Sequence record: PP355766.1
Length of the DNA stretch: 64,000 nucleotides
Reading direction: 5' to 3' (one strand)
Shown here: piece by piece, positions 1 through 64,000 of the stretch
How the letters are laid out: every line of letters starts with the position of its first letter
How positions within the stretch are numbered: position 1 is the first letter of the stretch
Program-made: the position numbers and the translations under genes
Notes under the pieces: generated by a model
The model's database searches: none
Told to the model about the DNA's origin: nothing
The model's input: only the letters and a program-made list of their open reading frames with translations

Positions 1-372
1 CTTGAGTTAGAACCAGATTTTACTATCAAACCAATTTTGATAGCAAACAAGTTGAATGTAGTTTATGCCATCGCAGTTGATGATGAACTAGTTTACATTG
101 GTAAGACTAAAAATCTTCGTAAACGTATAAATTATTATAGAACTGCTATTAATCGGAAAGACCAAACCTCTGATTCGGCTAAATCTGCCAAGATTTTTGA
201 AGCACTAATGGCTGGCAAAAAAGTAGAGTTCTATGCTCGTCAGTGTTTTAATCTTTTGATTAATAATGAACTTGGCGAGATGTCAATATCCACTATGGAC
301 TTGGAAGAACCGATGTTTATTAAAAAGTTCAATCCTCCATGGAACACACAACATAAGGTAAAGAAATGTTAG
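1..372 (+). CDS. denA: Endonuclease II (GIY-YIG), 5' part outside window
   Basis: VYAIAVDDELVYIGKTKNLRKRINYYRTAINRKD matches T4 EndoII; frame open from base 1. Confidence 0.93.
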   Translation, partial: LELEPDFTIKPILIANKLNVVYAIAVDDELVYIGKTKNLRKRINYYRTAINRKDQTSDSAKSAKIFEALMAGKKVEFYARQCFNLLINNELGEMSISTMDLEEPMFIKKFNPPWNTQHKVKKC

Positions 373-480
373 AGCTATATAAAAATTTAATGAATCTGTG
401 TGAAAGCTCAGAAGTTGCAAAATTCTTTTATAAAGATTTTACCGGTCCTATGGATGGTAAGTTCAGAGTGTTTTCATATT
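366..480 (+). CDS. rnlA: RNA ligase 1, N-terminal fragment cut at contig junction
   Basis: MLELYKNLMNLC...KFFY...RVFSY resembles T4 gp63 N-terminus; follows denA as in T4. Confidence 0.8.
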
Positions 481-1746
481 TTCACGTACAACTGATTCGT
501 TATGGGTTCTTGCAAGTTCTACCGAGGATCTGCCCTGACGAATGCTGGATTCAATAGCTTTGATGCGTTCAGCTAATCCGCTTGCATCTACGATTTCATC
601 CTGCGTTCCATTGACCTCATCAAATTCCTTGAGGTTTTTGCGAGCCTGTTCCAGAGCGTTAAACTTAGAGATATAATCCTTAAACGCCCTATCTTCCTTC
701 CTAAGTTCTTCAACTTCTGCTTCCAGCTTTTGACGTTCTTTATATAGCGGATCATACTCCTCCTTAGTTCGTCTCATGGCCTCTTGGGCGGCGGAGGTGT
801 CTAAGTGAGTTCCGCACGCAGAACACTGAGTTTTACCCGCCGCATTTTTGAAATCGTAGTAACGTTTCTTCAAATCATCCGCTCTAGTTGCCACGACCGT
901 TAGGTTACGCGTAACACTCAGGAGTTCCTCAGATTTCGAGGTGGGCGCAGGTAAATTTTCGAATGGTGCAAAAGTTTTTTCGGCAGCTTGTACGGCCATG
1001 TCCAAAGAGCTACGTTTTGCAATACTGGCTTTTTGCTTCTGAGCCAGCGCTACCTTGACTTTTGCTTCGGTTAATTCTTCGACTAGTGGCTCTTCATCGA
1101 AAACAGGGATTGGGATCTCTGATTGAGGTGCGCCAAGCGAGGCTTTTGAGGAAAGTATAGATTGGGCAGTTCGCAGGCTACCTTCCAACCCGGACAGTTT
1201 TGCCGAGACGGCTTTACGTCCCGCTTTAACACGTTCAGAAACTTCCTTATATTGTTCCTGATCAAACAGGTTAACGAGGAAGGCCTTGCGCTGAGCATCC
1301 GTAGTCTTGAGGAAGTCGAGACTGGATCCAACTGACTGATATACGAGCTTAGTAAATGTCGTAAAATCACAGGCGAGTACCTCTTCTATCAGCTTATACG
1401 TTTGGGTTGCAGTATGACCACTGATATCTTCACCGTTTTTAGTGAGGGTCACTTTGGCGGTTGACTTTACAACTTTCTTAACGTTGTATACATCGCCGTC
1501 TTTCGTGAACTGACCTTCTAGCGTATAGGACTTAGAGCCAGTATGCCAGTTAAATAGGTCGTCCTTCTTGATACCGCGTGAGTTCTTATTATAAAGAAGC
1601 TCCTCTAGAGCTGTACCAATTGTTGATTTACCCAGCCCGTTACGCCCGATTAACTGAGTTACGCGGTGATTATCAAACTCGATCACCACGTTCTCAGCAT
1701 ACGACATAAAATGGCTGATTGTCAATTTATTAATTACTATCGACAT
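480..1746 (-). CDS. D13: T5-like SbcC/Rad50-type recombination exonuclease subunit, N-terminal part
   Basis: Walker A GRNGLGKS, coiled coil, CxxC zinc hook (CSACG); C-terminal part at 35885-36305. Confidence 0.88.
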
Positions 1747-2722
1747 ACTCAGCGGCTCTCTTTAATATGCGAGTTCTAGACGCTTCGTCTAGTTTCTGCA
1801 CGTTTGTGAAGTAAGTATCCAGCTCCTGTAGCAGTGACATATCGTCTAGATCTAACTTAGCATCTTTGGTGACACGGTTATTGATCTTCTTATCTAACAG
1901 TTCGCTGTTCTTTAACGTTTTGAGTTGTGATACGTCGCCGGTGACTTCGTATATAACTCTGTCATACGCATCGGCTTCCATTGGCTCGCCGACTTCAATA
2001 GTTTTTCGTATGAGCTGTGGAAGATCTCCCAGTTCAACCCACGAAAGGTAGTGCTCATGGTCTCTTGGCAAGACCGTATCGATGATAAAAGCTCCGTTAG
2101 TTCCTTTCGTCCTTTCTCTGTGAAACGAAGTTGTAAGCGGAGATCCGGGATAGAGCAGGTCAACGTCCCCGATCTTTTGGCTGTTCTTGTAGCTGTGGAG
2201 ATCGCCTGCAAATACTTTGGAGTACCCATGTTCGACGAATCTTTCAAGGTCGATTTCTGGTACGACATGAGGCGGGATTGCACCTCTGACATGCGTGAAG
2301 CAAATGTCTGAAACTCTGGGCTTCCAACTAGCTTTGTGAAGGCTGCTGTAAGGGATGATATCGAACTCTGGAGATCGGTAGTCTTTAACGACTTTCCAAA
2401 GTCCATCTGTTGCGTCGCTAATTGCTGCTGCATAGTGATCCAGGCAAGAAATCGTTTTAGATTTCATTTCGTGGTTCCCGGTGTAAATAATACCAGGATG
2501 GTGGAGAGTAGCTAGGAATGCGAACAGTAGTTCAACCTCTTCGGAAGACGGGTCTGAAACATCCATGATGTCGCCACCAATAATATGGAGGTCGCACCCG
2601 GTAGCTCCAAACACTTCGTCCAGCTTTTCACCGAGAAGAATAAACCGATTTTTCTGCCATTCCTGAGGAACGTTCTTCGCTCCTAGCTTGATGTGATGAT
2701 CTGCTGAGAAAAGTATTTTCAT
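1730..2722 (-). CDS. D12: T5-like SbcD/Mre11-type nuclease
   Basis: Metallophosphoesterase motifs DHH, GGD, GNHE, GDLH; position between D11 and D13. Confidence 0.88.
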   Translation of the reverse strand: MKILFSADHHIKLGAKNVPQEWQKNRFILLGEKLDEVFGATGCDLHIIGGDIMDVSDPSSEEVELLFAFLATLHHPGIIYTGNHEMKSKTISCLDHYAAAISDATDGLWKVVKDYRSPEFDIIPYSSLHKASWKPRVSDICFTHVRGAIPPHVVPEIDLERFVEHGYSKVFAGDLHSYKNSQKIGDVDLLYPGSPLTTSFHRERTKGTNGAFIIDTVLPRDHEHYLSWVELGDLPQLIRKTIEVGEPMEADAYDRVIYEVTGDVSQLKTLKNSELLDKKINNRVTKDAKLDLDDMSLLQELDTYFTNVQKLDEASRTRILKRAAEYVDSN

Positions 2723-2730
2723 AGTCAAAA

Positions 2731-2752
2731 TAAAAGGGAGCCGAAGCTCCCC
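2731..2752 (-). terminator. Rho-independent terminator after D11
   Basis: GGGAGC-TTCG-GCTCCC followed by TTTT on minus strand. Confidence 0.85.
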
Positions 2753-2761
2753 TTGTTTGGA

Positions 2762-3535
2762 TTAATCGAGGTCAGAAGCTGCTTCGTGATCGATGTTACC
2801 GGAGTTCGCGGAACCTTCATTACCTTTAGATTCATCGCCCTCCTCATCTTTCTTGCCTTCCAGCCATGCCTGGATTGCTTTCTTCTGCTCATCATAGGAC
2901 GGAACCGGGTAGGTAACATCCAGTTTAGGCACTTTTTCGAAGCCTTCGAATTCGTCTGCTTCGTTGTACAGAGCCTCACCAATCAGAGCAACGTCGGCTT
3001 CATGCAGGGCGGCCTCTTTAGAACCCGGCTGATTTTTAGCCATCTGGAACTGCATTGCAGCGATCTGCTGTACATCGTACTTAGTATCGAAACCAGTACC
3101 AGATTTGGAGATAGTGATATCGATCTCACCCGGATCTTCCAGATTCAGCTGGGCCATGATGGAGTGAATACCAGTCAGGATGGTTGCCTTAACTTCCATC
3201 AGCTTCAGTTTGTTATCAGTACGATCGATAACAACGGCCAGGTAGTTTTTCTTAGGACGCAGCGGCTGAGCCTTGCCATCTTTCTTCTCCGGATCTTTGA
3301 AGCCCATGTCGTGAACCGGATCGGATGCTCCACGGATGAAACGCTCTTTCTCACGGTCGAAACGCAGGCACTCGAACGGAGCCGGTTTACCTTCTTTGTT
3401 CTGAATCCAGTACACATAACGCGGGAGAACGCCGGAAACGATACGTACAACGTTCTTACCGTTGTTGAACTTCATGTAGTCCAGTTTGTCGCCGTTAGAA
3501 CCGCCAGTAGTAGAACCCCAAGATTTAGTAGCCAT
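2762..3535 (-). CDS. D11: T5-like single-stranded DNA-binding protein
   Basis: MATKSWG...VRIVSGVLPRYVYW, acidic C-terminus; T5 gene order. Confidence 0.85.
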   Translation of the reverse strand: MATKSWGSTTGGSNGDKLDYMKFNNGKNVVRIVSGVLPRYVYWIQNKEGKPAPFECLRFDREKERFIRGASDPVHDMGFKDPEKKDGKAQPLRPKKNYLAVVIDRTDNKLKLMEVKATILTGIHSIMAQLNLEDPGEIDITISKSGTGFDTKYDVQQIAAMQFQMAKNQPGSKEAALHEADVALIGEALYNEADEFEGFEKVPKLDVTYPVPSYDEQKKAIQAWLEGKKDEEGDESKGNEGSANSGNIDHEAASDLD

Positions 3536-3537
3536 AT

Positions 3538-3891
3538 TTATTTTTCCTCGATAAATGTCAATTTTGACTTGTTGATTGCGATTAGTGGGTGGTGCTCGAT
3601 AACTGCTCTAGGAACCCACGGCGGGATATATTGCATATCCAGTGAAGAATCCTTCGAGAAGCTATATTCGGCATAGTTTCTAAAACTCAAAAGTCCTAGA
3701 TACTCAGCCAACTGTCGGTCTGACAGCTTTCGTTTGTTATAAACGATTGTATCTTCGTTCAAGATAAATGATCTACCCGTTAACATAACATGAGCTTCGG
3801 GATCTTCAACCATTCGTCTGATAATCTGTACAATCAGCGATGAGTTACCTCGCGCTAATATGTAAATTTTTTCGTAATCATAAAACAACAT
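3538..3891 (-). CDS. T5-like conserved hypothetical protein between D10 and D11
   Basis: MLFYDYEKIYILARG; T5 synteny. Confidence 0.75.
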   Translation of the reverse strand: MLFYDYEKIYILARGNSSLIVQIIRRMVEDPEAHVMLTGRSFILNEDTIVYNKRKLSDRQLAEYLGLLSFRNYAEYSFSKDSSLDMQYIPPWVPRAVIEHHPLIAINKSKLTFIEEK

Positions 3892-3895
3892 GATT

Positions 3896-3925
3896 ATTAT
3901 ACACCATTTTGAGAGAATTTAGCAA
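3896..3925 (-). promoter_or_regulatory. Sigma70-type T5 promoter
   Basis: TTGCTA-18 nt-TATAAT with TG just upstream of -10, minus strand. Confidence 0.7.
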
Positions 3926-4017
3926 CTAAGTTTTTTATTTTTCTGCTTCGGACTTTCCGAAGATTCAGTTGCTGTTCCCATTAATTTATACAGATATTAT
4001 ATCGTATTTTTGAGGAC

Positions 4018-5421
4018 TCAGCAACTGAAATTTTTAACTATTTGCTTAACTCTTCTTTGTAAATCTGCTTTGGGGTTCTTAGCAAATAGAATTTTATCTA
4101 AGTTTACCATATTCTTCTCGTTAAAGTCAAGAACTTCCCACCCATTGAGACGATATACCGCTTCTCTACCAGCTGCCTGCTTGAATCCTACACCCCCTAG
4201 CTTCAGATCCACGAGGATTGGGTCCAACTTATCATCTGCCATACGTTGGACACGACCTGCCAACTGTTCGATTAGAGATTCGTTATTTATTAAAGAGCCT
4301 AACACTAAACACGATAAAGCATTTAATGACACACCCTCCGAGAAAATGCTTTGGGAAGCCGCTAATACACACGGACCGTCATTGGTCACGTCAATCTGTA
4401 CCTGCTCCCTATCATCGAGCGAAGTTACACCGGTAATCGTGTAGGTCTTCACACCCCTGAGTTCCAAAGCATTCGTAACTCTCTCAATCAGATCTATACG
4501 ATCGGACACAAATAGGACTTTATGACCTGCCATCGAATATAATTCGCACAAATCAACAACCTGTTGAAAATACTCTGGCTGCGAATACACATCGTTAGCT
4601 CTTATCGCCCACGGCACATTCATATTTCCAGAAACCTGCGTTTTTAGCGCAAACCTATGGATAGTAGGTGGCAGAGTGTTATTTACCGGAGGACTATACA
4701 CTTTCGTTCCAAAATAGTCCTTAAACATAACCTGTAGCCCATCCTTACGTTTTAACGTACCGGATAACCCGATTTTATACCGTGCCGAGGACTGCTCTAG
4801 AAACTTGGTGAACGTGGTGGCAACACAGTGATGCACTTCGTCAACAATAACGGTGCCAAATTCTTTTGCCAAAGCGGCTCCATGTTTGTTAACTGTCTGT
4901 ATATTACTAATAACGATAGGAGAATCGATATTAAATTTGCCAGATCCAATAACTCCTGGCTCAATCCCGAAGAACTTGCGTACCTCCTTCTCCCACATAG
5001 CTCGAATGGTAGTGTTGGTACATATAACTAACGTTTTTTGCCCAAGTTTATGGGCGATAGCAAGAGCAAGGATTGTTTTACCGAACCCAGGCTTACCATT
5101 AATAATACACGTATCGTTACAGTCTTCATATATAGGGAGCTGATCCCCGGGTCTCAGGGTGAACGATGGCTTTGGAATATCCACAGGAACCAGAGTACGT
5201 TTATCCACGATCTCTGTCACTTTTTGCCCGAAAGATTCTAGGAGATCTAATCTGGTTACGGGGAACCACTTGATTTCTTTACCTACCGATCCTGAGTTCT
5301 GGAACATTAGAGGATACTTCGCCCCAGGTTTAAAGATCTGGTATGAAGTGTGTTTTAATAAGTATTCCCACAATTCGTTGCTGGGTTTACAATAGATTTT
5401 ATTAGATATAACTATCTTCAT
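4018..5421 (-). CDS. D10: T5-like SF2 helicase
   Basis: GKPGFGKT, DEVHH, SGT, QLAGRVQR helicase motifs. Confidence 0.9.
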   Translation of the reverse strand: MKIVISNKIYCKPSNELWEYLLKHTSYQIFKPGAKYPLMFQNSGSVGKEIKWFPVTRLDLLESFGQKVTEIVDKRTLVPVDIPKPSFTLRPGDQLPIYEDCNDTCIINGKPGFGKTILALAIAHKLGQKTLVICTNTTIRAMWEKEVRKFFGIEPGVIGSGKFNIDSPIVISNIQTVNKHGAALAKEFGTVIVDEVHHCVATTFTKFLEQSSARYKIGLSGTLKRKDGLQVMFKDYFGTKVYSPPVNNTLPPTIHRFALKTQVSGNMNVPWAIRANDVYSQPEYFQQVVDLCELYSMAGHKVLFVSDRIDLIERVTNALELRGVKTYTITGVTSLDDREQVQIDVTNDGPCVLAASQSIFSEGVSLNALSCLVLGSLINNESLIEQLAGRVQRMADDKLDPILVDLKLGGVGFKQAAGREAVYRLNGWEVLDFNEKNMVNLDKILFAKNPKADLQRRVKQIVKNFSC

Positions 5422-5915
5422 ATCTTAACTCTAAGTCTAGGAGTTTCTGGCTCCTCTTCGTGCGTGTCAAAAATAACTGGTGAACCGCGAACCAACGCGT
5501 AGGAAATATAGTTGGCAGGTTCACTAAGTAAGAAAGGATATGGAACGTTCTTGACATAACACTGGTACTTTCCGTTGAAGATTCTAGTTGATCCTCTAAC
5601 GCGTTCCGTGATAATGTTATAGTAAGTTGTAGGTTTCCATGTTACTATCTTACCTGTGGAGTCGATGAAATGCTTTAGTCCAGAATTTATTATTTGAGAT
5701 AAGTACTTGAACTGTTTCTTTAATGGATAGAGCTTGTAAGGTAAATTTTCCCGCTCACCATAAAGAAAAAGCCTTCGCTGAGAGAATGTCCCAGGAAGGC
5801 TTGGGTTGTCCAGCACATACCTTGTAAATCTCGTCTGGATAACAATGTACTCCCCCTCTTGGAAGAGTACATCATAAGCCCTTAAAGCATATACTGGTAA
5901 GCTAAAGTTAAGCAC
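5418..5915 (-). CDS. T5-like hypothetical protein downstream of polymerase (GTG start, 165 aa)
   Basis: (M)LNFSLPVYALRAY; T5 synteny; the longer 5418-6200 ORF is an in-frame extension inside pol. Confidence 0.7.
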   Translation of the reverse strand: MLNFSLPVYALRAYDVLFQEGEYIVIQTRFTRYVLDNPSLPGTFSQRRLFLYGERENLPYKLYPLKKQFKYLSQIINSGLKHFIDSTGKIVTWKPTTYYNIITERVRGSTRIFNGKYQCYVKNVPYPFLLSEPANYISYALVRGSPVIFDTHEEEPETPRLRVKI

Positions 5916-7230
5916 CAAGAACCCTGCGAACGTTGACAATATCTTTGCTGATTTCCGGCAAGAACTTAATATTGGCGTACTTATCGTGATCAGGGTGGTT
6001 TTCATCGTTAGCCGCAATAGCAGCGTAATCGAAGTCTTCCATACCGATAATACTACGTACTTTCTCCTCAAACTCCTTGTCCTCAATGCAAGCAACAGAA
6101 GGACGCTGTTTCTTGATTTTACCACAGGAGTAATCACGAGAACCGCCAGCTTCTGAGTCAGAGTCGATACCAATCGGACAGCCTGGGATACTGATACCAC
6201 GGTCCACCTGAATGTTACGGATTAGCATCTCGTTGTACTGATCAACTAAATCCTCACGAACAATGGCAACCACGGAGTCGTGAACCAGCATGATAATCTT
6301 CATTTCGTCCTGCAGACCCAGAGAACGAATCTCATTATCGGTATCGATAGCTCCTAGCAGGAGACTATCAGAAGATGCAGACTGAATGATGGCGTTGAAG
6401 CCAGAACGCAGTTCTTCACCCTGTACACCACGGTCTTCGGAGTTAATGTTGTGCAGACGACGCTTACGGCCAAAGTGGCTGTAAATGAAGCCGTTAGTCT
6501 GGATCTGGGCATGAGATTTATCAATCCACTTCTTAAGCTGAGGGAATCGGCCAAAGTAGGTTTCGATGTACTCTTTCGCATCACCAGTGGTACATTCAGT
6601 GTACGGTTTACCAGTCTTCATGTGCTCTTCTAGGAGAGCTTCGTTTACTGACGCTGCTACTTTAGCTGGGCCAGAGCCATAAAGAATACCGAACGAAATC
6701 GCTTTTGCAGCCTGACGCAGTGCAGGATACAGCTTTTTAACCTCAGTCGGTTTACACGGCAGGGCAAATACCATGTGTGCGATTGAACCGTGGAAGTCCG
6801 AGTAGTTTTCTGGGTCGTTCTGCATGTTAATAAACACTTGCTGCATGTTAATGTCACCAGACAGTACAGCGGCATAGTAGATCTCAGCAGTTGTTAAGTC
6901 CCATGCGATAATGCGATAACCGATAGGGGCAACAATACAACCTTTAATAACAGACTCATCACGAGGTAACTGTTGAAGGTTCAGCTTACCAGACGAGCTC
7001 AGACGACCGGATGTAGTCATGTGGATATGGAATCCAGTACGGATGCAACCGTCAGCATCAATACTGATTAGCATCTTCTCGATATACGTCGAGAGCAGCT
7101 TGGAGATCTTACGAATCTCTAGCAGAGTCTTAGCTATCGGATGCTGGTCCGAAAGCTCTTTCAGAGCATCTGCGCCAGTGGAATCTGCGCCAGTATCTGT
7201 CATGATACCAGTCGGGGTTAACCCAACATA
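5908..7230 (-). CDS. pol: T5-like family A DNA polymerase, C-terminal fragment
   Basis: TSGRLSS, DLTTAE, RQAAKAISFGILYG, VHDS motifs; N-terminal part at 51906-53045. Confidence 0.92.
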   Translation of the reverse strand, partial: YVGLTPTGIMTDTGADSTGADALKELSDQHPIAKTLLEIRKISKLLSTYIEKMLISIDADGCIRTGFHIHMTTSGRLSSSGKLNLQQLPRDESVIKGCIVAPIGYRIIAWDLTTAEIYYAAVLSGDINMQQVFINMQNDPENYSDFHGSIAHMVFALPCKPTEVKKLYPALRQAAKAISFGILYGSGPAKVAASVNEALLEEHMKTGKPYTECTTGDAKEYIETYFGRFPQLKKWIDKSHAQIQTNGFIYSHFGRKRRLHNINSEDRGVQGEELRSGFNAIIQSASSDSLLLGAIDTDNEIRSLGLQDEMKIIMLVHDSVVAIVREDLVDQYNEMLIRNIQVDRGISIPGCPIGIDSDSEAGGSRDYSCGKIKKQRPSVACIEDKEFEEKVRSIIGMEDFDYAAIAANDENHPDHDKYANIKFLPEISKDIVNVRRVLGA

Positions 7231-7242
7231 TGTAAACTTACT

Positions 7243-7434
7243 TTATAGATTTTTGCGTCGGCCACACATAGCTCCTTCAGTCATGTTGTTGTCTTCAAAC
7301 CACTTATCATTTGCTTTAATTAAAGCTGGAGCTGCTTTAAGCAATAACGCAGCAGCTCTTACACCTCTGTACCAACAATCAAAATGAGACTTCTTTAATG
7401 GCGATTGATACCAGGGCTTAGTATAACATATCAT
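7243..7434 (-). CDS. T4-like small hypothetical protein
   Basis: 63 aa ORF with GAGGAG SD. Confidence 0.6.
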   Translation of the reverse strand: MICYTKPWYQSPLKKSHFDCWYRGVRAAALLLKAAPALIKANDKWFEDNNMTEGAMCGRRKNL

Positions 7435-7483
7435 TTTGTTCTCCTCAGTTAGTAGGAATAATATACTATTCCCAGTATAGCAT

Positions 7484-7507
7484 AAAAGGACTCCCGGAGG
7501 AGTCCTT
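7484..7507 (-). terminator. Terminator after soc
   Basis: AAGGACTCC-TCCG-GGAGTCCTTTT. Confidence 0.8.
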
Positions 7508-7512
7508 AATTT

Positions 7513-7740
7513 TTATACTTCTGCACTAGCTTCAAACATTTTCGCATTGGTGGTTGCCCAAGTTGCAGCATCATCAACTACTGTTGAATAAGCAGCTTTT
7601 TCAGATGGGAAAATCTGATACTGTGCGTTAGCAATGCGATGTGAATCAGAATACACCTTAAAAGCTACAGATACTTCTGTACCTTTAACTTCACCATCAG
7701 CAGTTGTATGGTCAAAAGTTTTGATGTTTACGTAAGCCAT
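7513..7740 (-). CDS. soc: Small outer capsid protein
   Basis: YVNIKTF...SDSHRIANAQYQIFPSEKAAYS matches T4/RB69 Soc. Confidence 0.93.
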   Translation of the reverse strand: MAYVNIKTFDHTTADGEVKGTEVSVAFKVYSDSHRIANAQYQIFPSEKAAYSTVVDDAATWATTNAKMFEASAEV

Positions 7741-7747
7741 TTTAATC

Positions 7748-7775
7748 TCCTATTTAGTTTACAGGAGTATTTATA
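7748..7775 (-). promoter_or_regulatory. Late promoter plus SD-sequestering hairpin of soc
   Basis: TATAAATA then CTCCT...AGGAG, as described for T4 soc. Confidence 0.8.
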
Positions 7776-7908
7776 TAGCTGCTGTAAGTGCCTTTAATAT
7801 TTCTTTATCAATTTCTCGAGTGATTTCTTCTCGAAGGGCCAATACTAAGGCCCTTTCTTTTTGTTTTCTGATAATTTTTAAACGACGCTTAGATATTCTT
7901 TTAGCCAT
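7771..7908 (-). CDS. 45 aa basic peptide with capsid-protein-like helix (not in ORF track)
   Basis: MAKRISKRRLKIIRKQKERALVLALREEITREIDKEILKALTAAI; TGATG-coupled to gp56. Confidence 0.65.
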   Translation of the reverse strand: MAKRISKRRLKIIRKQKERALVLALREEITREIDKEILKALTAAI

Positions 7909-8429
7909 CAGTAACCACTGTCTTGACGAGCAAAGTTCTCTGCGTTTTTCAGATAATACAGCTTAAAGATTTCTTCAGAATCCAGACCAAGCGCCATAAA
8001 CATATTCAGAACAAAGTGCAGGATATCAATCATTTCAAACTTGATTTCAAGCTGGTCTTTGTCAGACAGGTCTTTGATATAAGTTTCCTGCATCTTGACG
8101 TGGTCAGCTTTCCATGGTTTCCACACAGCGCTAGCTGCCTTTTCACCATTACTCATACCGCCAAGAGACGTCAGCAGTTCGCGGAATTCGTCATCAATGT
8201 AATCTTTTTGATTACGCAGCCACTGCACGATATCACCAGCTTGAGCCAATTCATCAGGATGCATGTTAGTACCAGGCTTGTCATTTGCAAGACGAACCTG
8301 AAGAGATTTTTGCATATCAAGCATTACTTGCAGAGGGTCACCACCAACTTTACGGACGATACCTGCGTATCGAGCTTCAGCTTTATCTGCACCAGCGATC
8401 AGTTGACTACATTCGTTAAAGTGTGCCAT
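7908..8429 (-). CDS. gp56: dCTP/dUTP pyrophosphatase
   Basis: MAHFNECSQLI...EIKFEMIDILHF...ENFARQDSGY. Confidence 0.93.
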   Translation of the reverse strand: MAHFNECSQLIAGADKAEARYAGIVRKVGGDPLQVMLDMQKSLQVRLANDKPGTNMHPDELAQAGDIVQWLRNQKDYIDDEFRELLTSLGGMSNGEKAASAVWKPWKADHVKMQETYIKDLSDKDQLEIKFEMIDILHFVLNMFMALGLDSEEIFKLYYLKNAENFARQDSGY

Positions 8430-8495
8430 TATTTTATTCCTTTCAATTAAATTAGATAAATATTATATCACTTAACATAAATAGCAGGAGGATTC

Positions 8496-8687
8496 ATGTC
8501 TGAAGTGAAACAAGAATGTAAAGAAAAAGGAGGATTTGGAAGATATCTTTACGTCGGAATCGCCACTGCTGCTTTAGCTGCATGGAATTATGTGGTAGTT
8601 CCATTAGCTAGCACACACGGGCTAGTTCTTCCTCCAATGCCGTTAGAAAAAGTTGTGTCATTTATTATGACCGGAGGATTACTTTAA
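8496..8687 (+). CDS. Small membrane protein, holin-like, on strand opposite its neighbours
   Basis: AGGAGG SD, CATAAATA late-promoter variant at 8476-8483, hydrophobic segment AALAAWNYVVVPL. Confidence 0.6.
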   Translation: MSEVKQECKEKGGFGRYLYVGIATAALAAWNYVVVPLASTHGLVLPPMPLEKVVSFIMTGGLL

Positions 8688-8705
8688 TTTAGGGGGCTTT
8701 GGCCC

Positions 8706-9728
8706 CTATACCTTAGCATATTTGTCAAGACGTAATTTAGCCATTAAACCTTGCGATATATTTTGATTAATATAATCCGTTATTTCAGAAGCAGTTGCCC
8801 CCTCTTTCATAATCATATCATTTATATCTTTGCTTTTCCAAGGCGACTTATCCCAGAAAACTACCTTTTCACCTGCATCTACTAAACGTTTCATACGCTT
8901 AATTGTATCAGGATGACGAGGTTCATGGTCCATAATCCATGCTCGGTTATCATGACATGGAACTTGAGCTAAATCTAAAGACCCACCAGTTATTGCAATA
9001 GCATTATCAATGAACAACGAATCTATTGGTCCTTCCATGACGAATACGAGTTTTGACTCATCAATAGTGTCGAGACCATAAATTTTGGTCGCGTGTTCAT
9101 GGGCTTTGATTGTGATGTATTTTTGTGGAGCATTCTTTCGTAGTGCTCGTCCTTGAAACGACTCAATCTCTCCTTTCTTGTTGAAGATAGGAATAACCAA
9201 ACGTGGTTCGTTCGTCTCATTCTTATAGGTTCCTGGATTAACGGAGTTAACAAGAGAAGGCCATTGGTTAGTAAACCATAACCTTTTCCAAGAAGTGCTT
9301 GGAATACATCTGGCAGTCACGTATTTAACTATCGGATGTTCCTTAGGAAGTCTATCTAATCTCTCGCAGAAATTAAGTTTTTCTATTACGGGGAGTTTTG
9401 CATTAATTTTCTCAGACGGTTCTACAGCCTTTGGCTTATCAAAGACTTGCTCCTTTCTTTTCTCAAGAAGATACTCTCGATAGAGGTCGGGCTCATTATC
9501 TTTAAGATATTGTGATAGCCACTTGTTATACTCACAGTTGAAGCAATGACAACGTAATCCTTGGCCTGCGTCAAAAATCCAGAATCGGGCTTTATTGATA
9601 TCTTTCTGTGAGTCACCACAAATTGGGCAACGGCAGTTTAATTTGAATGTTGAAGATGTAGTAACGTGTCTAAATTTAGGTAGGTGAGATATTGCACGAA
9701 TTGCATACTCGTTATCAACCCAAGACAT
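8706..9728 (-). CDS. gp61: DNA primase
   Basis: CRCPICGDS zinc finger, EGPIDSLF TOPRIM motif. Confidence 0.95.
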   Translation of the reverse strand: MSWVDNEYAIRAISHLPKFRHVTTSSTFKLNCRCPICGDSQKDINKARFWIFDAGQGLRCHCFNCEYNKWLSQYLKDNEPDLYREYLLEKRKEQVFDKPKAVEPSEKINAKLPVIEKLNFCERLDRLPKEHPIVKYVTARCIPSTSWKRLWFTNQWPSLVNSVNPGTYKNETNEPRLVIPIFNKKGEIESFQGRALRKNAPQKYITIKAHEHATKIYGLDTIDESKLVFVMEGPIDSLFIDNAIAITGGSLDLAQVPCHDNRAWIMDHEPRHPDTIKRMKRLVDAGEKVVFWDKSPWKSKDINDMIMKEGATASEITDYINQNISQGLMAKLRLDKYAKV

Positions 9729-9766
9729 AATATTTCCTCTGGCCTTAAACTAATAAGGCCATTTTA

Positions 9767-9931
9767 TCACTTTTTCTTGGCAGCGTCTTTATCCGCTTTT
9801 CGTTTCTTTGGAAGGGTTTCGGGTCCTTTATTGACGATGTCCCCGGAAGTGGTACCTGATGCAATATTCTGTGGATTGCCGCCAGCATCACCTGCGACCA
9901 TCTCAGTAACAAACTCTTTGTATGTTTTCAT
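9767..9931 (-). CDS. 61.1: gp61.1-like small protein (54 aa)
   Basis: MKTYKEFVTEMVAGDAGGNPQNIASGTTSG. Confidence 0.8.
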   Translation of the reverse strand: MKTYKEFVTEMVAGDAGGNPQNIASGTTSGDIVNKGPETLPKKRKADKDAAKKK

Positions 9932-9946
9932 AGAGCCTCCTACTAT

Positions 9947-10156
9947 TTATTCATGCGTAATACGTAAGCATTTATATGTAGGATACAGTGTCGGAGACAT
10001 TGATTTTGGATTGTCTTTGATAAGCATAAACTGCTTGCCTGTATCTTCACACTTTTGCTTAATCGCGGCTTCATCTTTACCAGTGAATGCCATCTTTTCA
10101 GTAGACATTCCACCTGAACCAGTAGATAGCGCCATTATTAAAACGTACGTAATCAT
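9947..10156 (-). CDS. Hypothetical 69 aa protein with hydrophobic N-terminus and two Cys
   Basis: ATG overlaps the spackle stop; MITYVLIMALSTGSGG. Confidence 0.6.
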   Translation of the reverse strand: MITYVLIMALSTGSGGMSTEKMAFTGKDEAAIKQKCEDTGKQFMLIKDNPKSMSPTLYPTYKCLRITHE

Positions 10157-10282
10157 CCTAAAATCCACTTAACGATGTTGAAGTTATCAAACTGGGCATC
10201 ACAGTAAAGAACATAATTCAACTTAAGTGCTGCGCCGTCGTCTTTAAGTTCTGCTTGCACTTCTGTTATGGCTTGATGAATT
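10153..10282 (-). CDS. sp: Spackle periplasmic protein, C-terminal fragment
   Basis: EVQAELKDDGAALKLNYVLYCDAQFDN resembles the T4 Sp C-terminus. Confidence 0.7.
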
Positions 10283-11744
10283 CAAAACAGCAGGACTAGT
10301 AATAGGAACATATTCTGCGCACAGAAAAACTAAGCCAAACTATACAGAAGGATTTTCTGACCCTACAGGTCAATATCCTAGACAGGTCGGGTCAGATACC
10401 AACCCACTAGTTCAAGGCGATGAAACTGGGTATAGTGCTGTACCAAATATCATCCAGGACAGAAATTTAGACATTGGCATTAATCCTGACGATGCTGACT
10501 TAAGTGATATTCCTGAAGACCCAAATCCTGCAATTACAATAACAGATATGCTTAATAGGGATGAAGGTCTTAGATTGAAGGTCTACTGGGACACAGAAGG
10601 ATATCCTACTATAGGTATTGGGCATCTTATCATGGCGCAAAAAGTACGTGATATGTCTGTCATCAATAAAACTTTATCTAATCAGGTTGGTCGTACTGTT
10701 ACAGGAAATCCTGGTATCATTACAATGGACGAAGCAGTTGCACTATTTAAGCAAGACCGCGATAAAATGCTTTCTGATATTAAAACGAATTCACGTGTAG
10801 GACCTGTATATGCTAAAGTCAACAAGTCAAGGCAGATGGCTTTAGAAAATATGAGCTTTCAAATGGGTGTAGGTGGTTTAGCAAAATTTGGTAAAATGCT
10901 TGATGCCATGTTCATTGGTGATTGGAAAACCGCTTATACAGAAGCAAGAAACTCTGTTTGGTTTAATCAGACAAAAGGTCGTGCTTCTCGTGTTTCCATG
11001 ATTATTCTAACGGGTAATATGGAATCATATGGAGTTCCTGCTCCAAAGCCAGAAGGAAAAAACCTGTCTGCTGCTTATGTAGAACCAAAGTCTGGAGGTA
11101 ATCCTGAAGACCCATGGACTCCGGAAGATTCAAGAATTCTTTTCAAAGAACCTGAGTCTTCATATAATGGTCAGTATCCATATGTTCACACAATGGAAAC
11201 AGAATCAGGTCATATCCAAGAGTTTGATGATACACCTGGCTATGAACGCTATCGTATTGTTCATCCAACCGGTTCATATGAAGAAGTTGCTCCTGATGGA
11301 CGCCGTACCAGAAAAACTGTAGCCGATTTATATGACATGACTCAGGGTGATGGAAATATTTTAATCTCTGGGGATAAGAAGGTTAACGTTGGAGGGAACG
11401 AGACCTATTATAACATGTATAATCGTCGACAGCAAATTGATGGCGATAACACGCTTTATGTACGTGGAAATGAAACTAAAACGATTGAAGGTGATGGTAC
11501 TATTTTTGTCAAGGGTAACATTAAGATAGTCGTTGAAGGAAATGCTGATATCCAAGTCAATGGTGATGCCACTACTAAAGTAGATGGCAACCACGACGTG
11601 ACCGTCGGTGGTAATTTAACTTGGCAGGTAGCAGGTACTGTGAATTGGAATGTTGGTGGGGCTTGGACTGAAACAATGGCTTCTATGAGCTCAATCGCCC
11701 AAGGCCAATACACTGTTGATGGTTCACGAATTGATGTAGGTTAA
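10283..11744 (+). CDS. gp5: Baseplate hub/tail lysozyme, 5' truncated
   Basis: GFSDPTGQYP, lysozyme domain (DEGLRL...TIGIGH), C-terminal VxGxxxxx beta-helix repeats. Confidence 0.95.
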
Positions 11745-11746
11745 TC

Positions 11747-12250
11747 ATGGCTGACATACTCCCAATCAATACTACGTTACGTGAAGTAATAGAAGGTGAA
11801 TATGTTGAGCAGTACTTTACTGCTCAATTATCTACTAACGAAACATTAAAATCAATAAATATTATCGACTATCAACCAGTATCTGATATCTCTGTGTCTG
11901 AAACTCATTATAAAGGTAATTATAACTCGGTTTTTACTTTTGGAAACGATGTGCTTAAATACCGTGAAGGTGATGAGCTAAAGTCCGCTTCAGCGTGGGA
12001 GGATTTACCTAATCCCAAAACTGCTGATTTATATTTGTGGAAAGCCCCCAGAACACTAGAGAAGACATTTACCTATACAGTTGAGATAATATATACAGTG
12101 ACAGAAGAATCGTCTGGAGGTTCATCCGGAGGTTCTAGCGCTCCAATCATAACAGAACATAAAAAGCAAAAGATTTACTCTCAAACAGTTAAAGGCAACT
12201 GGAGTAGATGGGGCGACCAGCTTCGTGCTTATGTATATGCGGGGAATTAA
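11747..12250 (+). CDS. 5.1: gp5.1-like protein
   Basis: Position after gp5; ends GNWSRWGDQLRAYVYAGN. Confidence 0.8.
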   Translation: MADILPINTTLREVIEGEYVEQYFTAQLSTNETLKSINIIDYQPVSDISVSETHYKGNYNSVFTFGNDVLKYREGDELKSASAWEDLPNPKTADLYLWKAPRTLEKTFTYTVEIIYTVTEESSGGSSGGSSAPIITEHKKQKIYSQTVKGNWSRWGDQLRAYVYAGN

Positions 12251-12544
12251 ATGGCTGGACTATCATTTAATAAATGCTTAACTGCCGGGCATAGTGCGTA
12301 TCCTCCGACAGAAGTAAATGCTACACAAAGTAAAGTATTCACTGGTGGAATAGCGGTATTAGTTGATGGCGACTCAATTACCCCACACACCAAGACGGTT
12401 GACCCTCATGATACGCATGGAGGAGTTGTTCAACCTCGCACATCCAAGGTATTTGTAACAGGCAAAAAAGCTGTTCAAATGGCCGATCCAATTTCTTGTG
12501 GCGACACTGTCGCGCAATCAAGCTCAAAGGTATTCATACACTAA
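12251..12544 (+). CDS. 5.4: PAAR spike tip protein
   Basis: [10 protein letters not shown]...HDTHGG...ADPISCGD. Confidence 0.9.
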
Positions 12545-13195
12545 TGGCTATTAAAGAACCTTTAAATTATCAGTTAACGCGTACTGCAAACGCTATCCCA
12601 GACGCATTTACTGGAGCAACATTCGACGAAATTAAAAATCAGCTTATTAACTGGCTTAGCGGTCAAAAAGAGTTTCAGGACTTTGATTTTGCTGGTTCGC
12701 GTTTAAACGTGCTATTAGACTTATTAGCATATAACACGCTTTACATACAGCAATTTAGTAATACTGCTTTATACGAAAGCTTTATTGGAACAGCTAACTT
12801 GAGAAGTTCCGTTGTTCAAGCAGCTCAGCAAAACGGGTATTTGCCAAGTTCCAAATCAGCGGCTACTGCATCTATTATGCTTGAGGTAACTCATCCAAAT
12901 CCAGAGCCAGCAATAAAAATACCTCGTGGAACCAAGTTTTTAGCATATGCGCGGGATTCATCAGTAGACCCATACAACTTTGTCGTTACTGAAAATGTTA
13001 TTGCGCTAAGAGATACTTCAGCACCAGAAGGAGTTAATAGGTATCTTCCTATTGTCAATTTGGCGCAGGGACGTATTATTCGTACTCAGTTGTCATATGA
13101 CCCGAAGAAACCTATTGTTATTCGCGACCAATCAATTGACCGCAAGCAGGTTAAGCTGTGGGTGGATGGCGCTGAATGGACTAACTGGACAGACA
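12544..13195 (+). CDS. gp6: Baseplate wedge gp6, N-terminal fragment
   Basis: DFDFAGSRLNVLLDLLAYNTLY; C-terminal part at 46759-47541. Confidence 0.92.
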
Positions 13196-13196
13196 T

Positions 13197-13550
13197 GTGT
13201 TGTAGCAAATCTAAATCTTTGATATCTTCAAATTTATATCCTGTCCACATCCAGATATCTTTCTCCGGAAATCTTGCTTTAACCCAAGAAACTAAATTTG
13301 AAATCTCTTCCCGGTTCTGTGGATAAAGCGGGTCTCCACCAGTTAAGGTAAGACCTTGGATATACGATTTGCTTAAATGGGATGCAAGTTCTTTAACAGT
13401 ATTCATAGTGAATAACTGGCCGTTTCTAGCATTCCAAGTAGATTTATTATAACACCCTTCGCATTTATGCAAACACCCGGTGACAAAAAGAACGACCCTG
13501 CATCCAGGGCCATTCACAAAGTCAGAAGGGTAGATTCTGTCGAAATTCAT
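13197..13550 (-). CDS. nrdG: Anaerobic RNR activase, 3' truncated
   Basis: GCLHKCEGC radical SAM motif, LTLTGGDP. Confidence 0.93.
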
Positions 13551-13755
13551 TGAACCTTACCTCATTACGTGCTTCTACTTCTGCATCATATTTCCAGGGT
13601 TCATCAGTTTGAATAGCCCCAGCCGATAGTCCACTTTCAGGGTCACGGGTTATAGCAATTCCCAATGGATGCAGAACCTCTTTGTTGATTTTCCAAATCA
13701 ATCCCCATTCGCTAAGTTGGTTCCAATCAACTTGCTTCATTGGTTTCTCTAACAT
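13522..13755 (-). CDS. Conserved small hypothetical protein between nrdD and nrdG
   Basis: VDWNQLSEWGLIWKINKEVLHPLG. Confidence 0.7.
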   Translation of the reverse strand: MLEKPMKQVDWNQLSEWGLIWKINKEVLHPLGIAITRDPESGLSAGAIQTDEPWKYDAEVEARNEVRFNEFRQNLPF

Positions 13756-15565
13756 GTTTTACCCTATGCATAATTTCTTTGTTCTTACCAAGATTGAACC
13801 CGCGCTCAGAAGGATTACCAAGATAGCCACAAGTCCTACGAATTGTATTCATCTTCTTTGGATCAGTTTCACCACAAATTGAACACGTGAATCCGTTTTC
13901 AGTAGGTGTCATCTCATGAGTAGAACCACAAGAAAGACATTTATCTACTGGCATATTAACACCAAAATAATCCAACTTCTCGATAGCATAGTCCCATACC
14001 GCTTCAAGACCTTCAAGGTTGCGCTTCATGTCAGGCAGTTCAACATAAGAAATATGACCACCTTTAGCAATAGAATGATATGGTGCTTCACGGTCAATTT
14101 TTTCAAAAGGCGACAGGTTTTCTTCTACTGACACATGGAAACTATTAGTGTACCAACATTTATCAGTTACGCCCTTAACATCACCAAACTTGGCTTGGTC
14201 AATTTTACAGAAACGATAGCACAGACTTTCAGCCGGAGTTGAGTACAGACTAAAGGCATAGCCGGTTTCTTCAGTCCACTTGTTTAGCTTAGCGTTGATG
14301 TACTTCAGGACGAGTTTACCGCTTCCTTTAAAAGTAAGCATATCAAATTCGTGGATGCCAATATATCCTAATGAAATTGAACTACGTCCATTTTTGAATA
14401 GCTCAAGAATTTCATCATCAGGTTTCATACGCACACCAAAAGCACCTTCCTGGTAAAGAATAGGAGCAACTGATGCAGTAACACCTTCAAGGGATTTAAT
14501 TCTAGTTAAAAGAGCTTCTTTACAAATATCAAGACGTTCATCCAGTAGTTTGAACAGTTTATTACTGTCATCTGAACTTTTATAATTTGCATCCAGCGCT
14601 ATCCTGGGGAGGTTCAATGTTACTACCCCTAGGTTATTACGGCCATCAAGAACGGGTTTGCCAGAAGAGTCTCTCCAAGCACCAAGGAAACTTCTACAGC
14701 CCATTGGAGATACAGGAGTTTCTGAACCGGTAATTGCTCTATTATTTCGAGCACTGATGATATCAGGATACATGCGTTTAGCTGCGCATTCTAGTGCAAG
14801 CTGCTTAATATCATAGTTCGGGTCTTCTTTACGTAGATTAATGCCTTCTTCTACAAACATCACAAGCTTTGGAAAGATTGGAGTAATTCCATCACGTCCT
14901 AATCCACGAATACGATTATCAAGAATAGCTCGTTGAATTAATTTTTCTTCCCATGACGTTCCCATACCAAATGTGATAGTCACAAATGGAGTTTGGCCAT
15001 TTGAACTAAACAGAGTATTCACTTCATATTCATATGCCTGGAAAGCATCAAACACGTCTTTTTCTGTTTTTGAAATAGCATAATCTTTTACTAATGCTAC
15101 CTGATATTTGCGAGCATCACGTACATGTTTAGCGAATGTCTTCTCTACATAAGGAGCCAGAACTAAATCGACATTGGCAAAGGTAGTTCCACCATATTGG
15201 TGAGATGCTACTTGTGCAGTGATTTGCGCCATAATAGCAGTAGCTACTCCAATACTCTTGGGAGTTTCAATTTGAGCGTTACCAAGTTTAAAGCCATTCT
15301 GCAACATACCTTTCAAATCTACCAAACAGCAGTTGGTGAAAGGCAAAGCTGGACTGTAGTCCATATCATGAAAATGGATAACACCTTCTTTGTGTGCTTC
15401 CATTACAGAGAAAGGAATGACCTGATTGGCGATATGTTTAGATACGATACCAGCCATCAGGTCACGTTGGGTAGGAAAAACGCGAGAATCTTTGTTAGCA
15501 TTCTCGTTTAAGAGGTCCTTGTTGGTTTTATTAATAAGTCCCTGGATTTCTAATTCGATATTCAT
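13727..15565 (-). CDS. nrdD: Anaerobic ribonucleotide reductase, intron-less
   Basis: PFTNCC, SPMGCRS, YSTPAESLC, RRTCGYLG glycyl radical motif. Confidence 0.96.
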   Translation of the reverse strand: MNIELEIQGLINKTNKDLLNENANKDSRVFPTQRDLMAGIVSKHIANQVIPFSVMEAHKEGVIHFHDMDYSPALPFTNCCLVDLKGMLQNGFKLGNAQIETPKSIGVATAIMAQITAQVASHQYGGTTFANVDLVLAPYVEKTFAKHVRDARKYQVALVKDYAISKTEKDVFDAFQAYEYEVNTLFSSNGQTPFVTITFGMGTSWEEKLIQRAILDNRIRGLGRDGITPIFPKLVMFVEEGINLRKEDPNYDIKQLALECAAKRMYPDIISARNNRAITGSETPVSPMGCRSFLGAWRDSSGKPVLDGRNNLGVVTLNLPRIALDANYKSSDDSNKLFKLLDERLDICKEALLTRIKSLEGVTASVAPILYQEGAFGVRMKPDDEILELFKNGRSSISLGYIGIHEFDMLTFKGSGKLVLKYINAKLNKWTEETGYAFSLYSTPAESLCYRFCKIDQAKFGDVKGVTDKCWYTNSFHVSVEENLSPFEKIDREAPYHSIAKGGHISYVELPDMKRNLEGLEAVWDYAIEKLDYFGVNMPVDKCLSCGSTHEMTPTENGFTCSICGETDPKKMNTIRRTCGYLGNPSERGFNLGKNKEIMHRVKHVRETNEAS

Positions 15566-16035
15566 TTTAAACTCTTACGAAGCTGCTTCTTGTATTTTGA
15601 AGCAAGTTGTGATTTTCCATCACTTTCCTCGTATGTAAACCCATGCAATTCCATTTCAGCAATCATCTCAGGCTTACCAAGACGTGAAAAGCGTTTAGCC
15701 ATATCGGCAACATATTGCGGGTGAATATTACTGTCTTTACGATTCTGGCGGAGATAGACCAGCAAATTCTCTAACCATTCGAGGTAGTCAATATCTTGAC
15801 CTTTTAAACCAGAGCGGTTGAACTTATGCTTCATTTGGCCTTCTGCCGCATTACACAGGTTACAGAGCAAGCCTCTGACCTTTCCTGCATTGTCACCTTC
15901 TAACGCATGGTCATGGTCGAGGTGGTTCTTTTGAATATCCTCATCTAAAGGACGTTTGCAGCAAGGACATAATCCGTTCTGTGCCTGATATAGTTTTTCT
16001 TTTTCTTCTTTATATAACTTACCGGTTAATAACAT
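15562..16035 (-). CDS. gp49: Recombination endonuclease VII
   Basis: CPCC...HLDHDH...RGLLCNLCN. Confidence 0.95.
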   Translation of the reverse strand: MLLTGKLYKEEKEKLYQAQNGLCPCCKRPLDEDIQKNHLDHDHALEGDNAGKVRGLLCNLCNAAEGQMKHKFNRSGLKGQDIDYLEWLENLLVYLRQNRKDSNIHPQYVADMAKRFSRLGKPEMIAEMELHGFTYEESDGKSQLASKYKKQLRKSLK

Positions 16036-16070
16036 ACTCTTACCTCAGCGATTAGATAAGAGTATTTATA
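16034..16070 (-). promoter_or_regulatory. Late promoter and start-codon-sequestering hairpin of gene 49
   Basis: TATAAATA; ATACTCTTA...TAAGAGTAT(G) inverted repeat covers the ATG. Confidence 0.8.
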
Positions 16071-16118
16071 GTTAAATTAACGAGTATTTGTGAAAATATT
16101 TTTGGAGGGGATAAAGAA

Positions 16119-16140
16119 AAAGGGACCCGAAGGTCCCTTT
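16119..16140 (-). terminator. Terminator after gene 32
   Basis: AAAGGGACC-TTCG-GGTCCCTTT. Confidence 0.85.
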
Positions 16141-16143
16141 ATA

Positions 16144-17061
16144 TTAGAGGTCGTTCAAAATATCATTCAGATCGTCATCGCCAACACTGTCACCAGCATC
16201 GCCCATGATATCGTCTGCGGAACGAGAAGAGGTCGGTTTGGATTCAAAATCAGACAGGTCTTTGTCAAAGGAATCCAGGTCATCACCAATTTTATCGGCT
16301 TGAGCTGCTGCTTTTGCCGCGGCACCACCAAGAGCTGCTGTACCCATAATCTGTTTAAATTTGGCTTCGTTAACTTCAAACGATTTAAACTGAGATGGAG
16401 CCACAATTTCGCTGAGGTCAGCCATATTTTCGGTCAGGAATTTCTGAGTTTCTTCATCATTGATGTTTGCAATCTCGGACTGACCAAGGAATTTACATTC
16501 ATCATAGTTCTGGAAACCACCGACTTTCTTAACTTTCATGACGAAGTTTGCACCTTCATACACACAAGTTACATCAACCGGAGTTTCACCCATATCAACA
16601 TCGACTTCAACCATCGCGTTGATTTTGTCCATAATTTTCTGACCGAAACGGAATTTGAATACTTTACCTTCGTTTTCTGGGTTAGCCGGGTCTTTAATAA
16701 CCAGGATGTTAGACCAGAAAGAAGTTTTACGTTTCAGAAGCTTATATTCAGCTGGGTTGCTGTTATAAGAATCGTTTTTACTCAGATGAGCACAAACCGG
16801 GCAAGAATCAAAATCACCGTGAGTAGAAGTACAATTTTCAATGTACCATTTACCGCCGTGTTTGAAACCGTGATTGATCAGTTTTACAAACGGCAGAGAG
16901 TTTTCATCTTTACCAGGCAGGAAGCGAATTACTGCTTGACCATTACCAGCATTATCGGTCTTCAGTTTCCATTCGTTTTTATCTTCATTAGAGAAAGAAG
17001 AACCACCTTTCAGACCAGCCAGTTGTTGTTGAAGTTGAGCAGGATTTTTACGCTTAAACAT
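16144..17061 (-). CDS. gp32: Single-stranded DNA-binding protein
   Basis: [23 protein letters not shown], acidic tail. Confidence 0.96.
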
Positions 17062-17090
17062 ATGATTACCTTTTTAATTTAACAGTTGTT

Positions 17091-17118
17091 GTTGCAACAT
17101 GGGTCCTTGCAACTGGAC
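17091..17118 (-). promoter_or_regulatory. Gene 32 translational operator pseudoknot
   Basis: GTCC/GGAC stem with loop GTTGCAA pairing to downstream TTGCAAC, upstream of an A/U-rich leader. Confidence 0.75.
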
Positions 17119-17128
17119 GATAGATTAA

Positions 17129-17791
17129 TTATATACTAATTTCTTTACAAGATTTGATTATGCTAATAAAGAGTTTCTTAGCTTCAGCACCGTCAACGTT
17201 TAAAAGTTTTTTATAAGCTTTTAATTTAGTGGAGTAATTACTCCAAACTAAGTTATCCGTTGCAGTATCATGTGTATTTATTATATCTAAAAACGAGTCA
17301 AGCATGATGAATGTCTCGAAAGATATAACGTTTGACTGAAGAAGTTTGAACACATAAGATGTTCCGACTTTCTCATTATATTCAAAAATATCATGAAGCT
17401 TATCTACATTAACTTTCTTAGCAAAGTAGTAAATATTCTTTACGTCTTCAGAGAATGTAGTTTTGATTTGCTTCAACTTACCGATGTATTCACGATAGAA
17501 TATCAACGCATCGGCGTCACTGATATCACCAATCCAAGCGTCTTGATTAGCTACAAGATTGCTCATGAATATCAGAGTCAATTCCTTTAGCGTATACTTC
17601 TCGGCAAGTTTCTCAAAAAAATACTTGTCTCTGCGCTTTTGATAAGCTTTATCAGAGACACGCATGACCCAATTATACTTAACAACATCATATCGACCAG
17701 CGAAGTGTTGTTTGAGCATTAAATATAAAAGATAAACGCTCTTACCGTTAACGTATCTATTATTGTTTTGGGGCATGCGTAGACGAATCAT
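17129..17791 (-). CDS. gp59: Helicase loader
   Basis: MIRLRMP...GKSVYLLYLMLKQHF...YQKRRDKYFF. Confidence 0.93.
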   Translation of the reverse strand: MIRLRMPQNNNRYVNGKSVYLLYLMLKQHFAGRYDVVKYNWVMRVSDKAYQKRRDKYFFEKLAEKYTLKELTLIFMSNLVANQDAWIGDISDADALIFYREYIGKLKQIKTTFSEDVKNIYYFAKKVNVDKLHDIFEYNEKVGTSYVFKLLQSNVISFETFIMLDSFLDIINTHDTATDNLVWSNYSTKLKAYKKLLNVDGAEAKKLFISIIKSCKEISI

Positions 17792-18087
17792 AATAAAAAA
17801 TCCAGACTATTCGTTTTATGTGTTTGACTAAATGATGGTCGAAGCATATTTTCTTCTAACGCTTCTGACATAATTTTTTCTATGATTGCAGGTGGAATAT
17901 ATCTACTGAAGTTTCCCTCAGGAATAGAATTTTCTTCTAGCCATTGTGTCGTTGCCTCGAGATACCCCATTCCAAGTTCTGTTACCATAGATTCGATAGC
18001 AAATCCATTAGCTTGCTTATCTAGCAGCTGGTTAATGGATTCGGAGGGGGATGTGTCCCCCTCATCTTTAAGCGAAAATAGAGTCAT
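17788..18087 (-). CDS. gp33: Late transcription co-activator
   Basis: GYLEATTQWLEENSIPE...RPS; T4 synteny. Confidence 0.88.
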   Translation of the reverse strand: MTLFSLKDEGDTSPSESINQLLDKQANGFAIESMVTELGMGYLEATTQWLEENSIPEGNFSRYIPPAIIEKIMSEALEENMLRPSFSQTHKTNSLDFLL

Positions 18088-18340
18088 AAGCTTCTACCAC
18101 TTCGTCCTTTTCAGTTTCGTAACGATCGCGTGTACCTTTATGGAACAGAGCAAGCAGTTGATTAAACAGTTTGCCTTCTACGCCAAGTTCTTTCTTGGCG
18201 CGGTCTTTAATGTCTTTGTTAAGCTCAATATAGCTTTCTGCCTTTAGCTTATTACCTGAGGCTTCCTTAATCATATCTCGCAGAGCCTGTCCGTGTACTG
18301 CTTCATCAAATACTACTTGCTCTTTTTCTTTCTTAGCCAT
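18068..18340 (-). CDS. dsbA: dsDNA-binding protein
   Basis: MAKKEK...IKEASGNKLK...ELGVEGKLFN. Confidence 0.9.
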   Translation of the reverse strand: MAKKEKEQVVFDEAVHGQALRDMIKEASGNKLKAESYIELNKDIKDRAKKELGVEGKLFNQLLALFHKGTRDRYETEKDEVVEAYDSIFA

Positions 18341-18350
18341 TATATTCACC

Positions 18351-18970
18351 TTAAAAGTTGTTTATTTCTTTCATTAATTTAGACAGACCGGATTTAACAA
18401 AGTAGCTATAAATTTTACCACGACCCGGTAGTTGATAGTTATTATAACAATCTAAAATGTTAGCAACAATGTCTTCACGGATGTAATCAAAATCGATTAA
18501 CACACGGTTTTCCAAGAAACGCTTATACTGTTCTTCAGTAAGCAAATCTTTGATGTTTTCGCCAGCATCAAGACATTCTTCAACAAACGTCATTTTCGTT
18601 GAAGGAGTGCGCTCGCCATCAACATGGGTGTACCAAAAATCTGAACGAACTTTAATAGAAGCTACGTTATCTTTCTTATCACCCTTAATAATTTTAACCA
18701 TGCAATCTAAAGCAGGAGAGCCAGTTTTAGATTTTACCAATTTCTTCTGCATCGGTGACCATTGCTTAACATTAGGATACTTATGCAATTGAGTAAAGTC
18801 ACCATCCGAAGAAACAATCATGACTGGATGGCCTTCAAGACTGAACTTTTTGGTTAATACTGCAATACTATCATCGGCTTCAGCTTTATCAATGTCAATA
18901 ACATAATAAGGCATATACTGCTTAAATTCATCAATTACAGTACGAAGACCTTCAAAGTAACCTTCCCAGC
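18351..18970 (-). CDS. rnh: RNase H, C-terminal fragment
   Basis: EADDSIAVL, SSDGDFTQLHKYPNVKQWSP, GDKKDNVA. Confidence 0.92.
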
Positions 18971-18971
18971 T

Positions 18972-19001
18972 ATAGTACCACATCCTTGTGGTAAAGTAAA
19001 C
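18972..19001 (-). promoter_or_regulatory. T4-type early promoter with internal hairpin, downstream of gene 43
   Basis: GTTTAC-TT-TACCACA-AGGA-TGTGGTA-CTAT. Confidence 0.75.
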
Positions 19002-19008
19002 AACTTTT

Positions 19009-21717
19009 TTAAAAATCGAACATGTCAAGAAGAGACGATTTCTCTTCATAGTCTAACCCTGCCGCTTCAGACATACCCGTCAGAGGTTTAACGAACGATT
19101 TTTGGAACAGAACACTGTGGTCAAGCCACACTAGAACTTCCTGTCGGATTTCTTGTGGCAGCTCAGTGCCCGATGGCCATGCCATACATTTCTCACCGTA
19201 CGGGTTACCTTCACGCAGCGGGATGACCATCACCTTCTCGCCTTCCATGATTGGTGTTATACCTTCAAAGCCTGCGGTAGCTCGGTTATACGCTAAAGCA
19301 CCTTTAACGTGATATGGAGTACCTTTATCTGGATATCCTGCACCGTCATCATACTTACCGATGTTGTTGGCGGTCTTAACCTCTGCGATTACTTTATAGT
19401 CAAGTTCACGATACTCAGACTCAAACTGCTTATAATATTGTTGTAAAGATTCTTCACCTTCCTGCAGCATACGCCGAATAGATTCTTCCAATGCATTCTG
19501 AACAGCAGTTGGTGTAGAACTTTGCTGAGTTTCCATACCCATGATTTTCAGATGCGGTTCTGCATATCGAGTACCTTCCATATCATACACGTTCAGAGCA
19601 TATCGTTTCTTCGCTTTCCAAAATCCACCAATGCCGTTTGAACCCAACGGAGGACAAGAAATAGCTTCACGGTCCATGAACATTAAATGTTCTTTATTGT
19701 TCATGTATTCACACATCTCACGATATGATTGGTCAATCCAAGGTTCCATTTTCTTCTTGCCGAATTGGTTCAGGAATTCTACCAAATCGTTAGTTTCTTT
19801 GAAACGCTCAAGACCTACCTTCTCGATAACCTTATCAACACAAACGTAAATTGAGTCAGTATCACCGGCTACTACAAACGAATGTCCTTCAGTACCGCAT
19901 ACCTTGTTGAGATATTCATTAACTTTACGTTCAATCCATTGAATTGCCATTTGACCAAACAAGGTGATTGCTGATGCGTTACGCAAATCATAATAACGGA
20001 AGTAAATGTTACCCAATGCACCATAAAGTGAGTTGATCAGAATCTTACGGTTTAACTGGTTAGTGTTACCCAAGATTTCAGCGTGTTTACATTCAAACAT
20101 CAGTTTGTCAAGACACTCTTCGGTATATGTCAGCAGTTCTGCTTTCATATCATCAGAGAAATCTTCATAGACATTAACTTCTGCGAATTTATCGATAGTT
20201 CCAAACTTCTTATCATTCAGAACCTTTTTAATCAGTTCTTGATTTCGTTTGGCACCCATCATTTTATTTTTCCACTCTTTACGCTGATAAAATACCTTCG
20301 CGATTTCAACTGGAATGACACCATCTACATCTTTACGATACATCCAACCATTTGGTGAACATGAATATTCGTCAGACGGACGAGGAGCAGTCTTGTTAAT
20401 GTACTCACCCAACGGATGAAGTTTAAACTGTCCAACGATGGTTTCTGGTGAAATATTGACCTGTCGAATGATTGACGGATACAGAGATGTCAAGTCAAAC
20501 GACATGATATAACGATATGCAGCAGGAACTGGTTCCTTAACATACGCACCAGGATATGACTGTTTAACATGAGAACGACTTTGCGGAATAACTTTGTCTT
20601 GTTCTTTCAGACTGTTAAAGATGATTGCGTCCCATGTTTTAATTGGACTCATTACACCTTGGTATGGCATCTTCGCATAATAAGACATCGAGATAGCCAG
20701 GTCAATAAATCCACGAACAGCATCAATCGCTTGTACTGATTCAACGTCGATGATGTTATACGAAATATACCGTTGGTGGTTAGTTTCACGCAATTTATTG
20801 ATTGGACCGTCATATGCTAATTTACCTTTCTTGGTTTCATAATAAGCAATGAAATCCAACTTATACGTCGGTTGGTTCGTGAAACTAAATTTCTTATACA
20901 AATCCATGTAATCAAGAATAGTCACACCCATGATAGAATAAATTTCTTTATCACCATACATGTTTGTGATAATCTTAGATGAAACTTTATTCAGAGGAGA
21001 GAACCGTTTCATCGCACGCTCACCAAGAATCTGTTTCACACGATTCATGATGTACGGAATATCAAATCCTTCAATGTTCCATCCAGTAAAGATTGCTGGG
21101 CATTTCTGTTCCCAAAGATTGATGTACTCAAGCATCATTTCTTTTTCTGAATTGAACGGCATATATACTACGCGGTCAAGAATATGTTGTGGAACTTCAT
21201 CACCGCCTTCGGAATCTAAACGAGCAGCGAGTTTCTTGTCCCACTCGGAAACAGAACCATAAAGAGAATGCAGTAAATCAAATACGTAGAACTTATCATC
21301 AACCGAATCATAATGAGTGATAGCATCAATTTCGTATTCTGCTTTCATCGGGTCTGGGAATTGGGATGCCGTAACCTCAATGTCGCAGTTTGCGATTCGG
21401 ATGAATTTTTTATTATAGACGATTTCTGAACCGTAAGTATCACTGATATACGCGAGTTTGAAATCATCCATACCCATTGCTTCCATTCCCATATCTTCCA
21501 TACGACGCATCCAATCGCGTGCATCTTTCATAGTTGGGAATGTATTCTTCTTGCAATACTTGCCATAGATGTCTTTGTACTTTGTTTCTTCCATGCAATG
21601 GCTAAACATAACAGGAGAATACGGAACACGACGCATTCGTTCCTCACCAGTAGAATCGATATAACGTTCTACGATGTCATTGCCTAGAGATTCAACGCTA
21701 ATATAAAATTCTTTCAT
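19009..21717 (-). CDS. gp43: Family B DNA polymerase, single uninterrupted gene
   Basis: DIEV, SFDLTSLYPS, KILINSLYG, AGDTDS. Confidence 0.97.
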   Translation of the reverse strand: MKEFYISVESLGNDIVERYIDSTGEERMRRVPYSPVMFSHCMEETKYKDIYGKYCKKNTFPTMKDARDWMRRMEDMGMEAMGMDDFKLAYISDTYGSEIVYNKKFIRIANCDIEVTASQFPDPMKAEYEIDAITHYDSVDDKFYVFDLLHSLYGSVSEWDKKLAARLDSEGGDEVPQHILDRVVYMPFNSEKEMMLEYINLWEQKCPAIFTGWNIEGFDIPYIMNRVKQILGERAMKRFSPLNKVSSKIITNMYGDKEIYSIMGVTILDYMDLYKKFSFTNQPTYKLDFIAYYETKKGKLAYDGPINKLRETNHQRYISYNIIDVESVQAIDAVRGFIDLAISMSYYAKMPYQGVMSPIKTWDAIIFNSLKEQDKVIPQSRSHVKQSYPGAYVKEPVPAAYRYIMSFDLTSLYPSIIRQVNISPETIVGQFKLHPLGEYINKTAPRPSDEYSCSPNGWMYRKDVDGVIPVEIAKVFYQRKEWKNKMMGAKRNQELIKKVLNDKKFGTIDKFAEVNVYEDFSDDMKAELLTYTEECLDKLMFECKHAEILGNTNQLNRKILINSLYGALGNIYFRYYDLRNASAITLFGQMAIQWIERKVNEYLNKVCGTEGHSFVVAGDTDSIYVCVDKVIEKVGLERFKETNDLVEFLNQFGKKKMEPWIDQSYREMCEYMNNKEHLMFMDREAISCPPLGSNGIGGFWKAKKRYALNVYDMEGTRYAEPHLKIMGMETQQSSTPTAVQNALEESIRRMLQEGEESLQQYYKQFESEYRELDYKVIAEVKTANNIGKYDDGAGYPDKGTPYHVKGALAYNRATAGFEGITPIMEGEKVMVIPLREGNPYGEKCMAWPSGTELPQEIRQEVLVWLDHSVLFQKSFVKPLTGMSEAAGLDYEEKSSLLDMFDF

Positions 21718-21734
21718 GGGTTTCCTTTGTTTAT

Positions 21735-21752
21735 AGACCGAGTTATTAGTCT
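21735..21752 (-). promoter_or_regulatory. Gene 43 autogenous translational operator
   Basis: AGACT-AATAACTC-GGTCT hairpin; loop identical to the T4 gp43 operator loop, just upstream of SD. Confidence 0.85.
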
Positions 21753-21789
21753 TTAGGTGGGATAATTATACTCCGATTTTTATAAAGTA

Positions 21790-21807
21790 AAAGGGCCGAA
21801 GCCCTTT
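21790..21807 (-). terminator. Terminator upstream of gene 43
   Basis: AAAGGGC-TTCG-GCCCTTT(T). Confidence 0.8.
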
Positions 21808-23485
21808 GGACACAGGAGCTACTGGACCACAGGGTCCACAGGGTCCAAATGGTGCTAGCGCCAAAGCCTTTGCCCTAACATCCGATAGCCTGTCCTTTAG
21901 CTTCGATACTAGTGGTAACCTGAAATCTAATGGTACTATCAAGATCGATAGCTGGAGACAGAATACCACTGCTGCAATAACCTGGACTGCCAAGAACCAA
22001 GCAGGGAGTACTATAACTTTAGGTGGCACTGCTACTAACAAGACTATAACCTCTGCTCAGTTCGGAAGCTCAGAGTACGTAACAGTAACCGCGACGTGTG
22101 ATGGAATAACCGATTCCATTACAATAGTTAGGCTGCAAGACGGGGTGAACTCTCTAGTCGGGTACTTAACTAACGAAGCGGCTAACCTGTCGTGTAACTC
22201 CTACGGTTTTGTGCAGAATTGGGATGGCACCACGGGTAACTTCAAGGTGTTCTACGGAACAGTAGATGTTACCAGTCAGTGTACCTTCGGAGTGGAAGAT
22301 AAGAGCAATCTTAACGGCAACATAGGGTCAAGCGGTTATTATGCCCCTAGCGCTATGCCAAACGGGTTGGAAATTACCTCTGGGTGGGTAGATTATAAGG
22401 CTACACATCCTAAGTATGGAACACTTATTAAGAGGTTTACACTCAAGAAGAGCCTGCCCGGGATTGGTTACGACAGGGTGTTCACGGGATCCTTTGACTC
22501 TGGTAACAATGGATCGTGGGGTCGTACGGTGGTTGACATAGCTACAGGTAGTCCCGGGGGACACACTAAGGCTATACAGTGCACCTCTAGGGACACCATG
22601 GAAAGCAGTAACTGGTTCCCTACTCGCAAGGGGATGCGCTACCGTGTAACTGCATGGGTTAACAACTCCGAGGGTGAGTATCAGCTGAGATTAGGCCTCC
22701 ATACCCAGAACTCTGCTGGTAGCGTTAACACTGGTTACCCAACTATGCTAGCCGCATCAGCTAAGGATTCCGGGGGATGGAAACTAGTAACAGGTATTGT
22801 TGAGGTGGGTGACGGAAGCACCGCTGAGACAGGTAGAGCAAGACCGTTTATACAAATGAATGGTAGTGCTAGTCCTTTCGGCAACGCTTACGTGGCTGCT
22901 ATAGCGATCGAAGATCTGTCTATGGACGGTGAGGATGGTGCTACAGGTCCACAAGGTCCACAAGGGAATACTGGTGCTACTGGTCCTACTGGTCCACAGG
23001 GTAGTAAAGGAGATACAGGCCCACAAGGCCCACAAGGGAACAAAGGGGATAAAGGGGACACCGGTCCTCAAGGACCGGCAGGAAGCAGTGGTGCTAAAGG
23101 AGAGCGTGGTCCTGGGTTCTATACTCAGGCTATTACAAACTTAACCGGGTGGAACGATACTCAGGCAGCATCTTTCTTCCAGTCAACATTCGGTGGACCT
23201 CCGGTTAAGTATGACGTACTAACTCAGTATAAGTCGGGCTCTCCACAGAACTCCTGGACTCGTCAATGGAATGGCACAGCATGGACTGCTCCCGCATTAA
23301 CTGTTCACGGTGATATGATCGTTTCCGGTTCTATTACTGCTGATAAGATTATTGCAAGCAACGCGTTCCTGGCACAGATTGGTGTTGACATCCTTTACAA
23401 TAGGGCTGCCGCACTGAGTTCTAACCCGGAAGGTACGTACACCATGAAAATAGACCTGGCTAACGGGTACATTCATATAAGGTAA
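21808..23485 (+). CDS. pb4: T5-like straight central fibre, 5' truncated
   Basis: Collagen repeats, lies directly upstream of p132, ends [15 protein letters not shown]. Confidence 0.72.
22928..23116 (+). repeat. Collagen-like Gly-X-Y repeat
   Basis: [19 protein letters not shown]...; a shorter copy at about 21815-21856. Confidence 0.9.
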
Positions 23486-23488
23486 CAA

Positions 23489-23908
23489 ATGAGCACGGAA
23501 AACAGAGTAGTTGATATTATCCTTGATCAAAACGTGTCGTATGGATTGATGCTACAGTTCATGGATATCGATGACTCTGCGTACCCAGCAACGGAAACCC
23601 CTGTCAATCTGACAGGGGTAACCCTTAAGTCTTCAATTAAAGACTCACTGGAATCCACTGGGGTAAAATTAGCAGATTTCGTCGTAACAGTAATAAACGC
23701 CACACAAGGTCAGGCGTCGCTAGGATTGACAGCGGCTACTGTGGCAACAATCGTTAGCAAAGCAAGTAAAGAACGAGATAAATATAATCCTAGACTTCGG
23801 TTCGCAGGTTACTACGATGTAATCATGACCAGAGGAACAGGAGCTACCGCTACCTCTTATAGAGTAATGGAAGGGAGCGTGTACGTCAGTGACGGAGTAA
23901 CCGCGTAA
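23489..23908 (+). CDS. p132: T5-like tail collar protein
   Basis: MSTENRVVD...KASKERDKYNPR...MEGSVYVSDGVT. Confidence 0.9.
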   Translation: MSTENRVVDIILDQNVSYGLMLQFMDIDDSAYPATETPVNLTGVTLKSSIKDSLESTGVKLADFVVTVINATQGQASLGLTAATVATIVSKASKERDKYNPRLRFAGYYDVIMTRGTGATATSYRVMEGSVYVSDGVTA

Positions 23909-24408
23909 TGGCTATTACAACAAGAATTATTGCACAACAGGTTACCGCCCTTGACGGAGCTAACTCAAGGGTAAGTAAATACCCAAAATTTACCGTACAG
24001 CTAGGCTACTCAGTTAGTTCTCTGGCTGCTACAGAATTACTGGATGCTGCCACTAAATCGGCAGCATCCGCTGCTGCCGCTAAAACTTCGGAAACTAACG
24101 CTAAGGCTTCTGAAACAGCTAGTAAAAATTCCCAGACAGCAGCTAAGACTTCAGAAACTAATGCGGCAGCATCCGCCCAAGTAGCCCAGAATTTGGCAGG
24201 TAAAACATCCCTGGTAACACCTCTAGGAGTTATGACTGGCTCCGCAGAAGCTAAGATTGCATCTATAACAATAGCCGCAAATCAGTCTTCCAGCGTTCAC
24301 GTACTGTTTGCACTCTACGCTACGGGTAACGGAGCTAATAGGGACGATATATACAATATGGAGATAGTATCCCTGGCATTACCTGGTCCTGTAACCTCTG
24401 TAACTATA
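23908..24408 (+). CDS. ltf: T5-like L-shaped tail fibre, N-terminal fragment
   Basis: MAITT...SKYPK..., AAKTSETNA repeats. Confidence 0.82.
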
Positions 24409-24423
24409 CGATGGATGCAAATT

Positions 24424-24498
24424 TGGCAGGCCCTGAAGGAATCGAACCCTCATCACTGGGTTTGGAGCCCAGCATAATAGCCGTTATACTAAGAACCT
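24424..24498 (-). tRNA. tRNA-Trp(CCA)
   Basis: Cloverleaf, loop CT-CCA-AA, GGTTCGATT, CCA end. Confidence 0.9.
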
Positions 24499-24504
24499 GT
24501 TATT

Positions 24505-24580
24505 TGGTGGGAGTAACTGGACTCGAACCAGTCACCGCTCGATTATCGGTCGAGAGCTCTACCAAATGAGCTATACTCCC
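24505..24580 (-). tRNA. tRNA-Ile(GAT)
   Basis: Cloverleaf, loop CC-GAT-AA, CCA end. Confidence 0.88.
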
Positions 24581-24642
24581 ATGGAAAGCTAATCATCTAA
24601 TTGTTGATGTACCACTGCTATGGGCAGCGTTTAACTTTCATA
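24581..24642 (-). ncRNA. Small structured inter-tRNA RNA
   Basis: GAAAGTTAA/TTAGCTTTC closing stem, two internal hairpins. Confidence 0.45.
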
Positions 24643-24646
24643 AATT

Positions 24647-24731
24647 TGGCGGAGAGTAAAGGAGTTGAACCCTCACCGTTTCCGATGGCCCGGATTTCAA
24701 GTCCGGTTTGCTACCACTAGCGCTACTCTCC
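24647..24731 (-). tRNA. tRNA-Ser(TGA)
   Basis: Long variable arm, loop CT-TGA-AA, CCA end. Confidence 0.92.
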
Positions 24732-24737
24732 AATATT

Positions 24738-24822
24738 TGGTGAAGGAAGTGCCATATAGACACAATTCGCTTAGCGACAACCCAGCATGACTGTGGGTCG
24801 TGTATTTTTCCACCATTCCTTC
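24738..24822 (-). ncRNA. Atypical tRNA-like RNA with CCA end
   Basis: GAAGGAA/TTCCTTC acceptor stem + A + CCA; four arms; non-canonical T loop; 9-nt anticodon-position loop centred on TCA. Confidence 0.65.
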
Positions 24823-24827
24823 ATTGT

Positions 24828-24903
24828 TGGGGTGACCGATGGGAGTTGAACCCATGACTACGAGAATCACAATCTCGAGTTCTACCAACTGAACTACGGC
24901 CAC
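24828..24903 (-). tRNA. tRNA-His(GTG)
   Basis: Loop TT-GTG-AT, C73, CCA end. Confidence 0.92.
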
Positions 24904-24906
24904 ATC

Positions 24907-24995
24907 AATATTCACTCCATCCATCATGAGGACTTCATACGAAATTAAGAGAAGAATGATCAGTTCAACCCCTGTAGACGCGTTGAATGAATATT
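24907..24995 (-). ncRNA. Structured inter-tRNA RNA
   Basis: AATATTCATTC/GAGTGAATATT closing stem with G-U on minus strand. Confidence 0.55.
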
Positions 24996-24999
24996 AATT

Positions 25000-25074
25000 T
25001 GGCTGGACTATCTGGATTCGAACCAGAGATACCGGAGTCAAAGGCCGGTGACTTAACCGCTTGTCTATAGTCCA
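25000..25074 (-). tRNA. tRNA-Gln(TTG)
   Basis: Loop CT-TTG-AC, CCA end. Confidence 0.92.
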
Positions 25075-25080
25075 ATTATT

Positions 25081-25157
25081 TGGAGGCGGAGGCAGGACTC
25101 GAACCTGCGCGTGTCGGGATATGAGCCCAACATTCTACCAACTGAAGTTACCCCGCA
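25081..25157 (-). tRNA. Initiator-type tRNA-fMet(CAT)
   Basis: 1:72 mismatch (T:C), GGG/CCC in anticodon stem, loop CT-CAT-AT. Confidence 0.88.
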
Positions 25158-25166
25158 TTTATCCGG

Positions 25167-25303
25167 GTTCTTGAAGTACTAACAAGTAGCTTGATGTAGA
25201 ACACGCTAAAGATATAATCTTACGAATATAGAGCTTATTCCGTGGGAACAAACCGCTTCGTCCTCGGCATTATCTTACAGGACTCAAACTCATCTTCAAG
25301 AAC
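25167..25303 (-). ncRNA. Structured inter-tRNA RNA (about 137 nt)
   Basis: Perfect GTTCTTGAAG/CTTCAAGAAC closing stem, four internal hairpins. Confidence 0.6.
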
Positions 25304-25318
25304 TGCCACGTTCTTATT

Positions 25319-25395
25319 TGGCGGACCTAGCGAGGATCGAACTCGCGCTCTCTCCCGTGACAGGGGAGTATTTTATCCAACTAAACTATAGGTCC
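25319..25395 (-). tRNA. tRNA-Asp(GTC)
   Basis: Loop CT-GTC-AC, CCA end. Confidence 0.93.
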
Positions 25396-25399
25396 ATAA

Positions 25400-25518
25400 T
25401 TCGCTTTCAGAGATACTCTGGCACGATGCCGAAGCAAAGGGGAACAGGACTCTCATCACCTTGGTACCAGATGAATCTTGTTTAGCACTCTGTTCTAAGA
25501 TGTATCCCTGAAAGCGAA
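25400..25518 (-). ncRNA. Structured, possibly pseudoknotted RNA (119 nt)
   Basis: 17-bp closing stem with one G-U on minus strand, C(UUCG)G tetraloop. Confidence 0.68.
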
Positions 25519-25648
25519 CTTTCAACGCCGTAAGAAATTATAACATGAACAAGCATTAAGCAGGATGAAATCATACTCCTTAATACAAACGCCATGCCAG
25601 GGAATTCTATGCCGACGATTTATCAGAACGTCTTCTGACTTCTTCATT

Positions 25649-25733
25649 TGGCGGGCCGTGCAGGTATCGAACCTGCCTAGTCATTTCTGACACGGATTAA
25701 CAGTCCGTCGCTTACCCTCTCAGCCAACGACCC
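25649..25733 (-). tRNA. tRNA-Asn(GTT) with long variable arm
   Basis: Loop CT-GTT-AA; GTCA-GAAA-TGAC extra arm; CCA end. Confidence 0.88.
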
Positions 25734-25738
25734 GAATT

Positions 25739-25815
25739 TGGTGGGACACCGAAGACTCGAACTTCGGACACCCGGATTAAAAGTCCGGTGCTCTAACCAA
25801 CTGAGCTAGTATCCC
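25739..25815 (-). tRNA. tRNA-Lys(TTT)
   Basis: Loop CT-TTT-AA, CCA end. Confidence 0.94.
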
Positions 25816-25821
25816 TAAATT

Positions 25822-25908
25822 TGGTGGGGAGTAATGGAGTCGAACCACTCGAGCCTTTTGAGCAACAGATTTACAGTCTGTCCCGCTACCCCTACGGTCT
25901 AACTCCCC
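25822..25908 (-). tRNA. tRNA-Tyr(GTA)
   Basis: Loop CT-GTA-AA, long variable arm, CCA end. Confidence 0.94.
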
Positions 25909-25920
25909 AGTGGGTAATTT

Positions 25921-25928
25921 TATTTATA
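25921..25928 (-). promoter_or_regulatory. Late promoter upstream of tRNA cluster
   Basis: TATAAATA 12 nt before tRNA-Tyr. Confidence 0.75.
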
Positions 25929-25990
25929 CTGCCCTAAAATTAATCAGAGCAGTTGATAGATTAATAATAACAAAGAAAACCTAAAGCATA

Positions 25991-26341
25991 TTACACAATC
26001 GGTGAGCTCTTTGATTTAACCAGGAATACCCGATGTGGTGAATCCATATGAGAGAGCAATACCCGGTGCTCAGGAATTGGACTTGTATGGAAAGGAACCA
26101 CACGATAACCTTTAGGAGTAAATCCTAGCAAAATACCAACGCTTGCTGCAGAAAGTGACCCACCACAGTAGTATGATACTAAATCACCAGGCTGGATTTC
26201 ATTGTCAAGAGAATCGGTTTTGGTATGCTTAGGCGTAACTAAATCACTAGGAATTGGAACGCCTTGCGCATCATGGTATTCATGGGCAAGAAGCTTATAA
26301 TTCTCTTGATAGAAAGTATTAAATGCAGCTCTGATATTCAT
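25991..26341 (-). CDS. Hypothetical protein of the tRNA region
   Basis: MNIRAAFNTF start with GAGGA SD. Confidence 0.65.
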   Translation of the reverse strand: MNIRAAFNTFYQENYKLLAHEYHDAQGVPIPSDLVTPKHTKTDSLDNEIQPGDLVSYYCGGSLSAASVGILLGFTPKGYRVVPFHTSPIPEHRVLLSHMDSPHRVFLVKSKSSPIV

Positions 26342-26357
26342 CACAATTTCCTCACAA

Positions 26358-26543
26358 TTAATCTTTGTATGCTTCAGTTGAACCTTTAGCAACAGTCTCA
26401 AATCGGGAATTCAGTATCTCAAAATAGTCTTGATACGTTCCCTGGAGGGCTTCATAGCATTCTTCTACCGTAGTGTAGACACCTCTGATTTGGTCAGAGC
26501 CAGGAGCAGGATAATAATTAGACCAAGTTAAAAGTGCATACAT
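26358..26543 (-). CDS. Hypothetical protein
   Basis: 61 aa ORF translationally coupled to upstream ORF. Confidence 0.6.
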   Translation of the reverse strand: MYALLTWSNYYPAPGSDQIRGVYTTVEECYEALQGTYQDYFEILNSRFETVAKGSTEAYKD

Positions 26544-26722
26544 TACTTACGTTTCCAGCTGTAGTGAGCCAAAATAAGAAGCACTGCAATAGCAAGTAGT
26601 GATGAATGCAGTGCTGCCAGTAGTGCACCTAGTCCTACACCCAACGTAACATAATCATACTTAGTTACTTCTTCACGGTTTAAATCATAGTTTTTGATGA
26701 ACCACTGCTTAATCTTTTTCAT
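26543..26722 (-). CDS. Small membrane protein (59 aa, not in ORF track)
   Basis: MKKIKQWFIKNY...TLGVGLGALLAALHSSLLAIAVLLIL. Confidence 0.65.
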   Translation of the reverse strand: MKKIKQWFIKNYDLNREEVTKYDYVTLGVGLGALLAALHSSLLAIAVLLILAHYSWKRK

Positions 26723-26888
26723 GCGCTATTTTATCCATTATGAAAGAAATGATACCCATTAGAAATGCAACACTTAACACTGATACTGTTTCAGGAAGAG
26801 ACATAAAGGCTGCACCTATAATGCCAAAACCTAACGCTCCCATGCAGATGGTTGATGCAACATTTCTAATTAATTCACAACGTTTCAT
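26709..26888 (-). CDS. T4 tRNA.4-like membrane protein (59 aa, not in ORF track)
   Basis: MKRCELIRNVA start as in T4 tRNA.4; two hydrophobic segments. Confidence 0.7.
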   Translation of the reverse strand: MKRCELIRNVASTICMGALGFGIIGAAFMSLPETVSVLSVAFLMGIISFIMDKIAHEKD

Positions 26889-26909
26889 TTTATTCTCCTC
26901 AAGTTGATA

Positions 26910-26944
26910 GGGTTATAGTATCACTACTACAACCCGTTGTAAAC
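26910..26944 (-). promoter_or_regulatory. T4-type early promoter with hairpin over -10
   Basis: GTTTAC-AAC-GGGTTGTAGTA-GTGA-TACTATAACCC. Confidence 0.8.
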
Positions 26945-26980
26945 AACTTTATTATCTTATCAACTACTGAGGAGAATAAC

Positions 26981-27196
26981 ATGAAAACTGAAAATACCGT
27001 AAAAATTACTGCCGAAGCTTTTGAAGACATTCTGTTCAACCCGGACTTAATCGTCGTTCAGAAAGAGAAAACCTTCGGTAAAGAAGAGCATTGGACCTGG
27101 TTGTATGTATTCGCGAACCATGGTGATATTGTCCCAGTTCGTACCTTTGCTCGTGTAATCACAGTTGATGGCCCAGAATACATGGAGATTGTGTAA
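26981..27196 (+). CDS. cef: Cef-like modifier of suppressor tRNAs
   Basis: FEDILFNPDLIVVQKE resembles T4 Cef FEDVLFDPNLVVVQKE. Confidence 0.75.
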   Translation: MKTENTVKITAEAFEDILFNPDLIVVQKEKTFGKEEHWTWLYVFANHGDIVPVRTFARVITVDGPEYMEIV

Positions 27197-27561
27197 TGAA
27201 TTTTAAAGAAGGCGTACAGTACAAATTCGTCAATGATGAAGCTGAAGAAGAATTTTCTTCACGCTATGAGGTTAATGAAGACTTTGTGTTTGAACTCTAT
27301 GAAAATGGCGGGAGTTTTACTGTTACTAAAGTTGACCACCAAAATAATAGAGTATCAGGAATTATGTGGGCTAATGGCACAGAATGTGATGAAGTCGGCG
27401 GTGAAGACCTTGTAATTTTTGATAGCGAATTCAAATACTTTACTGAAGTTGGAACTTCCGCGAATGTAATTCCAACCGATTTGGTTATGAATCTTTCTAT
27501 TCATAACCGTGGTCAAGCAATCGCTGCTATTGCAGCACTGCAGAGTGCATATCAATGTTAA
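27196..27561 (+). CDS. GoF/ComC-alpha-like protein
   Basis: YKFVNDEAEEEF N-terminus and MNLSIHNRGQA C-terminus; position after cef. Confidence 0.55.
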   Translation: MNFKEGVQYKFVNDEAEEEFSSRYEVNEDFVFELYENGGSFTVTKVDHQNNRVSGIMWANGTECDEVGGEDLVIFDSEFKYFTEVGTSANVIPTDLVMNLSIHNRGQAIAAIAALQSAYQC

Positions 27562-27890
27562 ATTTAGCTCCTATTTTTGAAGCATCAAAACTGTCTTATC
27601 CTATTCCTAACCGTAGCATTGGGAATGTCATGTTGCAACTTTCTTCAGAAACTGGAGAAATGTGTGATTGGATTAATCGTCCATGGCGGCAGAAAGAAGA
27701 ATTTGAAGGCGAGTGCGCAGATGTTATTAACTGTGTAGTGGATGCACTTTGGCTGCATTTCAGAAATCGCCATAAAAATGATACCCATGTATCAGATGAT
27801 GAAATCTCCATGATGGTTACTCGTGCGCTGAATGAGCAAATCGTAGTCAAAACACAAAAATGGAAGGATGCTGTTAATGCCAATGTATGA
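27555..27890 (+). CDS. MazG-like nucleotide pyrophosphohydrolase
   Basis: ETGE...EGECAD all-alpha NTP-PPase pattern. Confidence 0.6.
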   Translation: MLNLAPIFEASKLSYPIPNRSIGNVMLQLSSETGEMCDWINRPWRQKEEFEGECADVINCVVDALWLHFRNRHKNDTHVSDDEISMMVTRALNEQIVVKTQKWKDAVNANV

Positions 27891-28053
27891 TTACAAGTGT
27901 GAAGTCTGTGGAAAAAAGATAGAAATTATGCGTAAAATTTCCCATCGTGACTATACTGTTAACTGCTTTAACCCTAAGTGTGAAGGTCAAATGAAGCGGG
28001 TGGTTTCTGCTCCGGCAGTTCACTACGATGGATTAAAGAGTGGTGATTATTGA
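27883..28053 (+). CDS. FmdB-type zinc ribbon protein (gp39.1-like)
   Basis: MYDYKCEVCG...CFNPKC...MKRVVSAP. Confidence 0.8.
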   Translation: MYDYKCEVCGKKIEIMRKISHRDYTVNCFNPKCEGQMKRVVSAPAVHYDGLKSGDY

Positions 28054-28138
28054 TGGGAACTAAAGCACGCATTACCATGAAACCCGGAGAAATCCGGGTT
28101 ATTAAAGTAGGTAATATAACTTATAGGGTTAAATTAAA

Positions 28139-28387
28139 ATGAAAAAGATTTTAATTACAGCGCTTGCCTTCATGATGATTGGATGCACTGACGCTGATAA
28201 CGCAACTCGCGTGTTAGATAACGCGGGATTTACTGATATCAAAATCACTGGATATAAGTTCTTTTCTTGCTCAGAGGATGATTTTCAGCACACAGGCTTT
28301 ACGGCTATTGGGCCAACAGGAAAACCTGTTAACGGAACAGTGTGCTCAGGGCTTTTTCTTAAGAACAGCACAATTCGTTATGAATAA
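28139..28387 (+). CDS. Putative lipoprotein
   Basis: MKKILITALAFMMIGC lipobox-like signal. Confidence 0.65.
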   Translation: MKKILITALAFMMIGCTDADNATRVLDNAGFTDIKITGYKFFSCSEDDFQHTGFTAIGPTGKPVNGTVCSGLFLKNSTIRYE

Positions 28388-28405
28388 ATGACCTTCGGGT
28401 CATTT
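28387..28405 (+). terminator. Terminator-like hairpin
   Basis: AAATGACC-TTCG-GGTCATTT. Confidence 0.7.
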
Positions 28406-28409
28406 AGTT

Positions 28410-28439
28410 GTTTACATGGACATCGTGTTTTGGTATTAT
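28410..28439 (+). promoter_or_regulatory. T4-type early promoter
   Basis: GTTTAC-18 nt-TATTAT. Confidence 0.75.
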
Positions 28440-28465
28440 AGTCTTGTTGGCCAGAGGAGAATATT

Positions 28466-28834
28466 ATGATTATTGGAATGACAACTGCGCAAAGGCGTGC
28501 TAAACGACAGTTAAAAATGGTAGAGCGGGCTATTGGAAAATATAGGTTTGCTTGGTGGCCAATCAATGACGTGAATGGCCGTACTATTTGGATGCAGAAA
28601 TATTATGAAGTCTGTGAAGAATGGATTTCACTTAATGAAAATAACGAGTACCGGATTGAACAGTACTACGGAAATTCTCGATATGCATACGCTAACGTTA
28701 GTGATGCTCAATGGACTATGTTTGAACGACAACGGCCACGATACCCAGAGTATAAAGCGGTTAAAGGAGGCCATGAGGTTCTTGGTAAATTGATGTATAT
28801 CAAAGAAGAATTACTTGCTATAATCAATAGTTGA
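28466..28834 (+). CDS. Hypothetical protein upstream of gene 39
   Basis: GAGGAG SD; RFAWWPI motif. Confidence 0.65.
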   Translation: MIIGMTTAQRRAKRQLKMVERAIGKYRFAWWPINDVNGRTIWMQKYYEVCEEWISLNENNEYRIEQYYGNSRYAYANVSDAQWTMFERQRPRYPEYKAVKGGHEVLGKLMYIKEELLAIINS

Positions 28835-28864
28835 TATAATTCCTTCACTAACCGAGGAAATGTA

Positions 28865-29455
28865 ATGATTAAGAACGAAATTAAAATTCTGAGTGACCGA
28901 GAACATATCATTAAGCGTAGCGGAATGTACATTGGTAGTTCTGCGTTTGAAGCGCATGACCGTTTTCTTTTTGGTAAATTCCAATCAGTAAAGTATGTTC
29001 CTGGTATTATCAAACTGATTGATGAAATCATTGATAACTCTGTTGATGAAGCTATTCGTACTAATTTCAAACACGCGAACAAGATTTCAGTTGACATTAA
29101 AGGCAACAAAATTATTGTAACAGATAATGGTCGTGGTCTTCCGCAGGCTCCTGTAGTAACACCTGAAGGAGAAACTATTCCGGGACCAGTAGCTGCATGG
29201 ACTCGTCCTCGTGCGGGTGGTAACTTTGGCGATGATGCTGAGCGTAAAACCGGTGGTATGAACGGTGTCGGTTCTGCGTTAACCAACATCTTTTCAGTAT
29301 CTTTTACTGGTGCAACATGCGATGGTAAAAATGAAATCATCGTTCGTTGTTCTAATGGCGCAGAAAATATCTCCTGGGAAGAACATCCAGCAAAAGATAA
29401 AGAATTCATCAAAGATAAGACTGGTACTGTAGTATCATTCATTCCAGATTTTAAT
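28865..29455 (+). CDS. gp39: Topoisomerase II large subunit, N-terminal fragment
   Basis: LSDREHI, EIIDNSVDE, DNGRG, GGMNGVGS GHKL motifs. Confidence 0.93.
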
Positions 29456-29816
29456 AACGATTGCCGTTTGCATCCACGTGATAGAGTATTTGGTCTCCAC
29501 CTACATCTGCATATTTTTGTTGTGCAAATTGATAGCATGCATCCTGGGTTTTAATCCAATCTCTAAACGGGTCATATACGTTATTACACATTAAAAGAAT
29601 CCAGTACAGCTGACTATTTCCATAAAGAATATATGCTAATTCTTCTGGTCTAGGAGCTCCACTTATGTAATATGTTTGTAAAAGATAGTTTTCTGCTACA
29701 GTGTCGAAATATTTGCGATAATTACGAAATATGTCAGCGGTTGGGATAGCTTTTGCCTTAGCACCTTTTACGGTCTTTGCAGAATAATCTATCGGACTAA
29801 AAAATGAGAAGAGCAT
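29456..29816 (-). CDS. gp53: Baseplate wedge gp53, N-terminal fragment
   Basis: MLFSFFSPIDY...RPEELAYILYG. Confidence 0.9.
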
Positions 29817-29828
29817 AGTTTATCCTCT

Positions 29829-29854
29829 TATAAATATTAATAACAGTATTTATA
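29829..29854. promoter_or_regulatory. Divergent late promoters for gene 4 and gene 53
   Basis: TATAAATA on + at 29829-29836 and on - at 29847-29854. Confidence 0.85.
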
Positions 29855-29865
29855 AGGAGGCCACT

Positions 29866-30315
29866 ATGGCATATTCTGGCAAATTCATGCCGCAGAATCT
29901 CCACAAATATAAAGGCGACTTTAGAAAGATTACTTATCGTTCTACATGGGAACAGTACATGATGCGTTGGCTTGACAATCATCCAGATGTAGTCCAATGG
30001 AATAGCGAAGAAGTAGTCATTCCATACTTTAGTAATGCAGATGGAAAGAAACGCCGGTATTTCATGGATTTCTGGGCTAAGTTTTCTAATGGTCAACAGT
30101 TCTTTTTTGAAGTTAAGCCAAAGAAAGAAACTAGACCTCCGGTCAAACCCACAAAGTTGACGACATCAGCGAAGAAACGGTACATTGATGAAATTTACAC
30201 TTGGTCTGTAAACGTTGATAAGTGGAAAGCAGCTCAAGCTACTGCCAGTAAAATGGGTATAGAATTTAGGTTAATTACCGAAGATTCACTTAAAAAATTA
30301 GGATGGAAAGGCTGA
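29866..30315 (+). CDS. gp4: Head completion nuclease
   Basis: [16 protein letters not shown]...YRSTWE. Confidence 0.94.
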
Positions 30316-31142
30316 TGGCTATATTTGAATTTATCACTGAAGCTGCAGAATCGCCTAAAGCTAAATCCCGTAGTGAAAATCAATGGGTAGCATTAGGAGT
30401 TGAATACTCTGCTGCTCGTAAAAAAGGCATGACGTCTAAATCATTCGCTGAAAGCAAAGGAATAAATCCTGCTACGTTCAGTAAAGCAATGGCTCGTCAT
30501 GCATCAAGAATTAAAACGGCAATTAAAGTAGCAGAAATTGAGAAAAAACCTGCTAACAAAATGACCAAACAAGAGCGTGCTCTTGTGATGGTAAATTCAT
30601 TTCGAAGCTCTATCAAAGATAAAATTCGTAATGAAGGCGCAGCAGTAAACAATAAATCTGCTAAATGGTTTGCAGAAACTATAAAGAAAAATATACGTGG
30701 TCATTCTGTAACCAAGCCTCAACCTGGAAAGCTATATGCTTACATGTATGACGCTAAGCACAAAGACACTCTTCCATTCTGGGATAAATTTCCTTTGATA
30801 GTTTATCTTGGTCTTGGAAAGCAAGGTACAACCACATTGATGTATGGGTTAAACCTTCACTACATTCCGCCAAAGGCTCGTCAGCAGTTTTTAGAAGAAC
30901 TTCTTAAACAGTATGCTAATACGCCAGTGATATCTAATAAGACCAGATTAAAGATAAACTGGAGCCAAGTTAAAGGATTTGCTGGCGCTGACAAAATGAT
31001 TAAAGCATATATTCCTGGTAATATAAAGGGTGCTTTAATTGAGATAAAACCGGCTGATTGGGCGAATGTAGTCATGTTACCACTGCAGCAGTTCATGTCG
31101 AAAGGCAAACGCTACTCTGCTACTTCTGTATGGAAATCATAA
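30315..31142 (+). CDS. gp2: DNA end protector
   Basis: [17 protein letters not shown]...GLNLHYIPP. Confidence 0.94.
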
Positions 31143-31744
31143 TGTCTACTGGACTGTTTAATCAAACTAACACAACTAACTTTATATTAGAGGTCCCTGA
31201 TGGGGGCCTCACCCAAGCGTTTAAAGCTAATCTTCAAACAGCCGTAGTTCCTGGAATTCATATTCCTGCTACTGATACTGTAGGTTCGCCTCAAGGCATG
31301 CATCGTGCTAAATTGCCTGGGTCTACTTTTGAGTTTGACGCTGTTCCTGTTAGATTTTTAGTAGATGAAAATCTTGATTCATGGGTACAAATGTACAAAT
31401 GGATGTTAAGCTGTCAAAACTACATTGACCGAGACAAGTCTGGATGGAATAACGGCGGTGAAGGATTTCCTGGTGCAGTTTTAATGCATGTTCTTGATAA
31501 CGATAAACATGATATAGTATTAACTGTCCGCTACATCGGAGGTTGGGTGAGTGATTTATCTGAAATTGAGTATTCTTTAACCGAAGAATCCGACCCAGCA
31601 ATGGTATGTGTAGCAACTTTGCAGTACAAATACATTGAAGTTGAAAAAGATGGTATAATAATTACTGGTAGACCTTCTGTCAATGATACTCGCGAATCCC
31701 AGTATCAACAGAAAGTTATGGGAATGCATCCTTCTATGAGGTAA
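31142..31744 (+). CDS. gp3: Tail tube terminator
   Basis: LFNQTNTTNFILEV...FLVDENLDSW. Confidence 0.9.
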   Translation: MSTGLFNQTNTTNFILEVPDGGLTQAFKANLQTAVVPGIHIPATDTVGSPQGMHRAKLPGSTFEFDAVPVRFLVDENLDSWVQMYKWMLSCQNYIDRDKSGWNNGGEGFPGAVLMHVLDNDKHDIVLTVRYIGGWVSDLSEIEYSLTEESDPAMVCVATLQYKYIEVEKDGIIITGRPSVNDTRESQYQQKVMGMHPSMR

Positions 31745-31748
31745 TAAT

Positions 31749-31781
31749 TTGAAGCTTTTATTTTTGATTGGTAAAAAACGT
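31749..31781 (+). CDS. gp1: dNMP kinase, N-terminal stub (TTG start)
   Basis: (M)KLLFLIGKKR resembles T4 MKLIFLSGVKR; follows gp3; cut by junction. Confidence 0.55.
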
Positions 31782-31784
31782 AAA

Positions 31785-33065
31785 TTAGTCCGCAATCAGC
31801 TTAGGTAACTTAACACCAAGCATAACAGACATCTGACTTCTTCCTGCCATCTTATCCATATCCGCAGCATTAATCACACGAGCTTCGTCCTCATCCAATC
31901 CTACAGTATATGGGTTAACCGACAGCGCGTAACGAACCAGTAAAGCTACAGAAGGCTGCAAGCTAGCTGGGTCAACAATAACTTTAAATGCACCAACATG
32001 CTCAGGGTCGTCTAAATCAAGACCTTCGGTATACGGCGCATAAAATAATGAACCTACAGTTTCCTTCCCACCAAATTCTGCCTTAACACCAACAATAACG
32101 TAATCAATCGGACTGTTAGTATCACAATACAGTGGAAGGCCGTTATTCAGAATGCCATATGCGTTTTCTGGAATAGTCCCATCGTTCTTCTGCATTAACC
32201 AACCAGAAGCTGCCAGTACCGCCGCGCAACGAGTAGATGCTACTGCGTAGGTGCCAGAATAAGAAGTATTACGTTGAACTGCTGAATTCATTTCACAAAT
32301 GAAACGATACAGAGTACGACCTTGTTCCGGAGCAGAATCCTGCTTAGTTAAATCTAATACACCTTTATCGGATACACCAGTTACTTTAAACCGAGAAGAA
32401 ACCGTAATCAATGATTGCAGGATGTCTTTATTAATGTCTTCTGCCATTTCAGTAGCAAGTAAATCATCAATAAGCTCTGGAGCATCGAATCCATTAGCTT
32501 CTAAGTCTTGAGCTAATTCTACAGTTAAATCTGTTTTAAGCTTACGCGATTTAACAGCTGTTTGCCATTTATCAATTTTAAAACTGGCTTCGGTGATTGG
32601 GTCTGAATCGGGTCCTTCAAATTTTTCAGTGACTGCAGCATCTGACAGCATACGAATATTATTAGCTGCTACAGCTTCAGATACAAGTCCAAATTCATCG
32701 GTTTCTGCTGTGCCAGTAAACGGTCCGTCTTTAAGCACTTTAAAGACTACGTTCTGGTACTTAAACATGTCATCTTTATTAAAAGAATCTTTATTCGCCA
32801 TAGTGAGTTCTTCAATTGACTCGCGTTCCGTCGCCCCGATTTGACCTGCATAGGTTGCACCTGTATTAAACGTCAGGTCACCATTAGGGTTAAGATATTT
32901 AATACCATACAGTGCTGCTACAGGCTGTTTAGTACGCTGTGTAGCAACAAGATCGGTATAGATTAATTTAGTGGTTGCGCGCGTTAATGCAACGAGATTA
33001 GGGCGACCAATTAAGTTGCTACTCGTTGTAGTTGACTCGCGCAGAAGTTCGTTGATTTTAGCCAT
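31785..33065 (-). CDS. gp24: Capsid vertex protein
   Basis: MAKINELLRESTTTSSNLIGRPNLVALTRAT. Confidence 0.95.
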   Translation of the reverse strand: MAKINELLRESTTTSSNLIGRPNLVALTRATTKLIYTDLVATQRTKQPVAALYGIKYLNPNGDLTFNTGATYAGQIGATERESIEELTMANKDSFNKDDMFKYQNVVFKVLKDGPFTGTAETDEFGLVSEAVAANNIRMLSDAAVTEKFEGPDSDPITEASFKIDKWQTAVKSRKLKTDLTVELAQDLEANGFDAPELIDDLLATEMAEDINKDILQSLITVSSRFKVTGVSDKGVLDLTKQDSAPEQGRTLYRFICEMNSAVQRNTSYSGTYAVASTRCAAVLAASGWLMQKNDGTIPENAYGILNNGLPLYCDTNSPIDYVIVGVKAEFGGKETVGSLFYAPYTEGLDLDDPEHVGAFKVIVDPASLQPSVALLVRYALSVNPYTVGLDEDEARVINAADMDKMAGRSQMSVMLGVKLPKLIAD

Positions 33066-33093
33066 TGCGCTTTCCTCTGTGGATTTATAAGTT

Positions 33094-33101
33094 TATTTAT
33101 A
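33094..33101 (-). promoter_or_regulatory. Late promoter of gene 24
   Basis: TATAAATA. Confidence 0.8.
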
Positions 33102-33117
33102 TCCATTAAAACAACTA

Positions 33118-33139
33118 AAGGGAGCCCGAAGGCTCCCTT
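33118..33139 (-). terminator. Gene 23 terminator
   Basis: AAGGGAGCC-TTCG-GGCTCCCTT. Confidence 0.85.
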
Positions 33140-33146
33140 ATTGGTA

Positions 33147-34046
33147 TTAGATACCTTTAACCCATACACGACGGAAGTAAGCATTCTTACCAACAGAGTT
33201 GACGATAGAAGGCATACCAGAGGTAATACGACCTTTCGGCTGTTGAGCAGCAGAATCGGCGAACGGGTTAATACCGATACCGTAACGGGTTTTGAACCCC
33301 ATGACCGGTTGGAAGTTCTTCGGATCGGAACCACGCAGCGGGGTCAGTGCAACATACGGAGCATAGTAGATACCAGCATCCATTTCGTTAGCACCTTTAT
33401 AACCGATGGTGAAGTAATCCTGACGAGCATACTGGTCGATGTATACACGGTAGCGACCACCCAGAACACCAGCAAATACTGCTTTAGTGGTGTCGGTGTT
33501 ATAACCACGACCCAGACCCTGAGCTGCCGGAGATACGTTGGTATCAACAGCTGCCAGTACGTTAACTACGTTACGGGAAGCGATAATGAAGTTACCTTCA
33601 CCGCGACCGGTCTGACGAGCGATTTCAGCGGATTCTTTGTCAATCTGGAACAGCAGAGCTTTAAAGCTTTCACCTGCCCAACGAGCACCGCGGATATCAA
33701 TCGGGTCTTGGAAGTCGAATACACCGGCTTTAGAACCAATAGTCTGGGTCATACCAGATTTACCAACCTGAGCGGAGTAGTTAATCCAGTCAACAACTTC
33801 ACGGTTGATTTCCAGCATAATTTCAGTAGCCAGGATTGAACTCAGTTCAGCATCAGCGTCCATACCGTGAACAGCGCGGAGGTCCTGAGCCAGCTCGATG
33901 GAATACTGTGCTTTCAGCTGACGAGATTTCGCTTCGATAGTTTGTTTATCGATACGGAAGCCCATTTCATTCCACGGGTTATCTTTAGAACCGTTAAATG
34001 CTTCTTGCAGTTCAGCAACGGAAGTAGCCATACCTTCGGCGATTTC
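33147..34046 (-). CDS. gp23: Major capsid protein, C-terminal fragment
   Basis: EAKSRQLKAQYSIELAQDLRAVHG...YFRRVWVKGI. Confidence 0.96.
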   Translation of the reverse strand, partial: EIAEGMATSVAELQEAFNGSKDNPWNEMGFRIDKQTIEAKSRQLKAQYSIELAQDLRAVHGMDADAELSSILATEIMLEINREVVDWINYSAQVGKSGMTQTIGSKAGVFDFQDPIDIRGARWAGESFKALLFQIDKESAEIARQTGRGEGNFIIASRNVVNVLAAVDTNVSPAAQGLGRGYNTDTTKAVFAGVLGGRYRVYIDQYARQDYFTIGYKGANEMDAGIYYAPYVALTPLRGSDPKNFQPVMGFKTRYGIGINPFADSAAQQPKGRITSGMPSIVNSVGKNAYFRRVWVKGI

Positions 34047-34080
34047 AAAACCCCAGTCGGAGCAATCCGCTGGGGTTTTT
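34047..34080 (-). terminator. Terminator after T5-like dut
   Basis: AAAACCCCAG...CTGGGGTTTT inverted repeat. Confidence 0.8.
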
Positions 34081-34084
34081 CTAT

Positions 34085-34528
34085 TTACATCTTACCAGAA
34101 CTTCCGAAGCCACCTTCGCCACGATCAGTGTCGGTCAGGCTATCGACAATTTCAATGTCATTAGGATTATAATGGGGTACGATCACTAACTGACACAGAC
34201 GCTCAAAGTTATCAATCGGTTGTGTCTCGTTGCTCATATTCAACAGGTTCATCTTGATGGTTCCTCGATAATCTGAGTCAATCACCCCTGTTGTATTGGC
34301 AATCATTAGCCGACGTTTCCCTAGAGAACTTCTCGGAACCACGATTCCTACCCAGCCTTCGGGAATCTCAACCGCAACTCCGGTATCAATCATCAATGAC
34401 TCCCCGGGAGGTATGGCACGCAATAGGTCGGAAGCACGATCTCCGAAGTAGGCCCGTAGATCCATACCGGCTGCTTCCGAGCTTCCAACGTGAGGTTTAC
34501 AATCGGGGTGAGATAATTTAATACGCAT
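34085..34528 (-). CDS. dut: T5-like dUTPase
   Basis: AGMDL, PRSSLG, GVIDSDYRG, RGEGGFGSSG. Confidence 0.95.
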   Translation of the reverse strand: MRIKLSHPDCKPHVGSSEAAGMDLRAYFGDRASDLLRAIPPGESLMIDTGVAVEIPEGWVGIVVPRSSLGKRRLMIANTTGVIDSDYRGTIKMNLLNMSNETQPIDNFERLCQLVIVPHYNPNDIEIVDSLTDTDRGEGGFGSSGKM

Positions 34529-35406
34529 TATACTTCTCCTGTGGCAATAGCCATAATGTCTTTAACAAATTGATCGTAGATATCTTGTCCTGCTGCAGCA
34601 ACTGCTTCTCCACAGAAACTTGGGAGATCTACTAGAGTTAGGTTACGTTCCATGAGTTCGCCTGATTTATTCAGCGCTTGAACGAATTTTTGAGTTCCTG
34701 GGAGCGGTAACGCATCAATAATGTCTAGCACGCTACCGTGTTCCCGGATTAGGTTGTAGCCACGTTTTTCACCGATACCTTCAACACCACGAATGTTATC
34801 TCCCATATCACCCATAATAGCCTTCAAAGAGATAAACTGATCTACCGTATCTACGTTATGGTTATCGAACATATCTTTCTCGTGGTATTCTTTACGAGTA
34901 GTGAACGAGAAGCGTGAAATATTAGGAGCCAGCAGGGTATCCCAGTCGCCATCTGTGGAGATGAGCCAGATATGATCATAGTGATGACCTATCAGCTGAA
35001 TAATGAAAGCCGCCATATCATCGGCCTCTACTCCACGAATTCGGAAAGTAGGGAATTGGCTTGCGATAAGATCAAACGCATCGTCTAGGTATTCGAAGAA
35101 CTGACGATCTGCTTCTACTTCTGCTTCGGAACGATCTGCGTACTTTGCATCTCGGTTGCCCTTATACTCAGGGAAAATATTGGTACGGAAGATACTCTTC
35201 CCTTTATCTCCTAGAACGATAGTGTGCTTCGCATCATAGGAGTTTGCCAGAGAGTTGATGGTGTTTGCAAAGGATGCTGCAATAGGCTTACCACTATCTT
35301 TCTTGAAGCGGAAGCCCAAGTTCGTACCGTCAACAATCATAAGATTACGGCGTGAGGCGAGGCGTTGTTCTGCCTCTCGTTTCATTGTTCCCCAGGATTT
35401 ACTCAT
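34528..35406 (-). CDS. D15: T5-like flap endonuclease / 5'-3' exonuclease
   Basis: RRNLMIVDGTNLGFRFK, GVEADDMAA, GDMGDNI. Confidence 0.94.
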   Translation of the reverse strand: MSKSWGTMKREAEQRLASRRNLMIVDGTNLGFRFKKDSGKPIAASFANTINSLANSYDAKHTIVLGDKGKSIFRTNIFPEYKGNRDAKYADRSEAEVEADRQFFEYLDDAFDLIASQFPTFRIRGVEADDMAAFIIQLIGHHYDHIWLISTDGDWDTLLAPNISRFSFTTRKEYHEKDMFDNHNVDTVDQFISLKAIMGDMGDNIRGVEGIGEKRGYNLIREHGSVLDIIDALPLPGTQKFVQALNKSGELMERNLTLVDLPSFCGEAVAAAGQDIYDQFVKDIMAIATGEV

Positions 35407-35885
35407 TTAACTAAATCTCCAATTTCACATGCGTTTAACCACGGCTCAAAAAGACCGATAACAATTTCCATTCCACGTTTATTCACTATGAAATGTGCTC
35501 TACTCATGAGGTTATCAATCATAGGGTCGCTACTATCCAGAGCGATAAGCCATTGACCACGATCTTTCTTAAAGATCAGGGCGGGTTTCATGTTCATTTG
35601 CTCACCTTCACGTGCGGCTTGGGCCCACCATTTTTCTAGCTGGGATTCTCCAACGTTTAGGATATTGCTATTAAATTTCTCGTCTGCGTAATGTTTGATC
35701 TCAAAGCAGTATTGGCTCATTTTACCCACGCTAGGTGGCAGATATACATCCCCCTTTAGGGAGTGAGATTGGCCAAAAGCCCCTGAACCAGGAACACGTT
35801 CCCAGTCCAAGGAGGTATACTTACGCAACATATCACGGATTTGGTACTCCGCTCGTTTTCCTTTCTCGCGACTATCTACGGCCAT
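35403..35885 (-). CDS. D14: T5-like PD-(D/E)xK endonuclease
   Basis: SREKGKRAE, WERVPGSGA, KGDVY, FEIKHY. Confidence 0.88.
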   Translation of the reverse strand: MAVDSREKGKRAEYQIRDMLRKYTSLDWERVPGSGAFGQSHSLKGDVYLPPSVGKMSQYCFEIKHYADEKFNSNILNVGESQLEKWWAQAAREGEQMNMKPALIFKKDRGQWLIALDSSDPMIDNLMSRAHFIVNKRGMEIVIGLFEPWLNACEIGDLVK

Positions 35886-36305
35886 TAGGCCTCCAAAATT
35901 GATAAGCCAGCTTCATCTTGTTTAACCTCAATCTTATGTGCATACGGATGCGTGTGCCCGTGGGATACGATGATTGAGTTCAGCTGATCTTCTTCCTGTA
36001 GAAGTTCTACGAGGGTATTAATTCCATCCGGGTCAATATAACTTACAACTTCATCAAGGAAGAGCAGATTGATATTAACCTTACTAATTGTTGAAAGCAA
36101 CATTCGAATTGCTAATAGCGTGGAAATATTGATGCGGCTCTGCTGACCAGTGGAGCAGTTGACCATAGAAGTCCTGTTACCATCATTGTAGATGACAACC
36201 TGTAACTTCGTCTCATCCAACTCGAACCCTAAAGCAAATTTACCGCTGGTCATGATAGAGAGATAGTGGTTAATCATCTCTTCAAATACCTTGACGCTGT
36301 GCTCT
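35885..36305 (-). CDS. D13: T5-like D13, C-terminal fragment
   Basis: CSTGQQSRINI signature, LLFLDE Walker B, VSHG. Confidence 0.88.
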
Positions 36306-36373
36306 TGACAACTTTGTGAAAATAATTTGGGGCATTCTAAGGAGGGATTTTGGAGGGATATAGATTTATATGG

Positions 36374-36400
36374 AAGGACCTGGAGATGACCTCCAGGTTC
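36374..36400 (-). terminator. Hairpin after gp52.1-like ORF
   Basis: ACCTGGAG-GTCAT-CTCCAGGT. Confidence 0.55.
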
Positions 36401-36406
36401 CCTAGA

Positions 36407-36478
36407 TTAACTGAGGAGCAATAAAACTAGACCTAATACTACAATTATAGAGCCTACAATCAAATAAAATTCTATCAT
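36407..36478 (-). CDS. 23 aa hydrophobic peptide (gp52.1-like position)
   Basis: MIEFYLIVGSIIVVLGLVLLLLS, ATGA-coupled to gp52. Confidence 0.5.
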   Translation of the reverse strand: MIEFYLIVGSIIVVLGLVLLLLS

Positions 36479-37863
36479 AATTCTTCCAGGTCTTTTAGAT
36501 ACTCAGCCTCAGGCGTTGTCTTTTCCCAGTACTTAACCTCTTGTGCTAGGCGTTTTGCTTCCTGAGCAAGTTTCTTCGCTTCATCATCAGTGATGTGATA
36601 GATGTTCATTGAAACAAGTTTTTCAGAATGGTCTTTGAATAGTTCATTCTGTTCAATTTCTTTAGTCAACTGCTTACGAGTTTTACCTTGGATAACGATG
36701 TTACCTGCGATAACCTCTTTGATAAATTGAGCTTTTGCCTGAGCAAGATTAAACGCCTGCTTAGTTTCAGCGATTTTGTGCTCAATTCGTTTGGCGGTGA
36801 ATGTCTTACGGACTTCTACAAAATGACGAATAAGCTCACCTGAAGTTTTGAACTTATCGTTCAGTTTACCGTTCTCGTCGATGACTACGATGTACTGACT
36901 CATTTTCTCAATGAGTTTAAAATCCTTCATGATTTTAGCATGACGTTGCTCAGGGTCATCGCTCAAAGCATAGTCTTTACGGAATTTCACCTTAAAGCCA
37001 AACCCGGTCTTAGAACAGTCATCATCGTATGTGATGTATCCTGCATCTTCCAACGGGTCAAGTACTTTTTCAACGTAAGAAGCTCGTTCAAACTTGTACG
37101 GAATTTCACTGATATAGATCGAGTTCCGTGAAGTTTCTTTATACACGCCGTGCAGTTCAACAGAACCGTCTTCAGTTTGAACGATTTTTCCGTTAAATTT
37201 AGGGAACTGAACTTCAGGTTCCATAACTTCGCCACGAAGAGCCGCTTTAGTACATTCTAAAACAGATTCAAAGCTGTGTGGAAGAATAGAAGTTGAATAA
37301 CCTGTTGCAATACCGCGAACGCCATTCAGAAGAACAGTCGGAATTACCGGCAGATAATATGCGGGAGGAACATGTTCTTTATCTTTATGTGCTGGAGCGA
37401 TTTCTGTATCTTTGTAGATTTTACGGAAGTTGTCAGAAATCCGGCAGAAAATATAACGACTTGCCGCAGCAGATTGAACCAAGCGAGAACCGAAGTTACC
37501 TTGTCCATCTAATAGAGGATAGTTGTTATTCCATGTGTTTGCCATCAATGCACCAGCATCTTGGGCAGACGTTTCACCATGATGATATCCTAAATCAGCT
37601 ACACCACCGGCGACAGACGCAAGCTTATGGAATTTTTCTTTATTACCACGAGCTAAATCAAGAGCCCGAGCAATAACAAACCGCTGTACAGGTTTAAACC
37701 CATCAATTAAGTTCGGAATAGCGCGGTTTTCTACAGTGTAAATCGCATACTCTTTTGCTTCATTATCAATGATAGATTTCAAATCGCGATGACGAAGATT
37801 TGACGCTTTAGCCAAATCATCGATAGAACCTGCTTGCTTTAATAGAGTGTCAAAAATATCCAT
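36475..37863 (-). CDS. gp52: Topoisomerase II medium subunit
   Basis: ENRAIPNLIDGFKPVQR, YHHGE, AAASRY. Confidence 0.96.
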   Translation of the reverse strand: MDIFDTLLKQAGSIDDLAKASNLRHRDLKSIIDNEAKEYAIYTVENRAIPNLIDGFKPVQRFVIARALDLARGNKEKFHKLASVAGGVADLGYHHGETSAQDAGALMANTWNNNYPLLDGQGNFGSRLVQSAAASRYIFCRISDNFRKIYKDTEIAPAHKDKEHVPPAYYLPVIPTVLLNGVRGIATGYSTSILPHSFESVLECTKAALRGEVMEPEVQFPKFNGKIVQTEDGSVELHGVYKETSRNSIYISEIPYKFERASYVEKVLDPLEDAGYITYDDDCSKTGFGFKVKFRKDYALSDDPEQRHAKIMKDFKLIEKMSQYIVVIDENGKLNDKFKTSGELIRHFVEVRKTFTAKRIEHKIAETKQAFNLAQAKAQFIKEVIAGNIVIQGKTRKQLTKEIEQNELFKDHSEKLVSMNIYHITDDEAKKLAQEAKRLAQEVKYWEKTTPEAEYLKDLEEL

Positions 37864-37868
37864 TGTAC

Positions 37869-38009
37869 CTACCAGATTAGTGAGCCGATTTGTACTATAA
37901 CATCGGAAATGAAAAGCACAATATAAATCATTCCGTAAATCATCCCATAGTACAAAACCAAAAGAATGATGGAAATAACTACGGCAGAAACTAGGAGTTT
38001 CTTAATCAT
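37869..38009 (-). CDS. MotA.1-like membrane protein (46 aa)
   Basis: MIKKLL...LYYG...VLFISDVI; directly upstream of gp52. Confidence 0.65.
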   Translation of the reverse strand: MIKKLLVSAVVISIILLVLYYGMIYGMIYIVLFISDVIVQIGSLIW

Positions 38010-38179
38010 TTGTAAACTCCTACAATTTTACAAATGCGCTCAAACATAATAAATGCTGCGGTGAACGCAATACTTCCGATTACTTTAGTGGTAGGCACAA
38101 GGCCATACCACATGAATGTTCCTGAGCAAATCATTAAGGCCATCAGAAACACATAGCCCATCACAAAGAAGTTTCTCAT
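38006..38179 (-). CDS. Small membrane protein (57 aa)
   Basis: [20 protein letters not shown]; coupled to neighbours. Confidence 0.55.
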   Translation of the reverse strand: MRNFFVMGYVFLMALMICSGTFMWYGLVPTTKVIGSIAFTAAFIMFERICKIVGVYK

Positions 38180-38416
38180 TAGTATTTCTGCATAGAGAAA
38201 ACAAAGTTATCATTCAGAATACGATTCAGCTCAGAGTAGGTCTGCGCGTCGCTTGAATGCTGACGAGTAAACGCCAGTGCAAGTTGACCTTTGCCATAAC
38301 CAGTGGTGAGTGGTTTCATTTTATTAGCAGGAATCCAGAACACACCATATGTTACACAGTTTGAACGAAGGGTACGACCCAACTGAGAACGCCCAGAACG
38401 GATATGAGAAAGAACG
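38179..38416 (-). CDS. ndd: Nucleoid disruption protein, C-terminal fragment
   Basis: [20 protein letters not shown] matches T4 Ndd. Confidence 0.88.
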
Positions 38417-38568
38417 ATTTGATTAAAGAACGGTATGGAAAAATTGATTGGATGCTAATGGATGTAAATGTTCCGTTAGTATTAGAAGTTGGACCTAAAA
38501 ACCAGTTTGAAATCATGCGAAATAAACATGACAAATTAATGTATCGCTTTGTTCCAAGCGGATATTAA
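38417..38568 (+). CDS. Small protein upstream of 24.2, C-terminal fragment (24.3-like position)
   Basis: Open frame ending RFVPSGY*. Confidence 0.45.
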
Positions 38569-38595
38569 TTGCTTTAAAAATCGATGTGGTATAAT
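38569..38595 (+). promoter_or_regulatory. T4-type middle promoter
   Basis: MotA box TTGCTTTA then TATAAT. Confidence 0.75.
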
Positions 38596-38681
38596 GGGCT
38601 CAGGGGAAATCCTCTGATACCATTACCCTTGTCAAAAATAGATGGACTCCTGGTTTTATATTATTTATTGAGAGAAAAATT

Positions 38682-38939
38682 ATGAACCTTGCCGATAGAA
38701 TGGCTAATACTGCTATTAACGTAGCCACAGAAGAATTATCAGCAGCAAAAGAAGAAGTATTAACTCAGATTGAGAAAACCGCTTTAGCGGGTAAGCGTGA
38801 GCTAATTATGTATCCGAGTAGTCTAGTTAAGAAACACATTACAAGTGTTCTTAATTATTTGCATGATGAAGGATTTGTTACAAATTATACCAGTTCCCAG
38901 CGTAACGGTGATACTGACTTTATGAAAATCACATTCTAA
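38682..38939 (+). CDS. gp24.2-like protein
   Basis: 85 aa, directly upstream of rnlB as in T4. Confidence 0.6.
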   Translation: MNLADRMANTAINVATEELSAAKEEVLTQIEKTALAGKRELIMYPSSLVKKHITSVLNYLHDEGFVTNYTSSQRNGDTDFMKITF

Positions 38940-38949
38940 GGAAATTATA

Positions 38950-39957
38950 ATGTTTGCAAAATATTCTAGTCTCGAGAATCATTACAACGGTAAGTTCATC
39001 GAGAAGATTCGTGGTGCTGGTTTTGATATGCATACTGTTGAGTGGGTGGCTCGTGAGAAGATTCATGGCACTAACTTCAGTGTGATTATTACTCCTACCG
39101 AAATCGTTCCGGCTAAGCGTACTGGACCTATTTTAGAAAGTGAAAGTTTCTTTGGTCATGATATTATCATGAAGAAATATAAGGATTCTTTCGTTAAGAT
39201 GCAGAACATGCTGAACGCCATGGATTTAGTATCTGTTCAAATCTTTGGCGAATTTGCTGGCGGTGGCATTCAGAAGGGCGTAGATTATGGTGAGAAAGAT
39301 TTCTACGTGTTTGATATCCTGTCGGACTCCGGTAATGAAAAAGTTTATTGGGACGATTATGTAGTAGAATCGTTTGCTACTGGTCTTGGTCTTAAATTGG
39401 CTCCACTTCTTGGTCGAGGTTCATTTGCCGAGCTATCTCAGTATGTAAATGACTTTAAATCTATTGTCAATTACTATAATGAGCTTGTTGACACGACTGA
39501 CCTTGAACACGCAAATAAACATGTGTTCGGTCCGCAGGCTTCTTCTGAAACTGGCGTAGCTGAAGGCTATGTTCTTAAGCCGGTTCATCCTAAGTTCTTC
39601 AATAATGGTACTCGTGTTGCTATTAAGTGTAAGAACTCTAAGTTCAGTGAGAAGGCTAAATCCGATAAGCCTATTAAAGCGAAGGTTGAACTCACCGAGA
39701 ATGATAAGCGTGTTCTGGAAATCTTTTCTGAATATGTAACCTGGAACCGTGTAAGTAACGTTCTGTCTCATATTGGTACTGTAACTGCTAAAGATTTCGG
39801 TCGTGTTATGGGTCTGACTATGAAAGATATCATTAACGAAGCAGCACGTGAAGGTCATGACATGCTATTCGCTGATAATCCTTCTGCTGTTAAGAAAGAA
39901 ATCACTACTTTAATTCAAAACACTATTCGTAGTAAATGGCATGAGGTTTTAGAATAA
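38950..39957 (+). CDS. rnlB: RNA ligase 2
   Basis: KYSSLENHY, REKIHGTNFS, FGEFAG, EGYVLK, KCKNSKF. Confidence 0.95.
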   Translation: MFAKYSSLENHYNGKFIEKIRGAGFDMHTVEWVAREKIHGTNFSVIITPTEIVPAKRTGPILESESFFGHDIIMKKYKDSFVKMQNMLNAMDLVSVQIFGEFAGGGIQKGVDYGEKDFYVFDILSDSGNEKVYWDDYVVESFATGLGLKLAPLLGRGSFAELSQYVNDFKSIVNYYNELVDTTDLEHANKHVFGPQASSETGVAEGYVLKPVHPKFFNNGTRVAIKCKNSKFSEKAKSDKPIKAKVELTENDKRVLEIFSEYVTWNRVSNVLSHIGTVTAKDFGRVMGLTMKDIINEAAREGHDMLFADNPSAVKKEITTLIQNTIRSKWHEVLE

Positions 39958-40500
39958 TGAGATTGGCGCTTATTGGTTCACGAGAAGCGCCACGCAGAGT
40001 TCTGAGTCTAATGACTACAATAGGTCAACGCCTCTCGGAAGAGGGGCATTTTTCATATTCAGGTGGAGCTCCGGGTTCAGATGAAGCGTGGTTGGCGAAA
40101 TACGATAGGTCAAATTCTTGTAGGATTATTCCTTATTCTGGCTTTTGTGGCCATGTTCCTGGTACAGGTGTTGTTGTATGGTCTGAATTATCAAACGAAG
40201 CCAAAATCAAAAGCATCATTAAGGCGAGAGAAGTTACGTCGTACTGGGATGAATGCTCGAAGATAGTGCAGACTTTATTCGCACGGAATTCTATGCAGGT
40301 ATTGGGCCTAGAATGCACTGAGCCTGTAGATAAGGTATTATATTGGGCGCCTGAGAAAAGATGCGGGAGTGTATCTGGAGGGACGAGAGTAGCTGTTGAT
40401 ATAGCTCGCAGGCACGGGATAGAATGTGTTAATCTATACGATAAGAAAGTGTTTAAATCCCTCGAGGAGGAATACTCTCCGAAGTTTGACATATTTAGTT
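39957..40500 (+). CDS. SLOG/DprA-like Rossmann protein, 3' end at junction
   Basis: IGSRE, SGGAPGSD, FARNSMQVLG, GGTRVAV..A...GI.CVNL. Confidence 0.65.
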
Positions 40501-40532
40501 TTTTCATCGTGTTTCTCTCAGTTTGTTAATGT

Positions 40533-40567
40533 AGAGCCATTATATAATGGCTCTTTCATAAAGTAAA
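40533..40567 (-). promoter_or_regulatory. Early-type promoter with perfect 22-bp palindrome over -10
   Basis: TTTAC...AGAGCCATTAT|ATAATGGCTCT. Confidence 0.75.
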
Positions 40568-40570
40568 TAG

Positions 40571-40738
40571 TTATCGGTGAGAAATTTCACATCCAACATC
40601 GACGCCGAACAGATACCCAGCTTCCCACCCTTTAGCCATCATAGCCTTGGCCACCAGAACCATCGTTGGAGAGATTTTCGGGAGGATTTCCCGGTTGAAC
40701 CACTCTTCAAAGTTTTCATCGAACTCAAACTCTTCCAT
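40571..40738 (-). CDS. Small acidic hypothetical protein (55 aa)
   Basis: MEEFEFDENFEEWFNREILP; coupled to dexA. Confidence 0.6.
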   Translation of the reverse strand: MEEFEFDENFEEWFNREILPKISPTMVLVAKAMMAKGWEAGYLFGVDVGCEISHR

Positions 40739-41427
40739 TAGCCACGCCCCTTAGGTAAACTCAAAGGATCGGTATCTTCTGGACTTGGTGCTTCGCTTAG
40801 GCCTAGAGCATAACGTTGAGCATATTTAAGCATTAAAATATCCTTAGCACAGTCATGGATACTATCATGCGCGATAAACCCGTCGAGCGTACCCTTTGGA
40901 AGAGGAGTAGTTGTCAGCCCACGAGTCAGAAGCAGCGATTCAATTGCAGTACGAATGTCACGCTGATTCCAGAACTTGCATGGTTCTTCTTTAAATGTAT
41001 CAATTTCTTCTTCGGAAATTCCTTGGGCTCGTTGAACATCGCGAAGACAATCAACAAAAATTGGAAAGTCAAAGCTCTGTCCACGACACCAGCCAAAGGA
41101 ATCCCATGGGTGAATTCCATTATCAATCAGATATTGCTGAGCTTCTTTAATTCCAGCAATTACTGATAAATCGTCTGGCGTTGAGGCCAGGTTAGCACGG
41201 GCCTCAGCTGATTGTTTCTTCCACCACTCAAGAGTAGACTTACCAAACAACCGATGACCTTTCTGGGATTTAAGGTCAAACTTAATACGATGACCACGTT
41301 TAACCAATTCATCGAAGCTTTCCAGAACTTCAGGGTCAGAATCAAAGGTTATTAGAGCAAGGTCAATCACAGAAGAGCTTGACACATTTCCGAATGTTTC
41401 AAAATCAATAATAAAGTCTTTAGCCAT
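40738..41427 (-). CDS. dexA: Exonuclease A
   Basis: IIDFETFG, WCRGQSFDFPI, HDSIHDCAKD. Confidence 0.93.
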   Translation of the reverse strand: MAKDFIIDFETFGNVSSSSVIDLALITFDSDPEVLESFDELVKRGHRIKFDLKSQKGHRLFGKSTLEWWKKQSAEARANLASTPDDLSVIAGIKEAQQYLIDNGIHPWDSFGWCRGQSFDFPIFVDCLRDVQRAQGISEEEIDTFKEEPCKFWNQRDIRTAIESLLLTRGLTTTPLPKGTLDGFIAHDSIHDCAKDILMLKYAQRYALGLSEAPSPEDTDPLSLPKGRG

Positions 41428-41674
41428 TTTGAGCCTCTAGCATAAATTTAATTTCGCGTAACTGGCAACCAATATATTCGCTCAGATACACCTTTGGGTC
41501 ATATCCTGTGAACCAAGTAATAGCATTAGCATTATCTGCTATATCACGAAGCTCATTCAGAACTGTATCAATTTTAATGTTAATAGCACGCTTAACATTA
41601 TCCGGTGCTTCAAACTTAGATTCTTGTAAGCCAACAATCATTGTTTGAAGGTCTTCTAATTTCAATTCAAACAT
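41420..41674 (-). CDS. DexA.1-like hypothetical protein
   Basis: Between dda and dexA. Confidence 0.6.
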   Translation of the reverse strand: MFELKLEDLQTMIVGLQESKFEAPDNVKRAINIKIDTVLNELRDIADNANAITWFTGYDPKVYLSEYIGCQLREIKFMLEAQNG

Positions 41675-41680
41675 ATTACC

Positions 41681-42422
41681 TCACACATAGAATACATCAT
41701 AACGACCACGAGTAGTACCAACATATAATAACTGCTGTGCGAGAGAAGCATCTGCCATGTGAATGCATGGAGTATAAATGAAGCTTCTGTCAATTGAGAT
41801 GCCCTGAGCCTTATGGAAAGTCGAAGCTGGTAATGCTTTCACTTTATGAAACTTACGCTTAGCATCCCAGAACTCAGACCAAGGAGCTTTACCTCCTTTA
41901 TTCCAATTCTTATATGTATCTGCAGTTTTTGCCAAGAAGAATTGAAACTTATTCATTTCTTCTTCGGATGAGATGACACAGATTTTCTCTCTAGCGTACT
42001 CTTCATCGTCGCCATAGGTTTCAATATCTAATACCCAATGACGAACCAGATATTCACCTGGAACACCTCTGGCACCCAAAAACGTGGTGGTTTCAACTGC
42101 ATCTAATATGCGAACAAACTGACCATTATTGAAAAGAATTTCGCTGAATTTCTTCCCTTCAAATTTAAGTTCCTTGGTAAGAGGTTCTTGCATAACAACA
42201 ATCTCACCTACTACGAATGGTCGTTCAGTTTCATAGATTCTGCGTCTGATTATTTCATTCAATTTATCCACAGATTTATTCGTGAATGCAAGCATTCTGT
42301 TTTCAAATAAATCTTCTGGTGTTTTAACTAAATTAAAATAATTTAGCATAAAATCTTTAAGGGCGGTTCCTTTAGTAAAACCACGGACGCCATGACCATC
42401 AACTACACAGTCTCTCGAAATA
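41681..42422 (-). CDS. dda: Dda helicase, C-terminal fragment
   Basis: STFHKAQG, LLYVGTTRGR; N-terminal part at 44250-44769. Confidence 0.92.
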
Positions 42423-42441
42423 ACATACTGAGGAGATTACA

Positions 42442-42885
42442 ATGAAATCGTTACTTGCTGTTATTGTTGCTCTCACGCTGACTGGTTGTCAAATGCCACA
42501 AGGTGATATCGTCCCGGCTTCTTCTGTTGGACAGGTGCGAGCAATTGGCGGTACTGTAGGATACTATCGTGCTAGCAACCAGGTCTCTGCTGAATCGCTC
42601 GCGGTAGAGCGTCGTTTGGCGAAAGAAAAAGCTAATCCTAATCGTCAGCTATCTGCGATGGAACTCGACATGATTGAGCAAAATAAGCATGAACTGGAAG
42701 AAATTAAGCGTCTGCGTAAAACTCAAAAAGAACGTACATGTACTGCTCAAGCGGCAGCAGTGAATGACCAGATTCGTTTAACTGATTTTGCTAACGGCGG
42801 ATTGAGTTATAATGAGCATAAACAACGTATGGAGCAGTTAAAATCTCTCCAAAATCACATCTACAACAAATGCATGTCTAACTGA
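42442..42885 (+). CDS. Imm.1-like lipoprotein
   Basis: MKSLLAVIVALTLTGC lipobox; upstream of imm. Confidence 0.6.
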   Translation: MKSLLAVIVALTLTGCQMPQGDIVPASSVGQVRAIGGTVGYYRASNQVSAESLAVERRLAKEKANPNRQLSAMELDMIEQNKHELEEIKRLRKTQKERTCTAQAAAVNDQIRLTDFANGGLSYNEHKQRMEQLKSLQNHIYNKCMSN

Positions 42886-42895
42886 GGAGATTAAC

Positions 42896-43102
42896 ATGGA
42901 AGCAGTATTTGGTTTAATCATTCTTTTCTTCATCTATTTTTTGCCGACCTTTGTAGCTTGCAGTCGTAAGCATAAATCACGGGGTGGAATCTTTATCACA
43001 AATCTAGTATTCGGTTGGTCCATTATCGGTTGGTTAATTGCGCTGATTTGGTCTGCTTCTAACGCACAGCAGAATACAATTATTATCCAGCAAGTTAAAT
43101 AA
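42896..43102 (+). CDS. imm: Superinfection immunity membrane protein
   Basis: YFLPTFVA..RKH...IFITNLVFGWSIIGWLIALIWS. Confidence 0.9.
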   Translation: MEAVFGLIILFFIYFLPTFVACSRKHKSRGGIFITNLVFGWSIIGWLIALIWSASNAQQNTIIIQQVK

Positions 43103-43110
43103 GAGGTCTC

Positions 43111-43845
43111 ATGATTGTAACTCCAATGACAGTACAAGATATCCGTCAAGAATTCGCTGATGCTTTGCTCAACAAAGAATTTGTGATTGATAAGACGGGT
43201 GTGAAGACTATTGAAATCGTAGGTGCATCATTTATTGCAGATGAAAACCTAATTTTTGGCGCAGTTAATGATGGATATATTGCTCGGGAACTTGAGTGGT
43301 ATAAATCTCAAAGTTTATTCGTTAAAGATATTCCAGGTGAAACCCCAGCTATTTGGAAAGCAATTGCATCCAAGCATGGTGAGATTAATTCTAACTATGG
43401 CTGGGCAGTTTGGTCATCACAAAACTATTCACAGTTTGCTAACTGTGCAAAAGAACTTATCAGTAATCCTGATTCTCGCCGCGGAATTATGATTTATACA
43501 CGACCTCAAATGCAGTATGATTTTGAGCGCGATGGCATGAGTGATTTCATGTGTACTAACAATGTTCAGTATCTGATTCGTGATAATAAAGTTCATGCTG
43601 TTGTAAACATGCGTTCTAACGATGTCGTCTTTGGATATCGTAATGACTATGCATGGCAGCTCTATGTTCTGGAACAGTTAACCAAACTTCTGAATGCATC
43701 AGGTAAAAATTATTCAGTTGGTGACATTATTTGGAATGTCGGGTCTTTGCACGTGTATGAGCGTCATTTCTATCTTGTTGATAACTATGCTCACACGGGT
43801 GAAACTCATATTGCAAAGAAAGATTATAAAGGTGAATGGAAATGA
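43111..43845 (+). CDS. gp42: dCMP hydroxymethylase
   Basis: DKTGVKTIEI, DSRRG, DFMCTN, MRSND, GSLHVY; T4-type. Confidence 0.96.
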   Translation: MIVTPMTVQDIRQEFADALLNKEFVIDKTGVKTIEIVGASFIADENLIFGAVNDGYIARELEWYKSQSLFVKDIPGETPAIWKAIASKHGEINSNYGWAVWSSQNYSQFANCAKELISNPDSRRGIMIYTRPQMQYDFERDGMSDFMCTNNVQYLIRDNKVHAVVNMRSNDVVFGYRNDYAWQLYVLEQLTKLLNASGKNYSVGDIIWNVGSLHVYERHFYLVDNYAHTGETHIAKKDYKGEWK

Positions 43846-44250
43846 TTCAGTTTGTAATTCCAAGTTATAAGCGTGCCGGGGCAGTAACTGCCCTGACTAT
43901 GTTTCCTGAAGGTTATGTTCCACATCTTGTAGTACGTGAATCAGAAAAAGAAGCATACGAAACTTGGCACGGTCATGCTGCTAAAATCGTTACTGTCCCC
44001 GATGATGTTGATGGAATTGCAGGAACTCGTCGTCTGATTACTGAAATGTATGCAGGACAACGAATTTGGATGCTTGATGACGATACGACCATTCATCTGA
44101 CTGAAATTCGTGAACGCGACGATCGCCGTGTTCCACTTGGTGTCGGCGAGGCAATGAGTCAAGAGGTATTTGATGATATGGTCAAATACGTAGAGACTGC
44201 TATGGATTGTGGTTATTATCATGGTCATGCTCGCTTGCCGATTTTCAAAA
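43842..44250 (+). CDS. Beta-glucosyl-HMC alpha-glucosyltransferase, N-terminal fragment
   Basis: MIQFVIPSY.R.GAV, GIAGTR, QRIWMLDDD as in T2/T6-type enzyme. Confidence 0.85.
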
Positions 44251-44769
44251 TTGTAAGAAATCTTTATGAGTGAAGAATGGACTCAGTGCAGGTTCATTAC
44301 TTCCAGGTTCTACCGGACGTATCTGAGCCTTATCACCAATGGCAATGACAATACACCAGGCAGGAATAGTTGCCATCAAAATCTTAAACAGCTTACGGTC
44401 ATACATTGAAGCTTCATCGCAGATGAGAACTCGAATAGATGCCATATCCGGAACTTTCTTTTGTTCAAACAGAACGTTTTCTTCATATGTCGTCGGGTTA
44501 ATTTTCAGAAGACTATGAATAGTACTGGCCTGCATTCCGCTGAGCTTAGATAAAACCTTTTTGGCCCCATGCGTAGGTGCTGCCAACGCAATGCCAGAGA
44601 TACCCTGAGAAATCAAAGCGTCAATGATAAATTTGGTTAAAGTTGTTTTACCTGTACCGGCAGGTCCATTAATCGTAATATGTTGACCTTTAGCTCCTTG
44701 TTTGACCATTTCAATGACTTTATTAAAAATCGCTTTTTGACTTTCTTTTAATTGGTCAAACGTAATCAT
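44250..44769 (-). CDS. dda: Dda helicase, N-terminal fragment
   Basis: GPAGTGKT, CDEASM, GDKAQ. Confidence 0.92.
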
Positions 44770-45080
44770 GCCACTTTTACCCTCACTACATGTAGATTTT
44801 TAATTTTTGCTTTGAGTTTTTCGCGCTCAACATCGCTAAGTGGTTCATACACCAGCTCAGATGTTTTCCACCAAAGCATCCCTTTGGTTTTGCTTTTCCC
44901 AGTAAAATTCCCTTTTGCTAATTTGTCTGTTAAAACCGACATTGTACGAATCCGTGCTTTATTGGCTGATTCTTCATTAGTGAAGACCACACATCGTTCT
45001 CCATCGTACATATCAGTTGTGACTGGATGGTCAAATCCGTCTTTATCCTTATACGCTACTACATATCCATAGTGTTGCAT
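44766..45080 (-). CDS. Dda.1-like protein
   Basis: GYVVAYKDKDG; between srd and dda. Confidence 0.7.
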   Translation of the reverse strand: MQHYGYVVAYKDKDGFDHPVTTDMYDGERCVVFTNEESANKARIRTMSVLTDKLAKGNFTGKSKTKGMLWWKTSELVYEPLSDVEREKLKAKIKNLHVVRVKVA

Positions 45081-45838
45081 TACATTTTACCTCTCAAAAG
45101 TTGGAAGAAGGACGCAGTCAATGGAAGACCTTTTTTCAATTTTAACTTATCTAACATTGAGCATTCTTCTAACCGACGAAGTGAGTTAACAATTAACCGT
45201 ATTGATTGTACACGGATTTCAGCATCTGACGGACGATTCGGAACTGACGCTAAAATAGCAGATAACTTACGCTCAACTTTAGCTAATTCAGACTTACCAC
45301 CACTGATACGAGTTCTCAATGCATTAATAAGTTCTAAATCTGCCGAGGTTGCAGTTCCATTCTTTTCTTTTTGCACAAATTGAGAAAGATGATTTTCGCG
45401 ATTACGTAAGTTAGTTTTAATTGATGCGATAGTTTTTTCATACTCGCTAATCTTTTCCAAGCGAGACGCTTCTTTATCACTTGTAGGTTTAACAGAATCA
45501 GAAGAGCGAACTATGCGTGCCGCAATTTCATTCGCTTTTCGTTCAAGGCCTTCAATCGTATTATTTCCACGCAAAGTATTATACTTTTGCTTAACAGGAA
45601 TAACATTCCCCATTACATATCCCAAGTCATTATTCCAACGCTCGAGCGTCATGCTGTCAGGATGATTTCCTTTAACAGTTCCAAACTTTTCGCCTGAGTA
45701 TGCACAGTGTGTCTGTTGCATGATGTTAAACAGATATTCTGGGGTGAGATTGAACTCCTTGTGCCGACGTTGAGCAGAACCTAAAGTTGTAATTAAACGA
45801 GTATAAACTTTAGCGGTTTCAGCAGTAAATTTCATCAT
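45080..45838 (-). CDS. srd: Srd anti-sigma/decoy protein
   Basis: SAQRRHKEFNLT, TCAYSGE-like, LERWNND.GYV.GNV. Confidence 0.82.
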   Translation of the reverse strand: MMKFTAETAKVYTRLITTLGSAQRRHKEFNLTPEYLFNIMQQTHCAYSGEKFGTVKGNHPDSMTLERWNNDLGYVMGNVIPVKQKYNTLRGNNTIEGLERKANEIAARIVRSSDSVKPTSDKEASRLEKISEYEKTIASIKTNLRNRENHLSQFVQKEKNGTATSADLELINALRTRISGGKSELAKVERKLSAILASVPNRPSDAEIRVQSIRLIVNSLRRLEECSMLDKLKLKKGLPLTASFFQLLRGKM

Positions 45839-45915
45839 GTTTTCCTCAAAAATGCTTTCGTCTTACGGACGGTATAATGGGTCTAGGTCCCTAGTTCTAG
45901 ATAATCACTAGTTGA

Positions 45916-46078
45916 CTAAGCTATAGTAACACTAAAGTAGTCCATAAGTAAACCAGATTTTTCAACTTTGTTATGACCCACCACTTTGAACTTAGTTCCC
46001 ATCGGTAGCATCCTTTCTTGTTCTTTATCAATCATCTCGATGTCAGCGCTTCTGCGCTGAGCAATGTTATCAATCAAC
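45916..46078 (-). CDS. ModA/ModB-type ADP-ribosyltransferase, C-terminal fragment
   Basis: EQERMLPMGTKFKVV ExE-type motif; upstream of srd as in T4. Confidence 0.6.
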
Positions 46079-46762
46079 ACGGTCATTAAATAACTGAACA
46101 TATTGCCAGTTCTGTCCTTTATCATTTGATACCTTGACCATGTGTTGGAATCTTTCAAACAGATACAAAATTCCGTCTATTTCTCCCAGCATAGTTCTAT
46201 TTTTATCAACACACACTGCTTCAATAGGTCCCTGAATTTCATGATATCCAGATTCACCTACAACGAAGTTTTCAATAGCTGATAAATGAGAATATTCAGG
46301 ACTAAACTGAAAAGACTCAGTCATCAAAGATGCCATCATGGCAGATGTGTTGAAGTTAACATACGACATGTTGTTTAAAGAAAACTTCTGTTTAATGAAT
46401 TCTTTCACTAAACTGAATTCTTGCATGTGCTCAAATGTGTATGCGTTTTCTTCAAAAGTTTGGAACTCTTCTGTTTCAACCCATTCAGACGGCTCAAACC
46501 CTGCTGACGTAGTTTGAACACGCATTTTATAATAAGTAAGCGGTTCAATACGATTTTGTTCGAACCAATCATTATCCGCGGTATAACCCAGTGAAGACCA
46601 ACTCAAGTTATCAGCGGGGATAACTTCCCCCGCTCTGTTTCGAGTTTCGGCCAGTTCTACAAAATAGTAGAAGTTTGCACCAACGTCATCCCAACGAATA
46701 TTGACCTGATTCGCAGATAGCTTATGAATTCGTAAGCTGGTGACGAACGGTGCAATTGTCAT
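46079..46762 (-). CDS. gp7: Baseplate wedge gp7, N-terminal fragment
   Basis: APFVTSLRI.KLSANQV.I.WDDVGANFYYFVE. Confidence 0.92.
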
Positions 46763-47541
46763 TGAGTAATAGGCTCCAATTTAATAGTTGTGTATTGAGG
46801 ACGAAGGTCATTCTCAAATACGATAAGTGTTCCATCGCGGGCGAATATGATATCCTGAGTAGGAGTAGAATAAAGCTCAATACTCTGGTCTTCAAACTGA
46901 AGAGGATCGGCTCCAATAGCTCCAAGGCTCCAGTAAATATTATCACCATAATAATCTACTTCACCGATTTTGTACCAACGAGTTCTTTCTCCATTAGTAG
47001 TTCTATCAAAATCGTCTTCAGTATATGGCTGAATATGAGTATTCTCTTTAATATCACCTGGTTTAAATGGTCCAATGACCATATTTCCTTTACCATTTTT
47101 ATCTGGGTCAGTTCCAACGATATTAACTGGATATGAATCTGCAGTTGGAGTGACAGTAAAGACCAAATCACCAGAACGTAACGTCCGCGGAGTAATAGTA
47201 TTATAGTATTTAATACCTGCGCTAGGAAGAGTGAAATAGTTGACAATTTCACGAACCATCTGAATATCAACAGAAGAACCGATGATTGAATGGTCAGTAT
47301 CATCAATATAGGTCAATAATTTAGATTTACTGAAATTTTTGTTAAACATTTCAACTTCATCAACGTAATATCTATTAATTGAGTCTATAATTTTTGACTG
47401 TAACCACTGCTCAGATTCTTGTAACTTATTCAGCGCATAAGAAGCTTTAATATTATGACGAATGAATAAGTAATCTGGGCTCATTACCGAAGGAGTAATC
47501 GGAGCAAGACAGAAAGGTTTTAGATAATCCTGAATGTCTTC
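46759..47541 (-). CDS. gp6: Baseplate wedge gp6, C-terminal fragment
   Basis: LAPITPSVMSPDY...RDGTLIVFENDLRPQYT. Confidence 0.92.
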   Translation of the reverse strand, partial: EDIQDYLKPFCLAPITPSVMSPDYLFIRHNIKASYALNKLQESEQWLQSKIIDSINRYYVDEVEMFNKNFSKSKLLTYIDDTDHSIIGSSVDIQMVREIVNYFTLPSAGIKYYNTITPRTLRSGDLVFTVTPTADSYPVNIVGTDPDKNGKGNMVIGPFKPGDIKENTHIQPYTEDDFDRTTNGERTRWYKIGEVDYYGDNIYWSLGAIGADPLQFEDQSIELYSTPTQDIIFARDGTLIVFENDLRPQYTTIKLEPITQ

Positions 47542-47549
47542 TCAAATTA

Positions 47550-47626
47550 CTCCGTATAGCTCAGTCTGGTAGAGCGCTCCATTTGGGATGGAGAGGTCGA
47601 ATGTTCGAGTCATTCTATGGAGACCA
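47550..47626 (+). tRNA. tRNA-Pro(TGG)
   Basis: Loop TT-TGG-GA, CCA end. Confidence 0.92.
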
Positions 47627-47632
47627 AATTAA

Positions 47633-47776
47633 CGGTATGACACAATACAAGATGGTGTAAGCTGAGTAGCGGGATTGCAGTCTCGTTCAGATATGCTATC
47701 GAGTATGGGTGATATATTAAACACATGGATTCTGCAAAGTCAATGTGACTCGGTTCGAGGCCGGGCATACCGTCCA
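47633..47776 (+). ncRNA. 144 nt tRNA-like RNA with inserted domain (size and ends like T4 species 1 RNA)
   Basis: CGGTATG/CATACCG + T + CCA; T arm CTCGG-TTCGAGG-CCGGG; multibranched interior. Confidence 0.75.
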
Positions 47777-47801
47777 ATCACTTGCCATTGAGAATTATAT
47801 T

Positions 47802-47954
47802 ATGAAATATTACGGCTTCAAAACATCCCATTTCGGGAAAGCATATCGTACAGAAAACATTGATAGACGTCGAGCATATTACGAATCACTGCATAAAGCA
47901 GGACGTTCTCGTGCACGACAAGAAGGCCAAAAACAAGCGAAGGAAATAGAATGA
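47802..47954 (+). CDS. Small basic hypothetical protein
   Basis: MKYYGFKTSHFG. Confidence 0.55.
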   Translation: MKYYGFKTSHFGKAYRTENIDRRRAYYESLHKAGRSRARQEGQKQAKEIE

Positions 47955-48319
47955 ATATTTTTATTGGTGTATCAAATGACGTAAATGCTATTACGGTGAA
48001 GCTGTCTTTGGATGGACCGGTTAATTTAGCATTAGGGCTTTCATCTTGTGCTAAACGGGATTTAATGATTAACGCTGACTTTGCATATGCATTTGATGAA
48101 CGCAAAGGTATGTGGGTTTGGATTAAATATCGATACGACACATTACTCAAATATGAGTACTTTAGTGAACGTGATATTCAAGAAATTATTGCTTATCACT
48201 CTGGGTGTAAAATTAATAAACTGCGGCAAGTTACTCCGTTAACCGCTGATACTAATGTAGAGCAACTTGTATTAGATTTTAAACAAATTTGCCAGGCGAA
48301 ATATGATGAAAGATTCTAA
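47951..48319 (+). CDS. Hypothetical protein
   Basis: 122 aa, coupled ORF. Confidence 0.65.
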   Translation: MNIFIGVSNDVNAITVKLSLDGPVNLALGLSSCAKRDLMINADFAYAFDERKGMWVWIKYRYDTLLKYEYFSERDIQEIIAYHSGCKINKLRQVTPLTADTNVEQLVLDFKQICQAKYDERF

Positions 48320-48536
48320 AGGTCGAGAAGTACAAGTTGGTGATATCGTTTTCTACGGAGAACGCACATACAATAAAGGTGGTCGCGGTTCTATGAAGTG
48401 TGGCCGTATTACTGATATTGCTTCAGGATTGGCTAAAGTAGATAACGACTACGTTGCAATGCGAAGCAAATCATTCGTTAAGGTTTCTCCTATGTTCGCA
48501 ACAATGTGGGAAAACGGAACGATTTTCGAGATTTAA
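48303..48536 (+). CDS. Small KOW/SH3-like hypothetical protein
   Basis: KDSKGREVQVGDIVFY. Confidence 0.6.
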   Translation: MMKDSKGREVQVGDIVFYGERTYNKGGRGSMKCGRITDIASGLAKVDNDYVAMRSKSFVKVSPMFATMWENGTIFEI

Positions 48537-48590
48537 TGCTACAAGAATAACCTGTTATTATTACTACATCAAAACAAACAAGGAAAAAGA

Positions 48591-48815
48591 ATGAAACGTA
48601 TCGCACTGATTGTTGACCAAGAAGCTATGTTCGCTGCTACCGGTAAATTTCATCCGGTGAGTAAATTTGTTGCTCGCAGCGAGAAAATCGTTGGTCTGGT
48701 AGAAACTGTCGCAGGTGATGTAATTGTTTCTATTAAAACATCTGAAATTTCTCCGGTGGTTAAAGTAGCAGTTAAAAATGACTTCTGGGAAGTAGCTGAT
48801 TTTATGTGTGAGTAA
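48591..48815 (+). CDS. Hypothetical protein
   Basis: AAGGA SD, 74 aa. Confidence 0.65.
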   Translation: MKRIALIVDQEAMFAATGKFHPVSKFVARSEKIVGLVETVAGDVIVSIKTSEISPVVKVAVKNDFWEVADFMCE

Positions 48816-48848
48816 TTCTGCCTAGCAGGTGGATAAGCCCGACAAGGC

Positions 48849-48868
48849 GCCCTCTTCGGAGGGCTTTT
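48849..48868 (+). terminator. Terminator
   Basis: GCCCTC-TTCG-GAGGGC-TTTT. Confidence 0.85.
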
Positions 48869-48893
48869 ATAAAAGTCGTAAGATTTCTATAAA

Positions 48894-48970
48894 GGCCCTG
48901 TAGCTCAATTGGTAGAGCGTTCCCCTCATAAGGGATTGGTTGCATGTTCGAGTCTTTGCCAGGGTCACCA
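48894..48970 (+). tRNA. tRNA with CAT anticodon, probably Ile2 (lysidine type)
   Basis: GGCCCTG acceptor (C4:G69, C5:G68), CCCC-TCATAA-GGGA like T4 tRNA-Ile; irregular T stem. Confidence 0.78.
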
Positions 48971-48974
48971 AATT

Positions 48975-49284
48975 TACTAGGCTCTGCTAGCCCAAAAACA
49001 ACCAAATTAAAGCCTGTTTCCCATATACCTGATAAGGACCCACGAGAATCAAGTAATACGTTCCACGAAGCACTGTTCTTATCAATCCAAGCGCCGCGAA
49101 CCTTAGGTCCTGTCGCAGGGTTGTTACCTGAAATAGTTATACTAGCATTCCAGACGTTTCTTCCGATCATACTAGACATCATAAATGGTGTTCCCAACCT
49201 TAATTTTGCTCCAGCTGCAATCATTGAAGATTCTCCTGTTACAGCTTTAGCTGAGCTTCCTACATTAGGACCTGTTACTGCCAT
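48975..49284 (-). CDS. gp38: gp38 adhesin-like protein, N-terminal fragment
   Basis: MAVTGP.VGSSA...LRLGTPF.MS resembles T2/S16-type gp38; follows chaperone-tipped gp37. Confidence 0.7.
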
Positions 49285-49321
49285 GATATCTCCTCAAAGA
49301 TGGGGCCGAAGCCCCATAACA

Positions 49322-50370
49322 TTATTTAGATTTAAGTTCTTCAATTTCTGCTTTAAGCTCTTTAACAGATTCGACTAATAACGCAATTACTGCATTATAG
49401 TTTAAACGAAGTAATGCATCTTTATCGTTATCAGTTGTAACTGCTTCAGGAAGAACTTCCTGCACTTCTTGTGCGATAAGGCCAGCTGATGGTTTAGTAT
49501 CACCATTTGGAAGCTGTAAATCATAAACATTACCAGATAGCTTCGACACTTTATCAAGAGCGTTATCAATCTTAGCAATATTTGATTTCACACGACGGTC
49601 AGAACGAATTTCAACGTCCCAGAAATTACCAACACCTTCAACGCGTAGATTAGCAGCACTACCCCAGATTTTTACCCCAGTATCTGTAAGTGCTAACCAC
49701 TGGTCAACTCCAGAGGCGTTATAGAAATGCCATCCAGCGCGAACATATTCACCCGACTGCCACGCGTTAAAGCTATCGAAAAACGTATCACCGCGCTGTA
49801 AACGTATTCCATTTACAGTGTTCCCAGTATCTGTGTTTCCTGGTGCTAAGTGGGCTAATTGCAGATATCCATCATTTCTGAATACAAGCTCTCGACCACT
49901 TTGGTTACGGATAATCATGTCGCCATTTTGGCCGTTAGACCAAATAACGCCTCTGGTGTTACCAGCTGAATCGCGGAACCAGTAGTTAGAGTTTGTACCA
50001 GCTGAACCGGCATCGCAGTAAACATTACCGTTTTTAGCAAAAAGACCACCAGCATTGGTTGTGTCAGCGGCGACTAAGTTTCCGCTAGAAACTTTAAGAC
50101 TGCTACTAACATCTAACCCGCCTCTTAGAGTACTTTTACCATCAACTTCTAACTGCCATGTTTTTAATCTGGTGCCAGTTACGTCAAGGTTACCAGTTAC
50201 AGTACCACCCGCTAACGGAAGATACGTGTCCCCAGCATTACTAATAGCAGAAGCAACCTTATCATCAACATATTTCTTGTTGGTGGCTTGGTTATTCTGC
50301 GTAGGAGCATCGGCAATTTGCACATACTTGGTAGTAGGAACAATAATACCGCCGTTGGCATTAATAACGC
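49322..50370 (-). CDS. gp37: Long tail fibre distal subunit, C-terminal fragment with S74 autochaperone
   Basis: SDRRVKSNI, AGLIAQEVQEVLPEAV, LNYNAVIALLVESVKEL. Confidence 0.88.
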
Positions 50371-51630
50371 TAAAATTACATGATGCAGGTTTTTTACAGA
50401 AATACCCGTAGAGAATACACCGTAACTTGCGACGATAATAATTCCCTTTCCGTTTTCTGCCATAGCCTTTAAAGCATTACGTGTTTCAGTATTAACTTCA
50501 CCTGATACGTAATAAACTTGCTCATGACCAGTAGCTTTAATCATCTCGAATAGCTCTTTACCATGAGCTACATGTTTAAACATCACAAAAGCGTTTTCAT
50601 CACGCGATGCTAGCTTAGCAGCTAGATTAGCAACCCAACGGTTTCTTTTCTTAACATTGGTGATGAATTTAATTTCTTCTTGATACGTTTTGCCTTTTAA
50701 AGCATTTGCTGCTGCATCCGGGTATCTTAAGAAGATTGTATTAATTTTAAGCTCAGTTACTTGTCCGTCTTCCATTAACTTAGAAGTTGATACCGGACGG
50801 AAGATTTCACCAAACATGCCAACATATTGCATGATATTAGCTTTGCCGTCTTTAAGAGAACCAGACAGTCCGTACTTAAACATGCAATTGGTGAGACCCG
50901 CAATGATTGTTGAAATTGACTTTCCTGTTGCAAGATGGCATTCATCATTCATCATCATGCCGAATTGAGAAAACCATTCTTTAGGCTGCTTAACAGCGGT
51001 CTGCCATGTAGATACATAAACTAATGCGTTGGAATCACGAGCAGTACCACCTCGAATACCCAGCATAGCATTGCGAGGAAATAAACGATAATCACAAAAA
51101 TCATCAATCATCTGGTCAACTAACGCTGTGGTAGGAACGATGATAAGAATTTTGCCTTCGTAATTTTCTACATAATAACGAGCAAGTAATGCCTGAATAA
51201 GAGACTTACCGGCAGACGTTGGAAGATTAAGAATTCTACGTCGATTAACTAGACCTTCATATACAGCATCTTTCTGATACCAGTGTGGCTCAATCTTAGT
51301 TAATCCTGAATAAATTTCTTTAGATGCTAACCACGTGTCAAAATCCTCCCGTGAAAGAGTTTCTTGCTCGAATATAGCTGGATCGAAATAAGCTTTATAT
51401 CCGAATTGGTCAGCGAATTTTCTAATTTGGCCAACAAGACCAAACGGTAAGAGACGATTATAATCTAGCAGACGAATTCGTCCATCCCAATGTCCATAAC
51501 GATATTTCGGGTTGAATCTGTATCCATCGGCTTCGAAGCTAAAATAGTCTCTGAGTTCATAGAAAATTGAGTCATCACACTCAATATGAACATGACTAAA
51601 ATCTTTAAATTTGACTTGGATGTCGTGCAC
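50370..51630 (-). CDS. uvsW: UvsW helicase, 3' truncated (GTG start)
   Basis: LPTSAGKS, DECH, GLSGS. Confidence 0.94.
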
Positions 51631-51646
51631 TGTACTATCCTCAGTT

Positions 51647-51668
51647 TATAAATACAATCATATTTATA
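51647..51668. promoter_or_regulatory. Divergent late promoters of inh and uvsW
   Basis: TATAAATA on + at 51647-51654 and on - at 51661-51668. Confidence 0.85.
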
Positions 51669-51688
51669 CATTACATGAGGCACACCCA

Positions 51689-51720
51689 ATGCTAGATAAA
51701 GACTATATTAAAGAAATTCA
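51689..51720 (+). CDS. inh: Prohead protease inhibitor, N-terminal stub
   Basis: MLDKDYIKE resembles T4 MIDKDYIAE; divergent from uvsW. Confidence 0.6.
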
Positions 51721-51838
51721 GATTATAGGTAACTTCTTGCTTCCAGAGGGCAAAGACCCGGGAGACCTAGATGCTGAAGAAGTCGACCAGCTCATCAGAA
51801 ACGTAGAAATCTTGATTGCCGAACATGTCAAGATTTGA
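51720..51838 (+). CDS. T5-like DNA primase, C-terminal fragment
   Basis: LPEGKDPGDL TOPRIM-terminal motif, upstream of T5-like pol. Confidence 0.7.
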
Positions 51839-51844
51839 TATAAT
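51816..51844 (+). promoter_or_regulatory. Sigma70-type promoter for T5-like pol
   Basis: TTGCCG-17 nt-TATAAT. Confidence 0.75.
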
Positions 51845-51905
51845 AATTGGGTAAGTTTGAGAAGAAACACTGACGTTTTACTTGCTTACCTAATAGGAGA
51901 AATCA

Positions 51906-53045
51906 ATGAAAATTGCAGTTGTAGACAAATCACCGAATAACGTCCGCTATCAGAAACACTTCGAACTCTTCGACCATGAGGTTGAGACCTTCTTCATGGC
52001 TAGTGAGAAAGTAACCGGGCGACTGCTCAAGAAACATATCACTATCGGAACACCGGAGAACCCGTTCAATCCGGAAGATTTTGATTACGTTATTCTGGTA
52101 GGTGCAGACCCGTTCTTGAAGTTTGCAGCTAAGAAAGGCATTTCCGATTACTCAGGTAAACGTGTTGAGCACGATGGGTACGCTAACTGGATTGCAAGTA
52201 TCAGTCCGGCCCAGCTCCACTTTAAGCCGGAAATGAAGCCTGTATTTGAAGCCACAGTAGAGAGCATTCATGCCATTCTCAATGGTCGTGAAAAACGCTC
52301 CAAGGCAGGTGATTACCGCCCGATTCAGTGCCCGGATGAAGCCGAAGCGTATGTGAAGATGGTGTATACCATGTGTCCTGGCATGATCGCATATGACTCC
52401 GAAACCAGTGCGCTGTACTGCCGAGATGGTTACATGCTGGGGATCTCAATCTCCCACCAAGAGTATCAGGGCGTGTATATTGATGCAGACGTCATCACAG
52501 AAAATACCGTCTATTACTTACAGAAGCTGTTCGATAGCCCGGAACATGGCGTTGTGTTCCATAACTTGAAGTTTGATATGCACTTCTACTGCTATCACTT
52601 AGGTCTATCCTTTGATAAGGCAGCAGAAGAGAAACGCCTCCACGATACCATGCTGATGCACTACGCCCTAGATGAACGACGTGGTACACACGGTTTGAAA
52701 TCTTTGGCGATGAAGTATACCGATATGGGGGACTACGATTTTGAACTCGACCAGTTCAAGGAGACGTATTGCAAGACGCATAAGATCAAGAAAGAGGATT
52801 TCTCGTATGATCTCATTCCGTTTGATATCATGTGGCCTTACGCAGCGAAGGATACCGATGCAACACTGCGTCTATCCAATTTCTTCCTGCCAAAAGTAGA
52901 AGCTAACCCTCGACTGAAGTCTCTGTATTACGATGTACTGATGCCGGGATGTGTATTCCTACAGCGTATGGAAGACCGTGGTGTACCGATCTCCAAAGAT
53001 CGTCTGAAAGAGGCTCAGGTTCAGTTAATGACTGCGCTACAGCTA
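51906..53045 (+). CDS. pol: T5-like DNA polymerase, N-terminal fragment (3'-5' exonuclease)
   Basis: MKIAVVDKSPNN, AYDSETS, FHNLKFD, YAAKDTDAT. Confidence 0.92.
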
Positions 53046-54329
53046 ATACAGCGGACTTAGGACAAATTAATATTCGCGCAAGAACTACTGGAGGCACTTC
53101 TTCTGGTGATTTTAGCTTCCGTTCTGACGGCCGACTTGATGTTCCTGTAGCAGTTAAAGTTGGTGGTGCAGCAATGCTAACCAAAGACGGGAATATTACA
53201 TCTGGCTCGATGTTTGGCGGTAACCTTAACAACTATTTGACTTCTATTAAAAATGATATCACCACTGGCGATAGTAAGCAAGTAAGCAAGACTGGTGATA
53301 CCATGACCGGTAACTTGACTATTAACGCTAACTTAAAAGTCGAAAATCCTAGTGGAACATTTGTTGATTTAGGTTCAGAGAACTCAGATAAGTACAGCAG
53401 ATTAACCCTTGCTCGTAAAGTTGGCGATGGCGCTGCTGTGGCAATGCTTAAAATTACTCCTGAAGGATATGTGCAATTTGGTTATCAAACTGCAGTTTCT
53501 ACTCCATCTCCTACTAAGTACATCCGAGTTAAACCTGATGGTCTTGATGTAGAAGGTGATTTAGTTTTTAATCAGACCTATCGCGGCACTGAAGAGGCAG
53601 TTGATATTTCTGATAAGACCATTGACCTTAACAGTCTTATCATTAAAAGAACCGACCCAGGTACTCGTCAACTGTATAAATGCATCTCTTCTGGTGGTGG
53701 TTCTAAGATAGCAAACAAACCCACATCTGATGGTAACTTTGTTCTCGAAGTTCTGTCTTTGCGTAAAGTTTCTGATACCGATTGGTCATGTAAGCAGACC
53801 TTTACTACAAAGAATAACACCACTGTTGGCACATATGTTCGCTATGCCCAAAATGGCTCATGGACTGCGTGGAAAGAGGTTGTTGCTGGTGTTCAACCGA
53901 TCAATTTAGGCGGTACTGGAGCAACTTCTGTAGCTGCTGCTCGTAATAATCTTGGTGTTGGTGAAGGACAAACTGTATCATTCGGTAATTTAGTTACCAA
54001 CGACTTAACTGCAAACGGAAACGCTAGATTGGTTGGAAGACTGAACCTTGGTTCTACTTCTGCGACTGGCGTATTACGAGCTAATGAAACTGGTGCGGTT
54101 GTCTTAGGTTCTGCTAGTGGTCAAAACATCCACATCAGAGCAGGAAGCCCCGATACTTCTACTGGTGAAACCCGCTTTGAGCCAAATGGAAACGTTTTAG
54201 TTGGTGGAGTTCTGACGTCTTCAGGAAGCTTGCAAGTAAATGGCGAAGCCACGATGAGCAGAAGCTTGATCGTTTCTCAAAACATAAAGAATACTAACGA
54301 TAATAGTTTTATTCTGATGGGAAAAGATT
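53046..54329 (+). CDS. gp37: Long tail fibre distal subunit, internal fragment
   Basis: VSKTGDTMTGNL, WTAWKE, NLGGTGATS..AARNNLG fibre motifs; T4-like codon usage. Confidence 0.72.
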
Positions 54330-55560
54330 CAGTTAAATTAAAAGATGCTCCAATAGATACTGACCCTTTAAGCCCGACATTTGGTGAAAAGGTATTTGAA
54401 AAGGAAGTATCTCATATAACAGGCAATCCTAAATCTGTATGCTTTAAAATGGATTCCGTTGGAGGCAAAATCTTTGCCCTTATTACCGGGGAAGTTAAAA
54501 CCTTAGGATTAGACCCAACAGACCCACAGAACGTTGTGGATTCTACAACTAAAGGCGTCTATGTTTACCAAGAAGGCACAAATACTTGGAAGCGCGTATT
54601 TGGTAATACCGATGAAGAAAAACGTCGTATAGAGCATTTATGGACTTCTATGTCAACTGACGGAAAGGAAATATTCTTTTCATCAGCAAATTTTAAGACA
54701 ACAGAGTACGCTCAGGATATTGAGCTTGAGACGAAATATCCAGAACTAATTTCTACCGCAGTTAAAAATGTTAACCCAATTCAGTATCACTCTGATAAGC
54801 ATTATCACATGATGAGTTTCCGAGCGGATGAATTTTCAAGATGGGAAACATTTGTTCCTGGACCGATGAGGTTTTATGCTGAGCCTTGGTTTGTCTGGAT
54901 GGCTCGTGAAGGTAACAGATGCTGGATAAGTACAGCTGACCATGCAGTTGTCATTTATAATGATATTCTTTATCAAAAAAGAGTAGATACAGCAGCACAG
55001 GGAACTACCGAGCGCATTCTTTCGGAAGTGTGGGATAAAGGCGACGCAACGTTTTATTGCCCTCCGGTTTCATTTAACGGATTTTTGCAGTATGCTTCTG
55101 GTATCATGTTTCACGAGCCAGATGGAAAGCTGATAGGTTATTATGCATTCGATTATCGTGTTCGTGACCAGGTAACGCTTAACTGGAAACCAACTGATGT
55201 AATGTTTAAGGCGTTTCTGCAGAACCAAACCCGTGAAGAAGATTGGACTCCTGAACATACTCCAGGCTTGCGTGACCCGGATTTACGTCCGTATCTTACT
55301 AAAATGATGCCGGATAGTTACTTGCTACAAGATAGTAATTTTGAGCACTTTTGTAAGTACTATCTCCAATTCCTTTCGGATGGAAATGGAACACATTACA
55401 ACAGTCTCGTTAATCTTGTTAAGAACAAATATCCTCGCGAAGAAAATGCATGGGAATATCTGTGGTCAGAAGTTTATAAACGCAACATTTATCTGAGTAA
55501 AGACGCTCGTGACGCTGTCGTCCGTTTCTTTGAAGCACGCAAGAATGATTTCTATGCTAC
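54330..55560 (+). CDS. gp7: Baseplate wedge gp7, internal fragment
   Basis: RVFGNT.EE.RRIE, DPDLRPYL, YYLQFLSDG, RDAVVRFFE. Confidence 0.9.
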
Positions 55561-55567
55561 AAGTATA

Positions 55568-55690
55568 GCGTCGTGGAGGTGTCACCTTGCAGGGTGATTA
55601 ACAACCGGAGGACTCCTCAGAACCTTGCCGGCAAGGGCTAACCTTCTCTTCTAACACGACGTCTTAATAGGAGAGCTGCAACTCTTCCTA
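55568..55690. ncRNA. Highly structured RNA with complementary hairpin loops
   Basis: GCGTCGTG/CACGACGT stem, TCACC/GGTGA hairpin with TTGCAG loop, palindrome CCTTGCCGGCAAGG, hairpin with CTGCAA loop. Confidence 0.65.
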
Positions 55691-55694
55691 AAAC

Positions 55695-55868
55695 TTACAT
55701 TACATCATATTCTTCAACTAGATATTCGGAATAAGAGTTATTTGCTTTTAGTTCGTCTTTATACTCTTCAGCTTCATGCTTAGTATGAAAAATTTTCCTA
55801 GGTAAAGAAAACTCGTCATATCCATATTCTAAATTCCAGTTAGTTTCTACTACAACATATACTTTCAT
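55695..55868 (-). CDS. Small acidic hypothetical protein (57 aa)
   Basis: GAGGA SD; MKVYVVVETNW...KIFHTKHEAEEY. Confidence 0.65.
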   Translation of the reverse strand: MKVYVVVETNWNLEYGYDEFSLPRKIFHTKHEAEEYKDELKANNSYSEYLVEEYDVM

Positions 55869-55886
55869 ATTTTCCTCATAAATTTT

Positions 55887-55965
55887 TGGTATGGGTAGGA
55901 ATCGAACCTACAAACCATTCAGCGCCAGGGCCTCACGCTCTACCTATTTGAGCTATCACATACCA
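55887..55965 (-). pseudogene. Degenerate tRNA / tRNA-like element
   Basis: Intact D arm (GCTC-AAATAGGTA-GAGC) and T arm (GTAGG-TTCGATT-CCTAC); irregular acceptor stem and 12-nt anticodon loop. Confidence 0.65.
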
Positions 55966-55970
55966 GAATT

Positions 55971-56046
55971 TGGTGCCGGTTGACGGAATCGAACCGCCGA
56001 CCTTCTCATTACAAGTGAGTTGCTCTACCTACTGAGCTAAACCGGC
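55971..56046 (-). tRNA. tRNA-Thr(TGT)
   Basis: Loop CT-TGT-AA, CCA end. Confidence 0.94.
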
Positions 56047-56570
56047 AATTTAAATCTAGTGCAGTTATTATTCAGGTCTTTAATAACTGGGAGAATGTCA
56101 TGAAAGAAAAACCACTCTCCACCTTCTAAATTATTTTTATATTTATCATGGAAATACTTTTCCAGCTTAATAGCTTCTTGAGAATATCTAAATGACAGTA
56201 TTTTATACGTTCTTCCGGGTGAGAATGTATTAGCGGTTGCTGCTCGCTGATCGGGCTCTATAGAACGACCGATCTTATATAAATTTGGATGACGAGTATC
56301 AACCATTATATAAATGAAGGCTTGATTGTAATTTTTGCTTATGTCAAAACAGTCTTTAAATTTTAGCAAGTTTAACGCGGCGGTACGACAGTACAAATTC
56401 CACAATGTTTTCTTTTTAGATAATTTTTTATTTTCAAATTCTTTAATATTGTGGAGTTTAAGCATTGCCACACTTTCAATTAGCTTAGTAGTTACATCAA
56501 AGTTTGTATGACTTATTAATCCAGAATCAATAGCTAATTTAATTTGATTCCAATCTATGTCATTTCTCAT
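56037..56570 (-). CDS. GIY-YIG superfamily (T5orf172-like) endonuclease inside tRNA cluster
   Basis: FIYIM...LYKIGRS...R...LE...H...GGEWF; AT-rich. Confidence 0.75.
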   Translation of the reverse strand: MRNDIDWNQIKLAIDSGLISHTNFDVTTKLIESVAMLKLHNIKEFENKKLSKKKTLWNLYCRTAALNLLKFKDCFDISKNYNQAFIYIMVDTRHPNLYKIGRSIEPDQRAATANTFSPGRTYKILSFRYSQEAIKLEKYFHDKYKNNLEGGEWFFFHDILPVIKDLNNNCTRFKLPV

Positions 56571-56589
56571 AATTTTATCCTCATAAATT

Positions 56590-56666
56590 TGGTACCCCTA
56601 CCAGGACTCGAACCCGGACTACCGACCTTAGAACGATCGTGTGCTAATCCATTACACTATAAGGGC
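56590..56666 (-). tRNA. tRNA-Arg(TCT)
   Basis: CGATC/GGTCG stem, loop GT-TCT-AA, CCA end. Confidence 0.88.
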
Positions 56667-56668
56667 TT

Positions 56669-56755
56669 TGGTGCGTCGAACGAGACTCGAACTCGTACGG
56701 GTTTAATCCCGGGAGATTTTAAGTCTCCTTTGTCTACCAATTCCAACATCGACGC
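56669..56755 (-). tRNA. tRNA-Leu(TAA)
   Basis: Loop CT-TAA-AA, long variable arm, CCA end. Confidence 0.93.
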
Positions 56756-56775
56756 AAATATCATGAGGAAGAACT

Positions 56776-56946
56776 ATGAGTTATGATATTGGCGATTTAA
56801 AAGCTCCACGCATGGTAACTATTTCAGCAGAAGAGCTTGAACGCTTGCAAGCAATTGAAGAACTGCTGTGGGAAATTGAATGTTCGCTTCCATCCGGTTT
56901 AGAAAGCTGGATTGATGATGAAGATTTACAGAAGCTGCGAGGTTAA
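56776..56946 (+). CDS. Small hypothetical protein (56 aa)
   Basis: GAGGA SD; VTISAEELERLQ. Confidence 0.6.
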   Translation: MSYDIGDLKAPRMVTISAEELERLQAIEELLWEIECSLPSGLESWIDDEDLQKLRG

Positions 56947-56947
56947 A

Positions 56948-57337
56948 ATGACTAACGCTGAATTAGTAAAAGAAATCAAGCATATCGCTGGCGTCACTGG
57001 TGGCTGGGACGACAACTACGATTTCGAATATCCGCCTAATGCACCAGACGATGATGCAGAAGAAATCTTTGTTTTAATAGAAGATGGAGATTGGACCCAA
57101 GAGCACAAGTATCAAGACCGCACTCAAATTTGGTATTATCCAGCGCGCGGCGTTCATTTCATGGTATCAGAATCTCGTTCAGGTTCATATCATACTGATT
57201 GGTATTATAGTCCTCCTGAAGTAGATATCGTTTCTCGCCATGAAAAAGTGGTTACTCGCACTGAAGTTGAATGGCGTATTGAACATGATTCTGCTAATGA
57301 TTCTGAACCAACACCATGCAAAGTAGCAAAGGTCTAA
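56948..57337 (+). CDS. Acidic hypothetical protein
   Basis: MTNAELVKEI; SRSGSYHTDWYY motif typical of phage accessory proteins. Confidence 0.65.
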   Translation: MTNAELVKEIKHIAGVTGGWDDNYDFEYPPNAPDDDAEEIFVLIEDGDWTQEHKYQDRTQIWYYPARGVHFMVSESRSGSYHTDWYYSPPEVDIVSRHEKVVTRTEVEWRIEHDSANDSEPTPCKVAKV

Positions 57338-57457
57338 AACCCTGGTATGCGGCTCGATGGGAAACTGTCGAGCCAGAGGAAGATGCTATTCCTGAAGAGG
57401 ATTATAATACCTCTGAACCCACTATAAACGAATTACTTGATTATGAGGACAAAGTGA

Positions 57458-57910
57458 ATGGGACTTATTGGTAAGCAGTTTGAAGTTATTGAGAATGATG
57501 ATGAACTGAGCGAACAATTTCCAGTGTTCATTCCGGGATTTAAGTTCCAAGTCATTTCTGTGGCCAATGAAGATGACCTTGAAATGTGTGGAATTACTGC
57601 TGTAATTGATTTGCTGACAAACAAAATCATTACTATTAACGACCCAACTCCACACGGCGAATCTTGGTTCTGGTGCTTCTACAGCGAAGATACTATGCAC
57701 CAAATTAAAGAAATTGGCCAAGGTGAAGATGTTCCTCTGATTTCTGAAATTAAACTTAATCATTTCCAAGGTGCAATCGTTCCAATTACCAGAGCTCTTT
57801 ATGCCTTTGCTGGGCAGGAAAATTGTGATTCAGAAGAGTATGATTTAATGCAAAAAGCTGCGGATTACATTGTCGCACTTGAACAACGTCTTGGAGTTCG
57901 CCATGTCTAA
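57458..57910 (+). CDS. Hypothetical protein
   Basis: 150 aa, preceded by middle-type promoter at about 57382-57408. Confidence 0.65.
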   Translation: MGLIGKQFEVIENDDELSEQFPVFIPGFKFQVISVANEDDLEMCGITAVIDLLTNKIITINDPTPHGESWFWCFYSEDTMHQIKEIGQGEDVPLISEIKLNHFQGAIVPITRALYAFAGQENCDSEEYDLMQKAADYIVALEQRLGVRHV

Positions 57911-58038
57911 TTGTTCAGGCAGGACTCGAACCTGCACGACTGATTCCGTCGGCGATTTACCACCATCGCCAGCATATGATGCAATATGCGAGCTCAAAAG
58001 GTGTCCGTCACCATGTCTACCGATTTCACCACTGAACA
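57911..58038 (-). ncRNA. 128 nt tRNA-like RNA with inserted hairpins; 3' end at contig junction
   Basis: Perfect TGTTCAG/CTGAACA acceptor, Leu/Ser-type D loop (GGTAGA), canonical T arm GCAGG-TTCGAGT-CCTGC. Confidence 0.72.
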
Positions 58039-58049
58039 AGATAATTATA

Positions 58050-58526
58050 TTACTGATTATTTATAGCATTTCTCAAACGATAGAGTTGATTACAGAATTC
58101 GCGTTCAGTCAAAATCGTTTCAGAAATTTTATTTTTGCCCATACTGTGAGTGAGCGTAGCATTCCGGGTAGCAGCCAAAGCTTTTCTGAATCCTTCATTT
58201 TTACTAAGTGCATCGTATGCTCCTGTTAGTAAATTCTGATACGCTTCTGAGGCACGGTGAATAGGAACACCTTTCCAATAAAGCGTTTGTGTTGGCCACC
58301 AACGTTTCTTCTTACCTTTAAACTTAGCGGACTTTCCGACTAGTGTACATACATGTGCTTGCATTTCAGGCGAAGAAAATTTGAGGGATTGCAAGAATCC
58401 CTCCATTGATGCACATTCTACGCCATCATAGATAAATTTATGAGGAGCGAAATTACTCAAAGCACATGATGGATATGAACTACCTGAACCAATATCCATT
58501 ACTTTTCCTTCACGTATTTCAACCAA
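58050..58526 (-). CDS. NADAR-family protein (T4 gp30.3-like)
   Basis: PSCALSNFA, EGFLQ, TLYWKGVP, GFRKAL, LTHSM, TILTE.EF shared with gp30.3. Confidence 0.8.
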   Translation of the reverse strand: MVEIREGKVMDIGSGSSYPSCALSNFAPHKFIYDGVECASMEGFLQSLKFSSPEMQAHVCTLVGKSAKFKGKKKRWWPTQTLYWKGVPIHRASEAYQNLLTGAYDALSKNEGFRKALAATRNATLTHSMGKNKISETILTEREFCNQLYRLRNAINNQ

Positions 58527-59014
58527 TCAACTTTTAATGGGCTTTCTTTCTGATTATACGTAATTCCAACATGGAATGCAACTGGAGCATCAGGAATACG
58601 AATTTCTTCTTCAATGTTGAAGATTTCTACTTTCTCAAATACTCGCATGAAATCATAGTCATATTCAATTGGATTACCCAACCAAGCCTGAATAGCATAC
58701 ATAACTTCATTTGAACAAGAATAGTGGTTATCTAAATAAGCATCAAACTCTTCGTCTGTGCAATCATATGCAGGAACATCAACGCCAAAGAATTTCTTGG
58801 AAAATTCAGGAGTTACATACTTCTGTTCAGTGTGAAGTCTTTCAAGAACTGCTTCATGATTATAATCAGCATTTCCCATATACACACCACGGCGGCCATT
58901 AGAAGAGAACCATTCAAGAACATGAATTACTTGATTAATCTCTTCTTTTTCTAAGCCATAAACCATTTGGGTAGAATACCGATCAGCATCATTTTCCCAA
59001 GTGGTAATTGCCAT
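58499..59014 (-). CDS. Hypothetical protein
   Basis: ITTWENDAD.Y; acidic, 171 aa. Confidence 0.6.
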   Translation of the reverse strand: MAITTWENDADRYSTQMVYGLEKEEINQVIHVLEWFSSNGRRGVYMGNADYNHEAVLERLHTEQKYVTPEFSKKFFGVDVPAYDCTDEEFDAYLDNHYSCSNEVMYAIQAWLGNPIEYDYDFMRVFEKVEIFNIEEEIRIPDAPVAFHVGITYNQKESPLKVDWLKYVKEK

Positions 59015-59145
59015 TGCTAAACCTTTAGGAATAACTTGTCCAAATTTAACCAGAGGACGATAGAAGAGATTATGTGTGGTGGAAAGGTAAATGGACACCA
59101 TACGAGAAGTGTAGCCTTGAATTATTCATAGCCAAGTGCAGGGCC

Positions 59146-59174
59146 AAATAAATACTCCTATAATTAATAGGAGG
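59146..59174 (+). promoter_or_regulatory. Late promoter variant and SD-sequestering hairpin of e
   Basis: AATAAATA then CTCCTAT-AATTA-ATAGGAG, as for T4 e. Confidence 0.8.
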
Positions 59175-59179
59175 TCCTT

Positions 59180-59674
59180 ATGGATATTTTTGGCATGCTG
59201 CGTATTGATGAAGGATACGATAGCAAAATTTATAAAGATACCGAAGGGTATTGGACTATTGGTATTGGCCACTTACTGACTAAAGACCCGTCAAAATCTT
59301 TGGCTATTTCTAACCTGGACAAGCTTGTAGGTCGTTCTACTGGTGGCCAAATTACCCAGGCTGAGGCAGAAGTAATTTTTGCAAAGGATGTTGAAAAAGC
59401 AATTAAGGGCATTGTGGCTAATGCTACATTAAGCCCGGTATATAATATATTAGATGATGTTCGTAGAGCAGCTCTAATTAACATGGTATTCCAAATGGGT
59501 GTAGGTGGTGTCGCTGGATTCCCTGCTTCCATGAAGCTCTTAGCTGCTAAAAAATGGGATGCTGCTGCCAAAGAACTGGCAAATTCACGTTGGTATCGTC
59601 AGACACCTAATCGTGCTCGTCGTGTAATTGAAACTATGCGGACCGGAACTTGGGCCGCTTATCAAGGAAAATAA
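59180..59674 (+). CDS. e: Endolysin (T4-type lysozyme)
   Basis: [43 protein letters not shown]. Confidence 0.97.
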
Positions 59675-60154
59675 ATGAAAACTTATCAAGAATTTTTAAA
59701 TGAATCCCGTTTAGCAACAGTTGGCGTAATGACTGAATCTGTTGGAAGTAATCTTCTGAAATTTAAAAAAGGTCAGAAGATGACAGCCACGCTAGAAGAT
59801 GGTACAGAAATTGAAATGGACGTTGTTGGATATAACTACGTAGTAGACGGCAAGTTATATAATAAGAGCCATGCTAAGTTTGATTCATTCGATGATTTCA
59901 CCTCTTCTATTGAAGATGAGTCTTCTCGCAAAGCAGTAGCATCTGGCGATGCACGCTCCTTAATGGCATTTGGTCATGAGCGTATTAAGTCTAAGCAGAA
60001 CAAACCTGGTGAAGATAACTTTGCATTAGTAGGTTATCAGTCTGGCAAAACTTCTAACGGTTACCAACGTACTGTTACCATGTACATGCGTAATGGTAAA
60101 ATTGCGTTCGTAAACGATCGTGGCGCTATTCGTTACGCTAAATCAATTAAGTAG
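59675..60154 (+). CDS. Internal-protein-like protein with capsid targeting sequence
   Basis: MKTYQEFLNE matches T4 CTS MKTYQEFIAE. Confidence 0.7.
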   Translation: MKTYQEFLNESRLATVGVMTESVGSNLLKFKKGQKMTATLEDGTEIEMDVVGYNYVVDGKLYNKSHAKFDSFDDFTSSIEDESSRKAVASGDARSLMAFGHERIKSKQNKPGEDNFALVGYQSGKTSNGYQRTVTMYMRNGKIAFVNDRGAIRYAKSIK

Positions 60155-60506
60155 TGCGAAGACCATACGCCATTACCGGAACATCGTACAGGTCAACAAT
60201 TTTGCACAGCTGAACAACATGCTCGGTAGTCAAGAATTGGGCTTCATCAACGAAAACACAATGAATATCACGCTGTGTTTGTGCCCACTTGAAAAACTCA
60301 AGAATATCAATAGATTCGTCTACTGTATTAGCTTCATGACGAAGACCAATACGTGATGTTACCTCGGTGGCAGAATCACGAGTATCAATAGCAGGTTTAA
60401 GAATGAGAGTTCCCATTCCTCGTTCTTTGTAATTATGCGCCGCGGTAAGAAGGTTAGCTGATTTGCCTGCATTCATGCTCGCGTAGTTGAAATAAAGCTG
60501 TGCCAT
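60153..60506 (-). CDS. tk: Thymidine kinase, N-terminal fragment
   Basis: YASMNAGKS, VFVDEAQF, MAYGLR. Confidence 0.94.
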
Positions 60507-60673
60507 TAAAGTGTCTCCATAAAATCAGAAATAGCATTCTTAGAACGAATGAGTTCATCGTATTCTTCAGGTAGACCATTTCCGTAAATGGCACTAATAG
60601 CTACTACTTGCTCGGCACCTGCATAATCGTCAATCAACTGCCACAGTTTAGTTTTTTGCTCTTCAGTAATCAT
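60506..60673 (-). CDS. Small hypothetical protein (55 aa)
   Basis: MITEEQKTKLWQLIDDY; coupled to tk. Confidence 0.6.
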   Translation of the reverse strand: MITEEQKTKLWQLIDDYAGAEQVVAISAIYGNGLPEEYDELIRSKNAISDFMETL

Positions 60674-60697
60674 CTATTTACCTCTAACAAGACGGAT

Positions 60698-61165
60698 TTA
60701 GCTTTTAGCTTCTTCATATTCTACCACCATAATGTCAATATCAGGTGTTGCTAAATTGATTAATTTCTCAATTAGTTCCCAATCACCGCCAGCAATACCA
60801 GCTCCAATTTTTGGAATGTACAGAGGACGATTATAAACAATACGACCAGAATTTAGTTCATGGAATGCATTAAAAATTGCGCCGTAATCAACATTTGGAC
60901 CTGGAGCATACTGAGTGTATAGATTATAGCAATATGCAGTGCCTTTTTTGTGAATGGCTCGAGTATGAGTTCCAAGCTTAGCTAAATTATTGTCATAATA
61001 ACGGTCTTCATCGATGTCAATATCGAGAATTGGAGGATATGCTTTAGCAAGCTGTCCTGCTACGCCGGCACCCATTGTAGTAAAGCAATTACACCCATGA
61101 GCGATATCGCATTCATGCTTCATGAATAACTCTACAATATTACCCTTGATATATCCAGTAATCAT
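60698..61165 (-). CDS. Macrodomain protein (Tk.4-like)
   Basis: KGNIV, AHGCNC...MGAGVA, YNLYTQ, PKIGAGIAGGDW. Confidence 0.88.
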   Translation of the reverse strand: MITGYIKGNIVELFMKHECDIAHGCNCFTTMGAGVAGQLAKAYPPILDIDIDEDRYYDNNLAKLGTHTRAIHKKGTAYCYNLYTQYAPGPNVDYGAIFNAFHELNSGRIVYNRPLYIPKIGAGIAGGDWELIEKLINLATPDIDIMVVEYEEAKS

Positions 61166-61231
61166 TTATTCACCTATGGAATTTTATATGTTGCATATTC
61201 ATTAAGATTATTGTATACTCTTAAAAATATA

Positions 61232-61771
61232 GCATTGTTTATGTAGCATTTTATGTTTCTTTAAGAAATGAGCTTTCTCTAGGACATCTGACGCATAAGA
61301 GTTTCCTCTTTTGACATTCCATCCTGCGTTATAACTAGCAAGAGCTTTTCGCATATTGCCGTTATGTATATTTAACCAATATGAAAGCTCAATATATGCC
61401 CACTCCGCAGAATTACGTCTGGATTTAAGCATTTTTCTTATTTCAGAATCACTAAGGTTTTTACCTTCCAGTTTAGCTCTGGCCTTAACGGTGGGTAAGT
61501 AATTTTGAAAAACCCCATAAGAATGATGCCCCTTTCCTGCTTTTAAATTGGCTCCTGCCGAAGATTCTTTCCATGATATAGCAGCCATTATATATCCTAA
61601 GCCGTTATTATCGTATCGGTTATGCGGAGATTTTTCCTTTCCGGATTTTTGATATTGTTCACCAAAATTATATGCGTAATGCAAGTTGTCAAGTTGAACA
61701 TTACTGAAAGTTGGCTCAGACCCAAAGGCCGTTGAACATAAGGCCATTAGACCGATAAGCGCTTTTTTCAT
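61232..61771 (-). CDS. vs.1: Vs.1 lytic-transglycosylase-like protein, 3' end at junction
   Basis: Signal peptide, AAISWKESS, YGVFQ, ALASYNAG. Confidence 0.85.
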
Positions 61772-61778
61772 GTTTACC

Positions 61779-62237
61779 TCAATTAATGTGTATAACTTTT
61801 GTGCTGATTTTACCTTTCAAACGTTTATCATTAACGAATGCCATACGACACTTTATGCTAGGTCCTTTTCCCGGTCTTGGAATATCCATAGTAAACCCTA
61901 GCCACAGATTTCCATCCGTAATTTCTAACCGCATGGGTTTATACTCGATATTTTCATCAATGTCTTTTGGGTCAATTGGAAGCCAAGGCATTGCTAAAAA
62001 TTCATTAATTTCTTTAAGATGATTAGGAATTTTGGAAAGAACAGAGAATACATACTCTTCATCAATTTCACGTTGGATAGCACGGTCCAACAAATGGTCA
62101 GAGTACTTAGTGAAGAAAGGCTCTTTGCCCTCAGCCTTAGCTCGGGCACGAACTGATAAATTCAAAGAGCGAAAAGCTTCCTCAAACTTACGACGCAGTT
62201 TAGTTCTGCGAATGAATACTTCTGGGTTAGTTGACAT
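61779..62237 (-). CDS. regB: Site-specific endoribonuclease
   Basis: EVFIRR.KLRR.FE, KYSDHLLDRAIQREIDE, RLEITDGNLWLGF. Confidence 0.94.
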   Translation of the reverse strand: MSTNPEVFIRRTKLRRKFEEAFRSLNLSVRARAKAEGKEPFFTKYSDHLLDRAIQREIDEEYVFSVLSKIPNHLKEINEFLAMPWLPIDPKDIDENIEYKPMRLEITDGNLWLGFTMDIPRPGKGPSIKCRMAFVNDKRLKGKISTKVIHIN

Positions 62238-62259
62238 AGTTCATTCTCCTTTGTTTGTA

Positions 62260-62294
62260 GGGCCATAGTATCATGGCCCGTAAGGAAAGTAAAC
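62260..62294 (-). promoter_or_regulatory. Early promoter of regB with hairpin over -10
   Basis: GTTTAC-TTTCCTTAC-GGGCCATGATACTATGGCCC. Confidence 0.8.
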
Positions 62295-62332
62295 TACTTT
62301 TTAATATTTTTCTTCTGGTGTGAAATAAATTT

Positions 62333-63020
<688 letters not shown>

Positions 63021-63024
<4 letters not shown>

Positions 63025-63390
63025 TTTTGAATTCCTAATATAGTGTTGATTTTTGAATAAAGTTCTTCTAGAGAACCGTCGTTAGTTATTACGATATCGC
63101 CTTCGCGAATCGGAAGTCCACGCTCTGTGACGTGAGTATCTTTTTTAGAACCTTCTTGCTCAGGACGAACTACATGAATAACTGTAGCACCCATCGCCCT
63201 GGCTACATCAAGTTCATGGTCTTGGCGGGTATCTGGGACAATGAAATAATCATAATCACCAAAAGTATCAGCCATAACCAAAGTGAATCGTTTCACCCAA
63301 TACATGCGATCGAGCTTATCACAGACAATGTCAGTCCCAAGGGTCTGCATGAGACGACGAATTGACCATGGCTCAACAGGTTTATTTATT
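63021..63390 (-). CDS. gp1: dNMP kinase, C-terminal fragment
   Basis: WSIRRLMQTLGTDIV, VPDTRQDHE, HVTERGL, ITNDGSLEEL. Confidence 0.92.
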
Positions 63391-63428
63391 ACAACTTCAA
63401 GGAATGGCCCCTTTAACTGGAATCTAAA

Positions 63429-63962
63429 ATGAAACACTTAACTCCCATTTATTTGACCCTGATGCATGCTTTCAGAGACGCTGCAGACAGACGATTGAAT
63501 AACCCCAACTATAGCTTTTATGAACCATCTTGCCTTATGCGAGAGTACGGTACCCTTCGTCTAGACGGTGGAAGACAAACCGGAAAGACCGCAGCCTTAT
63601 GCCAATTCGCTACCGATTGGTTGCTTGAAGATGGTTCGGTTATAATCTTATCTACTCGATACACACAATCATCTGAACTGATGGAAGGTATTCTACGAGA
63701 ATATAATTCATCGCATTTAATTAATAAATTACCGGCTAACGAGATAGCTAAATCAATTGTTCCGATGACAATCAGGGAATTTCTATCCAATGATTCCTCT
63801 TATAAGTTTAGAGGAAGAAAGTTTGGAAGAGCATTAATTATCATTGAAGAACCAATGAAAGTTCCCGATATGATGAAGTTCTATGATATGTACCAGGAAG
63901 CTATCAGATGGTCTATGCCTAATGATACCTTACCTTTATTTTTCGTGATAGGAATGCAATGA
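63429..63962 (+). CDS. T4-family P-loop hypothetical protein (Vs.8-like, uncertain)
   Basis: TLRLDGGRQTGKT, IIIEEP, ends FFVIGMQ. Confidence 0.7.
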   Translation: MKHLTPIYLTLMHAFRDAADRRLNNPNYSFYEPSCLMREYGTLRLDGGRQTGKTAALCQFATDWLLEDGSVIILSTRYTQSSELMEGILREYNSSHLINKLPANEIAKSIVPMTIREFLSNDSSYKFRGRKFGRALIIIEEPMKVPDMMKFYDMYQEAIRWSMPNDTLPLFFVIGMQ

Positions 63963-64000
63963 TGACACAGACAGAAATTGTTGATATGATTACAGTAATG

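Follow-up and report, generated by a model that had tools for sequence, protein, structure and literature searches.

The window analysed here is a stretch of 64,000 nt from sequence record PP355766.1, in which the segment 24404–26950 represents part of a tRNA operon, that of a JD18-type Klebsiella phage (Jiaodavirus, Straboviridae). This segment is 97–99% identical to phage Nispero and carries ten tRNA genes on its minus strand. The 253-nt spacer from tRNA-Asn to tRNA-Asp of this T4-like phage, within which no tRNA cloverleaf was detected by ARAGORN or Rfam RF00005 (25396–25648), contains an unannotated homologue of T4 rnaD followed by a second unannotated RNA module, which we call X. Promoter-like or terminator-like sites were not found near X on the minus strand of the tRNA cluster. 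The features are as follows, in the order of transcription.

25649–25733, minus strand: tRNA-Asn, 5' of the rnaD-like module (ARAGORN, Rfam)
25521–25650, minus strand: homologue of T4 rnaD (species 2 RNA), directly 3' of tRNA-Asn (nhmmer)
25508–25525, minus strand: 5' hairpin P0, UUGAAAG-UUCG-CUUUCAG, which uses the 5' strand of P1 and excludes P1
25398–25520, minus strand: the whole X module, 119 nt and two extra closing pairs per end
25502–25520, minus strand: 5' strand of P1, partner of 25398–25416
25490–25495, minus strand: 5' strand of P2, GAACAG, nested with 25442–25447
25450–25479, minus strand: conserved core, AAGAU, P3 hairpin and UGAGAG
25463–25468, minus strand: palindromic apex of P3, GGUACC (GUGCAC in other lineages), overlapping UGGUAC
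25442–25447, minus strand: 3' strand of P2, CUGUUC, from the comparative structure
25427–25436, minus strand: P4 hairpin, UGC[UUCG]GCA
25419–25424, minus strand: GUGCCA, proposed 3' partner of a second pseudoknot, which is unsupported
25398–25416, minus strand: 3' strand of P1, ending 2 nt short of the first base of tRNA-Asp
25319–25395, minus strand: tRNA-Asp, immediately 3' of X (ARAGORN, Rfam)

The window as a whole is a mosaic when compared with Nispero (positions 24404, 26950, 47543–48974 and 62319–63397), and around X the two are colinear only over 24404–26950. The tRNA cluster continues (Gly, Pro and others) at 47543–48974 on the opposite strand. With the best-matching record being 288,685 bp long, the record looks mis-joined.

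The minus-strand RNA of 25400–25518 (119 nt) folds at -44.5 kcal/mol, compared with -28.1 +/- 3.45 kcal/mol for dinucleotide shuffles (z -4.75), and 0 of 200 shuffles fold as well. The 17-bp closing stem reported in the preliminary description is in place, with 25502–25518 paired to 25400–25416 and one G-U pair included; because an A-U and a G-U pair extend this stem to 25520 and 25398, the closing helix P1 is really 19 bp long, and together with its extension it reaches about 20–22 bp. The whole module, 25398–25520, has a fold z of -4.41. The distance between the end of P1 and tRNA-Asp is 0–2 nt across lineages.

Searches with blastn showed that the spacer is present in other Jiaodavirus phages, where X is essentially invariant, and that diverged forms of X occupy the equivalent position in the Karamvirus group (PG7, Pet-CM3-4, COW86c, CW742 and others, as well as Citrobacter phage Ursula), in CC31 and in Marfavirus (Marfa, EI and HMGUkp2). 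RNAalifold applied to the non-Jiaodavirus sequences yielded a three-way junction in which P1 closes the molecule, one arm leads from P2 through an asymmetric internal loop to the hairpin P3, and the second arm is the hairpin P4 with its tetraloop. A covariance model (R1) built from Karamvirus and Marfavirus homologues only, with the lineage of the window excluded, matches 25400–25519 end to end (29.6 bits, E about 1e-4), and the window is otherwise without a match. Among 13 distinct sequences, 97.4% of the cells in the modelled structure are paired, compared with 32–49% when the partners are slid. Both sides have changed in 20 of the 46 pairs, which was reached by 0 of 500 shuffles, and in 7 of the 15 modelled pairs of P1; the sample covers four sequence lineages only, and fitting the alignment to the model has inflated these pair counts. 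In P3 and P4, G-U pairs would be C-A mismatches on the opposite strand, which places the RNA on the tRNA strand. Fold stability, covariation and G-U pairs together support the earlier proposal of a genuine structured minus-strand RNA in the setting of the T4 small stable RNAs.

The preliminary description had further proposed that two loop-to-distal pairings could form pseudoknots. The first of these, GAACAG (25490–25495) with CUGUUC (25442–25447), is indeed complementary and is kept by compensation in the homologues, but it corresponds to P2, an ordinary nested helix of the comparative structure, which reads GUUAUUG/CAAUAAC in PG7, GUUAAUG/CAUUAAC in Marfa and GACA/UGUC in CC31. When the window sequence is folded by itself, the pairing probability of P2 in the ensemble is only about 0.04, enforcing it costs 1.8 kcal/mol, and a rival pairing of GAACAGAG with CUUUG-UUC is preferred. 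The C(UUCG)G hairpin that had been noted is likewise present and forms P4, the positional homologue of AGCUUU[CCGG]AAAGCU in Marfa and GGUUUU[CCGG]AAAACC in CC31; the minimum free energy (MFE) fold prefers a competing local hairpin, GGCA[UCG]UGCC (25420–25430), over P4. For the window sequence the full comparative model has an energy of -40.3 kcal/mol versus -46.5 kcal/mol for the MFE fold. As thermodynamics would pair GAACAG differently and put a different hairpin in place of P4, the 3' domain is less certain in Jiaodavirus than the rest of the structure.

The second pairing, UGGUAC (25464–25469) with GUGCCA (25419–25424), is complementary in the window sequence as well; as a pseudoknot, however, it is a chance-level match that has no counterpart in homologues. 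When the 3' segment was shuffled 2000 times, a 6-bp match of this type appeared in 342 cases (17%), and the best matches in Karamvirus, CC31 and Marfavirus were of 4–5 nt, again at chance level. In these other lineages the P3 apex is invariant and the 3' junction varies without matching it, and the better reading of UGGUAC places it at the top of P3. Neither of the two complementarities is kept in homologues as the crossing pairing of an H-type pseudoknot.

These results bear directly on the suggestion that X is a ribozyme or a riboswitch-like RNA held in shape by two pseudoknots. In favour of this suggestion, both complementarities are present in the window and the fold is unusually stable; yet one 'pseudoknot' is a plain nested helix, the other is reached by chance in the shuffles and in the short matches of other lineages, and its 5' arm is better explained as the P3 apex. 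A cmscan of 24300–26100 against Rfam 15, at gathering thresholds and at E<=10, gave the tRNAs and chance matches only, the best match on X being to a plant miRNA model, with 24 bits where the threshold is 70. Moreover, the neighbours of X are the RNA D-like module and tRNA-Asp and there is no downstream mRNA to regulate, so a cis-regulatory role is unsupported: X is not part of the 5' UTR of a regulated mRNA, and the minus strand shows no terminator. Altogether, we regard a ribozyme or riboswitch-like tertiary fold as very improbable.

What stands out in the comparison is the core of the molecule. The flanks of P3, AAGAU and UGAGAG, are invariant in all lineages (alignment A6), and throughout the core the Karamvirus, CC31 and Marfavirus lineages agree at every position (100% identity) despite differing P1, P2 and P4, in which many compensatory changes are found. 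In Jiaodavirus the core flanks are retained while the P3 stem and its apex are replaced. The GA of AAGAU and the GA of UGAGAG flank P3 in the right orientation for a kink-turn, the side of the canonical stem being irregular in some lineages (A6), and tandem G-A pairs between the two flanks, arranged much as in a kink-turn, are conceivable. The apex of P3 is self-complementary in both of its forms, GUGCAC and GGUACC. Further copies of this palindrome were not found in the other RNAs of the cluster.

We also considered that the conserved signal could lie at the DNA or protein level, as a small ORF, a palindromic protein-binding site, or the relic of a mobile-element or homing-endonuclease insertion. 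There is some ground for each of these, given that hypothetical proteins are annotated over X in several GenBank records, that hairpins with palindromic loops are DNA palindromes, that this tRNA cluster is a hot spot of homing endonuclease genes, and that a GAAAG repeat flanks the body of X. No reading frame over X is conserved among the lineages, however, as stops break the frames and indels shift them, and the G-U pairs and compensatory changes act at the RNA level and are strand-specific. The upstream repeat varies in length (5, 7 or 8 nt) and changes in step with the 5' strand of P1, including G-U-compatible changes, which indicates pairing rather than a target-site duplication. An explanation at the DNA or protein level thus deserves very little credence. 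Hypothetical-protein calls extend over the RNA D-like and X modules in Marfa (gp276, L009 675–908), in CW742 (L080 356–514) and in the window (ORF 25373–25525, minus strand); with their frames unconserved between lineages, these calls are probably spurious.

The neighbouring module, 25521–25650, shows the hallmarks of rnaD: a hairpin directly after the tRNA, a UAAGUCGUCGG-type box, UUCCCUG and a closing ACGGCG. An nhmmer profile of this module, built without T4, recovers the window copy (25650–25521, E 4.5e-18) and matches T4 rnaD exactly (L007 2170–2057, E 1.7e-4 in 677 kb, profile positions 8–104 of 108). It also matches the rV5-like Escherichia phage A7_1, which lies outside Straboviridae (L012 784–877, E 1.5e-16), and an Aeromonas phage (L005 1499–1590). 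The range of the family further includes Karamvirus, Marfavirus (with a 5' insertion) and Moonvirus KM16, and a scan of IMG/VR with the RNA D box pattern returned 4 loci.

In this light the similarity in size between X and T4 species 2 RNA, pointed out in the preliminary description, can be re-evaluated. The size holds, since T4 rnaD is also 119 nt and both RNAs lie in a tRNA cluster; the homology does not. Models R1 and R2 of X find no match in the T4 locus, nor does R2 in the whole T4 genome, MAFFT gave no convincing alignment of X with T4 rnaD, and the 5' hairpin after the tRNA, the UAAGUCGUCGG box and the closing ACGGCG are not present in X. Because the T4 rnaD homologue is the adjacent upstream module, whose profile matches T4 rnaD, the equal length of 119 nt is coincidental, and it is barely conceivable that X itself is the homologue of species 2 RNA. 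X does not align with T4 rnaC (MAFFT) either and is without its T-arm-like GGUUCGAAUCC segment, and RNAduplex comparisons of X with the neighbouring modules gave whole-length artefacts only.

The distribution of X among related phages is uneven. A pattern scan of IMG/VR with the core motif returned 67 loci, 9 of them true, all within the four known lineages. Model R2 did not detect X in the complete genomes of T4, KM16, Aeromonas phage AS-zj and A7_1, or in the tRNA loci of Serratia phage CBH8, Aeromonas phage phiAS4 and Proteus phage 10. Zero blastn matches were obtained in 5,426 E. coli genomes, indicating that X was not copied from an E. coli RNA. In KM16 (Moonvirus, Salmonella) an RNA D-like module alone lies between tRNA-Asn and tRNA-Asp, and in Marfa X is present while tRNA-Asp is absent; taken together, these two arrangements identify X as a separable module.

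Other parts of the tRNA cluster displayed features of their own. A further structured RNA, likewise conserved, lies in the Asp-Met spacer (25158–25318, minus strand), and its closing stem GUUCUUGAAG/CUUCAAGAAC is compensated in Marfa to GUCUAAAGAG/CUCUUUAGAC; this RNA is found wherever X occurs and is missing in KM16, and an nhmmer profile of the module did not match T4 rnaC. End-to-end closing stems are predicted for the other long spacers of the cluster too, including the two 96-nt inter-tRNA spacers at 24732–24827 and 24904–24999 (minus strand; z -3.4 and -2.1), the former with ACCA after its closing stem, and the long spacers of this operon all look like closed-end RNA modules. Jiaodavirus tRNA-Asp genes fall into three identity classes relative to 25319–25395 of the window (100%, 93.5% and 77.9%) beside a nearly identical flanking X, which suggests a cassette-like exchange of single tRNA genes in the cluster. 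In Salmonella phage KM16, a 350-nt gap after tRNA-Gln (L011 1147–1498) contains a T-arm-like segment (GGGUUCAAGUCCCAC) and may represent an interrupted or intron-containing tRNA or another tRNA-like RNA.

Besides the fold of the full-length molecule, an alternative hairpin was predicted at the 5' end. In each of the four lineages P0 is the structure predicted for the nascent RNA, and P1 is predicted to displace it once the RNA is complete. In Karamvirus and CC31 it reads CCGAAAG/CUUUCGG, a different sequence with the pairing kept, and in Marfavirus it comprises 8 bp, with two A-to-G changes that convert pairs to G-U in Marfavirus-type contigs.

We therefore asked what kind of RNA X might be. 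Three independent studies yielded RNA-library contigs that cover X at 95–100% identity, although such contigs show no ends and may derive from phage DNA; owing to the mosaic record, the planned silent control (22600–24345) lies outside the Nispero-matching block 24404–26950. The comparisons show a conserved fold, a separate module and a position inside the operon. The reading that we favour, and hold to be probable, takes X for a conserved non-coding module in its own right within the polycistronic tRNA operon of Jiaodavirus, Karamvirus and Marfavirus, processed as a stable RNA. As far as the sequence can tell, the tRNA precursor most likely yields X as a third stable RNA. It would be co-transcribed with the tRNAs and excised by the tRNA-processing machinery, its 3' end being set by the RNase P cut at the first base of tRNA-Asp and its 5' end by an RNase E or RNase III cut in the linker GAAAG, which follows the RNA D homologue. 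P0 would hold the 5' strand of P1 while the body is transcribed, and P1 would then displace P0 and expose the linker for cleavage. The fully paired, blunt ends may confer exonuclease resistance, giving a third 'stable RNA species' beside T4-type RNA C and RNA D, and the invariant AAGAU/P3/UGAGAG core would be the functional site, recognised by a putative protein or RNA partner.

The main rival to this reading is that X acts only in cis as a processing spacer, with P1 serving as an RNase III-type stem, like the stems that flank 16S and 23S rRNA, that separates the RNA D-like module from tRNA-Asp, and with the body being a by-product. With its extension P1 comes to about 20–22 bp, it adjoins tRNA-Asp, RNase III participates in the processing of the T4 tRNA cluster, and the P0/P1 switch resembles a folding or processing device. 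The strongest sequence constraint, however, lies in the distal P3 and internal-loop core rather than in P1, Marfavirus retains X without tRNA-Asp, and in KM16 and T4 the same neighbouring RNAs are processed although X is missing. We consequently rate a role as processing spacer only as unlikely, though worth keeping in mind.

The favoured reading of X as a stable RNA module can also be set against known systems. X resembles the RNase III stems of rRNA operons and T7 early RNA in having a long helix formed by the sequences that flank a structured body within a polycistronic stable-RNA transcript, but the helix, 19 bp plus 3 bp, is at the lower limit for RNase III and conservation is strongest distally. 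The bacterial Y RNA-like RNAs (YrlA) are of comparable design, at about 110–130 nt with ends joined in a long stem and a structured distal module, and they too occur in phages; X, in contrast, has no Rfam match at E<=10 and lacks a tRNA-like T or D arm. T4 RNA D and RNA C are likewise small non-coding RNAs that lie among T4-type tRNA genes, on the tRNA strand and without a promoter of their own; their transcripts come from the tRNA region, and no role is established for either (PMC3014915, PMC9697503). X shares no sequence or structural homology with them, being a three-way junction with a closing helix of roughly 20 bp, and is missing from T4, Moonvirus KM16, Winklervirus CBH8 and the Aeromonas phages AS-zj and phiAS4.

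A more speculative possibility concerns the P3 apex. X may act in homodimeric form, or it may provide the RNA core for a phage-specific RNP; the P3 apex would then be a kissing loop and the G-A-flanked loop a protein dock. We find this distinctly doubtful. The kissing-loop reading arises because GUGCAC is turned into GGUACC by two coupled double changes that keep self-complementarity, and pairing inside a single P3 hairpin does not require the apex to be self-complementary. The six-base self-complementary apex recalls, by analogy only, the dimerisation-initiation hairpins of retroviruses, from which it differs in that the palindrome of X can also close intramolecularly with a G-C pair and a tetraloop. 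If the dimer or RNP reading were true, T4-type tRNA operons would encode self-associating RNAs that have a role in infection and are not processing debris, for example in sequestering a host RNA-binding or defence factor.

Literature searches retrieved no description of X, and there is no Rfam family for it; X is a new RNA family among the small RNAs embedded in T4-type tRNA operons. One practical consequence is that the 'hypothetical protein' annotations of this locus in several Klebsiella and Enterobacter phage records are probably spurious, which is relevant to the curation of therapeutic-phage genomes. For the biology of the T4-related phages, the finding means that their tRNA operon encodes, next to the RNA D homologue, at least one further RNA family that is conserved and folds on its own. 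In the fifty years or so since T4 RNA C and RNA D became known, no function has been assigned to them. With its defined architecture, short invariant core and conserved P1-competing fold, X offers a concrete mutable target, and the P3 apex, the G-A loop and the P0/P1 switch are the sites at which the function of operon-embedded RNAs can be addressed by mutation.

What the first reader, a model, noticed from the sequence alone, without database searches (positions are those of the whole stretch)
47633..58038. Same complementary kissing-loop pair (UUGCAG/CUGCAA) in two unrelated RNAs, and UGCA loop in a third
The RNA at 47633-47776 has hairpin loops TTGCAG (47675-47680) and CTGCAA (47732-47737), which are exact reverse complements. 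The RNA at 55568-55690, with no other obvious similarity, has the same two hexamers as hairpin loops (55587-55592 and 55676-55681) in the same order. The RNA at 57911-58038 has a 6-nt loop TGCATC (57978-57983). All five loops show the palindromic core UGCA, as in retroviral DIS or phi29 pRNA-type loop-loop contacts. Inference: a shared intramolecular kissing fold, or a code that lets these phage RNAs assemble into homo- or hetero-oligomers. I know of no description of this.
Basis: partly seen in the sequence, partly recalled or inferred. Interest (0 to 1): 0.82.

Follow-up and report, generated by a model that had tools for sequence, protein, structure and literature searches.

The report
Complementary loop pairs in phage tRNA-cluster RNAs
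Two small non-coding RNAs in the tRNA gene cluster of a T4-like Klebsiella phage, one of them the counterpart of T4's 50-year-old orphan 'species 1' RNA, each carry two hairpin loops that evolution has kept exactly complementary. This points to a loop-loop 'kissing' contact within each RNA kind, not to a code joining three different RNAs.

Summary
The third loop (UGCAUC) is on the minus strand at 57968-57973, ten bases from the stated place.

RNA1 (47633-47776, +) is the Jiaodavirus orthologue of phage T4 rnaC (species 1 RNA). It is tRNA-like, with a 7-bp acceptor stem, a T arm and an encoded CCA. Across 10 genera its two hexaloops are always exact reverse complements, in three states: UUGACG/CGUCAA, UUGAUG/CAUCAA and UUGCAG/CUGCAA. 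These are compensatory changes.

RNA2 is transcribed from the minus strand (55562-55694). It belongs to a separate, unannotated family near the distal end of the tRNA operon. Its relatives carry UUGCAG/CUGCAA or CUUGCG/CGCAAG, again compensatory. One relative (EcS1) keeps only UGCA/UGCA.

A conserved 6-bp kissing helix inside each RNA kind is therefore well supported. It could be intramolecular or between copies of the same RNA; sequence cannot tell.

The "shared code" between the two RNAs is not conserved. Moon, Karamvirus, EcS1-like and most Jiaodavirus genomes carry different pairs in the two RNAs. The UGCA of the third, tRNA-like RNA is not conserved either.

None of the three RNAs is in Rfam. 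I found no description of the loop complementarity.

The parts
47633..47776 (+). RNA1: orthologue of phage T4 rnaC (species 1 RNA), a 144-nt tRNA-like RNA directly after tRNA-Pro
   Evidence: rnaC covariance model R1 matches full length at 126.5 bits, E 1e-29. An HMM built only from non-Jiaodavirus rnaC sequences finds 47654-47776 at E 4e-8, its only hit in the window.
47633..47639 (+). rnaC acceptor stem, 5' strand (CGGUAUG). It pairs with 47766-47772 (CAUACCG) and is followed by U + CCA at 47773-47776.
   Evidence: Read from the sequence. Helix 1 is 100% paired with 2 covarying pairs.
47749..47765 (+). rnaC T arm (CUCGG-UUCGAGG-CCGGG)
   Evidence: Helix 6 is 100% paired with 2 covarying pairs; fold.
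47675..47680 (+). rnaC loop 1, UUGCAG, at the tip of the long arm
   Evidence: Alignment columns 43-48 pair with 101-106 in 14 of 14 sequences.
47732..47737 (+). rnaC loop 2, CUGCAA, at the tip of hairpin 2; the exact reverse complement of loop 1
55562..55694 (-). RNA2: member of an unannotated small-RNA family near the distal end of the tRNA operon. It has a 5' hairpin A, a closing stem CGUCGUG/CACGACG and an internal hairpin B. Its 3' continuation is cut by an assembly junction near 55561.
   Evidence: Covariance model R2 matches at 141.5 bits on the minus strand only. Stems covary. Intact context in KP1079.
55676..55681 (-). RNA2 loop A (UUGCAG on the transcribed minus strand)
55587..55592 (-). 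RNA2 loop B (CUGCAA on the transcribed minus strand)
57911..58038 (-). RNA3: 128-nt tRNA-like RNA with acceptor stem UGUUCAG/CUGAACA, a class-II-like D arm, T arm GCAGG-UUCGAGU-CCUGC and three extra hairpins. It is not part of the loop-pair feature.
   Evidence: Family HMM hit. Not called as a tRNA by ARAGORN or Rfam. Annotated as a 133-nt tRNA-Ser in one relative.
57968..57973 (-). RNA3 hexaloop UGCAUC (GATGCA on the plus strand). Its UGCA is not conserved.
   Evidence: Homologues have UGAAUC, UGUAUC or UUUAAGCA.

Best explanation
The window comes from a T4-like Klebsiella phage (Jiaodavirus) inside a scrambled GenBank record.

RNA1 is the phage's copy of T4 rnaC (species 1 RNA). This is a stable, tRNA-like RNA made from the tRNA operon. 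It has an acceptor stem, a T arm and a CCA end, but a roughly 27-30-bp long arm and a 10-bp hairpin replace the D and anticodon arms. RNA2, on the minus strand, belongs to a second, unnamed RNA family near the distal end of the same operon.

In each RNA the two hexanucleotide hairpin loops form a 6-bp Watson-Crick loop-loop (kissing) helix.

Shown: homology, secondary structure, and loop complementarity kept by compensatory changes. Inferred: that the helix physically forms, and whether it is intra- or intermolecular.

The identical hexamers in RNA1 and RNA2 of this phage are best read as coincidence within a narrow shared format (UUG-NN-G / C-NN-CAA). They are not a hetero-assembly code. RNA3 is an unrelated tRNA-like RNA.
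For: Identity of RNA1:
- An independent HMM finds it at E 4e-8.
- Covariance model R1 matches full length.
- It lies in the tRNA cluster, as rnaC does in T4.

Structure of rnaC: 97.6% of cells are paired and 25 pairs have double changes, against 14.6 in shuffles. Registers slid by 1-3 columns drop to 34-40% paired.

Kissing helix in rnaC:
- It is 100% paired in 14 distinct sequences from 10 genera.
- Column pair 46/103 is A-U or C-G. Column pair 47/102 is C-G, A-U or U-A.
- The loop states are UUGACG/CGUCAA (T4, Mosig-, Dhaka-, Kanagawa-, Karam-, Moon-, Winkler- and Gelderlandvirus), UUGAUG/CAUCAA (Yersinia Tegunavirus) and UUGCAG/CUGCAA (Jiaodavirus).
- The loops stay fixed while the adjoining stems covary freely. 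In Gelderlandvirus the whole long arm has a different sequence yet keeps UUGACG.

RNA2:
- Type I has UUGCAG/CUGCAA and type II has CUUGCG/CGCAAG. At homologous hairpin tips this is A-U changed to G-C.
- Stem A and the closing stem covary.
- G-U pairs and the model match fix the strand.

Chance expectation for such a loop pair is about 0.24 per window. Predicted loop-loop duplexes are -4 to -7 kcal/mol.
Against: - Only two independent compensatory events were found in rnaC and one in RNA2. Searches of IMG/VR and of metagenomes found no further loop states.
- The EcS1 version of RNA2 has CUGCAA in both loops, leaving only a 4-bp UGCA/UGCA match.
- In type II RNA2 part of the complementary stretch can also pair locally within its own loop.
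- For an intramolecular kiss in rnaC, the long arm would have to fold back sharply at the conserved GUA bulge. This is my own geometric estimate, not a computation.
- There are no probing, gel or structural data.
- The function of rnaC is still unknown (PMC3014915, PMC9697503, PMC12685909).
Confidence: 0.7

Rival explanations
1. The shared UUGCAG/CUGCAA (UGCA-core) loops are a code that lets the three different phage RNAs assemble with each other into hetero-oligomers.
For: In this phage and in a minority of Jiaodavirus genomes (KP1079, KEN22, KEN37, AM_K6, BovinicusUrsus, UTI-K4), rnaC and RNA2 carry the same two hexamers, so cross-pairing is chemically possible.
Against: The match is not conserved.
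- Moon, Karamvirus (myPSH1140, PG7) and EcS1 combine rnaC UUGACG/CGUCAA with RNA2 UUGCAG/CUGCAA or CUGCAA/CUGCAA.
- Roth01/JD18-type Jiaodavirus combines rnaC UUGCAG/CUGCAA with RNA2 CUUGCG/CGCAAG.
- T4, Mosig-, Dhaka-, Kanagawa-, Winkler-, Gelderland- and Tegunavirus have rnaC but no RNA2.
- The UGCA of RNA3 is replaced by UGAA, UGUA or a different loop in relatives.
Confidence: 0.07
2. The loops do not pair with each other. Each is a separate binding site for a protein or another nucleic acid that recognises a UUG.../...CAA format, or the pair is a DNA-level inverted repeat. On this view the complementarity is a by-product.
For: Both families share the same outer letters (UUG-NN-G / C-NN-CAA), which could reflect a common ligand. 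The rnaC core GAGUAGCG...CGUUCRGAUAUG is almost invariant and looks like a binding site.
Against: - The variable inner letters change together in both loops, three times, and always restore Watson-Crick complementarity.
- A ligand that reads each loop separately would not demand this.
- The spacing between the hexamers differs between the two RNAs (51 nt against 83 nt between the hexamers).
- The hexamers sit exactly at the tips of RNA hairpins whose stems covary. This argues for an RNA-level rather than a DNA-level feature.
Confidence: 0.12
3. This is a sub-question within the best explanation. It is not an intramolecular tertiary contact.
For: - In rnaC the two arms are very unequal (about 30 against 10 helical layers). 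An intramolecular kiss therefore needs a near-reversal of the long arm, whereas a symmetric dimer closes without strain (inference).
- Phage ncRNAs next to tRNA islands (ROOL, GOLLD) proved to be homo-oligomers. Some of their covarying 'tertiary' kissing loops turned out to be intermolecular (PMC12286853).
- RNAs under 200 nt, including the manA motif found partly in cyanobacteria-infecting phages, assemble through kissing loops (bioRxiv 10.64898/2026.07.01.735769).
Against: - Covariation cannot separate pairing in cis from pairing in trans.
- In RNA2 the geometry looks compatible with an intramolecular contact.
- There are no data on oligomeric state.
Confidence: 0.35

Closest known systems
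Phage T4 rnaC (species 1 RNA; NC_000866 70908-71046)
   Same: RNA1 is its homologue. It has the same four-part fold (acceptor stem, long arm, hairpin 2, T arm), about the same length (144 against 140 nt), the same conserved core GAGUAGCG...CGUUCRGAUAUG, and the same place and strand in the tRNA cluster. T4 rnaC also has complementary hexaloops.
   Different: The loop pair is UUGCAG/CUGCAA instead of UUGACG/CGUCAA. The acceptor stem is fully paired and followed by an encoded UCCA, whereas T4 has two U-U mismatches and UACA. Its neighbour is tRNA-Pro rather than rnaD.
Phage T4 rnaD (species 2 RNA)
   Same: Like RNA2, it is a small RNA of unknown function in the distal part of the tRNA operon. 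It also has a 5' hairpin followed by a CGUCG...CGGCG closing stem (read by eye).
   Different: No detectable homology: the rnaD HMM finds nothing in the window, and the RNA2 model finds nothing in T4, Mosigvirus or Dhakavirus. No conserved complementary loop pair was seen in the rnaD alignment.
   Same: A small phage RNA with two loops that are complementary to each other and kept so by covariation among relatives (my knowledge of the pRNA literature). This is the same logic as seen here.
   Different: There is no sequence or structure match (no Rfam hit). pRNA pairs 4 nt and is part of the DNA-packaging motor of a podovirus. These RNAs pair 6 nt, are tRNA-operon products of T4-like myoviruses, and to my knowledge are dispensable in T4 deletion strains.
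ROOL, GOLLD and manA RNAs (phage-associated self-assembling ncRNAs)
   Same: ROOL and GOLLD are encoded by phages and prophages, often beside tRNA islands, and their function is unknown. Covarying kissing loops in them turned out to be intermolecular bridges (PMC12286853; bioRxiv 10.64898/2026.07.01.735769).
   Different: ROOL and GOLLD are several times larger than these RNAs and have many contacts. There is no Rfam match here, and oligomerisation of rnaC or RNA2 is untested.
Six-base fully paired kissing complexes (HIV TAR-TAR*, ColE1 RNA I-RNA II) and the retroviral DIS
   Same: Hairpin hexaloops in which every loop base can pair with a complementary hexaloop.
   Different: DIS loops are palindromic and pair with the same loop of a second molecule. 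Here the conserved feature is complementarity between two different loops. The palindromic UGCA core is present only in some lineages.

Membership tests
T4 rnaC / species 1 RNA (for RNA1) | Sequence homology to T4 rnaC and its relatives | tested here: met
   An HMM of 11 non-Jiaodavirus rnaC sequences hits window 47654-47776 at E 4.3e-8, its only hit. T4 rnaC alone gives E 7e-4.
T4 rnaC / species 1 RNA (for RNA1) | Shared secondary structure: acceptor stem, long bulged arm, second hairpin, T arm | tested here: met
   97.6% of cells are paired, and 25 of 44 pairs have double changes. Slid registers give 34-40% paired. Covariance model R1 matches full length.
T4 rnaC / species 1 RNA (for RNA1) | Encoded within the phage tRNA gene cluster on the tRNA strand | tested here: met
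   It lies 6 nt after tRNA-Pro on the same strand. The place is the same in the intact relative Roth01. T4 layout.
T4 rnaC / species 1 RNA (for RNA1) | Accumulates as a stable processed RNA in infection | not testable with these tools
   Known for T4 (northern blot in PMC9697503). There are no expression data for this phage.
T4 rnaD / species 2 RNA (for RNA2) | Sequence or structure homology to T4 rnaD | tested here: not met
   The rnaD HMM gives no hit in the window at E up to 10. RNA2 model R2 gives no hit in T4, Mosigvirus or Dhakavirus loci.
   rnaC has three states and RNA2 two fully complementary states.
   This needs gels, SEC-MALS or cryo-EM.
   No Rfam family, pRNA included, matches the window or KP1079 at these places. 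The genomic context is the tRNA operon.
Retroviral DIS-type self-complementary loop | A palindromic loop sequence is the conserved element | tested here: not met
   Most rnaC loops (UUGACG, UUGAUG) are not palindromic. The RNA3 loop varies among UGCAUC, UGAAUC and UGUAUC.
Canonical tRNA (for RNA1 and RNA3) | Cloverleaf with a 7-nt anticodon loop, recognised by tRNA models | tested here: not met
   ARAGORN and the Rfam tRNA model tRNAs in the window but neither of these RNAs. An E-value-threshold scan (max E 1) of KP1079 also gives no hit at RNA3. Both have only the acceptor and T arms, plus a D arm in RNA3.
ROOL / GOLLD | Match to the family models | tested here: not met
   No Rfam hit. The resemblance is by context and by the kissing-loop motif only.

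The most novel reading that the evidence does not exclude
rnaC (T4 species 1 RNA) and the RNA2 family may be small self-assembling RNAs. That would make them miniature relatives, in principle, of ROOL and GOLLD, and would give a first physical property to an RNA whose function has been unknown since the 1970s.
Probability: 0.3. Interest if true: 0.8.

Novelty: new member of a known kind. Interest (0 to 1): 0.55.

Why it matters
T4 rnaC and rnaD are among the oldest known phage non-coding RNAs, and they still have no function (PMC3014915, PMC9697503, PMC12685909).

A loop-loop contact preserved by compensatory changes across ten genera is a concrete, testable structural constraint. It tells experimenters which twelve bases to mutate, and it suggests a simple cis-versus-trans complementation test for self-assembly.

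It also links these RNAs conceptually to the phage ncRNAs beside tRNA islands that were recently found to form RNA-only assemblies.

The work further defines two RNA families that are missing from Rfam (RNA2 and the tRNA-like RNA3). In GenBank they are currently covered by spurious small ORFs or by a doubtful 'tRNA-Ser' call.

Tried and rejected
- blastn in 'distant' mode with RNA1 found only Jiaodavirus copies at 95% identity or more. The link to T4 rnaC needed nhmmer and a covariance model.
- Wider searches for new rnaC loop states found no fourth state. They returned only Jiaodavirus and Tegunavirus copies.
- rnaC is absent from the Acinetobacter (Mokit), Krischvirus (MIZ3), Slopekvirus and Gaprivervirus regions that I fetched, so no deeper comparison was possible.
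- T4 rnaD as a homologue of RNA2: rejected. I looked by eye for a complementary loop pair in rnaD, and for an rnaD loop pairing with the rnaC GUAGCG bulge. Only 3-5-nt matches turned up, and they do not covary.
- I looked for a partner of the variable base in the RNA3 loop and found none.
- A relaxed scan for complementary loop pairs in 19 T4-like tRNA regions gave 51 hits against 13 in shuffles. Apart from rnaC and RNA2, these were palindromic T loops of neighbouring tRNAs or matches in near-identical genomes.
- MAFFT misaligns loop B of type II RNA2, so that compensatory change was read from sequences and folds rather than from a column count.
- Literature: four library searches gave no description of loop complementarity in rnaC. 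Miller et al. 2003 was not held, and the 1970s sequence papers are not in the library, so an old mention cannot be excluded.
- The terminator scan did not list the GCCCUGUC-UUCG-GACGGGGC-U5 hairpin after RNA2 in KP1079. I read it directly from the sequence.

Full report
**Where the window comes from.** The window is identical to positions 186001-250000 of GenBank PP355766.1, Klebsiella phage vB_Kpn_AM_K4, a 288,685-bp record. That record is a mosaic. Within 48980-55560 alone, successive pieces match a Jiaodavirus (T4-like) helicase gene, a T5-like DNA polymerase/primase, and a Slopekvirus tail-fibre gene. The three RNAs of the finding all belong to the T4-like (Jiaodavirus, JD18-type) component. 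I therefore took their natural order from intact relatives:
- In Roth01 (L001)...tRNA-Gly, tRNA-Pro, RNA1, four ORFs, tRNA-Met, two ORFs, RNA3, tRNA-Arg, tRNA-Leu, tRNA-Thr, and an RNA2-like RNA.
- In KP1079 (L191): RNA3, tRNA-Leu, tRNA-Arg, a nuclease-like ORF, tRNA-Thr, a degenerate tRNA-like element, a 57-codon ORF, RNA2, about 100 nt more, and then a GC-rich hairpin with a U5 tail.
- All of these lie on one strand. In the window that strand is plus for RNA1 and minus for RNA2 and RNA3.

**Check of the observation.**
- TTGCAG is at 47675-47680 and 55587-55592. CTGCAA is at 47732-47737 and 55676-55681.
- In minimum-free-energy folds all four lie in hairpin loops. RNAfold leaves all six bases unpaired at 47732-47737 and 55587-55592; at the other two it adds one U-G pair and leaves four unpaired.
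- The hexamer as such is not enriched: 40 matches against 37.3 expected.
- A pair of hexaloop hairpins with reverse-complementary loops within 150 nt is rare, at about 0.24 expected per window on both strands.
- The third loop is misplaced in the finding. The hairpin is GCATAT-GATGCA-ATATGC, with the loop at 57968-57973, and it reads UGCAUC only on the minus strand.

**RNA1 is the T4 rnaC (species 1 RNA) homologue.**
- T4 annotates rnaC and rnaD directly after tRNA-Arg.
- T4 rnaC and RNA1 share the block GUAAGCYGAGUAGCG...CGUUCRGAUAUG and the whole architecture.
- An HMM built only from non-Jiaodavirus rnaC sequences finds 47654-47776 at E 4.3e-8, its only hit in the window. A covariance model matches 47633-47776 end to end.
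- The fold has four parts: a 7-bp acceptor stem (CGGUAUG/CAUACCG) followed by U and an encoded CCA; a long bulged arm ending in loop 1; after a roughly 10-nt linker, a second hairpin ending in loop 2; and, one base later, a T arm (CUCGG-UUCGAGG-CCGGG).
- On 14 distinct sequences, 97.6% of cells pair. Of 44 pairs, 25 show changes on both sides, against 14.6 in shuffles. Registers slid by 1-3 columns drop to 34-40% paired.
- rnaC is therefore a tRNA-like RNA in which only the acceptor/T half is tRNA-shaped. ARAGORN and Rfam do not call it a tRNA, and no Rfam family covers it.

**The loop pair in rnaC covaries.** Loop 1 and loop 2 are exact reverse complements in every sequence. Three states exist:

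| Loop 1 / loop 2 | Lineages |
|---|---|
| UUGACG / CGUCAA | T4 and other Tequatrovirus, Mosig-, Dhaka-, Kanagawa-, Karam-, Moon-, Winkler- and Gelderlandvirus |
| UUGAUG / CAUCAA | Yersinia phages TG1 and fHe-Yen9-01 (Tegunavirus) |
| UUGCAG / CUGCAA | Jiaodavirus, including eight metagenomic copies |

- Counted as a helix (columns 43-48 with 101-106), all 84 cells pair. Column pair 46/103 is A-U or C-G. Column pair 47/102 is C-G, A-U or U-A.
- The loops are otherwise frozen while the stems beneath them change freely. The hairpin-2 stem has changes on both sides in 9 of its 10 pairs.
- In Gelderlandvirus the entire long arm has a different sequence, yet it keeps its length and the loop UUGACG.
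- This is the pattern expected if the two loops must pair with each other.

**RNA2 is a different family with the same design.**
- nhmmer and a covariance model place it at 55562-55694 on the minus strand.
- G-U pairs in hairpin A (Moon) and in the closing stem (myPSH1140) would be A-C mismatches on the other strand.
- The fold is: 5' hairpin A, a linker, and a closing stem CGUCGUG/CACGACG that encloses two or three hairpins. The last of these is hairpin B. The closing stem covaries G-C to A-U in 5 of 11 sequences, and stem A covaries (GAAGAG/CUCUCC to GAUGGG/CCCGCC in BovinicusUrsus).
- The family occurs in 40 phage records: Karamvirus, Moonvirus, EcS1, and a minority of Jiaodavirus. A second type occurs in most Jiaodavirus genomes and in some Karamvirus genomes.
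- Type I loops are UUGCAG and CUGCAA. Type II tips carry CUUGCG and CGCAAG. At the homologous position an A-U pair has become G-C and the helix is shifted by one base, but it still has six complementary bases.
- EcS1 is the exception: CUGCAA is in both loops, leaving only a 4-bp UGCA/UGCA match.
- The T4 rnaD HMM finds nothing in the window. The RNA2 model finds nothing in T4, Mosig-, Dhaka-, Kanagawa-, Winkler-, Gelderland- or Tegunavirus. RNA2 is therefore not detectably rnaD.
- No Rfam family matches it.

**Is the shared hexamer pair a code between RNAs?** Compared genome by genome, it is not conserved:

| Genome type | rnaC loops | RNA2 loops |
|---|---|---|
| Moon, myPSH1140, PG7 | UUGACG / CGUCAA | UUGCAG / CUGCAA |
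| EcS1 | UUGACG / CGUCAA | CUGCAA / CUGCAA |
| Roth01/JD18-type Jiaodavirus | UUGCAG / CUGCAA | CUUGCG / CGCAAG |
| KP1079 group, including this window | UUGCAG / CUGCAA | UUGCAG / CUGCAA |

Many genera have rnaC and no RNA2. Both families do keep the same outer letters (UUG-NN-G / C-NN-CAA), so two RNAs can share the inner dinucleotide by chance about once in 16. Why the frame itself is shared is unexplained. It could reflect the geometry of a fully paired hexaloop kiss, a common ligand, or common descent of the hairpins.

**RNA3.** It is a 128-nt tRNA-like RNA on the minus strand.
- It has an acceptor stem, a class-II-type D arm and a T arm. About 75 nt of extra hairpins stand where the anticodon and variable arms would be.
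- The putative anticodon loop lacks U33 in most homologues.
- One GenBank record calls it a 133-nt tRNA-Ser. ARAGORN and Rfam do not call it.
- Its hexaloop is UGCAUC in Jiaodavirus, UGAAUC in Karamvirus, UGUAUC in one IMG/VR relative (L014), and an unrelated 8-nt loop in EcS1 and Winklervirus. I found no covarying partner. Its UGCA is incidental.

**Mechanism.**
- Shown: homology, folds, and loop-loop complementarity preserved by compensatory change in two RNA families.
- Inferred: the loops form a 6-bp kissing helix. Predicted duplex energies are -4 to -7 kcal/mol.
- Covariation cannot tell whether the helix forms within one molecule or between copies of the same RNA.
- My geometric estimate for rnaC is as follows. 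Hairpin 2 (10 bp) plus the kiss (6 bp) plus the distal part of the long arm (6 bp) makes about 22 stacked pairs. That roughly equals the proximal part of the long arm, so ring closure within one molecule is possible, but only if the arm nearly reverses at the invariant GUA bulge.
- Recent cryo-EM work bears on this. ROOL and GOLLD, phage ncRNAs often found next to tRNA islands, are homo-oligomers, and some of their covarying 'tertiary' kissing loops are in fact intermolecular (PMC12286853). RNAs under 200 nt can also assemble through kissing loops (bioRxiv 10.64898/2026.07.01.735769). I therefore give the intermolecular version about one chance in three.
- The biological role remains open. The papers I could read still list rnaC and rnaD as of unknown function; they are late, abundant RNAs (PMC3014915, PMC9697503, PMC12685909).

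**Novelty and verdict.** rnaC is a known gene and kissing loops are a known motif. New, as far as I could search, are three things: the conserved and compensated loop-loop complementarity in rnaC; a second, unannotated family built on the same principle; and the tRNA-like RNA3 family. The hetero-oligomer code and the third RNA do not.

Noticed in passing
window 48980-58040 (junctions near 50369, 51722, 53045, 55561, 57908): The source record PP355766.1 (288,685 bp) is a mosaic of a Jiaodavirus (T4-like), a T5-like phage (DNA polymerase/primase at about 51722-53044) and Slopekvirus-like tail-fibre sequence. It is probably a mis-assembly of a mixed lysate. One junction cuts the 3' continuation of RNA2, and another abuts the 3' end of RNA3.
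   Followed up: partly
window 55895-55968 (-); L191 1229-1304: A degenerate tRNA-like element lies directly after tRNA-Thr. It scores 21.3 bits on the Rfam tRNA model, below the 29-bit threshold, and ARAGORN does not call it. It has a good acceptor stem, D arm and T arm, but an aberrant anticodon region.
   Followed up: partly
window 56037-56570 (-): A 177-codon ORF between tRNA-Arg and tRNA-Thr carries a T5orf172/MUG113 domain (E 2e-7 to 4e-7). This domain looks nuclease-related to me, so the ORF may be a homing-endonuclease-like insert, analogous to segB in the T4 tRNA cluster. It is absent at that place in Roth01.
   Followed up: partly
L001 6162-6260 and 8871-8963; L188 1-50: GenBank annotations cover these RNAs with doubtful features. 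In Roth01 a hypothetical CDS lies over rnaC and a 93-nt 'anti-CBASS protein acb1' CDS lies over type II RNA2. In BovinicusUrsus RNA3 is annotated as a 133-nt tRNA-Ser.
   Followed up: no
L191 1630-1745 (KP1079; the region missing from the window): RNA2 is followed by about 100 nt of conserved, structured sequence (UCUUUGGAUGAGACUGAUGCCUCCGAGUCCAAAGGA...) and then GCCCUGUC-UUCG-GACGGGGC-U5. This is shared by type I and type II loci. The true 3' end of RNA2 may lie here.
   Followed up: no
window 47663-47692 and rnaC homologues: The most conserved part of rnaC is not the loops. It is CYGAGUAGCG/CGUUCRG, with an invariant 3-nt GUA bulge and an adjacent AG/A internal loop. It does not fit a kink-turn consensus. 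It may be a bend or a protein-binding site.
   Followed up: no
rnaC T loop in L013/L021 (Kanagawavirus) and L176 (Winklervirus): The canonical T loop UUCGAAU is replaced by UGCAUGC or UGCAUCC in these genera, while the T stem is kept. A tRNA-type elbow is therefore not a universal feature of rnaC.
   Followed up: no

What the first reader, a model, noticed from the sequence alone, without database searches (positions are those of the whole stretch)
47633..47776. 144 nt tRNA-mimic with Cys-like identity elements
It has a 7-bp acceptor stem, discriminator U and encoded CCA, and a T arm with TTCGA, but a four-hairpin interior replaces the anticodon arm. U73 and a GCA anticodon are the main CysRS identity elements, and both interior loops contain GCA (one reads CT-GCA-AA, a canonical Cys anticodon loop). 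No canonical tRNA-Cys is seen in the window. It may be a chargeable mimic or a T4 species 1 RNA analogue.
Basis: partly seen in the sequence, partly recalled or inferred. Interest (0 to 1): 0.65.

Follow-up and report, generated by a model that had tools for sequence, protein, structure and literature searches.

The report
Phage tRNA-like stable RNA, rnaC family
This 144-base element is the Klebsiella-phage version of phage T4's 50-year-old orphan "species 1" RNA (rnaC): a tRNA-shaped non-coding RNA whose two "GCA" loops are not anticodons but pair with each other, so it is not a cysteine tRNA mimic.

Summary
At 47633-47776(+) there is a 7-bp acceptor stem, a U discriminator, an encoded CCA, a TTCGA T arm, and two interior loops that contain GCA. 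The interior is two arms, not four hairpins.

The element is a diverged homologue (53% identity) of T4 rnaC, also called species 1 RNA. A covariance model built without any Jiaodavirus sequence finds exactly 47633-47776, at 77.7 bits and E 2.5e-17. The family occurs in at least nine Tevenvirinae genera, always inside the tRNA cluster. It is not in Rfam, and it is unannotated or called "hypothetical protein" in this genus.

Across 21 distinct members, 92% of pair cells are paired and 32 of 48 pairs show compensatory change.

The new point concerns the two loops, UUGCAG and CUGCAA. They are perfectly complementary and covary as a pair in four versions (CA/UG, AC/GU, AU/AU, GC/GC). This explains both GCAs. 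GCA itself is not conserved, while U73 is invariant. The cysteine-charging idea is therefore not supported.

The function remains unknown, as it does for T4. Whether the loops pair within one molecule or between copies is open.

Earlier notes of this scan describe tRNA-shaped phage RNAs with kissing hairpins on other DNA. One of them gave the loop lead.

The parts
47550..47626 (+). tRNA-Pro(UGG), the upstream neighbour. It is separated from the element by a 6-nt A/U spacer (47627-47632) and is presumably co-transcribed with it.
   Evidence: ARAGORN; Rfam tRNA 64.3 bits; the same arrangement is in phage Mineola.
47633..47776 (+). The whole rnaC (T4 species 1 RNA) homologue, 144 nt.
   Evidence: Model R2, built without Jiaodavirus sequences, matches 47633-47776 end to end at 77.7 bits, E 2.5e-17. 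Alignments.
47633..47639 (+). Acceptor stem, 5' strand (CGGUAUG). It pairs with 47766-47772.
   Evidence: helix 1: C1-G72 and G7-C66 are invariant, and pairs 3, 5 and 6 covary. The T4 clade has U.U at pairs 4 and 5.
47641..47711 (+). Long segmented arm (P2-P3) that takes the place of the D and anticodon arms. It ends in loop 1.
   Evidence: RNAalifold, helices 2-5, 89-97% paired with 15 of 20 pairs showing a change on both sides.
47675..47680 (+). Loop 1, UUGCAG. It is the kissing partner of loop 2.
   Evidence: helix 6: 100% paired in 21 sequences, with four covarying versions.
47712..47721 (+). A-rich single-stranded linker between the long arm and hairpin P5.
   Evidence: Alignment: conserved AAAAU-type stretch. 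A87 and A89 are invariant.
47722..47747 (+). Hairpin P5, with a 9-10 bp stem, at the place where a long variable arm would sit. It carries loop 2 at 47732-47737.
   Evidence: helix 7: all 10 pairs show changes on both sides. A U-A to C-G change occurs inside the Jiaodavirus lineage.
47732..47737 (+). Loop 2, CUGCAA, the exact reverse complement of loop 1.
47749..47765 (+). T arm: a 5-bp stem and the 7-nt loop UUCGAGG.
   Evidence: helix 8: 100% paired, 2 pairs covary. The UUCGA core is invariant except for one CUCGA (phage TG1).
47766..47772 (+). Acceptor stem, 3' strand (CAUACCG).
   Evidence: helix 1.
47773..47776 (+). Discriminator U, invariant in 21/21, plus the encoded CCA. Position 74 is C only here and in Marfavirus-type members; it is A in most and U in TG1. 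C75 and A76 are invariant.

Best explanation
The element is the Jiaodavirus orthologue of bacteriophage T4 rnaC (species 1 RNA). rnaC is a small stable non-coding RNA carried inside the tRNA gene clusters of T-even-type phages.

Shown here:
- It shares sequence and a covarying secondary structure with T4 rnaC.
- It has a genuine tRNA 'top half': a 7-bp acceptor stem, a T arm, U73 and NCA/CCA.
- The D and anticodon arms are replaced by one long segmented arm and one 10-bp hairpin.
- The two 6-nt loops of these arms, consensus UUGNNG and CNNCAA, are always mutually complementary.

Inferred:
- It is transcribed with the tRNAs.
- Its 5' end is cut by RNase P six bases after tRNA-Pro, and its 3' end is trimmed to the CCA. 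The tRNA-like half thus serves as a processing and stability handle (about 0.8).
- The two loops form a 6-bp kissing helix that locks the body into a closed shape. About 0.6 that this is within one molecule, and about 0.3-0.4 that it is between copies.
- The RNA acts uncharged, as a structured decoy or scaffold for a factor that reads the tRNA acceptor/T-arm surface. This is a guess (about 0.35). The function is experimentally unknown even in T4.

It is not a cysteine tRNA mimic.
For: Identity:
- MAFFT aligns it with T4 rnaC over its full length, at 53% identity.
- Leave-out model R2 hits 47633-47776 at 77.7 bits, E 2.5e-17. The next hit in the window is a tRNA at 12.6 bits.
- Model R1 finds one copy per phage in tRNA clusters of Tequatro-, Karam-, Kagamiyama-, Moon-, Teguna-, Gelderland-, Jiaoda- and Kanagawavirus records and Marfa/F48-type Klebsiella phages. 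blastn also finds it in RB69.

Structure:
- RNAalifold gives 41 pairs, 27 of them compensatory.
- In the pair count, 92.1% of cells are paired against 77.8% in shuffles and about 40% in slid controls. 32 of 48 pairs show a change on both sides. No shuffle out of 500 reaches this.

Kissing helix:
- It is 100% paired in 21 distinct sequences.
- The versions are UUGCAG/CUGCAA (this phage), UUGACG/CGUCAA (T4 and most), UUGAUG/CAUCAA (TG1) and UUGGCG/CGCCAA (Marfa type).

Context:
- A 6-nt spacer follows tRNA-Pro, with no convincing promoter of its own.
- The arrangement is the same in more than 130 Jiaodavirus records.

Expression:
- T4 rnaC is a processed RNA of the tRNA transcript that accumulates late, and its function is unknown (PMC2330249, PMC9697503, PMC3014915, PMC12685909).
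- In one wastewater cDNA run, the contig covering rnaC has about 8-10 times the depth of flanking phage contigs and ends 2 nt after the CCA. This is suggestive only.
Against: - No RNA-level data exist for this phage. All public runs were available only as contigs, which cannot show ends or strand.
- RNase P and CCA processing are inferred from the tRNA-like shape and from my memory of the 1970s-80s T4 literature, which I could not retrieve.
A rough length estimate makes intramolecular closure feasible but tight.
- The decoy/scaffold function has no direct support.
- The invariant U73 is unexplained by a pure 'processing handle' model.
Confidence: 0.8

Rival explanations
1. Self-assembling RNA. 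This would resemble phi29 pRNA and the recently solved manA, ROOL and GOLLD RNAs.
For: - The loops are perfectly complementary and covary. Covariation is blind to whether pairing is intra- or intermolecular.
- In manA RNAs (which occur in cyanophages) and in ROOL and GOLLD RNAs, cryo-EM showed intermolecular kissing-loop interfaces (bioRxiv 10.64898/2026.07.01.735769 and 10.1101/2024.12.08.627333).
- In my rough helix-length estimate, the long arm must fold back about 180 degrees for an intramolecular 6-bp coaxial kiss. That is only just feasible.
- In phages that carry both rnaC and a second kissing-loop RNA, the two RNAs use different loop pairs. This is what one would expect if cross-pairing between molecules mattered.
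Against: - The two hairpins are joined through flexible internal loops and a 10-nt single-stranded linker, which favours the intramolecular contact kinetically.
- No oligomer data exist.
- T4 species 1 RNA was isolated as a discrete band of about 140 nt on denaturing gels, which is uninformative on this point (my memory of the literature).
Confidence: 0.3
2. Chargeable tRNA-Cys mimic. CysRS recognises U73 and a GCA loop and cysteinylates the CCA end.
For: - U73 is invariant in 21/21 members.
- This phage's copy has a perfect 7-bp acceptor stem, an encoded UCCA and two GCA-containing loops.
- The phage has no tRNA-Cys.
- From my knowledge of the literature, U73 is the dominant CysRS determinant, and acceptor minihelices with U73 are weak CysRS substrates.
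Against: - GCA is confined to one lineage and changes in step with the opposite loop.
- The loop is 6 nt on a 10-bp stem, not a 7-nt anticodon loop on 5 bp.
- There is no D arm, hence no G15:G48 or A13:A22. Pair 3:70 is G-C or A-U, not C-G.
- Most members encode ACA or UCA instead of CCA, and they have two U.U mismatches in the acceptor stem.
- ARAGORN and the Rfam tRNA model do not accept it.
Confidence: 0.04
3. Decayed or interrupted tRNA gene (a pseudogene, or a tRNA with an inserted element) with no function of its own.
For: It lies in a tRNA array and keeps only the acceptor and T arms.
Against: - One copy is kept in at least nine genera, with 32 compensatory pairs and 35 invariant positions outside simple tRNA features.
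- T4 rnaC accumulates as an RNA (PMC9697503).
- The insert has no intron-like or mobile-element features (Rfam).
Confidence: 0.02
4. Protein-coding. Many GenBank records place a 'hypothetical protein' over this stretch.
For: ORFs of 55 aa (47610-47777, minus strand, TTG start) and 69 aa (47745-47954, plus strand, GTG start) overlap it. Annotations show 'hypothetical protein' under the match.
Against: - Substitutions across the family preserve base pairs, not codons.
- Indels between genera are not multiples of three.
- The better-curated Mineola record starts the next gene at an ATG equivalent to 47802, after the RNA.
Confidence: 0.01

Closest known systems
Bacteriophage T4 rnaC (species 1 RNA; NC_000866 70908-71046)
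   Same: - Same place: inside the tRNA cluster, downstream of segB.
- Same size: 140 versus 144 nt.
- Same architecture helix for helix.
- Same U discriminator, T loop and complementary loop pair.
- Detected by a family model at E 2.5e-17.
   Different: - Only 53% identical.
- This copy has a fully paired acceptor stem and an encoded CCA. T4 has two U.U mismatches and ACA.
- The loop pair is UUGCAG/CUGCAA instead of UUGACG/CGUCAA.
- It follows tRNA-Pro directly, with no rnaD (species 2) next to it.
Canonical tRNA, in particular E. coli tRNA-Cys and class II tRNAs with a long variable arm
   Same: - Acceptor stem, T arm with UUCGA, discriminator and CCA.
- U73 as in tRNA-Cys.
- Hairpin P5 sits one base before the T stem, where a long variable arm would be.
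   Different: - No D arm and no 5-bp/7-nt anticodon arm.
- No conserved anticodon.
- Rejected by ARAGORN and by Rfam RF00005.
phi29 pRNA and the manA, ROOL and GOLLD RNAs (kissing-loop assemblies)
   Same: - Phage or phage-associated small RNA.
- Two loops whose complementarity is kept by covariation.
   Different: - No sequence or fold similarity, and no Rfam match.
- Those RNAs lack a tRNA-like half.
- Oligomerisation of rnaC is untested.
tRNA-like processing handles: tmRNA tRNA-like domain, MALAT1 mascRNA, MHV68 TMER vtRNAs, plant-virus TLS
   Same: A tRNA top half is used by the tRNA-processing machinery (RNase P, 3' trimming, CCA addition) while the rest of the RNA does something else. 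This is an analogy from general knowledge.
   Different: - Not homologous.
- No G3.U70 and no tag reading frame, so it is not tmRNA.
- It is not at the end of a longer RNA. The tRNA-like stem closes the whole molecule.

Membership tests
T4 rnaC / species 1 RNA family | Lies inside a T-even-type phage tRNA gene cluster, on the tRNA strand, a few bases from a tRNA. | tested here: met
   It starts 6 nt after tRNA-Pro. The native context in Mineola is segB, tRNA-Pro, then the element. T4 and six other genera show the same kind of placement.
T4 rnaC / species 1 RNA family | Significant match of sequence plus structure to a family model that does not contain it. | tested here: met
   R2, built from 14 non-Jiaodavirus members, gives 77.7 bits and E 2.5e-17 with a full-length match at 47633-47776.
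T4 rnaC / species 1 RNA family | Shared secondary structure kept by compensatory changes. | tested here: met
   92.1% of cells paired, 32 of 48 pairs with a change on both sides, 0 of 500 shuffles reaching this. RNAalifold gives 27 of 41 compensatory pairs.
T4 rnaC / species 1 RNA family | Accumulates as a discrete stable RNA of about 140 nt in infected cells. | tested here: inconclusive
   Only contigs of wastewater runs were available. One cDNA-labelled run has a high-depth contig that ends 2 nt after the CCA. This is shown for T4 only (PMC9697503).
tRNA-Cys (or a chargeable Cys mimic) | GCA presented as an anticodon in a 7-nt loop on a 5-bp stem, and conserved. | tested here: not met
   The loop is 6 nt on a 10-bp stem. 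GCA is replaced by GUC, AUC or GCC in other genera, always complementary to the other loop.
tRNA-Cys (or a chargeable Cys mimic) | Discriminator U73. | tested here: met
   U in 21 of 21 distinct members.
tRNA-Cys (or a chargeable Cys mimic) | D arm and core elements (G15:G48, A13:A22) and a cloverleaf accepted by tRNA finders. | tested here: not met
   There is no D arm. ARAGORN makes no call here. Rfam tRNA gives no hit even at E 10.
tRNA-Cys (or a chargeable Cys mimic) | Aminoacylation with cysteine. | not testable with these tools
   This needs a CysRS assay or in-vivo charging analysis.
tmRNA | tRNA-like domain with G3.U70, a tag reading frame, and pseudoknots. | tested here: not met
   ARAGORN finds no tmRNA. 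Pair 3:70 is G-C. There is no Rfam tmRNA hit.
Self-assembling kissing-loop RNAs (pRNA, manA, ROOL, GOLLD) | Loops whose complementarity is conserved by covariation. | tested here: met
   Helix 6; four loop-pair versions.
Self-assembling kissing-loop RNAs (pRNA, manA, ROOL, GOLLD) | Formation of homo-oligomers through those loops. | not testable with these tools
   This needs native gel, SEC-MALS or cryo-EM.

The most novel reading that the evidence does not exclude
The rnaC family is a self-assembling tRNA-headed RNA. That assembly presents several tRNA-like CCA ends and acts as a multivalent trap or scaffold for a host tRNA-binding factor during T-even infection.
Probability: 0.2. Interest if true: 0.75.

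Novelty: new member of a known kind. Interest (0 to 1): 0.42.

Why it matters
rnaC (species 1 RNA) has been known since the early 1970s and still has no function. Reviews and omics papers from 2010 to 2025 say so explicitly.

This work shows that the family reaches Klebsiella Jiaodavirus phages and at least eight other genera. It also shows that the family has no Rfam model and is often mis-annotated as protein.

The invariant features are a tRNA top half with U73 plus a covarying 6-bp loop-loop contact. That gives a concrete structural model and direct experiments: loop swaps, oligomer tests and a charging test.

It also removes a tempting false lead, the GCA 'anticodons'.

For annotation, it argues for an rnaC RNA feature in place of the spurious ORFs in more than 130 Klebsiella phage records.

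Tried and rejected
- Rfam: no family matches at gathering score or at E 10, on the window or on T4 rnaC itself.
- blastn from the window element reaches only Jiaodavirus. T4 was reached only by alignment and covariance models.
- Model R1 found nothing in RB49, RB43, KP15, 44RR2.8t, Acinetobacter phage 133 or JS98. The weak KVP40 hit is a different thing, a tRNA with an insert of about 40 nt.
- Weak R1 hits in other IMG/VR loci (L036, L050 and others) are tRNAs or unrelated.
- IMG/VR and metagenome pattern scans added members but no fifth loop-pair version.
- Old T4 papers could not be read (Miller 2003; Mazzara 1981; Paddock 1976). Statements on RNase P, RNase III and modified bases of species 1 RNA therefore rest on my memory and are marked as such.
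- RNA evidence: all 24 runs are stored as contigs, so no ends, strand or level can be read.
- Co-variation between rnaC loops and the loops of the second tRNA-cluster RNA was tested and rejected. The two RNAs use different pairs in the same phage.
- No protein tools were needed.

Full report
**What is there.** A 7-bp stem, CGGUAUG with CAUACCG, closes the molecule. It is followed by U and CCA. A 5-bp T stem with loop UUCGAGG sits just before the 3' strand. The element starts six bases after tRNA-Pro(UGG) at 47550-47626. ARAGORN and Rfam do not call it, even at E 10. It folds better than shuffles: -48.4 kcal/mol, z = -3.1. The interior is not four hairpins. It is one long segmented arm (47641-47711) ending in loop UUGCAG, an A-rich linker, and a 9-10 bp hairpin (47722-47747) with the 6-nt loop CUGCAA.

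**What phage.** The window is 100% identical to GenBank PP355766.1 (Klebsiella phage vB_Kpn_AM_K4, 288,685 bp). From 47543 onward it matches more than 130 T4-like Jiaodavirus genomes at 97-100%. In those genomes the native order is a tRNA array, segB, tRNA-Pro, this element, then small ORFs (Mineola). The element is unannotated there, or covered by a 'hypothetical protein'.

**Identity.**
- T4's annotated rnaC (species 1 RNA) aligns with the element over its whole length. blastn does not connect the two, and identity is only 53%.
- Homologues fetched from Karamvirus, Kagamiyamavirus, Moonvirus, Tegunavirus, Gelderlandvirus, Kanagawavirus and Marfa/F48-type Klebsiella phages give a clean alignment. 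RB69 (a Mosigvirus, by my knowledge of its taxonomy) carries a 97.8% match to T4 rnaC by blastn.
- A covariance model built only from 14 non-Jiaodavirus members finds exactly 47633-47776, end to end, at 77.7 bits and E 2.5e-17. The next hit in 64 kb is a tRNA at 12.6 bits. Membership in the rnaC family is therefore solid.
- The model found nothing in RB49, RB43, KP15, 44RR2.8t, Acinetobacter phage 133 or JS98. In this sample the family is confined to Tevenvirinae genera of enterobacterial hosts.

**Structure.**
- RNAalifold predicts 41 pairs, 27 of them with compensatory change.
- On 21 distinct sequences my 48-pair structure is 92.1% paired. Shuffles give 77.8% and slid controls about 40%. 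32 pairs show a change on both sides, and no shuffle out of 500 reaches this.
- The acceptor stem covaries. T4 and its nearest relatives tolerate two U.U mismatches at pairs 4 and 5. TG1 and this phage pair fully.
- Invariant in all 21: C1-G72, G7, A8, U73, C75, A76, most of the T arm, two As of the linker, and the outer positions of both loops.

**The two GCAs.**
- A first-reader note of this scan (s1-157293) pointed out that UUGCAG and CUGCAA are complementary. I tested this across the family.
- The loop pair is UUGCAG/CUGCAA here, UUGACG/CGUCAA in T4 and most genera, UUGAUG/CAUCAA in Yersinia phage TG1, and UUGGCG/CGCCAA in Marfa-type phages.
- All six positions pair in all 21 sequences. 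The two central pairs change on both sides in three independent lineages (helix 6).
- Both GCAs are therefore halves of one 6-bp loop-loop helix.
- The 'canonical Cys anticodon loop' is a 6-nt loop on a 10-bp stem. Read in a 7-nt register, the stem breaks.

**Cys mimic reading.** U73 is indeed invariant, which is notable and unexplained. Everything else argues against it.
- GCA is not conserved.
- There is no D arm to supply the core elements.
- Pair 3:70 is G-C or A-U.
- Most members encode ACA or UCA rather than CCA and have a mismatched acceptor stem.

This phage's copy happens to be the most tRNA-like member of the family. I put charging with cysteine at about 4%. It can only be settled at the bench.

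**How it probably works.** What is shown is the homology, the fold, the tRNA-like top half and the loop complementarity. The rest is inference.
- The 6-nt spacer after tRNA-Pro and the absence of a convincing promoter of its own fit co-transcription with the tRNAs. In T4 the tRNAs and species 1 and 2 RNAs come from one primary transcript of about 1.75 kb (PMC2330249).
- The acceptor/T-arm stack is the substrate shape for RNase P, 3' trimming and CCA repair. I read the tRNA half as a processing and stability handle.
- The kissing-locked body would be the functional surface, perhaps a decoy or scaffold for a factor that reads tRNA top halves.
- The function is unknown for T4 too (PMC3014915, PMC9697503, PMC12685909).

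**Intra- or intermolecular.** Covariation cannot tell the two apart.
- Flexible internal loops and a 10-nt linker favour a contact within one molecule.
- My rough length estimate makes that closure tight.
- Cryo-EM of manA, ROOL and GOLLD RNAs showed kissing-loop interfaces between copies.
- I give intramolecular about 0.6 and self-assembly about 0.3-0.4.

**Reads.** All public runs that hold the stretch are stored as contigs, so ends and levels cannot be read.
- Laid on 47400-48000, every run's contigs break at 47543. This confirms that the junction in the window's record is not natural.
- No difference was reported within 47633-47776 in any of the four runs. A-to-T at 47632 (position -1) occurs in two runs.
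- In run X3 a 213-nt contig at depth about 320 covers 47595-47778, while the flanks are at 31-40. It is joined at both ends to the same 29-30 nt, which come from a T5-like phage tRNA-Pro.
- This is what chimeric cDNAs among abundant small RNAs would look like, and it hints at an RNA 3' end at or near the CCA. I cannot exclude a tandem or circular molecule or an artefact.

**Novelty.** This is a new, diverged and unannotated member of a long-known family. The comparative model, and in particular the covarying loop-loop helix, is something I did not find in the searchable literature or in Rfam. Interest is moderate.

Noticed in passing
window 46077-47543 and the junction at 47543: The record behind the window (PP355766.1, 288,685 bp) is scrambled. 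46077-47543 holds baseplate-wedge genes that lie about 11.5 kb away and inverted in other Jiaodavirus genomes. Contigs from four wastewater runs all break at 47543. The tRNA cluster is split over both strands of the window.
   Followed up: partly
window 47595-47778, in run X3: A cyclic k-mer path of 213 nt. It consists of 29 nt of a T5-like phage tRNA-Pro, the 3' 32 nt of this tRNA-Pro, the spacer, the whole rnaC and AT. Its depth is 206-320, against 31-40 for the flanks. It could be chimeric cDNA, a tandem repeat or a circular molecule. This is unresolved.
   Followed up: partly
window 55545-55700 (-): A second structured RNA carries the same loop pair, UUGCAG/CUGCAA. Its homologues lie just downstream of rnaC in Moonvirus KM16 (L005:1729-1858) and are also present in Karamvirus PG7 (L018). 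In those phages rnaC itself uses UUGACG/CGUCAA. The second RNA is absent from true Jiaodavirus genomes, so here it comes from the other phage of the scrambled record.
   Followed up: partly
window 57911-58038 (-): A tRNA-like RNA with an acceptor stem, a class-II-type D arm (GGUGAAAUCGGUAGAC) and a T arm, but a long structured insert in place of the anticodon region. ARAGORN does not call it. It is covered by another note of the scan.
   Followed up: no
L033:1501-1616 (-), Vibrio phage KVP40 179301-179416: A 116-nt tRNA-shaped sequence with acceptor, D and T arms and ACCA, but an insert of about 40 nt in the anticodon region. ARAGORN does not call it. It is unrelated to rnaC beyond the tRNA features.
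   Followed up: partly
window 47610-47777 (-) and 47745-47954 (+): Many Jiaodavirus GenBank records annotate a 'hypothetical protein' over the rnaC homologue. These ORF calls look spurious. The next real gene probably starts at the ATG at 47802.
   Followed up: partly
upstream of window 47622, in run X4: Some natural Jiaodavirus-like strains carry a T5-type tRNA-Pro allele directly upstream of rnaC instead of the one in the window (loose end at 47622). This points to mosaic tRNA genes next to a conserved rnaC.
   Followed up: no
L002:2907-3046 (-), T4 NC_000866 70906-71045: By the comparative structure, the tRNA-like stem of T4 rnaC starts one base inside the annotated 5' end, and the NCA end lies two bases beyond the annotated 3' end (70908-71046). 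The annotation may reflect measured RNA ends. I could not check the original papers.
   Followed up: no
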